DNA of 64,000 nt from Eledone cirrhosa (lineage: Eukaryota): assembly GCA_964016885.1 (NCBI GenBank), contig OZ024743.1:146568001-146632000 (forward strand). The letters run 5' to 3'. Below, one piece after another: positions 1 through 64,000 of this stretch; positions within the stretch are counted from its first letter, which is position 1; each line of letters starts with the position of its first letter. Position numbers and translations under genes: made by a program. The notes beneath the pieces are model-generated. The model worked only from the letters and a program-made list of their open reading frames with translations. It was not told the DNA's origin and made no database searches.

Positions 1-307
1 CAGGCGTTGGGGGTGTTGGAGCTATGCCGTCTGGAAAACTGGTACGGTCACCCATAGCAGACAGATCTGATACCCAGCGGCATCAGGGCCGCCATCTTGC
101 AACTTTGGTCTACTAAATTCGCTATTGGAAGATTATTAACCCATCATTGATTGTCCAAAATGCTAATTGGTTCGTAACTATTAATAACCGATTCAACTGC
201 TTTATGCACTTAATTGATAAGCTTAAGCACTTTCAAGCTACGTTTACCTGTATGTAACTTTTCATAGCAAATGAACAAACCCAAGCAACGCCGGGCTAAA
301 CTGCTAG
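1..307 (+). mobile_element. 3' end of a non-autonomous Helitron
   Basis: Subterminal hairpin-like CCCAAGCAACGCCGGG (280-295), then CTAG (304-307) followed by T of a (TA)n tract; this is the typical Helitron 3' terminus. The 5' end lies outside the window. Confidence 0.65.
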
Positions 308-343
<36 letters not shown>

Positions 344-651
344 TGAAAATGTGGGAATCCCAAATGTAGAAAATAACTGTAACATTAGTTGATTGCTATA
401 AATAATAACTTTAGAAATTGAAGTAAAATTCCTCTAGGGACAGAAACTAGAAAGTAAGGGTGACTATAGCCTGATGAAGTTTGTTCTCTATGTACTAGTA
501 AAGTGTGTGACCTTTAATTATCATTTTAATTGGTTGATTGTATTTTGTCTGATGTATATTTTACCCCATTTTCTAAAGATATTTTCTATGTTTGGGACTC
601 CCACATTTTCTAATTTATAATCATCTAAGTGCTTCGATGATGCATAATATG

Positions 652-704
<53 letters not shown>

Positions 705-817
705 GAGTCAGGGCCTGACGGTTGAGCTCTTGCCATTTCAACAACTAGTTCCAGTTTATCCCAAGTGTTGAGTACTCTGTTGAATAATTGTCTAACTAGT
801 TTAAAACTGGTTCAATC

Positions 818-980
<163 letters not shown>

Positions 981-1106
981 CATGCGTGTGTGTGTGTGTG
1001 TGTATTTGTGTATGTAAGTATAGTTTTATGCCTTATACTATATATTTCCCTCACTTTCTTCCACTCTCCATTTCTCTGCTTCTCTCTCTCTCTCTCTATA
1101 TATATA

Positions 1107-1892
1107 TACAAGTTAATATAAATTAATATATTTGATAAACACAAATACCAACATATCCATGTTTGTATTGTAAATGACTAAGTTAGCTAGATTGAAAAAT
1201 ACTAATTATAATAATACAGTTTGCCTGTCTCGATTTATCAAATATATTAATTTATATTAACTTGTATTACACGGCTCAGAAATACTTCTTTCTTTGAGCT
1301 ATTTCATTGTAAAGGACTACCTGAGATTTGAACTCATTATTAATAGTTTCACTGCTCCTTACGTAGAGCTAAATTTAACCCCATATAAACGGCTGTTATT
1401 TCAAGCAGTACGAGTATGGGGCAGCTAGACACTGGATAACCGTATGTGAAAAACCATGTGCGTTAAACAGTCTATTTAAATATTTTGAAGTGAAACATAC
1501 CAATTTTTCTGGTGCTTGCTGAGGAGATAGAAATGCGGTATTCCTTCACTTTCATTTTTCGAAACTTATTTGGATTTTAAGGTTTAAACCAGTCTACGGA
1601 ACAGGTTTGATTCTGAAATTTAAATTTGTCCAAGCACCACGGCCATTTGCCAATATACTTTGTTTTTATTGATTTATTATTTTAAATCGAGACAGGCAAA
1701 CTGTATTATTATAATTAGTATTTTTCAATCTAGCTAACTTAGTCATTTACAATACAAACATGGATATGTTGGTATTTGTGTTTATCAAATATATTAATTT
1801 ATATTAACTTGTATTACACGGCTCAGAAATACTTCTTTCTTTGAGCTATTTCATTGTAAAGGACTACCTGAGATTTGAACTCATTATTAATA

Positions 1893-1894
<2 letters not shown>
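1107..1894 (+). mobile_element. Non-coding hammerhead-containing retroelement (retrozyme/Penelope-like), 547-nt unit, partial tandem with 5' inversion
   Basis: 1234-1347 equals 1781-1894 (direct repeat, period 547). 1107-1237 is the reverse complement of 1683-1813. Both ends abut TA repeats. Internal hammerhead at 1510-1639. Confidence 0.8.
1510..1639 (+). ncRNA. Type I hammerhead ribozyme
   Basis: Stem I TGGTGCTTG/CAAGCACCA (9 bp), core CTGAGGA 1519-1525, stem II GA..GAAATG/CATTTT.TC, GAAAC 1561-1565, long stem III, GTC cleavage triplet 1628-1630. Confidence 0.88.
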
Positions 1895-1948
<54 letters not shown>

Positions 1949-2488
1949 AGAGAGAGAGTGAGAGAGATATAGATAGATATATTTCTTTACATAACCTGCC
2001 CCAATCACAAACCAAACACCAACAGTTAAATGAAAATGATGCTATAGATGCATTATGTCGTCAATAGAGTAATCTCCCCTTAATACTTAATACAGTGTCA
2101 AGGGAAGCAATTCATAAAAATTCCTAGTGTGTTAAAGGTTAAAACCACAACAGAAACAGCCTTCATAGCAGCAATCCTTCAATGAGGATGTTAGTTCACA
2201 GAATATCAGTGACATGATACAATATATATAACCGTCCTTATAAATCTCTAACCTAACAACTAAATGCAACAAAAGTAAACTTGTCAAAAACACTCTGCAC
2301 AAAATACTATTAACTAATTAAAAAAATTCAATTTAAAAGCCTCACACTACTCTAGTTGAAGAGGATGAACTTCATAAGGCCACAATCACACTCACTGGTT
2401 TCTCTTGGGTTGTGGCTGTCAGATAAATTACTACCATATACTCTTAAAAAAAACAACTTGTGCATCACATATCTTTACCCACATACTT

Positions 2489-2570
<82 letters not shown>

Positions 2571-2646
2571 GGTGTGATAATTTTCTTGATGCATTGTGTA
2601 ATATGAAAGTGGAAAGTGGGTATGTGTGTTTAGAAAACCGTATAAT

Positions 2647-2834
2647 TGTTTCTACTTTTGGCACAAGGCCAGCAATTATCCCAGTGTATTACTGGTACTT
2701 TATTTTATTGACCCCGTAAGGAAGAAAGGCAAAGTTAACCTGGGCGGGATTTGAACTCAGAATGTAAAGGGCCATAACTCTATGTTGTAAAGCATGCCGG
2801 CTGACGCTCTACCGATGCTGCCAATTCACCACCC
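2647..2834 (-). mobile_element. tRNA-derived SINE with Meta-like central domain, full length with TSD
   Basis: B-box GAGTTCAAATCC on the minus strand and a GCCTTTC.TCCTTACGGGGTC.ATAAAATAAAGTACCAG core. 16-bp TSD TAGAAAACCGTATAAT at 2631-2646 and 2835-2850. Confidence 0.85.
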
Positions 2835-2979
2835 TAGAAAACCGTATAATGCTCAGTGACCATATCTGTATCAGTGAGTTGTTTAACATTATCAAACTTA
2901 GATAAATTACATCAATTGTCAAGTCAAGAGTACTCAAACTATATGGTTATATAAAAAGATCAAGTCGTGGTGTAAGTAG

Positions 2980-3135
2980 GTTATGCCTGAAAGGAAGGTT
3001 GGCTGATAAGAGAAGCAAAGGCCGGCAGCCAAAATGATGGCTTGATAATGTCAACTTATGGACGGGACTTGATCTTTGCTCTTTAAACTCTGCTGCTGGT
3101 GATCGAACTTTGTGGAGAAAAATATCTCATGTTGA
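2980..3135 (+). mobile_element. Decayed RTE-like LINE 3' coding remnant
   Basis: Translates to KRSKGRQPK*WLDNV..WTG..AAGDRTLWRK, typical of the RTE ORF C-terminus. Confidence 0.5.
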
Positions 3136-3916
3136 AGCGCAGTCTGCAATGGCAGAGTTTAGCTTCACAAGATCAAGATAATGCAAGTCAGAAGGGAATT
3201 GAGAGAGTTGAGGTAGAAAGCAAAAGTGGGAGAAGGAAAACAAAAGAAAAGGAAGAATGACTGTAAGTTACCATAGCAATTTATTGGTCGCAAAATTTTT
3301 CGGATTAACTATCCATTATCAAGTACCTCCCTTGATAATAGAGAGTTAATCTGAAACATTTTGGGACTAATAAATTCCTAAGGTAACTTTCAGTTATTCT
3401 TCTAACAAAATATCGATTCAGTTGGATTAATGAAAAAATAATCTTTAAATATATCTCTGTGCTTTTTCACTTTTACTTTTTACCTATCATCATTATCGTT
3501 TTTACATGTTTTTTTTCACTCTTGCATGGATTAGATTTCACTTGCCGTGTTCCATCATCATCTCTATGCATCTCAGCAATTTGAGATCAGCTCTTACCAT
3601 CTTTGTCCAGGTTTTCCTTGGTCTGCCTCTACTGTGGCTTCCCTCCATTGGGATTTCCTGGCACTTCTTCACCCATTGATCATCTTATACATATATATAT
3701 ATGTCTGAACGATGCAGGTATGGATATAGAGTATAAATACAAATGCAAAAGATATTGCTGACAATTAGTCTTTTACCTTAAATTTATTTGAATATCCTTA
3801 ATTTTCGAGATAATATCTCTTCTTCGGAGGGAAGTAAAGCGGTTAATCCAGTGTTCTAATTAGCTTGCCAAGTCATGCTGACAGGAAATAGTAAAGAAAT
3901 ATATATATATATATAT

Positions 3917-4158
3917 CAGTCGATTGACAAGATCCCAGACCTCATTCAACAAGTGGAGTGGAGCTCATCAATTCAGACCAAGGAAAGAATGTTTCCATTG
4001 GTCTTTACAATTGCTAATACTATCTCAAAAATCCAGGCAGAAGGAGCTACATAAAATGAAGTGTCTTGCTCAAGGATATAATGCATTGTCCGGTCTGGGA
4101 ATTGAACTCACAACTTCACGATTGCGAATCCAATTCTCTAACCACTCAGCCTTGTGCC
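3917..4158 (-). mobile_element. tRNA-derived SINE with CORE-like domain (related copies 6528-6747 -, 21967-22120 +, 23836-24130 +, 43590-43935 +)
   Basis: tRNA-like head with A/B boxes followed by TCCTTGAGCAAGACACTT. The tail GTCAATCGACTG is shared with the 6528 copy. Confidence 0.7.
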
Positions 4159-4377
4159 TAAATCAGAAACCATTATTTGTTGGGGGAAGAAAGTGATACC
4201 ATCAAAATAATATGGGTATGGTTGAAATAATTTTTGGTGAAATAATTTTATCATTATTTGTTTGACTTGTGCCAAGTCAAAAAAACAAAACATATTGTTT
4301 AGAATTGTCTCAATGAATGAAGATAAGCTTTATTGTATATCTGTCAAACCCAATGTCAGCATGGAAAAATAACGAAC

Positions 4378-4651
4378 TTATGATGATGATAATGGTGTTG
4401 CTGCTTCTGCTGCTGGTGATAATGATGCTGATAATGATGGTACTACTGCTCCTAATGAAGGGTAATAATGTTGGTGCTGCTGCTGATGATGATCACCGTA
4501 ACACTGATAGTGCTGTTGTTGACAGTGATGATGATGAAGACGATGATAATGATTACTATAATGATGATGATGATCAATATAATGATGATGATGATGCTAA
4601 GAAATTTAATGATGATGATTATGATGATTGTGATGGTGATGATGATTATGT
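4378..4651. repeat. Degenerate (GAT/GCT)n trinucleotide repeat
   Basis: Visible low-complexity tract. Confidence 0.9.
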
Positions 4652-5029
4652 AATCAATCAAATTAGGCTCTGATGACAGCTATCACACTAATTAACAATC
4701 TATTTATTTTCCACATTACATCTTATTACATTCATTTATTCATTCAGATATCTTTTGCTCTTTTTCTTTTTTTTTTCATCCATGTTTATTTGATTTATAT
4801 TTATTGTATTAATTAATTTACTTTTCATTTGTGTCTTTGTTTTGTTTATTTTTTGTTTCTACCCTCTATAATTTAATTATTTTATTGCTTTTTTGTTTGG
4901 TATTAATTAATTAATTTGTTGATTTTATTAATTTGTTTTTTTTTTGTTTACTTTACTCTTTGTTTGTTTTGTAAATTTGTTTTATTTTTATTTATGTTTT
5001 GTTAGATTATTTTTCTTCTATATTTTCAG

Positions 5030-5107
5030 ATTGTTATGAAATGTTTAACCTTAAGATTCAAATGGCACCAAGAAATTTCCCATTAATTTTGTCTGTAACA
5101 ATAAATG
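5030..5107 (+). other. Candidate host exon (78 bp)
   Basis: Long pyrimidine-rich tract ending TTTTCAG, donor G|GTAATT, open frame (D)CYEMFNLKIQMAPRNFPLILSVTIN. Unverified. Confidence 0.35.
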
Positions 5108-6752
5108 GTAATTTAGAAATATATTTATTTATTTATTTAATTATTTATTTATTGAAACTATTTTTATTATTAATATTTTTTTATATCATATATTTTTGAA
5201 AAATTGTCTGAATTTGTTCCCATCATGTCTATTGCAGGCTGAATATAAATATTCGAGACCATCTTTCTCATGACAGCTTTAATTTAATGATATCCTTATT
5301 TCAAATAGCATCTCATGCAATTGTGCAATTGATCTAAGCTTAAATGCTCAAGATTAATGCAAAAAGTAGTGGTGGAGGTGATGATAAGGACCTGTGTATG
5401 AAGTTACTCGATTAAGTGCCAATGTGTCAGTTTGCATCACTTATACATGGCGCCAGTGTGAAGGAGAATTCTGAATTTGTATTATACAGCGAGCAATGTA
5501 TCAAGCAATTAGATAAAGTACAAAACACTTTCTGCTCAGCCTGAAAATTAGATACAACACTATGCCATGGAAGCTAAATGGGAGCAGAATAGTATTTTAT
5601 CCAGGATTTATCAATACTATCAATAGTATTTTATCAAGGGGAACTTTATCAACTCCAGCACAAGTATAATTAGTATGATTAAGAAGTTTGTTTTGCATCC
5701 CCATTGTTCTGTGTTTCATTTTACTGTGTGGTACCACATAAAAGTGTATTCTACTATAGCTGGGGGTTAATCAGTGTCTTGGGAGTGAAATTTGGTTGAC
5801 AGAAACTGTGTGGAAGACTGTCACACACACACATGCACACACAAATATATATCTTTATTTTATGCTCACTTTCCATGCTGGTATGGCTTGAATGTGTTGT
5901 CAAATCTCACTTTTATTTTTGACATGGTTTCTATGGCTGAATACCTTCTTTTTTATTATGATTAAGTAATATATCTTCTAGCACCAGAGTGAAGAATAGA
6001 TTCTATAAAGCTTACACATGAAGTGTGATACTGCATGTGATAAGACATGAGGCTTGACTGCAAAGCCTTTCTGAAGACTGTAAAGAAAAGAAGTGAACCT
6101 TAAAGCACAAATAAGGTGAGAGAAAAACTGGAACCAGTGGAGGAGAAAGATGAAGAAAAATATGGGATGAAATGATGAAGATTAACCTCAAGAAGCTGAA
6201 TCTTGTAACAGAGTTGATGAAGAATTGCTATGACTGGTAACACATGATGCAGGAAAAGACCAAATCTCTCATGGAAGCATGGCAAAATGAAACATCTAAG
6301 CATCTGAAAGAATCTATTTCTCATGTGCTCTTAGTGTTTATTGAGCCTGTGCATTTGTTGCATATAATGTCTACATTCTTTGTTAGCCAGATTGTGATCA
6401 CCCTACATCTCTGGTATGTACACACACACACACACACACATATATAGTGTGTGTGTGCATCAGAGATGTAGAGTGATCACAAGCTGGCTAACAAAGAATG
6501 TAGACTTTATATATATATATATATATCGACAGTCGATTGACTTTTGTTAAATCGAACTGAGGAAACAATGTTTCCGATGGTCTTTCCAGTTGCTAATACT
6601 ATCTATCGGTCGCAACTCCAGGTAGAAGGAGCAACGTGAAACAAAGTGTCTTGCTCAAGGACATAACGCATTGCCCGGTCCAGGAATCGAATTCACAACC
6701 TCATGATTGTGAATCCAATTCTCTAACCACTCAGCCATGCGCCTTCATATAT

Positions 6753-6807
<55 letters not shown>

Positions 6808-7100
6808 CCGTTTTACATCCGTTCTTCCACGCTAGCATGGGTTAGATGGGTTGTCCTGTTGTGGGCAATGTCCAGTCGGCTGACCTTGTCTTGCTCATAT
6901 GAGAACTGATTCTGGCTTGATTTTTTACAGCTGGATGCCCTTCCTAACACCAACCTCATTTACAGTGAGTGCTGGGTGCTATTTTGCCGTAGTGCTATTT
7001 TGCAGTAGGAGGGGGTGGGGCCATATTGTCTATATGCTTCAGCTTTGGCCTGTAGCCGTGGGAAGTCGAGTCTTCTGTATTACTGCGTGATACCAGAGGT
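6753..7100 (-). mobile_element. RTE LINE 3' end, 5'-truncated (similar copies 39133-39590, 41128-41283, 45143-45495, 61096-61345)
   Basis: Matches the 3' UTR of the 11.6-14.9 kb RTE (CTGGATGCCCTTCCTAACACCAAC) and ends in (ATG)n/(CAT)n. Confidence 0.85.
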
Positions 7101-7328
7101 ATATATACAATACAACTCACTACAACTCGCTATCACTTTTCCTCCACGATACTCTTCTTACTTCTACCTTCTTCTTCTCACCATCTATTTCTCTCTCACC
7201 CCAGTACCTTCATCATACCTAATCTCAAATCTTTTCTCTGCCAGCTCCATTCCACTCTCACATCCTTATTTTTATGAAACAAAAACATTTTTTCCGATTC
7301 TACCTTGCCTGTCCCTTCAATCTTTCTA

Positions 7329-7465
7329 ATTTCTCATTCTTTCTTCTGATGAAGGACTAGCGTCCAAAACTTTAAGACCTTCTTCCTGCTATTTCAAGTG
7401 TTAAACTTATATATATCCTTCAATATACTGTACCTATTGTGCTGTTATTTCTGTTTATCTCTTAC

Positions 7466-7468
<3 letters not shown>
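7329..7468 (+). mobile_element. Penelope-like terminal fragment with decayed minimal hammerhead (second copy 11424-11562)
   Basis: TCTT CTGATGA A GGAC TAGC GTCC aAAAC (G/T)TT AAGA at 7342-7377 and 11437-11472. Both copies end at TTACATAT. Confidence 0.65.
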
Positions 7469-7543
<75 letters not shown>

Positions 7544-7548
<5 letters not shown>

Positions 7549-7953
7549 AACGAGTAGGACCCCGACGGCTGAGCTCAAGCTGTTTCGACGGCTAATTCTG
7601 GACAGAATTAGCCGTCGAAACGGCTTAAGTTCAGCCGTCGAGGTCCTACTCGTTCCTATTACCCACTCTACTACTCTAAGTATTGAGTACTTTGGTGCGT
7701 TATGGTCCACCTGGTTCCTTACCACATTTCCTTCATTATATATATATATATATCAGAAAGGGTGTGGTAAAATACCAGGTGAACCATAACCCACCAGAAT
7801 ACGCGATACTTAGAGTAGTAGAGTGGGTAATATGAAAAAATTCAGGACCCCGACGGGTGAGCTCTGGCCTTTTCGACAGCTAGATCCGAACTGTTTGGAT
7901 CTAGCTGTCGAAATGGCTGGAGCTCAGGCGTCGGGGTCCTGAATCTTTTCATA
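7544..7953. mobile_element. Two related hammerhead-derived fold-back elements arranged tail-to-tail around (TA)n
   Basis: Palindromes at 7544-7659 and 7831-7953. The shared body ATTACCCACTCTACTACTCTAAGTAT occurs in opposite orientations. Related fragment at 699-760. Confidence 0.7.
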
Positions 7954-8227
7954 TATATATATATATTATAGTTAAAACAGAAAACAAAAACAAAGCGAAC
8001 AGTGCAGTACAAAGTGTTAGTATTAGGTTCACGCTTGAGAGTGGGGGGTGGGTATATGAGTTTAGATGAGTTGATAACACAACCATATAAAGGCAAAGAA
8101 CATGTCAAAACTCAATGTGATTTTACAGTCCACAGTGAGATAGGTAAGAAACAGTTCAGAGTTTAATACAATCAGTAAATTTCCAATCACAGTAATTTTA
8201 GAATATTACAGAGTATATATATAAATT

Positions 8228-8343
8228 AATTGTTTCTACTTTAGGCACAGGGCCAGCAATTATCCAGTTCATTACTGGTACTTTATTTTATCGACCCTGT
8301 AAGGATGAAAGGCAAAGTCAACCTCGGCGGGATTTGAACTCAG
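8228..8343 (-). mobile_element. 5'-truncated Meta-like SINE with TSD
   Basis: Same core as the 2647 copy, flanked by duplicated AGTATATATATAAATTAAT. Confidence 0.8.
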
Positions 8344-10649
8344 TATATATATAAATTAATAAAGAATAACGAGGATATAAATTAAATCTTTTAATATATA
8401 ATTTAAAAAATACACACAAAGACATCAATAAAACCACGGACAAATCCCTATGTCGTCAGCCAACTACTGGAGATCAGTATGATTTCTGTTCTTTGAAAGT
8501 TGGGATCATTTAAATCAGCATATGCAGGATTGCAACAATACAAAGGTGGCAAAAAATGGTAACATAAAACAATGATGTGGATAGTAAGATTGATAACAGC
8601 AGACTGAGGCATAGGGACTTGGTATTCAGGTAAGGTCAAGAAAATAGAAGGGAGAGGAATAAATAGAAAGGGATAGAAGAAAGGAGGAATGATATATAGA
8701 GGAAGAAAGAGAGAGGGGAAGAGGTAGAGGAAAAGAAATAAGGGTCACAAGTGGTGTATAATCTATTTTTAGATAGAAATGAAAGAGGTATTCTTATTTG
8801 GGTTTGTGTTTAATACAACACTGCTGATTAAAATCTGTGTTATATCAAAATGTTTTACATAGGCATTCAACAGATATTGATTGATACAAATTAATAAAAT
8901 AAGTACCAAAGTACTAGACTAAAATATGTATTGAGGTCGATATAATACACAAAAATACCTTTAAAGATTTTAAGTCAATCATTTTGGTCTAAGTATAGCT
9001 GAAGTCCAAATAAAATAATAAAAGTTTCTTTGGTTACAGTTTCTTCTCCCCAACACTTAATATTCCACCCTCCCCACTTTAGTCTTCTTCCCATTCACAT
9101 TCCTGATTCTTCCTTGATCGACCCTTGCCAGTATTCATGAGTTCTCCTTCCTTATCCAACTCATCTTAGCATGGAAAGACAGACACACCTTCACAGTAAT
9201 GCCAGATGCTGCTTGCTACTGTCATGATAAAATGTGCCCAGCTTACTCTATAAGGTGTTAGTGCTGGTGCCATGATAAAATGTACCCAATCCATCCTATC
9301 AGGGGGTAGCAGCAGTGCTATGATAAAGTGCATCTGGTACAGAAAAGCCTTCATGCCAAAATGGAATGTATGAGGGGGAGAGTTATCTGATCTGTCTAGC
9401 CTCAGAACATGACAACCTGTCTAACCCATGCAAGCATGGAAAATAGATGTAAAACAGTGATGATAGTAATGATATATACTGTATATACTCCAATATAAGT
9501 CGATCTGAATATAACCCAATGCCCCCCCCCCCCCCCCCCCCTCCTCCTATTCTATGTTTGAGAAATGGGTAAAAATCCAAACCCTGTTTATAAGCCGAGG
9601 CAGCTAATCAACACATTATGTTTAGATGGCATGGCTTTGAAATTTTCATGAGTATAAAATATATTTATGAAGTTTTAATAATTTGTTGTTTAAAATGTTT
9701 TAACTGTCATTTAGAATATAGTTTTTGCTTCAGAACTCCATGATGTAATGCTTTATAGTTTTAATAAGTTTCTTGAAATTTTGCTTATTTCTGGCTACAT
9801 ACATGCTGGAAAATTGAATAAGAGGACTTTGTATAAGAGTAGAAGATGGGGAGAGCAAGTGAGAGAGAGAGAGAGAGAAAGAGACAAAGAATGAGTGAGA
9901 AGTGAGAGGGAGCAAGAGAATAAAATACAAATCAGAAGTAAGATTTCAGTGTAATGTAAGACTGAAAGAAAAACTATTAAGTTAGAGAAAAAACAGTTAC
10001 CATGTGTGTGCATGTGTGTATGTGTGCACATGTGCATGTATGTGTATGGGATATTCATGTATTAAAAAATTTAAATTATAAAAACATTTTCGAAATATTT
10101 TCAAGGGAGTGGATAAATAAAATTAATGTTGATATATTAAATGTAGAAAAACAGTTTCATTGTAAAATAATCATTCCAGATATTTTAGGACCTTATTTAA
10201 TTAGAATTTGAATTTTGTGAAAATCAGCAAAATATTGACCTTGAATATAAGTCTACCACATTTTACCATCATTTTTTTTGTCACATATTTCTTGGCTTAT
10301 ATATGAGTATACATGGCACATATATACATATATACACATGCACACGCACATACATGTATACATACGTACATACATACATAGCTACATACATACATTGAAG
10401 CAGAGACAAATGTCTGAAGTTATGTTATTTATAAGTTTCAGAGATGAACAAAGATGAATAAGGATATAATTGTCTTTTGTCATATTAAAACTTTTAGACA
10501 ATATATTTAGCACTGAAGATTAGCTTTTAGTAAGGCAATTGCTACCGAATCCAATATAAAATGTCAATATCATCAGCTATAATGTGGATTAGAGGTTGTT
10601 TTAATTCAATTGCAACTGTTATTCATTTATAAGTTCATTCCATTTATAG

Positions 10650-10722
10650 ATTATTCCTTGCAATTTCTACAACAGAAAGCTCTCATCCTTAAATTCTGGA
10701 ACCAATTCTTGGTGTTGATTAA
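10650..10722 (+). other. Candidate host exon (73 bp)
   Basis: TTTATAG acceptor, weak AA|GTATGG donor, open frame YSLQFLQQKALILKFWNQFLVLI. Phases are compatible with the 5030 and 47142 candidates. Confidence 0.2.
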
Positions 10723-11562
10723 GTATGGCATATTAGTGTCTATGAGTGTGTTCTAAGTTGTGAGCGCCTATGGGTGTGTCTGTGTATGTTGTTTGTGCAT
10801 GTGTGATTGTGTGAGTGTGTGTGTATGTATTTTTCTATGCAGACGTTGGTGTTTGTTTGTAAGTGTGTTTCTGTATTTGCCAGTGCACATTGTCATATTA
10901 TATGTTTATACATGTATATTTGTGTATGAGTATGCATGTCTGTGTGAGCTGGGTGTATGTATGTCATTGTCTATGTTTGTGTATGTATGTGCTTGTGTGT
11001 ATATTGCTGTTGTGATTGTGTGTCAGTGTTTACATTTGATTAATTTCATCAGAACCTTGGAAAACACAAGGAATAATTAGGAATCTATAAATAAGTAGTT
11101 GCTGAAGGTTACACACATATTTCACTTATGTATGTGCCAAATTGGAAGCTCTCTACGTAGTCACACACCCTGTTAGAAATAGCAATCAAATATCCCTCAA
11201 ATGTCATCACATCATCTTAAATAAGGATCCTTAGATAATGTAGCCATAGATATATTATGTCTGACAATATGCTGGTATGCAAGCACCATGTGTATATATA
11301 TATATATATATATACACAAAACGCCAGCACCAACAGTTTTGCAAGAGATGTCAACATGAATGGACCTACTATTATTTTTTCCAATTCCATCCACCAATTC
11401 CGCCGGTCCCCTTAATCTATTTTATTTCTCATTCTTTCTTCTGATGAAGGACTAGCGTCCAAAACGTTAAGACCCTCTTCCTGCTATATCAAGCGTTAAC
11501 CTAATATATACTTTCCATATACTGTACCGATTGTGTTGTTATTTCTGTTTACCTTTTACATA

Positions 11563-14500
11563 TTATCATCATCATCATTATCATCACCGTTTTACATCTG
11601 TTCTTCCACGCTAGCATGGGTTAGACGGGTTGTCCTGTTGCGGGCAGTGTCTGGTCGGCTGACCTTGTCTTGCTCATACAGGAACTGATTTTGGCTTGAT
11701 TTCTACAGCTGGATGCCCCTCCTAACACCAACCTCATTTACAGTGAGTGCTAGGTGCTTTTTTTCCGTGGCGCCTACACGTCCACTTTACAGTGTGGGCT
11801 GGGTGCTTTTTTGCGATGGCACCTCCACGACCACTTTGCAGTGGGAGGGTGTGGGGGCATATTGTCTATATGCTTCAGCTTTGGCTTGTACCCATGGGAG
11901 GTCGGGTACTTTGTATTACTGTGTGGTGCCAGAGGTCACGGTCGTGTGTCATCGCCTTTGAGAGGTGTAAGGTCGGCTTTTATCACCTCATCCCAGGTCT
12001 TCTTGGGTTTCCCCACTCCGTGGTTTCCATCGACTTCTAGTGCTCTGCACCTTTTTATGCAGTTGTCATCCTTCATACGCATCACATGTCCATACTAATG
12101 CAACCGCCTCTCCTGCACAAAGCGTTTGATTCCTCTTATGCGCAGTCTCTCTCTCAACTCGTTTATGCTTTGCCGTTCGCATATATTACTATTACATATC
12201 CATCTGAGCATGCAGGCTTCGTTTCTTTCTAATCTATGCAAGTCTACCACATTCAGCGTCCAGGTTTCACTACCATGTAACATTGCTGTTCGGATACACG
12301 CATCATACAGTCTGCCTTTCATTTTGAGGGAAAAGCCTTTTGCAACTAGCAGTACTTGTTTCCTGTGGCTGTTTGCTGCTTGCTGTCCCAGTACAGCTGC
12401 TACATGTGAAGCCTACATTCTTAATTAAGCTTCCTGAGATCCCGCTACATCTCTTGTGTACCCAGTGTTTGCATTTGGGGCAGAGAATGGAGATCCTACC
12501 TACACCTTTCCTATATACTGAGCAAGGCCATTTCCCTGAGGGGATCTGGGTTCTGTTTTCTCGTCTACTTACAAGGGCCTTAATCTTTGTCATGTTGACT
12601 TTGAGACCATTTCTTTCTAGTCCCTGCTTCCAAGATTGGAATTTCTTCTATAGTTCTACCATAGATTCAGCTATAAGTGTGAGGTCATCTGCATACAGGA
12701 GTTCCCATGGGCACCCGGTCTTAAACTCCTCCGTTATTGCCTGCAGGACTATGATGAACAGGAGAGGGCTAAGAACAGAGCCCTGGTGGACACCAACCTT
12801 TATGCTAAATTCCTCGCTATATTCATTGCTAATCCTAACTTTGCTGACTGCTCCCCTATACATGGCTTGTACAGCTTTCGCAAGCCATTCATCTACTCCT
12901 AGTTTTCTAAGAGCCCACCAGATTATAGCATGTGGAACTCTGTCAAAGGCTTTCTCGAGATCGACGAATGCCAGGTAGAGTGGCTTACTTTTAGCTAGGT
13001 ACTTTTCCTGCAACTGCCTCACAAGGAAGAGGACATCAGTGGTACCTCTTCCTGGTACAAACCCAAATTGCATCTCATCTAGTTTCACCCGGTCCCTAAT
13101 CAACTGTGCTATAACTCTTTCCGTTACTTTCATGACCTGGTCCATCAGCTTTATACCTCTATAGTTTCCTCTATCTAGTGCATCACCTTTACCTTTATAG
13201 CAGTTGACAATGATGCTACTGCACCAATCCTTTGGTATGACACCTTCTAGTATTACCTGGTTAACAATACGTGTGGTTATCGTGTGATCCACCGACCCAG
13301 ATGCCTTCAGCATCTCGGCAACTATACCTGATGGACCGGTTGCCTTCCCCATCTTCATATCTTTGATTGCCTTACTTACTACACTGCTGCTGACTTGTAC
13401 TGTTGGCCCCTCTATAGGGTCTACTTGGGGTAGGGTCTCTTCTTCCCATGCTTGAATTTTTTATCCTCTGCTTCCCTCCTAGCTAAGTATACTTGTCGCC
13501 TAGCTTTCCTCCTAGTCTCTATGTAATGTACCCTGCTTCTCCCGTTCTTCCATTCTTTCCATGCTTGTCTCATGGCCTTAACTGCCTCATCTACCTTATT
13601 GTTCCACCACCAAGTCACTCTCCTCCTGCCTGTGGTCTTACTCCAGCCACAGATCTCATCCGTTGCCTCTAGTAAGTTATTTTTTAGGAATTCCCAGTGC
13701 TCTTCTACATTGAATGTCTCTATCTGTTGTTCTTTACTGTCGTAGGCGTTGAGTAAAGTGTTTACCTACGTGTCCGTTAAAATCTCCTGCAATGATTAGG
13801 AAGTCATTGTAGTTTGTTAGAGCAATAGTGTGCATTAGGGACTCGTAAAACCTATCCTTAATTTCGTCTGGCAACCCTGATTTGGGTGCGTAAGCTGATA
13901 TTATTGTGGTAATTACCACAATAATAATTTTATTCAGAACTAGTCAGTGTTTAATGATTCTTGCATTCACCCTGTTCCCTGAGATTACTTTATCTACCCA
14001 CTTGTCAGCTTGTAGAATACTTACACCACCCATCCCATCGTCATTTGCCACCCAGAAAAATTTGTAGCACTGACTTTTTCCTACAAGGACTTTAGCAGAC
14101 TCTCCTCTCCATCTAGTCTCTTGCACACAGCATACACCAATTTCCTTTCGCTCTAGCATCTCTGCAATTTCTCCTGCTCTTCCTTTCATTGTGCTTACAT
14201 TGATGGTACCAACTCGGAGTTTTGGGCATTTGTCAACATTCATGGGGAAAAGTCGATTTTTGCAGGGGTGTGCTTCCTGTCTCTGAATTGAAGCTTCACA
14301 TGGGTGCTTGGTAGCTTGCGGATTCATATTCATTTTCATTTATTAATTCAGGGTTGCTCCATTTATTCTCAGCTCATCCAAACATAACGGTAGGAAAATT
14401 CAGGGCTAGAAGAACAGTAGTGGTGGTAATAATGGCAGGGTGTATTGGGGCTGGGACGGCTGGGGAGAGAGGTAGGTAGTAGTAGAAATGGTAGGGTTTG

Positions 14501-14950
14501 TTGGAGTTGGTAATGGGTGAGGGGGACATGCCGAGGTTTGATTGGTCGAATAGGCTATGGTGGCGTGAGGGGGTGGGCGGGAGGGAAATCGTGAGGTAGG
14601 TAGCCATCATGGCCTGTAGCATCTCATGCCAAAATAAACCGATAGGAGTTGATGACTTTGAAGAGACAGCTAAATGAAAAATAGAGCAACACTAATAATA
14701 GTGTAAGAGAGAGGAAGAGAGTAGATGACTTCGTAGAGAGGCAGCATGGGAGAGAAAATGAGGGTAAAAATAAATGTGTGTGATAAATACAGCAATAATT
14801 GTGTGAGCGGAACATTTGCAATTGGGAAATAGAAGGATAGCTGGAAGATTTGTATGGATGGGTGGCTGGAACGTGGTTTAGCAGCTCTAGTGATTCATTT
14901 TAGCCTTTCAGAGTCAAGTGTGTCTTATCTCTTCAAGAACTTCAAGATGT
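11563..14950 (-). mobile_element. Near full-length but decayed RTE-clade LINE
   Basis: APE motifs (VGTINVSTM, CVQETRW, SAYAP, AGDFNGHVG), RT motifs (NYRGIKL, FVDLEKAFDRVP, GVHQGSVLSPLLF, LYADD), Cys-rich insert, 3' UTR and (ATG)n tail. 5' boundary approximate. Confidence 0.9.
11930..14339 (-). pseudogene. Disrupted RTE endonuclease/reverse transcriptase ORF
   Basis: Split across ORFs 13944-14339, 13734-13919, 13421-13618, 12648-13358, 12303-12593 and 12095-12322 by frameshifts and deletions. Confidence 0.9.
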
Positions 14951-15319
14951 ATATATATATATATATATTGGTAAACGGAATAGAAAAGGCTGACAAATTG
15001 TTCACAGTTGAAAAATGGTTTAATTAGGAATAAAAGAGTATTAGTGATTGTATGGATTAGTATTCAGTTGTGGTTTTAAGTTTTTAAACCAGTGTCTGTC
15101 CTGAGGGCATCAACATACGTTAACCTTGGTCTTCCTCTTCTAGTGTGTCCATGTAGGGGCTCCCAAAGGAGTACTGAGTGCAATGTCAACTCTGGATGTC
15201 GGTGAGCATGTCCAGCTAACCTCAGTCTCCTCTGTGTCACTTTTATATATATATATAACTTTTATATATATATAACTTCAAGATGTATATATATATATGT
15301 GTGTATGTATATGCATATA

Positions 15320-15729
15320 TAGAGAGGGAGTTAAGTAGGTAGATAGAAAGAGAGGTAGATACATAGAGATAGATAGAGAGATAGACAGATAGACTATTAT
15401 GTAGATAGGCAGATACATACATAGACAGACAAAGATAGAAAGATAGGTAGAAATATATAGGTAGACAGATAGACAGAGGGATAGAGAGAGAGAGAGAAAG
15501 ACAGAGATAGAAAGATAGATAAATAGACAGACCGATAGCTAGACAAACATATAGATAGATGCATAGATAGATAAATAAATAGACAGAGCAAGTAGATAGA
15601 TAGTTATTAAGCAGATAGATAGATAGATTGTAGATAGATAGATGTTGCTGTTTTCGTTGTCTGAAGATAGATAGCAGCTGCTCATCTTGTCAACACTGTG
15701 AGAGAGAGAGAGAGAGAGGGAGAGAGAGA

Positions 15730-15823
<94 letters not shown>
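15320..15823. repeat. (GATA)n-like and (GA)n microsatellites
   Basis: Directly visible. Confidence 0.95.
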
Positions 15824-15826
<3 letters not shown>

Positions 15827-17250
15827 TGGGCAGCAGATATCAGATTACCATTTCCGAAATAAGTTTAGCTCAAAGTGCCTGTCAGGTGATACTTGTATTT
15901 TATTATAAAGATGATGATAATGGTGATGTGTGTATGTATATAGATCATCTTCATCGTTTTTATGTAGATTTCTTTTCATGCTAACATGAGTTGGATGAGA
16001 CATTTTGAAGCAATGTCTTACTGCCAGATGCCCTTCATGACACCAATCCTTTTAATTGGTTCTTACATTATGCAAGGATACAGTGTATCTATTCTAAACT
16101 AGATACACATAACAGATAATGAATACTTTATAGCTTGTCAAATTCACTGATCATTTAACAAAAATTTAAATAATATTCTTGAACAGCTCAAAGTTTCAGG
16201 AGAAGCAAAATACTATCTAATATGAAGCCTACAAATTCATTCTGTATATGGAAGAGTGAAATATACAAAACTTTCTAAAGTTTATCCTGTGACTCTCTAA
16301 TATTGTTACTGTTTCTAGATTCCAATGATGGAAATGAGTTTCTTTGTTAGAAACCAGCCATTTCAGCATATATAAATATAGACATATATATATACAAATA
16401 TAAAGGGTGAATGGTTGCATCCGAGAACAAAATGCTTATGTTTTTCTTCTCTTAATATGCAGAAGGTCAATTAAAATAAACTTTAATCAGTAAGGTAAAA
16501 CATACATACATACATGCATACATACATGCATACATACATATATACTTATCATACATACCAAAAAGAAAATTACATAGATATAGATCCAGCTGCATTTCTT
16601 TGAAAATCAATGAAAAAGAGAATATTTATAAATAACTGCTTTGAAGCATTCAACTTATCTTCCCAGATGATAAATTTAAATTTCTCCCCATAATTATTAC
16701 TAGACTTTGTTATCCTACTAAATGTTTAAAATATAATCTTGAAAACTGGAGTTTTCAGACAAAGAAACTGACCAGCTTACAATATTTAAGTAGAACAGCA
16801 AATATATGCAAAACCTTTCTAAACACCAACATGTAACAGTTCCCTGTTGTTATTTTAATTCCTGGGATATAGCTTAGTTTCTTTGTTAAATCTTTCTGAT
16901 GTGACAGAGATAGTGGTAACACTCTGAAGCAAATAAACCAAAGTACAAGAACTAAGGTATGAAAATAACACATAAACATAATTCTAATGTAAAGTGGTAT
17001 CAACATAATTTTCTCTTTCTTTGGAGTTGAATGTTAAATATTTTATGTAACCTAATAAGTTAATAATGCTTATATAGTTCATCATAGGTGATAGATAACC
17101 TTTCTTTCAAAATGTTTTCCAGTTTAAGGTAAAGAGAGGGAGGGCAAGAGAGAAAAACAGACATAAAGAAAATAAAAAAAAGAGACACAGTGTGAGAGAG
17201 AGAGAGAGAGAAAGAGGGTGAGGGGAGGAGTGCGAGTGTGCGTGTGTGTG

Positions 17251-17344
17251 GAGAGAGAGTGTGTGTATATGTGTGCGTGAAGGAGAGAGAGTGTGTGTAT
17301 ATGTGTGCGTGAAGGAGAGAGAGTGTGTGTATATGTGTGCGTGA

Positions 17345-17409
<65 letters not shown>
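17251..17409. repeat. 32-bp minisatellite x3 plus (GA)n
   Basis: AGGAGAGAGAGTGTGTGTATATGTGTGCGTGA repeated. Confidence 0.85.
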
Positions 17410-17413
<4 letters not shown>

Positions 17414-17846
17414 CTCACCTTTCTCTAGTAATAAATCATAAGAAATATTTTGTATTGTGGTGATTGTCACCTAATAGCAAAAGTATAGTAAGAGGATGTA
17501 TCTCATTTCCCTTAGCATTAAATTATGTTTGAAGATAGGTATGTTTATATAAAAATCAAGTAGAATGATGTCAACAAGAATAAAATAAAAATACTCTGAC
17601 ATATATCAGGTTGTGTGAACAAGTAGAACAGTTGGGGTAATATTCTAGATACAGAATTGAATGACTATTATTGTAGAGATGATAAAGCAGAGTTAAAGTC
17701 TATGCTTTGCTGATGAAGTCAAAATAAGGTTGAAACATGCTCAGAATTGTCTCCCATACTTGGTGGAAGAATGAAAATATTCTAGATTAATATCTATTTT
17801 TTACCTCACTGGAAATCACTAATTGGCCTTTTAATGCTCCACATAT

Positions 17847-18060
17847 TAACCTCTTCAGTGCCATGGGCGAGATAACTCGTCAAACAGTTCGTAACTTCAA
17901 AGCTAGATGGGGTTACTAGTTTATTGATGTGATGTTTGTCAATCATTCAGATATGTGTTGTTAATAAATGTTTGTTTAAGAAAATAATCATTTTACTGAC
18001 CCCCCCCCCCCCCGTAGCAACTGTAGCTGTGTAAAATATACACGGCAGTCAGCAGGTTAA
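17847..18060. mobile_element. Degenerate TTAA-flanked (piggyBac-type) MITE
   Basis: TTAACCTCTTCAGTGCC ... GGCAGTCAGCAGGTTAA, imperfect terminal inverted repeats. Confidence 0.45.
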
Positions 18061-18569
18061 ATATGTTAACACCAGCTTACCATAGAGTTGAAGTTTATTT
18101 CTTTAAGTTTATTGACCTGTATTGCAGTGTATCAGTTAATTGAATAGTACTACTGTAATGTGGTTGCCGTTAGAATGGGCATCAAGCTGTAGAAACTAAG
18201 CCAAAAAGCACAGTTGACAGCAAAACAGGGTCATCTGACCTGATTAGTCTCATAATGTGATATCACATCTAACCTTCAGTTATCAATGCAGCTATCACAA
18301 AGGACAGCTACAACCACTTCAAGCAAATGATCATTTGTATATAGTGTGAGCTTGGCTGGTTATATTTAATTGATGGTAGCACTAAGACACTGTTTAATTA
18401 TAATATATGTGTATATGAAAACATATAACACGTTTATATACAATGAATATATGGGTAGCCTCACTGCCGAAGAAAAATATTTTTTTGTAGCCTAACGAGA
18501 TGAAAAAAAACATTTTTTTCCCCATTTTCCTCAACGAATATATCACTGAGTTGCCAGTATGTTCTGAGA

Positions 18570-18618
18570 ATGTCAGACAGTGCTGTTTCAAGATTTGTTA
18601 ATCTTTCATCAGTGACAC
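18570..18618 (-). ncRNA. Type I hammerhead ribozyme
   Basis: Minus strand reads GTGTCA CTGATGA AAGATT AACA AATCTT GAAA CAG CA CTG TC TGACAT. Core is intact, GUC triplet present, all three stems pair. Confidence 0.88.
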
Positions 18619-19204
18619 TCATTCAAAATGTACTGGCATGAAATAGACTATAGTCTTTATAGAATCTTGTATGATGATCACTTGCTGGAGATGCTCATTT
18701 GCATATAGCTTAATGGTCATTTGGATATTGCTTATCGCTAATTAAATATAAGCAACCAAGCTCACACTTCAGCAGTGAGGCTACCTATATGTTTATTGTA
18801 TATAAATGCATTATATATGTATTCATATACAGCTCTATTATGCTTAAATGGTGTCTTCGAGCTACTGCCAATTATACATATTTATATATATATGTAAAAG
18901 TTCTATTTAAAATTGTTGGGATACAACAAGCAAATATTTTTATAACTGATATAAAGCACTCAACAAATATTTGGAGTAAAAATACGATATTAACAAATGG
19001 AAACTATCTTTATAAAACCATATTTATTTCATTATACATATTTCAAGACACCAAGTTAAAAGGGTATGTCACTATTACTTTATAAAACTAATCTATATTA
19101 TATTTTATCTGATGAAAGCACACCATAATTTAACTTGGCGTCCTTGAAATATGTATAATGAAATAAATATGGTTTTATAAATATAGTTTCCATTTGTTAA
19201 TATC

Positions 19205-19281
<77 letters not shown>

Positions 19282-19282
19282 T

Positions 19283-19425
<143 letters not shown>

Positions 19426-19505
19426 TTATTTTACGTCTTTCATATATATATATGAAAGACGTAAAATAAGAAAATTATAAAAATTAACTTACTTACTAAA
19501 ATTTC

Positions 19506-19589
19506 ACTCCAACTAATTAGTTTCTGAAAGGGAATAAACATGGTTTCCGAATGGAACAACATGGAGAATACCTTTCGTCATCAGGAAGT
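19506..19589 (-). ncRNA. Type I hammerhead ribozyme with palindromic stem III
   Basis: Minus strand reads ACTTC CTGATGA cGAAAGG...CCTTTCa GAAACTAATTAGTT GGAGT. 12-nt palindrome AACTAATTAGTT, GUU triplet, mismatch at the base of stem II. Confidence 0.75.
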
Positions 19590-20032
19590 CAATTCTCAGC
19601 TAAGTTCCCAGGCGATGCGTGGACACAGGGAACTTATACAAAAATAATTCAGAGGATGGAAAAAAGCAAGCGAGGACTAAATTCCAAGACATTGAAAAAA
19701 TCACTGCCTACTTGGTCGGTGGCAAATTCAAAAGAATCAATCACGTGACATCGAGGTTAATCAGTGAGGAGTGGGGTGTTAAGAAGACAGTAGCCGAACT
19801 ATTACTATGAACTATAGTAGCAGTTTTTGCAAATTTTTGCTCAACAAAATAATTTGGAGTTAATTATAAAGAATTAGTATATCTACCAACATATATATAC
19901 AGATGCATACCTATGCTAGCAAATATATAGGTTTTGTCTTAGTAACTCTGTGGTTCAATGCAAGGGGATGCAGAACAATTATATGAAAGACGTAAAATAA
20001 GAAAATTATAAAAATTAACTTACTCAAATTTC

Positions 20033-20116
20033 ACTCCAACTAATTAGTTTGTGAAAGGGAATAAACATGGTTTCCGAATGGAACAACATGGAGAATACCT
20101 TTCGTCATCAGGAAGT
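20033..20116 (-). ncRNA. Second tandem hammerhead copy with G12C core substitution
   Basis: Matches 19506-19589 except that GAAA reads CAAA. Confidence 0.65.
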
Positions 20117-20563
20117 CAATTCTCAGCTAAGTTCCCAGGAGATGCGTGGACACAGGGAACTTATACAAAAATAATTCAGTGGATGGAAAAAAGCAAGCGA
20201 GGACTAAATTCCAAGACATTGAAAAAATCACTGCCTACTTGGTCGGTGGCAAATTCAAAAGAATCAATCACGTGACATCGAGGTTAATCAGTGAGGAGTG
20301 GGGTGTTAAGAAGACAGTAGCCGAACTATTATTATGAAGGGAGTGAAATTTTAGTAATTAAGTTAATTTTTATAATTTTCTTATTTTACGTCTTTCATAT
20401 AATTGTTCTGCATCCCCTTGCATTGAACCACAGAGTTACTAAGACAAAACCTATATATTTGCTAGCATAGGTATGCATCTGTATATATATGTTGGTAGAT
20501 ATACTAATTCTTTATAATTATCTCCAAATTATTTTGTTGAGCAAAAATTTGCAAAAACTGCTA

Positions 20564-20838
20564 TGTGCGATGTGTTGTTTCCTTGAGCAAGGCACTTTAT
20601 TTCACATTGATCCAGTTTACTCAGCTCTAGAAATGAGATGATAGGGACTGGGGTCCCTATCATTCCACTGAAAAGTGATCGTGGAGGTGCCACGGCAAAA
20701 AGCACCCAGCACTCACTGTAAATGAGGTTGGTGTTAGGAAGGGCATCCAGCTGTAGAAATCAAGCCAGAATCATTTCCCGTCCCACCCTTGCAAGCAGGG
20801 AAAAAGTGGCTGTAAAATGAAATGATGATGATGATGAT
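20564..20838 (+). mobile_element. SINE with CORE-like domain and RTE-derived 3' tail (second copy 31890-32140)
   Basis: CCTTGAGCAAG.CACTTTATTTCAC followed by GGTGTTAGGAAGGGCATCCAGCTGTAGAAATCAAGCC (the RTE 3' UTR) and (GAT)n. Confidence 0.75.
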
Positions 20839-22699
20839 GTATATATATGTATATATGTATATATATATGTATATATATATATACATGTGTGTGTGTTTAG
20901 AGGAAACAAAAATAAATAAAGTAGGGAATTCTGTCAGTTTCAGAACCTCACATTCACTCTAAATATGTGGTATGGTGTTAGAATATATGATGACAGCAAT
21001 AAAATAAGAGAATTTTGATTAGAGAGGTTATAAACTCAACTGAAAGGGAAATACACTGTTTTTGTCATTAGTCATTTATGAGATTATTATAACAAGTTTA
21101 CTAATGTATTGAAACAATTTCCCCTTGTTATTATTTATGGTATAGTTCTTCAGAAAATATCCAAATAATTCATAAGACCATTTGTTGAAATTGAATTTCT
21201 TTCATTTTATTCTGTTATTAATAGAATATTTTTAGCAAATATATATTTCATTATTTTTTAAAGCATAAATGAAATGAGTGGTGTCGGTAAATAATTTAAA
21301 GCCAGAAGAATATTGGACAAGAAGGCATCAGGAAAATGGAGAGGAGACAACAAGGAAGGAGGAAGTGTTTAAGATTTATTTTGGCAATAAAAATTCACTG
21401 TGTGAATCATTTCAAATTCTTCTAATCAAAAGCAAAGAATCATCCTCATTATTTTATTTCTACAATAGGACTGGATAATTTTATGAATGATAGTGAAAAT
21501 CTCTTTTAAAAAAAAGAAATATATTCTTTGTTCATAGATAACGAAAGCTGTTTAATTTATTTTGTCTGATTTATGTACAGATATGTTATAATATAAAATA
21601 TTTGATTGGCAGAATTGTTGGAATGTTGGACAAATTGCCTTGTGGTAAATGTTTTAACTCTACATTTTGTGTTCAAGTCCCAATGTCCTGGAGTTGAAAA
21701 ATAAACTACCAGTAAAATACTGCGTCAGTTTCTCTGTCAGTCCTCCAGAATTGGCTATGCTGTACTGTGTGATAGTTATGGAGACCACTCAAAAACCATT
21801 TTCCATGAAGTGAAGGAGGGTTGAACTAGGGGTGAGCAAATTCTTCCCACCTTGGATGCTTCAAAAATCATCCCCACAAAAAACAGAAAAATTGGTGGAT
21901 ATGGATGGACAAATGTGTCAGATGGCATGAAATGATTAAAGATGTCAGTGCATATGTATATGTATATGTGAAGGTGTATGGCTTAGTGGTTAGAGAGGTA
22001 GATTCACAATCATGAGGTTTTGAGTTTGATTCCTGGGCCAAGCGATGCATTGTGTCCTCTCACGCAAGACACTTTATTTCATGCTGCTCCAGTTCATTCA
22101 GCTGTATAAATGAGTTGTGACAAAACAGGTATCAAGTGACAGGCTTAGCAAGTCAGCAATAGAAAATAAACCCGCTAACAAAAAATCAAACAGAAGGCCT
22201 CATTCTAGAGGAACTTCTGGGCTGATGGGCCATAGGCCTAGCTGTTTGATGAAGAGAAGAGGAATACATATGTATTTAGGTGCAAATGAATGTCAGCATT
22301 TGTAAATATTATTATCCCTATTTCATTTTAATCTATTCATATAGATGTTGTCATCAGCCTTGGACTAAATGAATATGTGAATGAATATAAATAATTGTAA
22401 ATGCTACAGGGAAAGATTGACATTAAAGCTGTGAGGAAACAGTAGATTGCAGTTCAGTAGGAATAGTGTCAAAATGGATATGATGCATGAAATAAGGAAA
22501 TGCAGATTATGGAATAATAGATAGATTAATGGAAAAATTTATAAAGTAAAGGAAATGCTGATTTCTAAATTTAGTAAAGTGGTCAATTGGTAGTATTATT
22601 AGAATGTTGGGTAAATACTTTGCAGTTATTGTGTCAGACCATTGCATTCTGAGTTCAAATAACACCTAACTAATTGTGTTCTTTCTGGTTCTGTGAAGC

Positions 22700-23300
22700 C
22701 CAGCTTCTCAAGATTTGTATTTAGGCAGTTATAACATATTCCAGTGTGCCAATAATCACAAGTATAAATTTGAAGGTATAGTCAGGGTGTAGTATCTGCA
22801 GATTCCTCATTAGTTCTGCATATATATTCTCCTTTTTGCTAATCTTTAACATTATATTGGCCTCTGCTGGGAAGCTAACTTCCACTACTGTGCATGCCTT
22901 CTTTTCCCTGTCTCATATCATTATATCTGGTCTGTCATGTTTGCAGTTTATTGAGGTTTTCACTGGAATATTCCACCAGTACTCTTTCATATTATGTATG
23001 TAGATGTCTTCCACAGTACTATAACTTTTAATGTGTTTATTTCTAAGGATTGCATTGTATAGTGTTTTGGCCATTACATCATACCTCCTAGGTAGATAAT
23101 ACCATGATGACATCTTTGGAAAGCTGCTTATGACATGGGTGACTTCTTCGAAGTTAATTCTGCAGAACCTGCATTTGTTGTCACATCTAGGTGTTTTGCC
23201 TGCACCCTATCTTTTTTGTGAATTAGGTATTTTGTATTGATATCCTGTTCTTGGATTGCAAAATCATATCCTTCAACGTGAGAGCCAATATAGCAGTTGT
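22700..23300 (-). mobile_element. Decayed RLE-type (R4/Dong/NeSL-like) non-LTR retrotransposon C-terminal fragment
   Basis: AIQEQDINTKY, a CCHC remnant and YWWNIPVKT..KHDRPDIMI, a PD-(D/E)xK endonuclease region. Confidence 0.7.
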
Positions 23301-23327
23301 TGGTCCAATAAAATGTATGTATGTATG

Positions 23328-23718
23328 ATGACCCCTTAGCCTTTGTCAAGGCAGAATTCTAGGAGAAGGAAAACTCTGATATAACACCTGCAACCCTGAT
23401 GGTATCCAATGATGTTGACTTGTTCTTCTTTTTGGTAAATATCATCTTGGTTAAGAGAGTGGGACTGGCTTTGTGCAGTGCCTTTGCTCACTATAAAAGC
23501 TTCACGGCACAGGCATTGCTTTATATCTGGAGATCTCTCTGCACTTGTCATCACATGGTACCATGGGCCCAGCACTATGTGTCAATAATTGTCACAAGTA
23601 TAGTGTTTGTACCAGAGTTTTCAAGTCGCTGGCTGGACTAAAAAGTTACACTCGTTCAGCACATCGGTACATGGATATAAAGTAGTGGCCGTACTCGAAA
23701 ACGAGTTGGCAGCCACCA
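23328..23718 (+). repeat. Dispersed non-coding repeat, near-identical to 33553-33955
   Basis: About 390 bp of high identity, containing CTAGGAGAAGGAAAACTCTGA, which resembles RTE-type LINE 5' UTR motifs. Confidence 0.85.
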
Positions 23719-24584
23719 TGTATGTATGTATGTATGTATGTATGTATGTATGTATGTATGTATGTATGTATGTATGTATGTATGTATGTGTGTGTGATGT
23801 ATGTATGTATGTATCTGTGATGTATGTATGTATGTGTGAAGGTGTGGCTTCACAGTTAGGGTGTTTGGCTCATGATAGTAAGGTCAAGAATTTTATTCTT
23901 GGTGGCTCATTGTGTACTTGAGCATGATACTTTCTTTCATATTGCTTCAGTCTATGTATAATGAGTTATATCTGTAATTCAAATTGTCGTAATTGTCATA
24001 CCATGTGTAACATTGAATCTCCCTGAGAATTACGTTTAGGATACACATGTTTGTGGAATGCTCAGTCACATGCACGTGAATTCCATGAACAGGCTATTCC
24101 ATTATCGATCATCGTTGGAACCAATGGAGGGACAACACATATAAGTATGTCACTGCATTTCTTAAAATTTATAATCCAATCCAATGCCTTCTCAACTCTT
24201 GTTGGAGAAACCCATCTCTAGTTGACCTCCATCGTTTTCTGTTAGGTTTTGGTCATGTCAGGAGTGTAGTCGTATTCACTACACTTGGCCAATTGAGGGT
24301 TGGTGAAGCTATTTAATTTATGACCATTGATTCTGAGGAGTTCATCTGCCCTTTTGTTGTTTTTTGTGCTGCAGGGGTTCTACTTATCCACCTCACCAGT
24401 TTGGTGGGGGAGCCAGTTTAGTCACCATGAAGCAGGTTATATTGGGTTACATGGAACTAGTAGCAAACAAAAGCCTGACCTGACTATTAAAATTTATAAA
24501 GAACTCCCTAAAAAGACTTGAATTATGAATTTCCTACTGATTATGGAAGCCATTGTACTATGGAGACTTGGACTTTATCTTGAA

Positions 24585-24806
24585 ATAATTGTTTCTACTT
24601 TAGGTACAAGGCCAGTAATGTTTTGGGAGGGGAAAGGCGATTAAATCGACCCCAGTGCATTACTGGTGCTTTATTTATCGACCCCGAAAGGATGAAAGGC
24701 AAAGCTAACCTCAGTGTGATTTGAACTTCGAACGTAAAGGGCCGTAACTCTATGCCACGTAGCATGTTGTCCGATGCTCCACTGATACTGCCAATCCACT
24801 GCCCTA
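24585..24806 (-). mobile_element. Meta-like tRNA SINE (further copies 39824-40041 +, 40547-40740 -, 42300-42492 +, 44825-45000 +, 46572-46690 -, 49422-49775 -, 56686-56873 -, 57442-57662 -, 57673-57860 -, 62108-62296 -)
   Basis: Shared core ACTGGTACTTTATTTTATCGACCCCGTAAGGATGAAAGGCAAAGTTAACCTCGGCGGGATTTGAACTC. Several copies have TSDs, e.g. ATTATTACACAGTA around 44825-45000. Confidence 0.88.
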
Positions 24807-25285
24807 ACTTTCACTTGAAATAATACAAAGGGCTATTTTACTTGATTTTCACATGTGTCCTTTGAGAATTTCTCTCTAATCAGAATTCTGCTAGTTAGAG
24901 AGGAGGAAGAATGGAGAAAGAGGGTAAGAGAGAATGGAAGAGGAAGAGAAAAGGGGAGTAAGTGAGTGAGTGTCAGAATGAAAAGTGCTTCAACTCTGGT
25001 AAAAGAATGTTGCTAAAGAAAAATAATGGTTAAAAATAATGAGAAAAATATAGTGCACTTATTGATGATGGTATTCTAAGAGATTATAAAGGCTAAACAC
25101 ACACACATCCATACACATAAAATCTAATCTATAAATATCTCATGATGTATTAATACAAATATGCATATCAGTATAAGTATGGATTATTCCATTGTTTATA
25201 TATTTACTTGTATTTTGGTTTCTGCATCCATCTGTCTGTCTGTCTGTCTATTTATCTATCGTCTAACTATTTATCTATCTAGCAT

Positions 25286-25329
<44 letters not shown>

Positions 25330-25409
25330 ATATCTATCTATCTATAAAAACAAACACAACACAAGAAAATTACACTTACACTTACATAAACACTGAAAAC
25401 AAAACACTA

Positions 25410-25757
25410 ATGGAGACCATTACGAACGACCCTTCGGCTTTCACCGAAGGGAAAACTTTCGCCCACTCTATAAAAAATAGCAAAAAAATGAACCTAAAAC
25501 TGATTAGGGTCCCTATACAAACTTATAGGTCCCTAAAAGAAACATTTGAGAAGGATGTGGGGAATTCCTGCGTGAAACCACTCAACCGCGTCCTTCTCAA
25601 ATGCCTCCCCACCCCAGACACCCCCATCCCACCAGACCCCACCCCACCAAACATCTGCGTCCCCACCCCGCCGGAAACCACCACCCATCCAGACAACCCC
25701 TCCAACACCCCCATGGAAATCGTGCGGCCTGGTCCCCAGGAGGCGAAGGGTGAGTGA
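25410..25757 (+). CDS. Short or internally deleted ORF1 (115 aa, Pro/Thr-rich C-terminus)
   Basis: First ATG inside the element (METITNDPSAF...), stopping 33 nt before ORF2. No intact zinc knuckle seen. Confidence 0.5.
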   Translation: METITNDPSAFTEGKTFAHSIKNSKKMNLKLIRVPIQTYRSLKETFEKDVGNSCVKPLNRVLLKCLPTPDTPIPPDPTPPNICVPTPPETTTHPDNPSNTPMEIVRPGPQEAKGE

Positions 25758-25790
25758 TCTCTTTTCCTCTTTTAACTTTTCAGCACCAAC

Positions 25791-28700
25791 ATGGCCAATA
25801 TAAGAGTTGGATGTGTGAACGTACGCGGCCTGGGGATGCCCTGGAAACAGGGCAAACTCTTAAACGACCTCAGGTCGCACAGTTTGGATGTGGTAGCCAT
25901 TTGCGAGTCCAGGATCCACGGCGAGCGACAGCTGGCCCCCATCTTCGATGACTTTGAGATCTACGCATCTCTCTGTCAACCGGGGGGTGGGGGCGGAGTT
26001 GCCGTTTTGCTGCGGAAACACCTGGGCCTCGTAACACAGACGGTACATCTGGACCCGGAGGGTCGACTGGTGGTCCTAGACGTTGACGGTAGTGAAGGTG
26101 GAGCGTTCAGGCTGGTGGCCGCATATGCCCCATCCGGGACACCGCGGCCAGACTTCTTCAAACGTCTAGAGACTTTTCTGGGAACGTCCCGCTCCTTGCT
26201 TTTAGTGGGGGACTGGAATGGAATCCTAGATGCACGTTGGGACTATGTGGGAGCATGTCTCGATAAAGGGGGGTGTAACAGCCTCAAACAGTTAATCGAC
26301 CGATTTGACCTGGCCGATAGATATCGACTAGATTTTCCGACTGCGCCACTGTGGACGTGGAGTAATCGTAGCGGAACATCTAGATCGTACCTAGATAGGG
26401 TTCTAGTTAGAAATAAGGATAGGGACATGTTAAGCTGTCCACAAATGTTCATGGTTGCCTATTCGGATCACAAACTAGTGACCTGCATGGCCAACCTTGA
26501 TAGAACCCATAGACAAGGACCCGGCTACTGGAAGCTGAACTTGTCGTTACCGACAAGCAAAGCCTACAGTAGACGGATTAGCACTTTAGTTAAACAGCAC
26601 TTGACAGGGGCCATTGTCAACAACAGATGGTGGTACTCTCTCAAGAGGGCAGTTAGATTAGACTCGATAGTTTTTAGTAAAGAATTAGCGTTAGATAGAA
26701 ATAGAACCGAGAAGGAACTGGTAGATAAAGTAGAAGAGGCTATTAGAAGTGGCAACGTAGCCAGCGTGCTAGCAACGAGAACGGCCTTGGACCAGTTCTT
26801 CGACGCAAAGCACGAGGGCTGCGTTGTCAGAAGCAAAATACGTGCTCTGGGAAACGAGGGAGCCAAAGCTGTTAGCTGGGCCCGAGTGACGGAGGCAAAA
26901 AGTGGCAACAAGTCCACGATTCGGTCTTTGAAGGACCAAAACGGACGCGTGATACGTGAGCCGAAGCAGATGTGTGCGGCTTTTCAGCGGCACTTTGCTC
27001 GGCTGTTCGGGGGGAGCGGCGCGCCGGGAGAGGCTATGGATTTCGGTCCATACCTCGACGGCCTACCGCGACTCTCGGACAGCGAGGCGAAGTTCTGCGA
27101 AAAGCCGATTTCAGCCACTGAGATAGGGGACGCGCTGAGCCAATGCGGCAAACGCAAATCTCCAGGTCTCGACGGTCTACCCTACGAATTTTACGTAGCA
27201 ATGCCGGACTTATTCTCCGGTCTCCTGGAAGCGGTCTACTGCAACTGGCAACAGAACGGGAGAATTCCCAGTTCTGTAACCGGGGGCGTGGTCACACTAA
27301 TCAGGAAGGACGAGAATAAGGGGGATGACATAGGCAACTTCCGGCCCATAACTCTGCTAAACACAGAGTTACAGATTTTGGCCAAGGTGTTGGCAAAGAG
27401 GCTGGCGCTTGTCGTCGAGAACCTGGTGGGAGAAGCGCAGACATGCGCGATCCCGACCAGGTCCATACACGACAACCTCCACCTCATGCGATATATCATA
27501 GAGAGGGTAGGGTGTAAACCCGGCTTCGGTGGGGCCCTGATCAACTTGGATCAGTCTAAGGCTTTCGATAGGGTTGACCATCGTTACCTGGATGCGGTGC
27601 TCGAGGCGGCAGGCTTCGGACCCGTGTTCAGAGGCTGGATTGCTGCAATGCACAACAGCAACATCTGCTCAAGGGTCAAGGTGAACGGTTACCTCTCGGA
27701 GCCGTTCCATATTACGCGATCCATTCGACAGGGATGCCCTCTCTCCTCCCTTCTGTACGTACTGACTCTCGAGCCACTACTGCGGAAGCTGGAGCTATTG
27801 CAGGGCATCCCTCTGGAACCGGGACTGCGGAAAGCGGCGTCGGCCTACGCCGACGACGTGACAGTAATGGTGTCGAGCGCCTCGCAAATCGAGAAAGTCG
27901 GCACCTTACTAAAGGAATACGAAAGTCTCACAGGAGCGAAGCTGAACCGGGACAAGTCCATCGGTTTGCAACTCGGATCGTGGAGAGGCAAACCGATGCC
28001 TTCCGATGGCGTCGTCGGACGCTGGACGGAAGGACCGGTAAAGCTGCTCGGGGTCTGGTTTGGTCCGGACCTCCAGGTGGAGAAGAACTGGAACGAAGTG
28101 ACGGCCAAGGTGTTTGCACTCACCCAGAAGTGGGCCGAGTGCAAACTATCCTTGAAAGGTCGAGCGGAGGTGGCGAACACTTTTATAGCGTCCGCCATCT
28201 ACTACCGCTTGACCGTCGTGCCTTGTCCAGCCAAAACGCTCGCCAAAATGGAGCGCGCCCTCTTCCGATTCCTTTGGAAGAGGCGGGCTCCTTTGGTAAG
28301 AAGATCCATCTGCTGCCAACACCCTTCTAACGGAGGGCTGGGGATGCCGTGGTTGACGATGCGCAAACACGCGCTCAGGCTGCGGCATCTCTACGTATTC
28401 CTCACCGGACAACCGGTGTGGGCCCCGTTCGTGAGGCGAGCCTTCCCACGACTCGTCTCACTGACCGAGCTGCAGTCCTGGGTCAAGCAGAGACCGAGGA
28501 AAATGGGCGACTGGCACATCGAATGTGCTCAGGCGCTCACAGCCCTCTGGCAGGCGGACCCGGCGATCAGTGGAGACTCCACTTCGTCATTCTATAGAGG
28601 GTTGGTCCGCAGCAAGTGCGACGACGCGCTCGGTGAAACTCTGGGCGTGGAGGAAGATGAACTGGCCAGTCTGTTCGGTAGGACCTTCCGCCCGGGACCG

Positions 28701-29228
28701 ATGGATAGCTTCCAAAAGTCCCTGGCCTGGCAGTGCTACCGAGGAGCTCTACCAGTTCGAGACAAGCTCTACAGACATGGGAGCCCGGGCAGGGACCCTG
28801 CAAAAAAGATCTGTCCGAGGTGCGTGCGAGACGAAGAAACCGTCGCGCACGCATTCATACACTGCCCGGGCGTCACTGACCTGTGGGGATATGTAGAACG
28901 ACTATTGTCGCGGGTGGGACCAATCCAGTTGACCACCGAGACCATTGTCATGATCAAACCGCCACCCTCCTTCAAAAACGAAGGAGAGGCGGTTTTCCTT
29001 TGTGTGATAGCTATGGCGAAAGAGGTTGTATGGTGGACAAGGTTGAAAGGGCTGAGGTCAGACACCTTTCTCTCCGGCCAACAACTGATTCTTTTTTTCA
29101 AATACCACTTTGGAAGAAGAATCAGGATGGAGAGAGAGGTGCTGTACCCCAGCAAGTTTTATGAAAGGTGGGTGAAAGTGGCGAGAATGGCCCGAGTGAA
29201 TGGGCCTTCTCTCTATATCAGCCTGTAG
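25791..29228 (+). CDS. ORF2 polyprotein: AP endonuclease + reverse transcriptase + CCHC zinc finger (Tx1/L1-like)
   Basis: 1145 aa uninterrupted. Motifs CVNVRG, ICES, VGDWN, SYLDRV, SDHK; PGLDGLPYEFY, NFRPITLLN, LDQSKAFDRVDH, RQGCPLS, YADD; CPRC..ETVAHAFIHC. Confidence 0.96.
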   Translation: MANIRVGCVNVRGLGMPWKQGKLLNDLRSHSLDVVAICESRIHGERQLAPIFDDFEIYASLCQPGGGGGVAVLLRKHLGLVTQTVHLDPEGRLVVLDVDGSEGGAFRLVAAYAPSGTPRPDFFKRLETFLGTSRSLLLVGDWNGILDARWDYVGACLDKGGCNSLKQLIDRFDLADRYRLDFPTAPLWTWSNRSGTSRSYLDRVLVRNKDRDMLSCPQMFMVAYSDHKLVTCMANLDRTHRQGPGYWKLNLSLPTSKAYSRRISTLVKQHLTGAIVNNRWWYSLKRAVRLDSIVFSKELALDRNRTEKELVDKVEEAIRSGNVASVLATRTALDQFFDAKHEGCVVRSKIRALGNEGAKAVSWARVTEAKSGNKSTIRSLKDQNGRVIREPKQMCAAFQRHFARLFGGSGAPGEAMDFGPYLDGLPRLSDSEAKFCEKPISATEIGDALSQCGKRKSPGLDGLPYEFYVAMPDLFSGLLEAVYCNWQQNGRIPSSVTGGVVTLIRKDENKGDDIGNFRPITLLNTELQILAKVLAKRLALVVENLVGEAQTCAIPTRSIHDNLHLMRYIIERVGCKPGFGGALINLDQSKAFDRVDHRYLDAVLEAAGFGPVFRGWIAAMHNSNICSRVKVNGYLSEPFHITRSIRQGCPLSSLLYVLTLEPLLRKLELLQGIPLEPGLRKAASAYADDVTVMVSSASQIEKVGTLLKEYESLTGAKLNRDKSIGLQLGSWRGKPMPSDGVVGRWTEGPVKLLGVWFGPDLQVEKNWNEVTAKVFALTQKWAECKLSLKGRAEVANTFIASAIYYRLTVVPCPAKTLAKMERALFRFLWKRRAPLVRRSICCQHPSNGGLGMPWLTMRKHALRLRHLYVFLTGQPVWAPFVRRAFPRLVSLTELQSWVKQRPRKMGDWHIECAQALTALWQADPAISGDSTSSFYRGLVRSKCDDALGETLGVEEDELASLFGRTFRPGPMDSFQKSLAWQCYRGALPVRDKLYRHGSPGRDPAKKICPRCVRDEETVAHAFIHCPGVTDLWGYVERLLSRVGPIQLTTETIVMIKPPPSFKNEGEAVFLCVIAMAKEVVWWTRLKGLRSDTFLSGQQLILFFKYHFGRRIRMEREVLYPSKFYERWVKVARMARVNGPSLYISL

Positions 29229-29466
29229 ATTGAGGAAAAGGAGGAGGAGAGGAAAGGAGTACAAGCTCTTCGTACTCCTGGAGATGAGGGTTGCACATTT
29301 TTTCGGGGGTATGTGTTACCCATATAAACTGTCTCCCTCTATTGGGGAAAATCGACTAACTTTTAAATTCCATCTGTGATAACATTTTACACGTTTTTAT
29401 TGTATGTAAACTTCCCCCTTTGTATTTGTCCCCTTCTTTTGTGCCCCTGTGGCTAATAAAGAAATA

Positions 29467-29545
<79 letters not shown>

Positions 29546-29548
29546 CTA

Positions 29549-30150
29549 TTAGTGCCAATGGGTGACCGATCTGAGGAATAATATCGAACAGCTGCTGTCA
29601 CATGTGGGACGCATCCAGGTGTCAGCCGAGTCCATCGTGAGGATCACCCCGCCGCCTTCATTTAAGAACGAAGGAGAGGCAGTTTTCCTCTGTCTGGTGG
29701 CTATGGCGAAAGAGGTAATATGGTGGACGAGGTTAAAAGGACTGAGGGCAAACACCTTTCTCTCCGGGCAACAACTTATCCCCTTCTTTAAGTATCACTT
29801 CAGAAGGAAGGTGAGAGTGGAGAGAGAGGTGCTTACACCCCAGTAAATTTGCTGAAAGGTGGGTAAATGTGGCAAAAATGGCCTGAGTGAATGGGCCTTC
29901 TCTGTATATAAACCTGTAGGTTGAGGAAGATAAACAGAGGGAAGACGGGAACACCTACAAAACGTGTTCCTGGTGTTGAGGGTTGTAAAACAACCCTGCA
30001 GTAACGTTCCCCCCTACTGGGGATTTCAATTGTTATTTTATTATATATAGTTTATTGTTATTTATTAATGTTAAAGTTATTTTTATGTAAAACCCCCCGC
30101 CGTCACGCCTTGTAATGTCCCATTTTTGTACACCTGTGGCAAATAAAGAA
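29549..30150 (+). mobile_element. 5'-truncated second Tx1-like copy (related subfamily) in the same (TATC)n tract
   Basis: Homologous to the ORF2 C-terminus (PPPSFKNEGEAVFLC..AMAKEV.WWTRLKGLR). Ends GTGGCAAATAAAGAAAGATATCTATC. Confidence 0.9.
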
Positions 30151-30196
30151 AGATATCTATCTATTTATCTGCCCGTTTGTCTGTCTGCCTGCCTGT

Positions 30197-30234
<38 letters not shown>

Positions 30235-30656
30235 CATCTATCTATCTATCTAAGATATCTATCTATCTGTGTTAAATATTTGGCTTAAAAACCTGTTAAC
30301 CTGTTTGATGTTGAGATATTCATATTTCCTGACAGTTTGTTCAGTTCATAAAGAGAGGTGATACATTTGATTAACTAAGTTAAGTGTGGTAATTTTCAGC
30401 TTCTTCAGAAGACATCATCAGAGTAAAAGAACTAGTTTATTGTAGCATTAGATTATTAATTATGGGAGGATAAATATTCTAGAGAATGAATTTTCTGCTT
30501 CTTGTCATTAGAGAATGTTTTTGCTTTGTGTTACTATACAATAAATAAACAAAATTCTGCCCACCCTTCCCATAACATACAAAAGAAAAGCAAATTAATA
30601 CAGGGAGTGAAAGTTATCACAGTATATTGTTGCAAGCTGCAGTAATTTGCTTTAGT

Positions 30657-30842
<186 letters not shown>

Positions 30843-32157
30843 TTGTGTAAATCCAGAAGAGATTCTAATTAAGGATGTTTCATATTTCCTTAATAGTTCT
30901 TTATATTTGAAACAATAATATTCCTAAACCTAGTCAATTAATATTTCAAGACCTTCTTAGCCCCATCATCAGAATGAAATGATGGTAATAAGGGTGTGTT
31001 GTTTGCTTACTTTACAGTAAGGTGTACAGTTCATAGGTAGACTGGTAAAATATTCAATATCAGGTTTTAAAAAAAAAACCATTCACTGATTAAATCTTGG
31101 TAGCTTTCATAGTTAATTTCATGAGTGCAGTATCTGTAAGTGAACTAATAGATTTAGGATTACTATTATTCCAAACTAAACATAAAAGGCTAATAAGGAT
31201 ATATGAAAAAAAATTAATAAAAAAGATTAAACTTGAACACAGTCATGTCTTTAATATAACAGAGTATTATATTGGGATTGATATAATTGATTAAAACGCT
31301 TAAATATGGTGATCCAGTATGGCCATAGAACAATAATTAAAAACAGAAAATGAATAACAGAATAAAAGAATAAAACCAAGTTGAATTGCATTCCAAGATT
31401 CAAACTTCTTTTATATTGATTGTTTTACATTAAATACTTTCATGATTGTTTCAAGGACTATCATATAGAGAAGTAGATTGGGAATAGAGAATCAGTGAAC
31501 TCCCAATCTATATTATAATTATATTAGAGATATTTGCTGATCCTATACCTACTTTTGCCTTAATCATATAGGTTTCAGTTACTGAAGTTTAATCTTCTAT
31601 TTTATTCATGTAATTATTTGTTTCACAAAAACAAATAAATAAATATAAAAAAAAATAAAAACTTTAAAATATTTGCAAAATTGAGTTTAAGTTAATGCAA
31701 ATATTGAACAAAATATAATCTTCAAAAATTATCATTTTAGTTTAACACAAGAAACCCTAAAACTACATTACAGTTTTCAAAAAACTGAATATTAATGTCA
31801 ATAAAGAAATATGTAATGTATATATGATGTATTGTTTATAATCAAATAATATATACACCCTGTATATATGTATATATATATATGTATATATTCCTTGAGC
31901 AAGACACTTTATTTCACATTGCTCCAGTTTACTCAGCTGTAGAAATGGGATGATAGGGACTGGGGTCCATATCATTCCACTGCAAAGTGGTCGTGGAGGT
32001 GCCAAGGCAAAAAAGCACCCAGCACTCACTGTAAATGAGGTTGGTGTTAGGAAGGGCATCCAGCTGTAGAAATCAAGCCAGAATCAGTTCCCGTCCCATC
32101 CTTGCAAGCAGGGAAAAGCGGACATAAAATGATGATGATGATATATATATGATGATG

Positions 32158-32191
<34 letters not shown>

Positions 32192-32205
32192 CATATATAT
32201 ATATA

Positions 32206-33312
32206 TCATCACCATTTTACATCCACTTTGCCCTGCTTGCAAGGGTGGGATGGGTCCTATTCAGCACAGCATCTCTCCACTTGTCACGGTCCTTCGTCAT
32301 ATCCTCGGTGAGTTTCAGTGATCTGAGGTCTGCTCTCACCACCTCCACCCATGTTTTTCGTGGTCTACCTCTACTGCGTCTTCCTTCTACTGGCATTTCT
32401 TGGCACTTCTTTAGCCAGCGGTCACCCTCCATGCACATCACATATCCATACCATCTCATTCAGTCTTCTCTCCTGCACACCACAACTTATCCCTTTTATA
32501 CCCAGTTCTTCTCTCAACTCATCTATGCTTGGTCGTTCACGTACATTGACATTGCACATCCAACAGAGCATTCTTGCTTTATTTCTCTCCAGCCATCGCA
32601 TATCCTCTGCAGTTGCCGCCCATGTCTCACTACCATGCAGCACCGCGCATCTCACACAGGTATCATATAACCGTCCTTTTGTATGCAGAAACCCTTCTTT
32701 GTCAACAGAGGAAGCAGCTTCCTAAACTTCTTCCAGCCCGTCCCTTATTCTAGATACTATGGCCTCGGAACACCCCCTCCCATGCTAATCTGATCACCTA
32801 GGTACCAGAAGCTATCAACCAATTCTATAGAACCCACCTGCATTGGAAAAATGTGTCATTCACTGCGATTACTACTGCCAACTTTCCCTGTACATCTACT
32901 GCATATGTAGATTTCCCTACCTGTTAGTTTGCCTGCTATCCCACTACATCTCTTGTGTACCCAAGATCTGCATTGCGTACATTTTATGAAATTTATGCCA
33001 GTTCCTTTCCTACATATCAAACATGGCCATTTCCCGGATGGAATCAGAGTATTGTCCTCTCTTCTACTAATCAACACTTTTGTTTTAGTTATGTTCACTC
33101 TCAGGCCTCTTGATTCCATCTGCTGTTTCCATAGCCAGAATTTATTCTCTAGCTCCTCTACTGATTCTGCTATAAGAACCAGATCGTCAGCATAGAGAAG
33201 TTCCCATGGACAGACAGTCTTAAACTCCTCTGTTATGGCTTGGAGGACTATAATGAACAAGAGCGGGCTGAGGACCGAACCATGATGTACTCCTACTTGT
33301 ATCTGGATATGT
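32206..33312 (-). mobile_element. 5'-truncated decayed RTE LINE (second subfamily, short 3' UTR)
   Basis: GVHHGSVLSPLLFIIVLQ, LLYADDLVL, LHGSETW, RSRGRPRKTW. Confidence 0.9.
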
Positions 33313-34415
33313 ACCCCTACTTGTATATATATATATATATATACAAGTCAGGTCACCAGTTGGTGCTACTGGTAACATGTATCCCAGTACAACCTGTCTC
33401 ATGGTCGGGTCGTTGGCGACTAAACTGGCAACCCCACCAAGGTTTCTTGGTGAGGAGGGTGACTTTGGACATGCTGCAGGACTAAAAACAAAACCTGTCA
33501 AAGGGCAAAGGAGCTCTTAAGAGTCAATGGCCATCCAAAATCACCGGGAGAGATGACCCCTTAGCCTTTGTCAAGGCAGAATTCTAGGAGAAGGAAAACT
33601 CTGATATAACACCTGCAACCCTGATGGTATCCAATGATGTTGACTTGTTCTTCTTTTTGGTAAATATCATCTTGGTTAAGAGAGTGGGACTGGCTTTGTG
33701 CAGTGCCTTTGCTCACTATAAAAGCTTCACAGCACAGGCGTTGCTTTATATCTGGAGATCTCTCTGCACTTGTCGTTACATGGTACCATGGGCCCAGCAC
33801 TATGTTTCAATAATTGTCACAAGTGTAGTGTTTGTACCAGAGTTTTCAAGTCGCTGGCTGGACTAAAAAGCCACACTCGTTCAGTGCATCGGTAGGGGTT
33901 CTCCTACATGGATATAAAGTAGTGGCCATACTCGAAAACGAGTTGGCAGCCACCATATATACAAGTATGGGTACATATCCAGATACAAGTAGGAGTACAT
34001 CAAGGTTCGGTCCTTGTTTTTCGCTAATTTCCAAAGCCGAAATACGTTTCTCACTAATTTATATTTGTATATATATATATATATATTGGCAACATGACCC
34101 TCCCAAAGTATAACAATATATATATATATATATACTATAAAGTATGTCCATAGAATCATTTGATAATATATACACCATTTCCTCTCCCAATTAGCATAAT
34201 TAACCACACAAAAAATCAATTAGACCAGGCTATAAGATTAAAAGGCACCTATGAAAAAATAGTAAATAAATAAATGATAGCAGCCTCTTCGCGGCCAACC
34301 ACCATAGAGTTTCTACCCAACATTTCAACATCACGTGGAAATTGATTAAATATACGGTCAACCATACACAATTAGGTATAAAATTAAAGTTAGAAATGCT
34401 TATATACATACTAGG

Positions 34416-34537
<122 letters not shown>

Positions 34538-34574
34538 TATATATAAATATATATATAAATATATATATAAATAT

Positions 34575-34605
<31 letters not shown>

Positions 34606-34737
34606 AATGGAAAAGAATGAAACGAAATTTCATTTCTCACTCTTAGTACGGCTGATACTTAAATGTAAGTATGTACATGTACATACATATATGTACATAT
34701 TTGAGGTTTTTAACCTCAAACCCTCCATCTCAATTCT

Positions 34738-34775
34738 ACTTTTGAAAAGTATAAGAACTGCGAAACCGGTAAAGG
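34738..34775 (+). ncRNA. Decayed copy of the U3-A8 variant minimal hammerhead
   Basis: aCTT TTGAAAA GtAt AAGAA CTGC GAAACCGGTA AAGG. The surrounding 34715-34860 matches 43318-43472 in reverse. Confidence 0.55.
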
Positions 34776-37392
34776 AACCAAATAAATATTCTTAAAAAGA
34801 CACCAGTTGCATTTTCGATTTCATCTTTTTTCCTTATACTTTCACTCGTGTAGGACATCTCATTTTTTTTCACTACTACAAAAACTATAGCTCTCACTAC
34901 ATGAACTCATTGAAATCACCTCTTCAAGACTGCATAACAAATAATAATACATCATTTAGATTACAGATATTTATAAGCTTTAATTACAAATATGATTACA
35001 TGAAATCATGATAGTAAAATAACATTCAAATTTGTTCATAGTGATATATGTAGTGGGAGCAAAACCCAACAAGTTCATATAGAGAAAATAACAACTTGAT
35101 TTTGGATCAGAATCAAAAGTAAAATGCATGTGTGTGTATGTGTGTGTGTATGTAAGCAGTATTTAGAATCTGAGATGATGGCTAACCTCAACATTGTTAA
35201 ATGTCTCGTGTCATCTGGTGTTCTTGGTTTCCTCTTTATAGAGGAGACATTATGCATGACCCATTATGTCACTTTCACTGAATAGAAAAACACCCGTTGT
35301 TTACATCACCATGGTCTGTTGGCTAATGTCAGATGTTTTCCTCTATGTCATGTGAAAGCAAATCAAGAGTCCATGGTTTTGAATCCAGACTGAAACCAGA
35401 TACACACATACACACATACACCCCCACCCACACACATACACATATACACGCACACACACATATGCATGCACACACACACACATGCACACACACACATATA
35501 TTCTCATATGTAAGAGGAGTCATTGTCTGAATAAAACACATACTAGTTGTAGTTAATTTGTTAATTATTCTTTTGTTCTTTTACAAATTTCAGTCATTGA
35601 ATTAAGGCCATGCTGGTGCACAATTAAGTAACTATTAATATCTAATCAATATATTTCATGTTAATGGGGCCTCGGGGAGAATCTGGTAGTCAACATGAAA
35701 ATAAGTTGGGGGACATTTAGGGAGGTAGTACCTGACAATGCGGTGAGGGACATTCTCTCAGAGATTGGGGTATGCTGTGTGCAAGCAGCAATGCTGCATG
35801 GCAGTGAAACATAGGGCTTAACTGCAGAGAATCTAGGAGGGCAGGATCGAGGTGGGATGTGTATGCATTTCAGTCAAGTCAACGGCTAACTACCTCCCTG
35901 GTGCTGGTTCAACAATAGGGCACACCTAGTACACATTGGGGAGTGGCTAGCTTTAGGTAGAGGTTTCCTGCAGAAGAAACCATGCCAAAAAAAATGGCTT
36001 GAGAGGACCCTCCAGTATGACACACCAACTTCTCTAATGTTGGTGTCACATAAAATGAATTCAGTATACTCTGTAAAGTGGTTGGTCATAGGAAGGACAC
36101 CCAGCTGTAGAAATCATGTTAAAAAAGGGTTGAATGGACTCTTCAGTTGTGTTAAAGACTTGACGATCTCCCTAGAGTTGGTGCCAGCCATGATAAAATG
36201 CGTGGTTCACACTGTAAAGTGTGGAAATGTGTAAGAGATGCAGCCCCTCAGTTTTTCCAATTAAATACTGACATGCAAGGAAAATGGATGTTAAATGATG
36301 ATGATGATGATGTGTGTATTTATATATATATATATATATTACTACAGGTAGCTATCTCTAGAAGAAAGAGCTCAATACATGTATAGGGTATATATTTTTT
36401 ATTGAGAGAATTAAAGGTATAACTCCTTACATTCACTACAATTCCTTACATTCACTGATCAGCTTCATCTCAATGAAGAATCACCAGGTTTCAATTCCCT
36501 CAATAAAAAGTGTTTACTTCGGTCATGTATTGAGTTCTCTTCTTCTAGAGATAGCTATCTATTTTATTATTGTAGCCAAATATTAGAACTATAGCATATT
36601 AGTGGAGCAGCCAATGTATTGATACCTGTTGTCTCATTTTTAAAATTTTAGCTTTGGCTATAACATTCCTTGCCATCCATTTTACAATTGCTATGTTCTG
36701 TATATTTTCTTGTTTACTAAATCCCAAGAATTTGTAAGTCTGTATTTGGTCTAATCCTCTTATCTTAGTTTCTTTATCTAACATAATATTAGCATTTTTT
36801 ATTAATTAATTTTCCTGCCTTCATAGTGGTGTTGGTACATTCTTCTGAACAAAATTGTATGTCAATTCCTTTACTGAATTAGTGAACAGTATATAACAGT
36901 GTTTCTAGTTACTATTACAATTATTATTGATATTTGTTTATTGTTATACAGTTAGAAATGTATCTTAATGCTTTTGATACCAAATTGCCTGAAACTGTCC
37001 CTCGTTTTATGATGCAAAACTATTTATTTTGGAGTGTTTATATTCATATAAAAACCCTCTGTCATAATTTTATTTATTTAAGAACCTTTATTAAGCTATG
37101 TTCCAAATATCAGATAAATAATATAGCAGATAAATAATAAAAACATGCAGCACTCACATGCGCCTGTACACACACACACGCCCATATACATTTATATACA
37201 CTGCTATACTATATACACTGCCATAGAAAAAGTCAACCTAAAGCTAGGAAATAGACATATTAATAGATATCCATACACAAAATTACACAGAGACATTTGT
37301 GTATAGCTCTTTCTCTATATATATATCATCATCATCATCATCATCATCATCATTTAACATCCATCTTCCCTGCTAGCAAGGTTATATATGTA

Positions 37393-37463
<71 letters not shown>

Positions 37464-38272
37464 GCACACACATATATTATATACATATATATATATATAT
37501 ATATACACACGCACACACGCACACACACACACACACATATATATATATACACACACACATATATACATACATTCATACATTCATTTATATATGCATACAC
37601 ATCATATAAATATACATATATACATACACATCATACAAATATACATACATACATATACATCATACATACATATATACATACATAAATACATACATACATA
37701 TAGAAACACAAAACATAGATAAAAGTCCGTTTCAACTAGTTTACAAATGCAATCACGCAATAGACATTGCAAGATCTGAAGGAAAGAATTAGTATGAAAA
37801 AATTAAAACTGTGGAAAGACAAGAAAAAAAACAACAAAAATAAAACCAAAATCTATATGCCAAAAAAAAGTACGAAAATACAGCAAGAAAGATGCAAACA
37901 TTGCCAATAGCAATTTGGGTCAACACCTATGTCACTTTTTCTTATTAGGCTGAAATTTTTATAAGTAGTTTGGGTTTGTTTCTCTGCTAATTCCTCTCTC
38001 CTCACACCGCTTCTTTTATAGCTACTTGTAGTTTTCAGTTTTCTTACCATATTGAGTATGTGAGACTCTACTCCAGTGTTTGATGATGGATTTTTCACAG
38101 TTGGACAGGATGTACTACAACTGGGATAGAATCCCTCTCAGCTATTCTCTCTCTGGTTCACACACTATACTTGACCACTACATTTATTGAAGTATCTTCA
38201 TATTGCATTGCTTATCTATGAAAACATTGAAGAGAAACACAAAAGAGGAACATTACAAAAACAAGACATATA

Positions 38273-38357
<85 letters not shown>

Positions 38358-38369
38358 CATGTATATATG

Positions 38370-38437
<68 letters not shown>

Positions 38438-38443
38438 CATGTA

Positions 38444-38599
<156 letters not shown>

Positions 38600-41080
38600 G
38601 ATATATATATATATAATGATATATATATATATGATATTATAATATATTATAATATATTATTATTATATTATGTTTGTGTGTAATTCTGTGTGTAAATGGG
38701 TAAGGGAGACAGGTTTGCTATTGTGTATGTATGTTTCTGTGATGTGAATCACATACAACATATACACACATATATACACACATACATACACTCATACACA
38801 CACATATATATATAATATTACTTAGGTATACACTTGTAAACAGTCAACTATATATATGCACACACCTATACATAACCAATAGACTGATGAATATATGTAA
38901 ATATGGTGTATATTTACATACATATGCCATATATCTACATATATACTCATACACACACACACATGCACACACATATTCACACACATATACACACACACTT
39001 TTTTTAAAAAATGACTGTGAATCTGAGAGAAATCTTAGCTAAGTTAGAAAAAAATATAAAATTTTGTGTTATAAACTTTGTCTTAGTTGCAACAGCATTT
39101 GGAAACTCCTTAGAAAACTTTGGTAAAATCAATCATCATCATCATCATCATCATCATCACCGTTTTACACCCGTTCTTCCACGCTAGCATGGGTTAGACG
39201 GGTTGTCCTGTTGTGGGCAATGCCAGGTCGGGTGACCATGTCTTGCTCATACAGGAGCTTTGATTTGGCTTGATTTCTACAGCTGGATGCCCTTCCTAAC
39301 ACCAACCTTATTTACAGTGAGTGCTGGGTGCTTTTTCGTGGCGCCTACACATCCACTTTACAGTGTGGGCTGGGTGCTTTTTTGCCGTGGCACCTCCACG
39401 ACCACTTTGCAGTGGGAGGGTGTGGGGGCATATTGTCTATATGCTTCAGCTTGTACCCATAGGAGGTCGGGTACTCTGTATTACTGCGTGACGTCAGAAG
39501 TCACGGTCGTGTGTCATTGCCTTTGAGAGGTGTAATTGGGCAAGGTCGGCTTTTATCACCTCATCCCAGGTCATCTTGGGTCTCCCCAAAATATGTTTAT
39601 CATGAAACTATAAAGTATTTAGCAGATCTAATATAAATTTCTTCCATTAAGTGCACACAATCACACAATTTTAAGGGTATGAAAGTAAATGGTATTATTA
39701 AGTCATTCAGAAGAGTATCAGACCTCCATCTGATGGGAAGATCTCCCACCCACTTTGGGGTGGGTGGGAGATGTCTTCTATTGTGAAAATGGGTATAGCT
39801 TTCATTATGTAAAATCTCAAAGGACGGTGGGTTGGCAGCATCGGTAGAGGGTCGGACGCCATGCTTTGACGCATAGAGTTACCTCCCTTCATGATCTGAG
39901 TTCAAATCCCGCCGAGGTTAACTTTGCCTTTCATCCTTACGGGGTCGATAAAATAAAGTACCAGTCACGCACTGGGGTCGATTTAATCGACTTTCCCCTC
40001 CCCCCAAAATTGCTGGCCTTGTGCCTACATAAGAAACCATTATGTAAATCTCCCCATTTTGGGAAACTTTTTTCCATGGTACTCCTTGTTTGGGTTTTTA
40101 GTGGGGGAATTTCTGGAGTATTAACTATGTGCATGTTTTAATACATGGTAGAAATAAGAAGAGGATGGTTGATTGGCAGAATTGTTAGAAACTCAGACAA
40201 ATACCTTTGTATTTTGAGTATAAATCTTAGCAAAATCAATTTTATTTTGCATCTTTCTGGAGTGATAAATAAAGTACAAGTATGGTATTTGTGTTGATTC
40301 TTCTTTCTCTTAGAATCAGTTATGATGTACTGAGAGAGGGTAACGACTTGGAACAGTTATGACTAAAAGAGAAAAAAGTCGAAATTCTTTTTGCATCATC
40401 ACCCACTTTCACATGGAAAAATTTTGCAGCACCCAAATTTATAGTAACTATTTAAAAGCATACCAAAAATATTTGGTAAAAGTTTGTTACTGGTTTGTAA
40501 ACTGACTTTTTATGATGTAAAAAAAATGTTAAAGGAAGGAAACAAATAATTGTTTCTACTTTTGGCACAAGGCCAGCAATTATCCCAGTGCATTACTGGT
40601 ACTTTATTTTATCGACCCCATAAAGATGAAAGGCAAAGTTAACCTCGGCGGGATTTGAACTCAGATCATAAAGGGAGGTAACTCTATGCTTCAAAGCATG
40701 GCGTCCGACCCTCTATCGATACTACCGATACTGCCAAGCAAACTTGACCATTTAAAACTGTATTTTATAAAATTTTATTATAAAGGATATAATTTAGTTT
40801 TTGGTCAAGGTTAGTTTTATGTTTAGGGTTATTGTTCATAATTATAAAATTAAAAAAACACTAGCAACTAATAAAAATTCAGCATATATATATATATATA
40901 TAGTAATAATAAATACAAAGACCAAAATCCAAAGAGGACTCAATATGGGGTGTATATATTTAAGTATATATAAACCTGTAGAGCAAATATTTATTATTAA
41001 CACAGATTAAAAGTTTAAGCAATGAATTTCTGTTTTCACCCAACAGAAAATCATTGCTTAAACTTTTAATCTGTACTACT

Positions 41081-41113
<33 letters not shown>

Positions 41114-41293
41114 ATATATATATATATCATCATCATCATCATCATCATCGTTTAACGTCCATCTTCCATGCTTGCATGGGTTTGGATGGGAATTTTCCCA
41201 CTTGAGGCAAGATTGGTTGTCTTGCTCGTATAGGACTGTCTTGCGGGTTTTCTACGGCTGGATGCCCTTCCTAACACCAACAATGTATATCCC

Positions 41294-41343
<50 letters not shown>

Positions 41344-43099
41344 GGGATAACAAGTTATCGTTTTAGGTAATCCAGTTAGAGGTTGTGAGTACTCTGTACT
41401 ATGGATAGTTTTAACACATGGCGTTGTTTGACTCAACAAGAGGTTTCCTTAGTTAGGTAGCGAGTTTGCGAGAATTCCCATGCAGGTTATTCTTGGAGTA
41501 ATAGTAGTGAAAGAGTGAAGAATAACATGGTCCCAGTATTCCGATGATTTTATCAGAGATACACACTGTATTTAAGGTCGAGTGAGCAAGTGTGTGGAAA
41601 ATTCATGAAAGCGGAAACAGAAGTTAATACATGAGGCACCCTGTTTTCCAGTCACAAGTGCAAAAGTGAAATAGCACTTACTGTTTTTCCAACAACTGAT
41701 TTCATGTAAATAACTTCTTTAAAACTAAATTATATCATTTATAATTAAATTTATTAAAATACAGTTTTATATGGCTTATAAAACATTCAAAATCTTGTTG
41801 TCCTTTATATGGTATATGTAAAATAAAAATGTTATTTCGTTCAAATAATTATTTGAATGTTAATGACCCTACTATAACTCTAGAACATACCAAAATGTTC
41901 TTTGTTTGTGGGGATATTTATATCTTATTTAGGAATGTAGCCCAGTTATTCCTGTTTAACCTCCTGTTATTTTTTTATACGGGCTCTTTGAATATCTCCT
42001 TTGAATATTTTTTTCAGATAGCATATGTTGGAATTCTTTCTTAATACCCAAAATGCTACCATTAAAATTTCCAATTGCTCATCATTTTTTGTTCAGTTGT
42101 TCATCACCCACTCAAAAGTTTAAATTGCCCACTGGTTAGGAAACCCTGCTATAGATGGTCAATGTCTATAGAAAACCAGTCCCTATAGAAAGCCAGTCCT
42201 TATAGACAACTAGTACCTATAAACTTTACAGGCCTTTTTATAATGATGAAATCAATATGGTAGATGGTTAAAATAAACATCTATGTATTGTTGATATTAG
42301 GGCGGTGGATTGGCAGTATCGGTAGAGGATCAGATGCCACGCTTTGCAGCATAGAGTTACGGCCCTTTACAGCCTGAGTTCAAATGTCACCGAGGTTAAC
42401 TTTGCTTTTCATCCTTACAGGGTCGATAAAATAAAGTACCAGTAATGCACTGGGGTAATTGCTGGCCTTATGCCAAAAGTAGAAACAATTATTGTTTAGC
42501 TCTGAGTCAGAACTGATCAAAATTGTCTATGAACAAAGGCGTTCCAATCATGACCATCATGCCTTTTTCAAGTTAAGTGCATCTAGGACTAATTTATAGA
42601 ATATGTTCTTTCTCTTTCAAATATACCAGAGAATGAAAATGTGATTGCTATTCTCAATAAGAAGAGCAATTGTGTACTGGCTCTATCACTCACCTGCATT
42701 TTCATTGTTGTTTTCTTCTTGTTTATATAACATAATTTGAAATGATTCAAATGTATGTATGTAATGATGTATATATGGTGAAATAATCCTGTCTTAACAA
42801 CTCTTATTTGATAAATGAATTACGCCATCACTCCTACCCACCAACTCATACCTAGGATAAAATACTGGCGTGAAGTGCTTTTTGGATTGCTTGGACCTGC
42901 TTATCCTCAAGAAATTACAATGTAACCAACCACTTATAACCAACTTATCTTCTGCATATATATATATATATAGTGTACGTAGTATGCTGAAATTACACCA
43001 ACATATGCACATATGACCCCACACAAAAAAATAGGGCCAATGCCTATATATATACATTCTTGGTTCACATACCATAACAAAAATATATCTTTTGTGGCA

Positions 43100-43195
43100 T
43101 CATCAGTCTGAGGAGCAGATTGATATTGGAGTTGGGTCCATAATTCCTATGGGCCACCTTGAACCAATCCTCTGTGAAACGCACGTAACAGGCCG
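43100..43195 (+). ncRNA. Probable type I hammerhead with long stem II
   Basis: GT CTGAGGA GCAGA...TCTGT GAAA CG CA CG TA AC, with internal hairpin GGTCCATA/TATGGGCC. Stem I is weak. Confidence 0.55.
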
Positions 43196-43252
43196 ATACA
43201 CAATAAATATTTTTCATATGTAAATGAAACTTCCTTGTTTTTTCCATTACAC

Positions 43253-43284
<32 letters not shown>

Positions 43285-43416
43285 GTGAGGTTTTTTTTTA
43301 CAAAATGAAAAATAACCGAGGTGTCCTACACGAGTGAAAGTATAAAGAAAAAGAGATGAAATCGAAAATGCAACTGGAGTCTTATTTTAAAAAAAAATGT
43401 ATATATTTATTTGGTT

Positions 43417-43454
43417 CCTTTACCGGTTTCGCAGTTCTTCTGCTTTTCAAAAGG
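43417..43454 (-). ncRNA. Minimal type I hammerhead with U3-A8 covariant core
   Basis: Minus strand reads CCTT TTGAAAA GCAG AAGAA CTGC GAAACCGGTA AAGG. Stems I and II pair perfectly, ACCGGT is palindromic, GUA triplet. Confidence 0.75.
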
Positions 43455-44019
43455 TGAGTTGAGATGGAGGGTCTGTGGTTTTTCTCACATATATATATAT
43501 GTGCGTGTGTGTGTGTGTGTAAATGCACGTACACACACACATATATATATATGAGTATATGAGTGTATATGTGTGTATGTGTGTATGTGTGGACATAGCA
43601 TGGATAAATGGTTAAGGAGTTCACTTCTCAATCATTAGGTCCCAGGTTTGATACCACTGTGTGGCATCTTGGGCAACTGTCATTTGCCACAACTTCAGGT
43701 TGATTCATGTCTTGCAATTGAAATTGGGAAGATGAAAACTGTTTGGAAGCCTGACAAATGGACTATATTTTTAATCCATAGGGTCAGCATTGTCACACAC
43801 TTTGTCACTTGGAATATTCTTGAGAATTACATTAAGGGTGCAAGTGTCTGTGCAATGTTCTGCTACTTACACATTAATTTCACTTGTAGGCCCTCTTGTA
43901 GATTAAACAACTGGAACACTCATTGTCAAAATTGATGGAGATCTATTCTTGTCCTTCTTTGTATGTATGTCTTAGTCTTAGTCTTAGATTCTTCCATGCC
44001 GGTCAGTACATCGAGCAGT

Positions 44020-44205
44020 AAATACTCACCAACGGTCACGATCAGTGGCAACTTTTTCGAGACCGTGCCCAGGTGATGTTGGCTGCCATCAGGTCCTCCC
44101 GGAACATTTGTCGCCAGGTGATCCTTGGGCAACTCTGCCTCCGTTTACCGCCAGGCGGAGTCCAGTTCATCGCTGTTTTCGAATGCCGTTCATTTGGCAG
44201 ATGCA
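44020..44205 (-). mobile_element. LINE ORF C-terminal remnant (RTE-like)
   Basis: ERHSKTAMNWTPPGGKRRQSCPRITWRQMFREDL. Confidence 0.65.
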
Positions 44206-45144
44206 GATTATGTATGTATATGTGTATATTCATGCATGAGTGTTTCTCTGTGTATGCATATGCATGTTTATGGGTGTGTATGTGTGTATGTATGTCTATA
44301 TGCTTGTGTTCATGTGTGTGTGTATCTGTGTGTTTGTGTCTACATGCATAGATATATATATATATATGTGTGTGTGTGTATGTGTGTATGTGTGTGTGTA
44401 TGTGTATGTGTGTGTGTGCGTGTGAGTGTCTATGCCTATTTGAAAATGGTGGTAGCAGTAGTGGTTATGTTAAGTTTTGATGGCAATGGCAACATGGTTG
44501 TATTTCATGGCATGTTATCGTCTCGTACCAGCTTTCATTATGACATAGCTCTGTACTTTATGACACATATTAACTAGCAATAACCTTAATTACATTGACA
44601 TTTTATACTCTTCAATGTTTCCACTGCTTCATTTGAATTATTTTCTTTACACCCAGTCACTTAAAAAAAAATTAGGAAAAATTAATCATTGATCATAGTA
44701 ACGATGATGGTGGTAGCAAAGGTGTATGTGTATATATATATATATACCCACATGTGTGCTGTACTATATTATTTCTTGTGGCTGGTAGTTTTTGTTGTTG
44801 ATGTGTGCAGTGCATTATTACACAGTATCGGTAGAGGGTCGGGCGATATGCTTTGACGCATAGAGTTACGGATCTTTCCATTCTGAGTTCAAATCCCGCC
44901 GAGGTCAACTTTGCCTTTCATCCTTACGGGGTCGATAAAATAAAGTACCAGTAATGTACTGGATAATTGCTGGCCTTGTGCCAAAAGTAGAAACAATTAT
45001 TACACAGTAGAAAAGACATTTAAATATAATCAAGACTGTATGGTTAGGAAGTTTACTTTGCAGCCATGTGAGTTTAGGTTTGGTCTCAATGTGTGGTATC
45101 TTTGGCAAATTTCTTATATTACAACCTTAGGTTGATCAATGTCG

Positions 45145-45184
<40 letters not shown>

Positions 45185-47141
45185 TATAACCTTTGAACAT
45201 CAATTTTTCCACACTAGCATGTGTTAGACGAGTTGTCCTGTTGTGAGCAATGCCAGGTCAGGTGACCATGCCTTGCTGATACAGAACTGATTTTGGCTTG
45301 GTGTCTACAGCTGGATACCCTTCCTAACACCACCCATATTTACAGTGAGTACTAGGGGCTTTTTCTCGTGGCGCTTATATGACCACTTTACAGTGTGGAT
45401 GAGGTGCTTTTTTCGTGATACCTACACAACCACTTTACAGTGGAGGGGAGGGGGCATACTGTATATGTGCTTCATTTTCGGCTAGTACCCATGAGTGAAA
45501 TTTGGTAGACTGAATCTGAACCTATAATGCACATGCATGTATGTATGCAGATAAAATCCTACATGCAATGTCTGCATCTATAACCATGGAATTTAAATGC
45601 ATACATATTTATACCCATATGTGACTCTGGTTGTGTACACACTGGTATGTCATATTCTTTATGTTCACCTGTTTTTACATAGACATATATATGCATTTAC
45701 ATTCGATTGCGTATTCATTATTCATTACAATGAATAACAAATACCCATCCAAATGTAAGTTGTTATTGATGAGGGCGATGTATCTGGTAAATTGTATTAC
45801 AAGAAATGAATGATTGATATAAGTTACATTAAAGAAAAGAATTGAGCTGGATGAGTGATGAATAAAAAATCATAAAAAGGTGATAAATGGTAATAACTTG
45901 AGAATAGGGGGAGGCAAAAAGAGATATCAATGATAAAAGAGGCAAAATAAAGCAAAATGGACTAAAAGAGAGAAGTAAAATGAAATAATAAAGAAAACAA
46001 TAAATCAACTCCCTGTAGCTGGTGCAGCCAATCATTAGGGTATCATTTAAATGTTCTGAGAGTCAGAAATTGCCACTGAACTCTGTCCTTTGTCATACAC
46101 AGAAAGATCACAGTATTAGATTTGCTCAGACTTTGATGTAGTCAGACTTGGGTTTCTTTTCTCTATCTTTCTTCTTTGCCCCCCCCCCCCCCCTTCAGCT
46201 GTACCCTAAATAATGGTTTTGGACAGGGAGTCATGTCAGGGCACATTTCATACCAAGCAAGCTTTCATCTTTTCACTGTTGGGGTATTACCTGCCTGCCA
46301 GCTTGTTTTGTGTTCTATGTATGAGATGTGTAGCAATCTTCTTAAGTACTTGTACTCAAACACATGGATCTTTTGTTCCAAGTAAGTATCCAGCCTTTAC
46401 ACCCATATGGTAGGATCAAAGTCACTAGGGACTTGTGTGTATATGTGTATATGTGCATGTTTGTATGTGCACATATGTGTTAATGTATCTCATGCAGTAT
46501 TTTTATACTATACCTGTACATAACAGATCATTGCAGTTATATGGGATATAAACAATGGATAGAATAATAATAATTGTTTCTACTTTTGGCACAAGGCCAT
46601 CAATTACCCAGTACATTACTGGTACTTTATTTTATCGACCCTGTAAGAATGAAAGGCAAAGTTAATCTCGGCGGGATTTGAACTCAGAATAATAATAATG
46701 GTTTCTGGCACAAGGCCAGTGATTTGGAGTGAGGGAAAAGTAAATTATATAGACTAGTATTTTATTTCATCAAGTCTGGAAGAACAAAAGGCAAAGTTGA
46801 CCTCAGCGGGATTTACTTTTAGAATGTTACAAAGTTGGAACAAATACTGCAAAACCTTTTGTCCAACACTCTAATGATTCTGGTCACCCTAGATACTATC
46901 AATAACAAGAAAGCAGATGAATGTAGGAACAAAGAAATGACAATACATAAAGTAACTGCTAACATGAAGTGTTGCTGCTACTATAAGTATTCATTGCTTT
47001 TTCTGTGATCATCTTTGAGTTACCATACATCATTGGATGGTCATATTTATCTTCTCATAATGAATTATAAATTAGAAACATGGGACCACATGCTCAAAGA
47101 GACTAAATATGTCTTTTAACATGTTGAATTCTCCTTTGTAG

Positions 47142-47254
47142 TTCAAAGCTGTTTTACAAAGAGGCTTACACCACCTGGATGTTTCCAAAATACATGTTTA
47201 TATTTTCTCTGTATGTTTGTTTGTGTGACCTCCTTGTATCTGGCTACTCATCAA
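47142..47254 (+). CDS. Candidate host exon encoding a signal-peptide-like segment
   Basis: CTCCTTTGTAG acceptor, AA|GTAAGT donor, frame SKLFYKEAYTTWMFPKYMFIFSLYVCLCDLLVSGYSS (ATG at 47179). Confidence 0.5.
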
Positions 47255-47758
47255 GTAAGTTAGTTTGCTGCTACATGGTACTTCAAGTAGTATATAATTT
47301 CTTTATAAAATATGAGAGATTAAATGTAAAAAAGCTTTAAATATTCTTTTATGTGGGTCTTTTATTCTCAGGTTTAATATTAAACCATCAAAATTTTATT
47401 AAATCAATAAACTTCAGCTAGAAAAGAATTATTACCAAAATAATGGTTAAACCAACTTTAGTTGAATTAATTTTTCAGAAAAATGTTTATGCTGTCTATT
47501 ACCCCATAAGTCACTTTTCTTACATATTGTATTTTAAGTGTTTTATAATTTTTTTTGTTCATTCTTGCCATTAATAAAATATATAATTTTAATCATATTC
47601 ACTACATGAACATTTGTTATAGTTATTAAATCTTTCCTAATTTTTCTCTAACTTTGGATAGGCACCTTATTTCCCTCATCATGAAAAAGCAAACAAAGGA
47701 AATCAACATATTACAATGTTATTAACTTAATAAAAAAATTATAAGTTATCTTTCTTAG

Positions 47759-47823
47759 ACAATAACTATAATAGGATGATTCTTGGTGAATTGTTTACCT
47801 ACGAAATTGTTTCTATATATCAG
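47759..47823 (+). CDS. Candidate host exon continuing the previous one in frame
   Basis: TCTTTCTTAG acceptor, CAG|GTGAGA donor. The phase-1 join gives NNNYNRMILGELFTYEIVSIYQ. Confidence 0.5.
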
Positions 47824-50800
47824 GTGAGATTATATTATGATATTGTCTGTAGTTGAATGGATTTAAAAACTATTTAAATGCAGGTACATAAACAGATGAA
47901 GTAGCAATTTTAATAAAACACCTCAATTTGCCTATTTTTGGCTACAATTTTACATTATCTTTTATTTTCATCTTTACTGAACTGGGAAATGGAATAAAGT
48001 TTAGTTAGATAGATGCAATGTACCTTTCTGTTATCTATCTAATTTCTTGTAGATAAAAAGTAAGGTAACAGGCCCTATATTTATTTAAACAATCAATGTG
48101 TCTTGTTTAAAGAATAGAACTTAGGAACTGTGAGTTAATAATAAGGCATCTTTCTCACCAGACATCATATTCTTGATAAGTTCCGAAAAAAAAAAAAATA
48201 TTGTAAAGAACAAAAAATCATGTAAATAAGTAGTAGAAACATTTCCTAAAGTCTTCAATTAAACATGTAAACTGTTATTTTCTAATGAATTTGTTGAATT
48301 TTTTAAAAATTATTCTGGCAAAGTTTAATTTTTCATTTTGGAATAGAACTATGAGTCAAGAACATCATTTCCAATAATATTTAGGTATGGAAAGTTATAA
48401 TCAAAATGGCCTTAGAAACTATATTACTGGTGTTAATAACATAACATGAAAATTAACAAAAAAAAACTCAGGCTATTATGGCAAAATGTTTTGGAATAGA
48501 CTTTACATACTGAAAGCATTTCACCTTTAAGAAGTAACCAAAAATTTATATAAAAAGAGAATAAATGTTTTTTTTTAGCTGGTATGATATTAGCAAAGAT
48601 AAAGAGGGAATGATTTGCTACAAAATTGTTGCAAAAATCCAAAAATTATATTTCAGAACCAAATAATATATTTTTGAACCAATTATTAGCAATAAAATTT
48701 TCTAGGGAAATAAATTTAAATATAAATAAATGAGAATTAAAGGAAAAAAAAATGTAAATGTTTTTTTTCATTTTTTTCAATAATTCTATTGATATATGGG
48801 TAATTTTATCCAATATATTTTGAAGATAATAAATAGCATTTCATATTCTTCTAGAATTTATGTTAGATTTGTTTTTGTATCTCAAGAAATTCTACCTAGG
48901 GAAAATAATAGTTCAGTTATATTATATTTAAGATGAAGCAGTAGTTTCTATATGGATCTTAAAAAAGAAACAGTTAATGAGTTCATGTTGAATTTTCACT
49001 TAGAGGGCTCTTTCACACGAGCCTGACACACTAGATATGGGTTCATGAACAAAGGGTTATTGTATGTAGTTACTTGTTCAATAAAAATAAAATAACTATC
49101 TTTAACATGATAACAAATGATTTAAGTTCTACATTTTTGACATGCTTTATAATCATTTTTAACATGTGCAAGGACAGAAATTTTGAGGAGGAATAATGAT
49201 GATTACAGCAAGAAAGACCAATAAAGTGCGTTATTTTAACAGCTATAATCATACCACAGACTTCTGCAAGAGCAAAAGTATCCTAGCAACAACAATAAAG
49301 ATAGATAAAGTTTTCTGTCCAAAACATTTGACCATATTCATATGAATTATTTGTGTCATAAAGAGTTTAAATGTTCTAATGACATGATTAGACAAGATCC
49401 ATTGGTCTATTAAACATCCTTAATAATTGTTTCTACTTTTGGAACAAGGCCAGCAATTACCCAGTACATTACTGGTACTTTATTTTATCGACCCCGTAAG
49501 GATGAAAGGCAAAGTTAACCTCAACGGGATTTAAACTCAGACCATAAAGGGACGTAACTATCCTTGATAATGGTTTCTGATTTAGGCCAGCAATTTGAAG
49601 GGAAGGGGAAAATCTATTAAATCAACCCCAGTGCGTTACTGGTACTTTATTTTATCGACCTCGCAAGGATGAAAGGCAAAGGTAATCTTGGTGGGATTTG
49701 AACTCAGGGCTGTAACTCTATGCTGCTAAGCATATTGTCCAATGCTTTTATGATACTCCCAATCCACTGATCCTTAATAATGCATTGTTAATATTCTTAG
49801 AAGAAAAATTATTGACTCAACTTTCTATTTTGTCTTCTTTGTAAATGTCAGGACATGTATCTATATAAGAGATCAAAATACTTTATTTCTTAATGTGTTG
49901 GAAAGGTTGTGGTGGTTAAGCTTTTAGTCAACCTAAGATGAAAGACATTTCTGCTATAATCATGCTGTCTTTTAATGGAGACTTGGCCTATATTACTTAA
50001 TGTCTTCACCTTTGTTTAAGCTCTATATATTATGACCTTTTTTCTGAGGTAGGGTGTAATGGACATGTATTACTACCACCCATTCCTCCATTCACCTCCT
50101 GAGATTAAACAAATATTAATTTCAACTAATGATAAGCATGCTAAAATTATAACTGACCACTGAACAAATGCATAAAACATTATCACAATAGCAACCCTAT
50201 GATGAGTATGAAGCCTGTCATGAGATACATGAGACTAATTCCTGCATTAGCAGGAGAAATAGCCTTAAAATCCTTGTTGATCTTGTTGTTTTTGTTGTAA
50301 ATGCCCAGGTATAGTTAACAGTAATGGTATATATGAAATAGACTCCCTCAATTGAATGGATTTTAATACCTACGTACTTCATTAGCAGTGGAATTGTAAA
50401 GGTATATAGTAGCCAAAGTAAGAAAGAAATTGAAAAATTTCAAGGTGTTGTTCCGTCATTTGGGAACAAAGGGCTTCTCTCTTACAGTGAAGGGATGATT
50501 GTATGATGGTTGTGTTTGAACTGCTACACAGCATGGTAGTGAAATGTGAGCCTGATCCTTGAATACAATGCATTTGCAAAGACTAGAAAGAAATGAAGAA
50601 GGCAAGGTTTATATAATTGAAAAAATATATAAATTAATTCCTTGGTTTCTTATATATATTTATATATATATAACCTAATTAATATACACTTTACAAATTA
50701 TTATAATAACATTTAAAAAAAATTAGTTAACCTATAATTAATATTCTACTACTAATGAACTGCATAATTTTATTTCCCTTTTACAGCTATCTTTTCCTAA

Positions 50801-51170
50801 AATTTATACCAATAAGTATACATATAAACTATATATATATTATATATGATAATAATAAAAAGGACGAGTTGTTATATCTTCATTATGTTTATTGAGTAGT
50901 GATGGGCGTTTCGCTATTGATCAGCTCAAGGTTCGATCTGTATCAATCTGGCCTGACTCTGGAATCAAAAGCACGTCGGACTTTTATATATAGGGTAAGT
51001 CAAAGATTATCCGCATTTTCAACATAACCTATCTTTAGGTTTGTAACACTGCCTTTTGCTTATGCATACTGATAGTTGGTACTATTGTGGTCACGTGATC
51101 AAAGTTTGAACTTAATCGCACCAATATTCTTGCTGCTGTTACAGTGTAAACAAGGCCACTCTGCTAGCAG

Positions 51171-51212
<42 letters not shown>

Positions 51213-51220
51213 GTTATGAA

Positions 51221-51445
51221 CAGGATGTCCCCAAAAAATGTATACTCATTTTGATTAACTGTAAAGGCAATATTTATTAGAATGCACAGACTTTCCCCAA
51301 AATAAAATGATTTGCAGACATAATCCAATCGTATGTAAACACCCACAAATATTTACATAATTTAAATAATGCATATAAAACAGAATTTATTTTAATGCAT
51401 TTAAAAAAAGATTTTGTTGTATATACATTTTTGGGGGACACCCTG
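51221..51445. mobile_element. Tc1/mariner-type MITE
   Basis: TIRs CAGGATGTCCCCAAAAAATGTATA / TATACATTTTTGGGGGACACCCTG followed by TA. Confidence 0.75.
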
Positions 51446-52368
51446 TATATATGTACATATATACATACGTACATACATACATATATACATATATACATAC
51501 ACACATACATATATACATATATATATATATACATACATATGTATATATATATATATATATATGTATATATGTGTGCATGTGTGTGTACATATATTCTTTC
51601 TTTGTCCACTGGTAAAGGCCTTGACTATATATATAAATAACCAACAACATGTTTATATCATTTTTGATATTTCCATTTCTCTGTTTAGTTGAAGAATTTT
51701 TTTCAGCTGCAGCATATGAGGAAATATGTAAGTATTCAATTATTTCCACTCCAGTAAGCAAAAACCCCATATCTGGGAATCCATACAGAATCTTTCAAAT
51801 CTTTAGTGTTGACTTAAAGCTGCATGTAAACCTATTTATTATTACGTATATCAGTATCTTATTTCTCAATACCATGTTTTATTTTTGAAACATCCATTTT
51901 TATTTTTTTGTAGTTCTTATAGTTGTTGTTTTTATTATTATTTAAAAGAAATCCCTACTACTAATTCTTTTATTATTGTTATTTTTCATTATTATTAGTG
52001 GTATTATAATAACTACTTTGTTTGTTATAAATATATAATGGGTTTAGAAATCTCTCACCTAGCATGACAATAATATAAAGAAAAACAAAAAAATACATAA
52101 AAAAAAAGAATGAACAAGAACAGTGACAACAGGAATAATGACAAATATCACAGTAACATGGGCACTATGTGATAATGACAGCAACAAGCATAGAGACAAA
52201 TACAACTGTGAAATCAACCTGCAACAACAATAGCAACAACAACAGAAACAAAACCAACAAAACAAATGAAAACAACATAAAAAACAATGACAATATTAAT
52301 ACTTCTTAACATGAAAATTACTATAAACACAAAGTAGTGGGACCATCAACAACAACAGTAACAATACA

Positions 52369-52401
<33 letters not shown>

Positions 52402-52402
52402 C

Positions 52403-52467
<65 letters not shown>

Positions 52468-52472
52468 GTATA

Positions 52473-52507
<35 letters not shown>

Positions 52508-52702
52508 ATATATATATATATATGTATATATATGTGTGTATGTATATATATATATATATATATATACATGCATATATATATAAGGGAAAGAAAGAGAGAG
52601 AGAGTGTGTGTGTGTGAGAAAGTGTAAGATACATGAATATACATATTTATCGTTGATACAATTATTCTTGTTGTTAAATGTATGTACAAAACACACACAT
52701 TC

Positions 52703-52733
<31 letters not shown>

Positions 52734-52910
52734 CATATATATATACATATTTATATACATATATATATATATATATACATATATTAGATTAGAGTATATA
52801 TATTTAATGTTACTACACCCAATGCTTGTTGGTGCTGTTGTTAATATATATATAAATACATATATATATACATATATATACATGCATATATATATATATA
52901 CATACATATG

Positions 52911-52994
<84 letters not shown>

Positions 52995-53162
52995 CATATG
53001 TATGTATATATATATATGCATGTATATATATGTATATATATATGTATTTATATATATATATATATGTTTGTGTATATATGTATATATATATATGTATTTA
53101 TATATATATATATATGTGTGTGTGTATATGTATATAAATATATGTACTTACATATATATATA

Positions 53163-53254
<92 letters not shown>

Positions 53255-55012
53255 CAACAGCAGCAACAAGCATTGGGTGTAGTAACATTAAATATATATA
53301 CTCTAATCTATTTCTCAAGCAACCAAGCCTGTATCTCTGACACAATAATCATGAGAAATATCCAGCTGACACTTTTCAGCTTTTCTTCTTTTCTCTTCAA
53401 AGAATAAAAACAAGAATAGAGTGGATATACCTTGTTTTACATAATTTTTATTTATTATTGTTATGTTTGTGAATGTTTCCATATTTGTTTTGGTCATTCC
53501 AACACTCTTATGTTCAGATGTAGAATACAGGCATCAAACAACCCAGTCAGCAATGGAAACTCCTCTCTTCCTTTTAGGTATAAAACTTCAGGGCTGGTAC
53601 TATTAAAATTAAGCTCAATGAAAAGTAGGTCTGAAAAAGTTGTAGAGGTGCTGGAGGAGGTGAGTAGATATGTGCTGTGTACAAGAGGTAAGATAGAGAG
53701 GAACCTCAGACAGGTTACTTGCAGGCAAAGAAAACCTGTATAAATTCTAGATTAATTGGAAGAGGTTGAGTAAGAATATTTTTGGCAGAGATATAGATAA
53801 AGTATTTTAGGTATTCAGAGTATGTAACAGAAAACTTAAACTTAAACTAGTGATGAGTAATATGACATCAACAGTTATCTCTGCATTTGAGCAAATCATT
53901 GTTTCTACAAGTCTCTTTTGCAGACTATTTGTATAACTAATAACACTGATCTAGTTATTGTTATTGGTGACTATAATCTACATGTTGGGCAACTAGCTCT
54001 TAGAATTCAGAAAACCAGCTAGCCACCTGATCACCTAGCAATCAGGTGTTTATGACAACCAGATAGATTCATAGTTTCTAGCGTGTTGACATCTCATCAC
54101 TACCATGACTACCAAGGTTATTTTCCAATTCAAGAAAGTGTTTAAATATAAGTTTGAAAGCAGAGGCAATGGAAAGTAGTTACAGCTAGATCCTGTCAAA
54201 TAAAATCTGCATACAGTTTAAATACACAGCAAGTCTTCAATTTCCAAATGGCTAAATGTCAGCAGAAGCACACTCAAGAGTCATGACCTGGATGCAGCCT
54301 GGCTCCCTTAGAGTATAATAAGTTAAGGCCCAAAACACTCGCTTGAGGGGTGCTTTCTTCTCTGAAGACCTTCTATTTCCAGCCCTTCTGAGAGTTTCTT
54401 ACCACTGGAGAAGATCCATCTCAGCCATGTAAGCTTCATAAAATGGGTTAGAATGATAATGATAATTATGAGATCCATATGTATCTTCAAGTAAAGCCCA
54501 TTTGTGTTATCTAATAACAACAACAACATGTGGCAAAGATATTTCTTTCTTTCTGGTGGAATTGCCTATTTACAGAACTGAACTTATAAAGTTTTCATGG
54601 CTATAGTTTCCTGTTCAATATATCACTGTTATATTTCTTGTGACTCTACCTGTGTTATGTGATATCTTAAAACAGAACTCCTATTCTTCCATTTTCAATC
54701 TTCTGTGATTTATGTTCCCTTAAAATCTCCATTTTTCTGATTTATATATCATATTTTACGTAATTCAAATAGATATAATGTTTTTGGATTTTTTAAAAAA
54801 GAATTTAAAAATCAAAACTTGAAATATTTCCATGAATAACAAAATTAGTTATTCTGAAATAATTCAAAATGCATATTTTCTTAAATGTGATTTGATTTGA
54901 AATATGAATTATATGAATCCAAGGCAGAATTATACAAAAGATGTAAATGGGATTATCAAAATGTCTAAAAGAGCCCAGCTAACATAGAAAAACATGCAAT
55001 AAAATGATATAG

Positions 55013-55350
55013 CTGCTGTTGCTGATGATGATGTTGGTGATGGTGATGATGATAATGATGGTGATGATGATGATGATAATGATGATAATGATGATGATGA
55101 TGAGGAGGAGGAGGAGGAGGAGGAAGGGAAGATGGAAGAGGAGGAGGAAGAGGAGGAGGAAGAGGAGAGGGAAGATGGAAGAGGAGATGGAAGAGGAGAG
55201 GGAAGAGGAAGAGGAAGAGGAAGAAGAGAGGGAAGAGGAAGTGAAAGTGAAAGATGAAGTGAAAGATGAAGAGGAGCAAGGGGAAGGGGAGGAAGGGGAA
55301 GGGGAAGAGGAAGAGGAAGAGGAAGAGGAAGGGGAAGAGGAGGTGGAAGT
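55013..55350. repeat. (GAT)n / (GAGGAA)n purine-rich low-complexity tract
   Basis: Directly visible. Confidence 0.95.
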
Positions 55351-55703
55351 AGGGAACAGATTATGTGGATGGTGATGACAAAGAGGATGATAACATTCAT
55401 AATGTTGATGAATAGGAGGTGAAAATTCCATTCCTTTATTCATCTATGACAGCAACTATTCCATCCTTCAATATTTTCGGCTTGTAATGTAACTAAGATT
55501 CCACCACACTTCACTCAAGTGTTTTCTCTAATTCCTCTACTGATTTACTCTTATCTCTAAATTATATCAAGTTGAAATGCTCAGCAACTGAATGCTGCAG
55601 CAATGTGTCAAACAATCCATTGAGAGAACTTCTTGGGAGTCTTTATGTGAGTGTTCAATTGGTTAGAAATAACAGTCATATGTCCCAAAACCCTACTTCT
55701 TAA

Positions 55704-55905
55704 CCCTTTAGCATTTACATGACTCTATTGTATTTTCATGGTAAACAGTTTATCTCACATAATTATCTCACATAATTATCTCACATAATATCGAATCTAT
55801 GAGATTTTGATATTGTTTATTTTGAGAAATACCAGTTTTGGCCGGTTTGAATAGAAAGAGGTAAGAGAATTCTGGTCGGATATAGCTGCTTTAAATACTA
55901 AAGGG
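55704..55905. mobile_element. piggyBac-type MITE with TTAA TSD
   Basis: TTAA-CCCTTTAGCATTTA ... TAAATACTAAAGGG-TTAA (13/14 TIR match), with internal TTATCTCACATAA x3. Confidence 0.8.
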
Positions 55906-57019
55906 TTAAAAAAAAAGGACATTATATAGTGCTGTGCAAGTTATTATATAATACTCAAAAATATACCTGGATAATCATAGCTGGAATACCTTTGATTATA
56001 GGTCTGCATGATAAGGGCTCATTTTTTCATTGTTTATGTATTTCAATTTTTTCAAATTATTATTACTGAAATTTGTATGCTGTTATTTTATAACTTAGTG
56101 TTCAAGTTAACCCTAATATAATGGTAAACAAATCTATATTGTATCCAGGGTTTCAGTAACCTTCGCTGCTTGTTAAATTCCACTTGTATTCGAATTTGGA
56201 ACTACCTGCTGATAAAGTCTCTAAAACCCCATAGACAAAGTAAAAATGGTTTCAAACATTAACATCAAAACAATAACTTAATACAAGTTGCATATCTAAG
56301 AATTTGTAAAATCAATGAGTCATGTGGTTACTTAATTTGCAAAGAAATAGCAGCCAAATTACCTTTAAAACACAGATTAGCATAATATAAAAAGGAAAAA
56401 CATTAGATAATGTAGTTCTATGCATTGCTCCCCAAAAGATGTGGTCATGGCTGGGATATCGTTGATCACAGTTCTGCCATTCTGCTTAGTCACAGTTGAT
56501 CTGGGATTAAAAAACAAACAAATAACTTTGTGACATTGAAGAAGGTGATGCAAAATGGTGTTAGGAAGGATATACTCCTGAAAAGTACAGTCACTCAAAA
56601 GAAAACTGGCAAAAGTCTAGATTTGCAAACTTGTTCAACACATCAGAAGTTATCAATCAAAATAATAAAATGAAATGAAAAATTCATAAGCACAAAGCCA
56701 GCAATTTGAAGGGGCGGGGGAATCGATTAAATCAATCCCAGTTCATTACTGGTGCTTTATTTATCAAACCCATAAGGATGAAAGGTGGGATTTGAACTCA
56801 GAAGGTAAAGGGCCGTAACTCTATGCCGCGAAGCATGGTGTCCAATGCTCTACTGATACTGCCAATCCACCACCAATAGCAAACAGAGAAATGGTCAGCC
56901 ATATTGTAAGCCAATATGTTAAGTTGTTGACACAGCAAGAGTACAAATGATGACATGATAATGTTGCCAGATATATCCATTGGATGATAGCTGAGAATAT
57001 AGGTTTGTCTGAGCAACTA

Positions 57020-57345
57020 AATGGTATGAGCAGAGACCAGAAGAAGAATTTAAACTTTTGTATGACTTCACCATTCAATGCGATACACTGATTGAGGCAA
57101 GAAGGCCAGACATTTTAGCTATGAACCAGAAGAAAAAAGAGGCCCAAATTATTGATATTTCTATCCCAGGAGATAGTAAAGTGAAGGATAAAGAGCACAA
57201 AAAGATGGAGAAGTATGAGCCACCGATGGAGGAGGCTGGAAAGTTGTTTGGGTGATCTGAACATCGGGATGCATATCGGACAATTTTGAGGACTGTGTAA
57301 ATAGAATTAGAATTGTTGTTGACTGTACCCCCAACTGAAATATCC
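57020..57345 (+). mobile_element. R4/Dong-like RLE domain fragment
   Basis: YDFTIQCDTLIEARRPDIL...IIDISIPGDSKVKDKEHKKMEKY. Confidence 0.75.
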
Positions 57346-57884
57346 AGATCATTTAACATCTATGTATTTGAGATTTACAAAAATGAACAACAATAACAAC
57401 AACAAAAGCAACGACAATAGCAACAACAACAACAACAATAATAATTGTTTCTACATTAAGCACAAGGCCTGTAATTTTTGGGGAGGGGACAGTCGATTAA
57501 ATCAACCCCAGTGCATTATTGGTGCTTTATTTTATCGACCCCGTAAGGATGAAAGGCAAAGCTAACCTCAGCGGAATTTGAACTCAGAACGTAAAGGGCC
57601 ATAACTTTATGCCGCAAAGCATGGCGTCTGATGCTCTACCGATTCTACCAATCCAACACCCTTAACAATAATAATAATTGTTTCTACTTTTGGCACAAGG
57701 CCAGCAAATTACCCAGTGCATTACTGGTACTTTATTTTATCGACCCCGTAAGGATGAAAGGCAAAGTTAACCTCGGCGGGATTTGAACTCAGATTGTAAA
57801 GGGCCGTAACTCTATGCATCAAAGCATGGCGTCCGACCCTCCACCAATACTGCCAATCCAACAATAATAATAATAATAATAACA

Positions 57885-60800
57885 ACAGTATGGATGACCT
57901 CAAGTTATATGGGAAAAAACATGAATGAGATAGATTCATTGGTCCAAACAGTAAGTATGGAATTTTAGATAGATAAATGTGCCAAACTTAAAATTGTGAG
58001 AGGAAAGAAGATCAGCTTAGAAGGTATTCAATTACCCAGCAATGAAGTTATTCATTCTTTGGAAGACAGAGAGGATTACAAGTACCTTGAAATACTTTGG
58101 AGTGACAAGGTACTTTGTAAGAAAATGAAGGTAAAAGTCACACAAGAATATTTCAGAAGAGTCAAGGTCATCCTGGGATTGCAGTTTAATGCTGGAAACA
58201 TGATAACAGCAATGAACTGTAGAGCTGGGTCTATAATAAGTGCTGGAATAATTGATTGGACTGTTGAAGAACATCATCATCATCATCATCATCATCATCG
58301 TTTAACATCTATCTTCCATACTAGCATGGGTTTAGATGGGAGTTGTCCCACTTGAGGCAAGATTGGTCGGGTGACCATGTCTCGCTCATATAGAACTGTT
58401 TCTGGCTGGTTTTCTACAGCTGGATGCCCTTCCTAACACAAACCACATTTACAGTGTGGACTGGGAGCTTTTTACCGTGGTACCTATATAGCCACATTAC
58501 AGCATGGACTGTGTTTTTTTGTCATGACACCTACATGACCTCATTAGTTTGGACTAGATGTTGTGGTACCAACATAATTTTATAGAGAAAGGGTGGTGTT
58601 GGCGGGAGTGGGAGGATGGAGTAGGGGTAGTGCGTTGGGGTGAATGTTTGGTTTGGAAGGAGCCCACTGACTAAAGGTTAACTTTGCACATAGGGAAGGC
58701 GGGTCTTCTGTATTACTCTGTGGCACCAAAGATCTCGATCCAGTGACATTGTCTTAGAGAGGTGCAAGTGTGCAAGGTCAGAATTTATCATGTCATCCCA
58801 GGTTTTTCTGGGTCTACCTACTCCGTAACTTCCATCAATTTTGATTGCCCTGCACTTTTTTATACAGCTGTCATCTTTCATGCACATCATGTGACCATAC
58901 CAACGGAGTTGCTGATTTTGTCACCCAGGTAACAGAAAGTGTCCACTATTTCTATTGAACCATCTGGGCAGTAGAGGGAGCTAGTATCCTGTGGGCACTT
59001 GCTACTTATTACACCTGAGCATCGGCCACATATAAAATCTACGTTCTTAGATAGCTTGCCTGTGATCCCACTACATCTTTTATGTACCCATAGTTTGCAT
59101 TTGGGGCATAGAATGGAATTTATACCTACTCCTTTCTTACATAATGAGCATGGCCATTTCCCAGAGGGCATCTGTGCCCTATTTTCCTTTCTACATACTA
59201 GAACTTTAGTCTTAGACAAGTTAACTTTAAGGCCTTTTGATTCTCGGCGATGCTTCAATGATTGGAATTTCTTCATTAGTTCAGCCATAGATTCAGCTAT
59301 GAGAGTTAGATAATCTGCATATAGAAGTTCCCATGGGCAGCCGGTCTTAAACTCCTCTGTTATAGCCTGAAGGGCAATAATAAACAGGAGGGGGCTAAGG
59401 ACAGCCTTGATGAACACCGACTTTTACGCTAAATTCTTCACTATATTCATTGTTAATTCTAACCTTGCTTTGCTGACTGTATCTTTATACATGGCTTGTA
59501 TAGCTCTCACAAGCCATTCATCTACTCCTAGCTTTCTAAGGGCCCACTAGATAATGGAGCGTGGGACTCTGTCAAAAGCTTTCTCCAAGTCAACTAAAGC
59601 TAAGTAGAGGGGTTTACTTTTAGCTAGGTACTTCTCTTGTAGTTGTCATACAAGGAAAAGAGCATCTGTGGTACTTTTACCTGACACAAACCCAAACTGC
59701 ATTTCATCTAGATCAATTCGATCTCTGATTAGTTGTGCTATAACTCATTCTGTCACCTTCATGACCTGGTCAACTAACTTAATGCCTCTATAGTTTCTCC
59801 TATCTAGAGCATCCCCTTTACCCTTGTAGCAGTTAACGATGATGCTGTTACACCAGTCCTTTGGTATGACCCCATTCTGTATTACTTGGTTTACTATCTG
59901 GTTGACCATAATATGTCCCATCATTCCAGATGCTTTCAACATCTCATCAACTATCTCCGAAGGCCCAGCCGCCTTGCCTGTCTTCATATATATTTGATTG
60001 CCTTACTTATTATACAACCACTAACTTGCACTGCTGGTCCCTCTGTATAGATCGGAAAACAAGAAAGAAGTTGAATATATATTAAGGCTTGCACGCCCAG
60101 GCTGATGTTGATCAACTCTATGAGAGAAGAGCAGAAGGTGCAAAAGGATGGATCAGTAGCGAGGAAATAGTTTCAGTTGAGAAAGTAAACTTGAGTGAGT
60201 ATCTTGGAAAATATCATGACCAGGTAATAAAGGAAGTCTTAAAGGAAAGGATCAATGATGGAAAGGGGGATTCAAAGAAAGCCAAAATAGCTACAGAACA
60301 GAAGGCCAGATTTGAAGCAAAATCATTGCACTGATCTTATGAAAAGGACGCAAGACATGCCAGAAAATATAAAGACACATGGACATGGTTACATAGAGGA
60401 TATCTGAAGAAGGAAACAGAGGGTCTGATTATGGCAGCTCAAGACCAGGTGATAAGGTCAATTGGATCAAAGTCAATGTGGATAAGGTGGTCACATCACC
60501 ATTTGTAGAATGTATGGAAAAGCGACTAGACAATTAATGATATAGTCACAGAATGCTCACAACTGGATCAGGATAAATATAAAAAAATGGAGGTATGATA
60601 AAGTGGCAGCAGTAATATATTGGTGACTATGGAAAAAGTTTGATTTTAATTATAGTGAAAAATAGTGTGACCACTTGGTTGCAAAAGAGATGAAAGTGTT
60701 GCAAAATGATAAAGTTAAAATTCTTTGGGATGTTACAATACAAACAGAAACAAGGTTGATCACAACAAACCAGATATAGTGTTGATAACCAAGAAAGAAA

Positions 60801-61095
60801 AGAAGTGATTTATTGTGTATGTAGCCTGCCCTTTTGACACAAGAATAAAGGATAAAGAAAAAGAGAAGAAAAACTCAAATATGAAATTTTGAAAGTATGG
60901 AAGAGTAAAGTAAATAAGATAATACTGGTACCAATAATTATAGGAGCACTAAGATGCAGAGCCAGATTTAATGGAGAGCAAAGGGGGTAATTTCTCTGGG
61001 ACCCTGCAGTGGGAAGCTCCACCAGCAATGGCCATAGCAATTTATTTGTACCCTCTGCTGAGATTTTTACTTTTATCCCTTTGACAAAGAGAAAT

Positions 61096-61129
<34 letters not shown>

Positions 61130-62075
61130 GGTTTAGCGTCCGTGTTCCACGCTTGCATGGGTTTGGACGGGGGTTTTCCCACTTGAGGCAAGAGTGGTTG
61201 TCTTGCTCGCATAGGACTGTCTGGCGGGTTTTCTACAGTTGGATGCCCTTCCTAACACCAACCACATTTACAGTGTGGGGCTGGGAGGTTTTTACCGTGT
61301 TGCCTACACGGCCACATTACAGCGTGGACTGTCTGGCGGGTTTTCAAATATATTTTTGACAAAAAGTATCTAATGTCCTTATTGAGGCAAACTTCATCAA
61401 CCCTTTTCAACTTTAGAGACATTAGTTTGTTATCAGAACAATATTCTAATAAAAAGTATTTGATGTTGTTGTTTAAAGTGGTTATGCTGTTATTGTAAAA
61501 AACAATGCACCCAGTAAACATTCCAAAGTGAGTAAACATTCCATGTTAGGAAGAGTATCCAGCTATAGAAACCATGTTAAATATGTAATGATGAGGTTGC
61601 TCTGATATATCTGGTTTTGGACTGCAACAACCTGTCCAACGCTGCCAGTGTGGAAAGGGGATGTAAAATGAGGATGGCTAGATTTTTTGAATTTAATACC
61701 TGTATGTATAACTTTTCAATTCCAATTATGTAAAATTCTAGATATGTAAAATTCAGTATTTCAGGCATATTCTATTTTTTTGTGTGTGTATGAGAAGCCC
61801 CTCAAAACTGAAGTCACCTCCACCAAGGTCTGAATCCGGTCCTGTATAACAGAAAATCTTGTTAAACATTTGCAGCAAATTGGGTTTGATCTTGGCCTAG
61901 AACCTATGCAAAAAGCATGCCTACTTGGTACTGCCAGGATAATCAGGAAAAGGGGGACATCACCTAGGAGAACAGAAACCAATTTTTATCATCTTAAGCT
62001 CTGAAATGGAGCCTGATGGTAAGAAGCACAATACCAGTTGTTAACATCAACACTATGAAAATAAATAATGATAAT
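57885..62075 (+). mobile_element. Decayed R4/Dong-like LINE in three pieces (57885-58270, 60046-60960, ~61845-62075)
   Basis: MDDLKLYGK..YKYL..AGIIDWT, then DRKTRK..LHAQADVDQLY..YLKKETEGLIMAAQDQ..ILWD..KPDIV..VACPFD..VPIIIGAL, then QKACLLGTARIIRK. Starts after (AAT)n. Confidence 0.75.
58273..60045 (-). mobile_element. Decayed 5'-truncated RTE LINE nested in the Dong-like element
   Basis: KTGKAAGPSEI, NYRGIKL, VLSPLLFII, LLYADY, RPRKTWDD, RTE 3' UTR and (ATG)n tail. Confidence 0.9.
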
Positions 62076-63130
62076 ATCATTTCTTCCTTTATTTATTTAA
62101 CATCATAATAATTGTTTCTACTTTAGGCACAAGGCCAGCAATTACCCAGTGCATTACTGGTACTTTATTTTATCACCCCGTAAGGATGAAAGGCAAAGTC
62201 AACCTCGGCGGGATTTGAACTCAGATCATAAAGGGACGTAACTATGCTGGAAAGCATGGCATCCGACCCTCTACCGATACTGCCAATCCACCGCCCTTTT
62301 AACATCATAATAATGGTTTCTACTATAGGCACAATGCCAGCAGTTTGGGGGAGGGGAAAGTTGATGAAATCAACCCCCAGTACATTACTGGTGCTTTATT
62401 ATATTGACCCAGGAATTTAACACCATAATAATAAAAATAGTATTACAATATCTGATTCTGTTACTCTTGTTATTTTGTAGAAGGTCATTCTAGATTGAGC
62501 AGACCTGTCATCAAAAGCATTCCAGTCATGACCATTCTCTCTGTATTTTCAGGCACAATATACAGGTTACAATACTCTATATATCCTTTTTTTTCAGAGT
62601 GTAGGATGTGGTTTGATGAAGATTTGACTTCTATTTCTTACAGCCCTTGTAGAGGTTTCCTCGTAGATGTATATTTGTTTGTTAGAAATCTGAGATGTTT
62701 ATGTTCCATCAACAACTCTTTGTTCTTTACATGTTCAACAGCATATTAACATGCTGAAAAATAAACTATTATTTGGAATAGTGCCACCTACCCTTTCAAC
62801 TAAGTTCATGTAAACATTTTGTGAATGGGGAAGCCCTTATTTTTTCCCCTGGCTGTGACTGACAACAACGTGCTTTAATTATTTTTACCTATTTAGGTAA
62901 ATACAATTAAACTTTTAACCACAAAGCAAACAAAAAGAGTAGTGCTTCCTAAGCTCTGAGGTGTGTGACATTTATTTCAAAGAATCAAGCTAGCAGTCAT
63001 TTTGGAAAGGAAGAATAATCAGTTTGCTTTATACACACAATCACACACACGTTTATATATATATGCCTAATATAATGTAATATGGATGTTTAAATATATA
63101 CATAGATACATACATACATACATACATATA

Positions 63131-63183
<53 letters not shown>

Positions 63184-63371
63184 CCTACATACATACACAT
63201 ATATATACAGGCATACATATATCTAATTAGATTTTTACTTTATTTCTTTTGAATTATTTCTTTCTTATATTTGTTTACTGTTTCCTTTCTTTTTGAAGTA
63301 CCTTCTTAATGCAATAAAAACATATTCTTTATTTCAAAAAGCTAATATAAACATGTAAGTGTGAGTATATT

Positions 63372-63408
<37 letters not shown>

Positions 63409-63468
63409 TCACATACAAACACACATATATGTGTATATATATATATATAAATATATATATATATTTAT

Positions 63469-63523
<55 letters not shown>

Positions 63524-64000
63524 TATATATATATAAATATATATATATGTGTATATATATATATATATATGTGTATATATATATATATATGTATATATAT
63601 ATGTATATATATATACATATATATACATATATATACATATATATACATATATATACATATATATATATATAGTATACACACACACACACATATATATATT
63701 TATATACACACATACACACACACATATATAAGTATGTATAAGTGTGTGTGTGTGTGTGTGTATGTGAGTGTGTGTGTTTGTGTATGTATATATGATTTGT
63801 TAGCAAGATCTATTGTGTTGGATCATGACAGTATTGACATTTTCATTTTAGCTTTTAGAAACAATGTTGTGTGAACAACAGTCCTTTTGTTCAACCGGAG
63901 ATACTCTATCAAAGAATTAAAACTAAATTATACCTACTGAACATTGAGAAATTCTAAATATCATTTCTTCCTATTTTATTTTCACGGTCTCACACCTCTT

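Follow-up and report, generated by a model that had tools for sequence, protein, structure and literature searches.

A non-coding hammerhead repeat of Eledone cirrhosa with two fixed ends in TA runs, likely inserted by Penelope machinery

A non-coding repeat that carries a hammerhead motif was found in the genome of Eledone cirrhosa, with two fixed ends located in TA runs. A Penelope-like enzyme probably inserts this repeat in trans, through twin priming. The copy studied here lies in a 64,000-nt stretch of contig OZ024743.1, which was analyzed as a whole and is referred to as the window. The element is a non-LTR retrozyme, most likely moved by Penelope machinery, because its insertions have the published Penelope signature of a tandem, an inverted 5′ arm, a tail, and two reverse transcriptase (RT) start sites. 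The element class and its link with Penelope are already known. Added here are a near-strict pairing of the ends, arms of one haplotype as the rule, and head-to-head chimeras between families.

Structure of the window copy and its hammerhead motif

The features are summarized in Table 1. Read from the fixed ends, the right arm of the window copy extends 661 nt back from 1894 and the left arm 132 nt back from 1814. A preliminary description of this DNA had noted a 114-bp direct repeat with a period of 547 nt, and the two segments (1234-1347 and 1781-1894) were 100% identical over 114 nt. The inverted 5′ segment, given there as 131 bp, was present with a measured length of 132 nt, and was 100% complementary to 1683-1814. 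No difference was detected over both repeats, against a within-insertion average of 2.1-2.3%. Thus, the window copy is young, in agreement with the recent insertion proposed earlier. TA repeats had been described at both ends; the right run comprises 26 units, but the left one only about 9 nt, following a CT run. The hairpin at about 1379-1421 was found as described. The 547-nt unit is non-coding, in line with the earlier remark that it has no ORF; its stop-free stretches reach at most 55 aa, and ORFs starting with ATG at most 27 aa. The GC content of the region was 29%, and the 661-nt arm folded with a z-score of −7.8 (equaled by 0 of 20 shuffles). The unit is also dissimilar to the family near 19.4 kb (family B), as stated previously, with a best local match of E 0.057. 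By analogy with PMC11167929, the 80-nt tail is taken as the interval between two RT start sites, and the hairpin at its start is a candidate recognition element.

Table 1 Locations and properties of the window copy, its subfamilies, and families B and C. Positions are those of the window unless a locus is given.
Feature	Location	Strand	Description
Inverted arm	1106..1237	-	132 nt; copy of 1683-1814; outward end is the short fixed end
Direct arm	1234..1894	+	661 nt (547-nt monomer plus 114 nt); outward end is the long fixed end
Microhomology	1234..1237		4 nt common to both arms at the head-to-head junction
Monomer	1234..1780	+	547 nt, non-coding; one period of the family unit
Tail	1815..1894	+	80 nt; bounded by the short end at 1814 (and 1267) and the long end at 1894 (and 1347)
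Tail-start hairpin	1819..1846	+	second copy at 1272-1299; kept in four of four subfamilies
Internal hairpin	1379..1421	+	counterpart with changes in other subfamilies
Type I hammerhead motif	1510..1639	+	predicted cut after C1630
Left TA run	1097..1105		target remnant
Right (TA)26 run	1895..1945		target remnant
Family B copy	19416..20563		2682 candidates; period of about 527-530 nt, with 117 nt between the ends
Family C	L103:258-739; L043:2391-2911		non-coding unit of about 310-320 nt; fixed ends about 44 nt apart
Subfamily A			unit 547 nt; tail 80 nt
Subfamily A′			unit 534 nt; tail 65 nt
Subfamily A2			unit 560 nt; tail 84 nt
Subfamily A3			unit 498 nt; tail 81 nt

Each repeat unit contains one type I hammerhead core with its stems. 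In the window copy, stem I (1510-1518/1631-1639) has 9 bp with pair probabilities of 0.78-1.0, the core occupies 1519-1525 and GAAA 1561-1564, and U16.1-C17 lies at 1629-1630. Stem III (1564-1629) is long and well supported. The motif had been described as well formed, with long stems II and III. Stem I, the core, GAAA, the cut triplet, and a long, stable stem III were borne out, but stem II (1526-1560) had been overstated; it is weak, reaches its length in the constrained fold only, and its G10.1-C11.1 pair has a probability of about 0. The active core costs 4.2-4.3 kcal/mol as calculated with ViennaRNA, whose model does not include the core contacts. The ribozyme fold had a z-score of −2.5 (1 of 200 shuffles was as good). 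Among the Rfam matches listed (150 of 160), there was no hammerhead, only microRNA matches driven by microsatellites. Tandem copies with at least two complete hammerheads occur in the family (L002, L100, and L166); the window copy has one.

A search of the 3.0-Gb genome with the unit gave 3077 candidates, and the 40 that were scored were 94-98% identical, which answers the question about related copies raised in the preliminary description. Exact matches in the genome numbered 65 for a 25-mer from the ribozyme and 1802 for a 21-mer where the tail begins, a sequence that related subfamilies share. The window copy is one member of a non-coding family whose relatives number in the hundreds to thousands. 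Subfamilies A, A′, A2, and A3 were mutually 70-81% identical. Loci L226-L265 contain further A-related subfamilies with 75-90% identity and other hammerhead variants; the superfamily extends beyond the four characterized subfamilies.

Across the four subfamilies, both sides were changed at six of the nine stem I pairs and at one of two stem II pairs. The covariation score was reached by 0 of 500 shuffles, and pairing was 91% at the true register compared to 18-48% in slid controls. The 14 rows of the alignment represent four lineages and are not independent, so that the changes correspond to about a dozen events rather than 35. Subfamily A2 carries a U3-A8 core swap, a variant reported in PMC4209133. 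In subfamily A3, stem III is short and a U4-to-A change in the core is fixed. As stem I shows compensatory changes and the core was swapped over 20-30% divergence, the alignment indicates that the hammerhead fold is under selection; self-cleavage itself is a prediction from folding.

Paired ends, template haplotypes, and chimeras

We surveyed the ends of 69 distinct A insertions, 29 from the best matches and 40 from exact-pattern or further matches. The first 30 loci were picked as the best full-length matches, and duplicates of overlapping loci and the segmental duplicate L025 were left out. The outward 3′ termini sit at unit position 34 or 114, corresponding to 1814 and 1894 in the window, and 96 of 108 fell at unit 30-38 or 110-116. 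Copies were thus not circularly permuted at random, a possibility for which the preliminary description had proposed a check; the ends are fixed at two sites 80 nt apart. TA-rich DNA adjoined 97 of the 101 canonical ends, that is, the ends within the class windows. A single canonical outward end was present in 26 of the 69 insertions and two canonical ends in 35, and all 35 of the latter combined one short and one long end. Tallied from the end tables, the same pairing was found in A′ (16/16), A3 (9/9), A2 (6/7), and family B (10/12). When the five families were pooled, 76 of 79 pairs were mixed, three were short with short (L044, L045, and L214), and none was long with long. The family includes partial tandems with an adjacent inverted, 5′-truncated arm. 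The junction between the arms varies and has microhomology; the ends stay fixed. Forty further loci, taken in genome order from the matches to the tail-start 21-mer, were all non-coding and short, and showed this pattern on visual inspection.

Diagnostic positions (31 sites) were compared within and between insertions. Monomers of one arm disagreed in 24 of 669 comparisons and opposite arms of one insertion in 28 of 528, and many of these residual differences are indel placements. Different loci disagreed in 32% of comparisons, against 4-5% within insertions. Overall divergence was 2.1% within an arm, 2.3% between opposite arms, and 4.1% between loci. In L166, four tandem monomers of one 2.2-kb arm share 4-7 variants nearly absent elsewhere. 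The low discordance between arms and the private variants of L166 indicate that both arms usually derive from one RNA or one source, and that a single monomer can be multiplied within one arm. A circle would explain the homogeneous arms and would also make up for the length lost through 5′ truncation; from the window copy by itself, no more than 661 nt could be obtained. Homogeneous tandems could also be explained by repeated template jumps, tandem source loci, or local expansion. Reverse transcription of a circular or multimeric RNA had been proposed earlier from permuted terminal redundancy. The one-haplotype tandems fit a circular or re-copied template, but random circular permutation of the copies was not found.

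Arm stops cluster past the predicted cut site in part of the families. In subfamily A, 9 of 97 stops fell at unit 409-415, a window chosen post hoc, 12-18 nt past the cut. Nine arms of family B stop 7-18 nt after its predicted cut, and five arms of A′ form a weak cluster. Such a hotspot was rejected as a general rule, since it is absent in A2 and A3. Stalling at the folded motif could account for the cluster in A, as could an end left by cutting.

Arms of unrelated families were found joined head-to-head. In L009 and L019, an A arm at its short site is joined to a B arm at its long site. A-short is joined to C-long in L026 and B-short to C-long in L043, both without a TA run at the junction. 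Thus, all four inter-family chimeras pair a short with a long end; this agreement would arise by chance in 1 of 16 cases and is only suggestive. Fold-back of one molecule is excluded for the chimeras, because their arms derive from unrelated families, and they can be explained by two priming events on two RNAs. At L046, where family B lies beside the coding family P1, a canonical end is lacking, and this locus was left out of the chimera count. The predicted hammerhead of family B is weak, with a 5-bp stem I, an unstable stem III, and a GUU triplet; one arm of the window B copy begins exactly at the predicted cut site, 20340. No canonical hammerhead core was seen in family C, which forms chimeras with both A and B. 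The preliminary description had concluded from two families that there is a general system. The shared architecture and joint insertions agree with this, but the system itself was already known.

Coding Penelope elements in the genome

A search for GIY-YIG gave 10597 candidates in the genome. Of six ORFs tested, all carried GIY-YIG and four also RVT_1 at E below 0.001. The abundant coding elements have an RT and, C-terminally, a GIY-YIG domain. Two coding families, P1 and P2, have two ends about 68 and 55 nt apart, respectively, followed by TA runs, and short and long ends were paired at C9:3560085-3560953 and L301. Autonomous RT and GIY-YIG Penelope elements of this genome therefore show the same two-ended pattern as the retrozymes.

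The 3′ regions of 37 coding loci, a small share of the 10597 candidates, gave no significant match to the unit. Similarity of the tail to P1 was marginal (uncorrected p of 0.02 and 0.07 in two of 15 comparisons). Among the coding elements sampled, none had the unit as its terminal repeat, so that the alternative of a terminal repeat of a catalogued Penelope element, raised in the preliminary description, was not borne out. Penelope protein matches lay near the unit at 11 of 145, 3 of 40, and 5 of 40 loci. Those inspected were separate insertions rather than copies adjoining a GIY-YIG/RT ORF: the partners at L074, L240, L250, and L286 had entered shared TA runs independently of the unit. The unit was also rejected as the terminal repeat of an autonomous element, as the RT and GIY-YIG ORF was not contiguous with the repeat at the loci inspected.

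The P2 family (L291-L315) is very young and carries a minimal hammerhead; in the 3′ region, the 40 copies that were scored were 99-100% identical. P2 is a good candidate for an active helper. At L103:938-1108, a stump insertion consists of the P1 terminal region only, with two arms and a short and a long end; thus, coding elements also leave mini copies.

Insertion mechanism and relation to known elements

In the proposed mechanism, a Penelope-like RT/GIY-YIG protein would cut both strands of a TA run, and the RNA would be copied inward from both nicks, from one start site each, the two sites flanking the tail. The two cDNAs would be joined head-to-head where they stop. The hammerhead may cut multimeric transcripts into monomers, which are likely then circularized, and a circular template would let an arm run past one unit, restoring the tandem eroded by 5′ truncation. 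We infer Penelope enzymes as the agents, the joining of cDNAs, and ribozyme cutting into likely circles; cleavage and the circular template are the least certain steps. The energy of the active core, disfavored by about 4 kcal/mol, and the U4-to-A change of A3 count against the ribozyme step, as do the cleavage of only one of nine Xenopus dimers (bioRxiv 10.64898/2026.07.22.740005) and the dispensability of the hammerhead for insertion in vitro (PMC11167929). It is possible, and we propose this tentatively, that ribozyme-made circles act together with a two-subunit Penelope enzyme, with asymmetry set by the enzyme and DNA and recognition by shape. Each subunit would start on one of the target strands in a fixed register of its own, which would give every insertion a short end and a long end. 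The asymmetry would be set by the enzyme-DNA complex and not by the RNA, because the pairing holds with arms from unrelated families. In this view, the families, which would have no sequence in common with one another or the helper, would be recognized by shape.

The source of the tandem could instead be linear. Twin priming would then act on uncut multimeric read-through RNA or proceed by template jumps, with a hammerhead that is weak, protein-assisted, or a vestigial passenger, and with no circles. No scar marks the predicted cut site where arms run across it, although the outcome would be the same for circles and uncut multimers; stem II is weak in the window copy, and tandem loci with at least two hammerheads exist as possible sources. 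Hammerhead mutants insert normally in the same in vitro work (PMC11167929), and the stops of A arms past the cut may be a stall as well as a cut end. We nevertheless consider a purely linear route unlikely, as the compensatory changes of stem I and the core swap imply selection on the ribozyme, and the private variants in the four L166 monomers need one monomer to be multiplied.

The inverted arm could also arise without a second priming, if one cDNA or antisense template folded back at a palindrome and primed itself; such self-priming has been proposed for rotifer Penelope elements, with junction palindromes as the argument (PMC3846280). Some junctions are indeed symmetric (L005, L017, L125, L159, L162, and L177), but most, including that of the window copy, are not. 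In addition, the inverted arm terminates at the second of the two fixed sites and not at a mirror position, and the chimeras have arms from different families. The end pairing, the one-haplotype arms, and the chimeras favor twin priming over fold-back, which we regard as very improbable. Tandem arrays and TA targets are also known for Helitron-type, satellite, or SINE elements, and RTs of L1 and RTE type are present in the window. A DNA-level element (Helitron/Helentron-type or satellite) or a LINE-moved SINE with a chance hammerhead-like motif would therefore share these traits, but would not be expected to have a pair of outward 3′ ends, 5′ truncation of variable extent, ribozyme covariation, and an end pattern identical to that of coding Penelope families; a poly(A) tail is absent. 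This origin is largely refuted by the ends, the covariation, and the Penelope pattern, and we assign it hardly any probability.

Penelope insertions comprise a tandem, an inverted arm, a one-sided tail, and a microsatellite bias (Craig 2021, PMC8557442), and the tandem and inverted-arm architecture is also described by Arkhipova 2013 (PMC3846280). Frangieh 2024 (PMC11167929) reported a tail bounded by two RT start sites and cutting and extension of both target strands, and predicted a dimer. Cervera and de la Pena 2020 (PMC7229834) defined non-LTR retrozymes, showed circles, and named Penelope elements as likely helpers; their 2014 paper (PMC4209133) proposed circles as templates for more-than-unit copying. 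Li, Clavereau, and Pollet 2026 (bioRxiv 10.64898/2026.07.22.740005) argued that retrozymes are non-autonomous Penelope derivatives.

The family shares several features with metazoan non-LTR retrozymes: its tandem units are non-coding and low in GC, each contains one type I hammerhead, the monomer falls within the reported 51-972 bp (PMC7229834; bioRxiv 10.64898/2026.07.22.740005), and Penelope-like elements, which were proposed there as movers, co-occur with it. Stem III is about 24 bp here, whereas theirs has 1-2 bp with a palindromic loop. In the Xenopus preprint, 24 of 57 families were linked to a coding terminal repeat, and we found no such link in our sample. The full Penelope signature is shown here at the insertion ends, which the accessible parts of those accounts leave unanalyzed. 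The family resembles Penelope-like elements in its partial tandem, inverted 5′-truncated arm, one-end tail, microsatellite or AT-rich targets, and tail bounded by two start sites (PMC11167929), but has no ORF. The tail is 65-117 nt in the retrozymes and 55-68 nt in P1 and P2, compared to 30-40 in published Penelope elements. That tail has been described as optional or often one-sided, whereas short and long ends were paired here in 76 of 79 cases, and inter-family chimeras are a further difference from the published architecture. A large helix III, the lack of a recognizable loop 1-loop 2 contact, and the U3-A8 variant of one subfamily are shared with type I hammerheads of fungal and protist Penelope elements (PMC4209133); this family differs in being an animal, non-autonomous one with predicted activity and, in A3, a short stem III. 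Chlamys MRC1 (PMC8557442) is similar as a non-coding Penelope derivative with multicopy head-to-tail insertions. Chlamys non-autonomous elements generally share 3′-end sequence with autonomous families, but none was found in our sample.

A literature search outside subscription journals, Repbase, and Dfam found no description of an octopus retrozyme or Penelope-hammerhead family, nor any account of strictly paired ends or of chimeras between families; for squid, only counts of hammerhead matches were given (PMC6962438). The link of retrozymes to a Penelope enzyme in animals has so far consisted of co-occurrence and terminal-repeat homology, and how Penelope elements build tandem, inverted, and tailed insertions was called undefined in PMC8557442. 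Short, numerous non-coding copies provide a countable footprint of paired starts, one haplotype, and rare chimeras. The end-pairing statistics, the chimeras, and an animal hammerhead with a long stem III are usable evidence on this open mechanism. With the 547-nt RNA and the young P2 family, the twin-priming and circle steps could be examined directly with the in vitro assay already published.

Other elements were observed in the window. An inverted-arm element at 18880-19205 has a minimal type I hammerhead and a palindromic loop at about 19104-19162, with related stretches in 40 of the collected sequences. In an inverted-repeat element at 18360-18880, the minus strand carries a motif resembling a hammerhead at about 18571-18617; no second copy of this element was found among the collected loci. 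A broken RTE-like LINE with an RVT_1 match lies on the minus strand at 12328-14339, and further fragments lie near 32856-33347 and 58887-59423. An uninterrupted 1150-aa frame at 25776-29228, which we take to be of L1/Tx1 type, has endonuclease, RT, and zf-RVT domains and is apparently intact.
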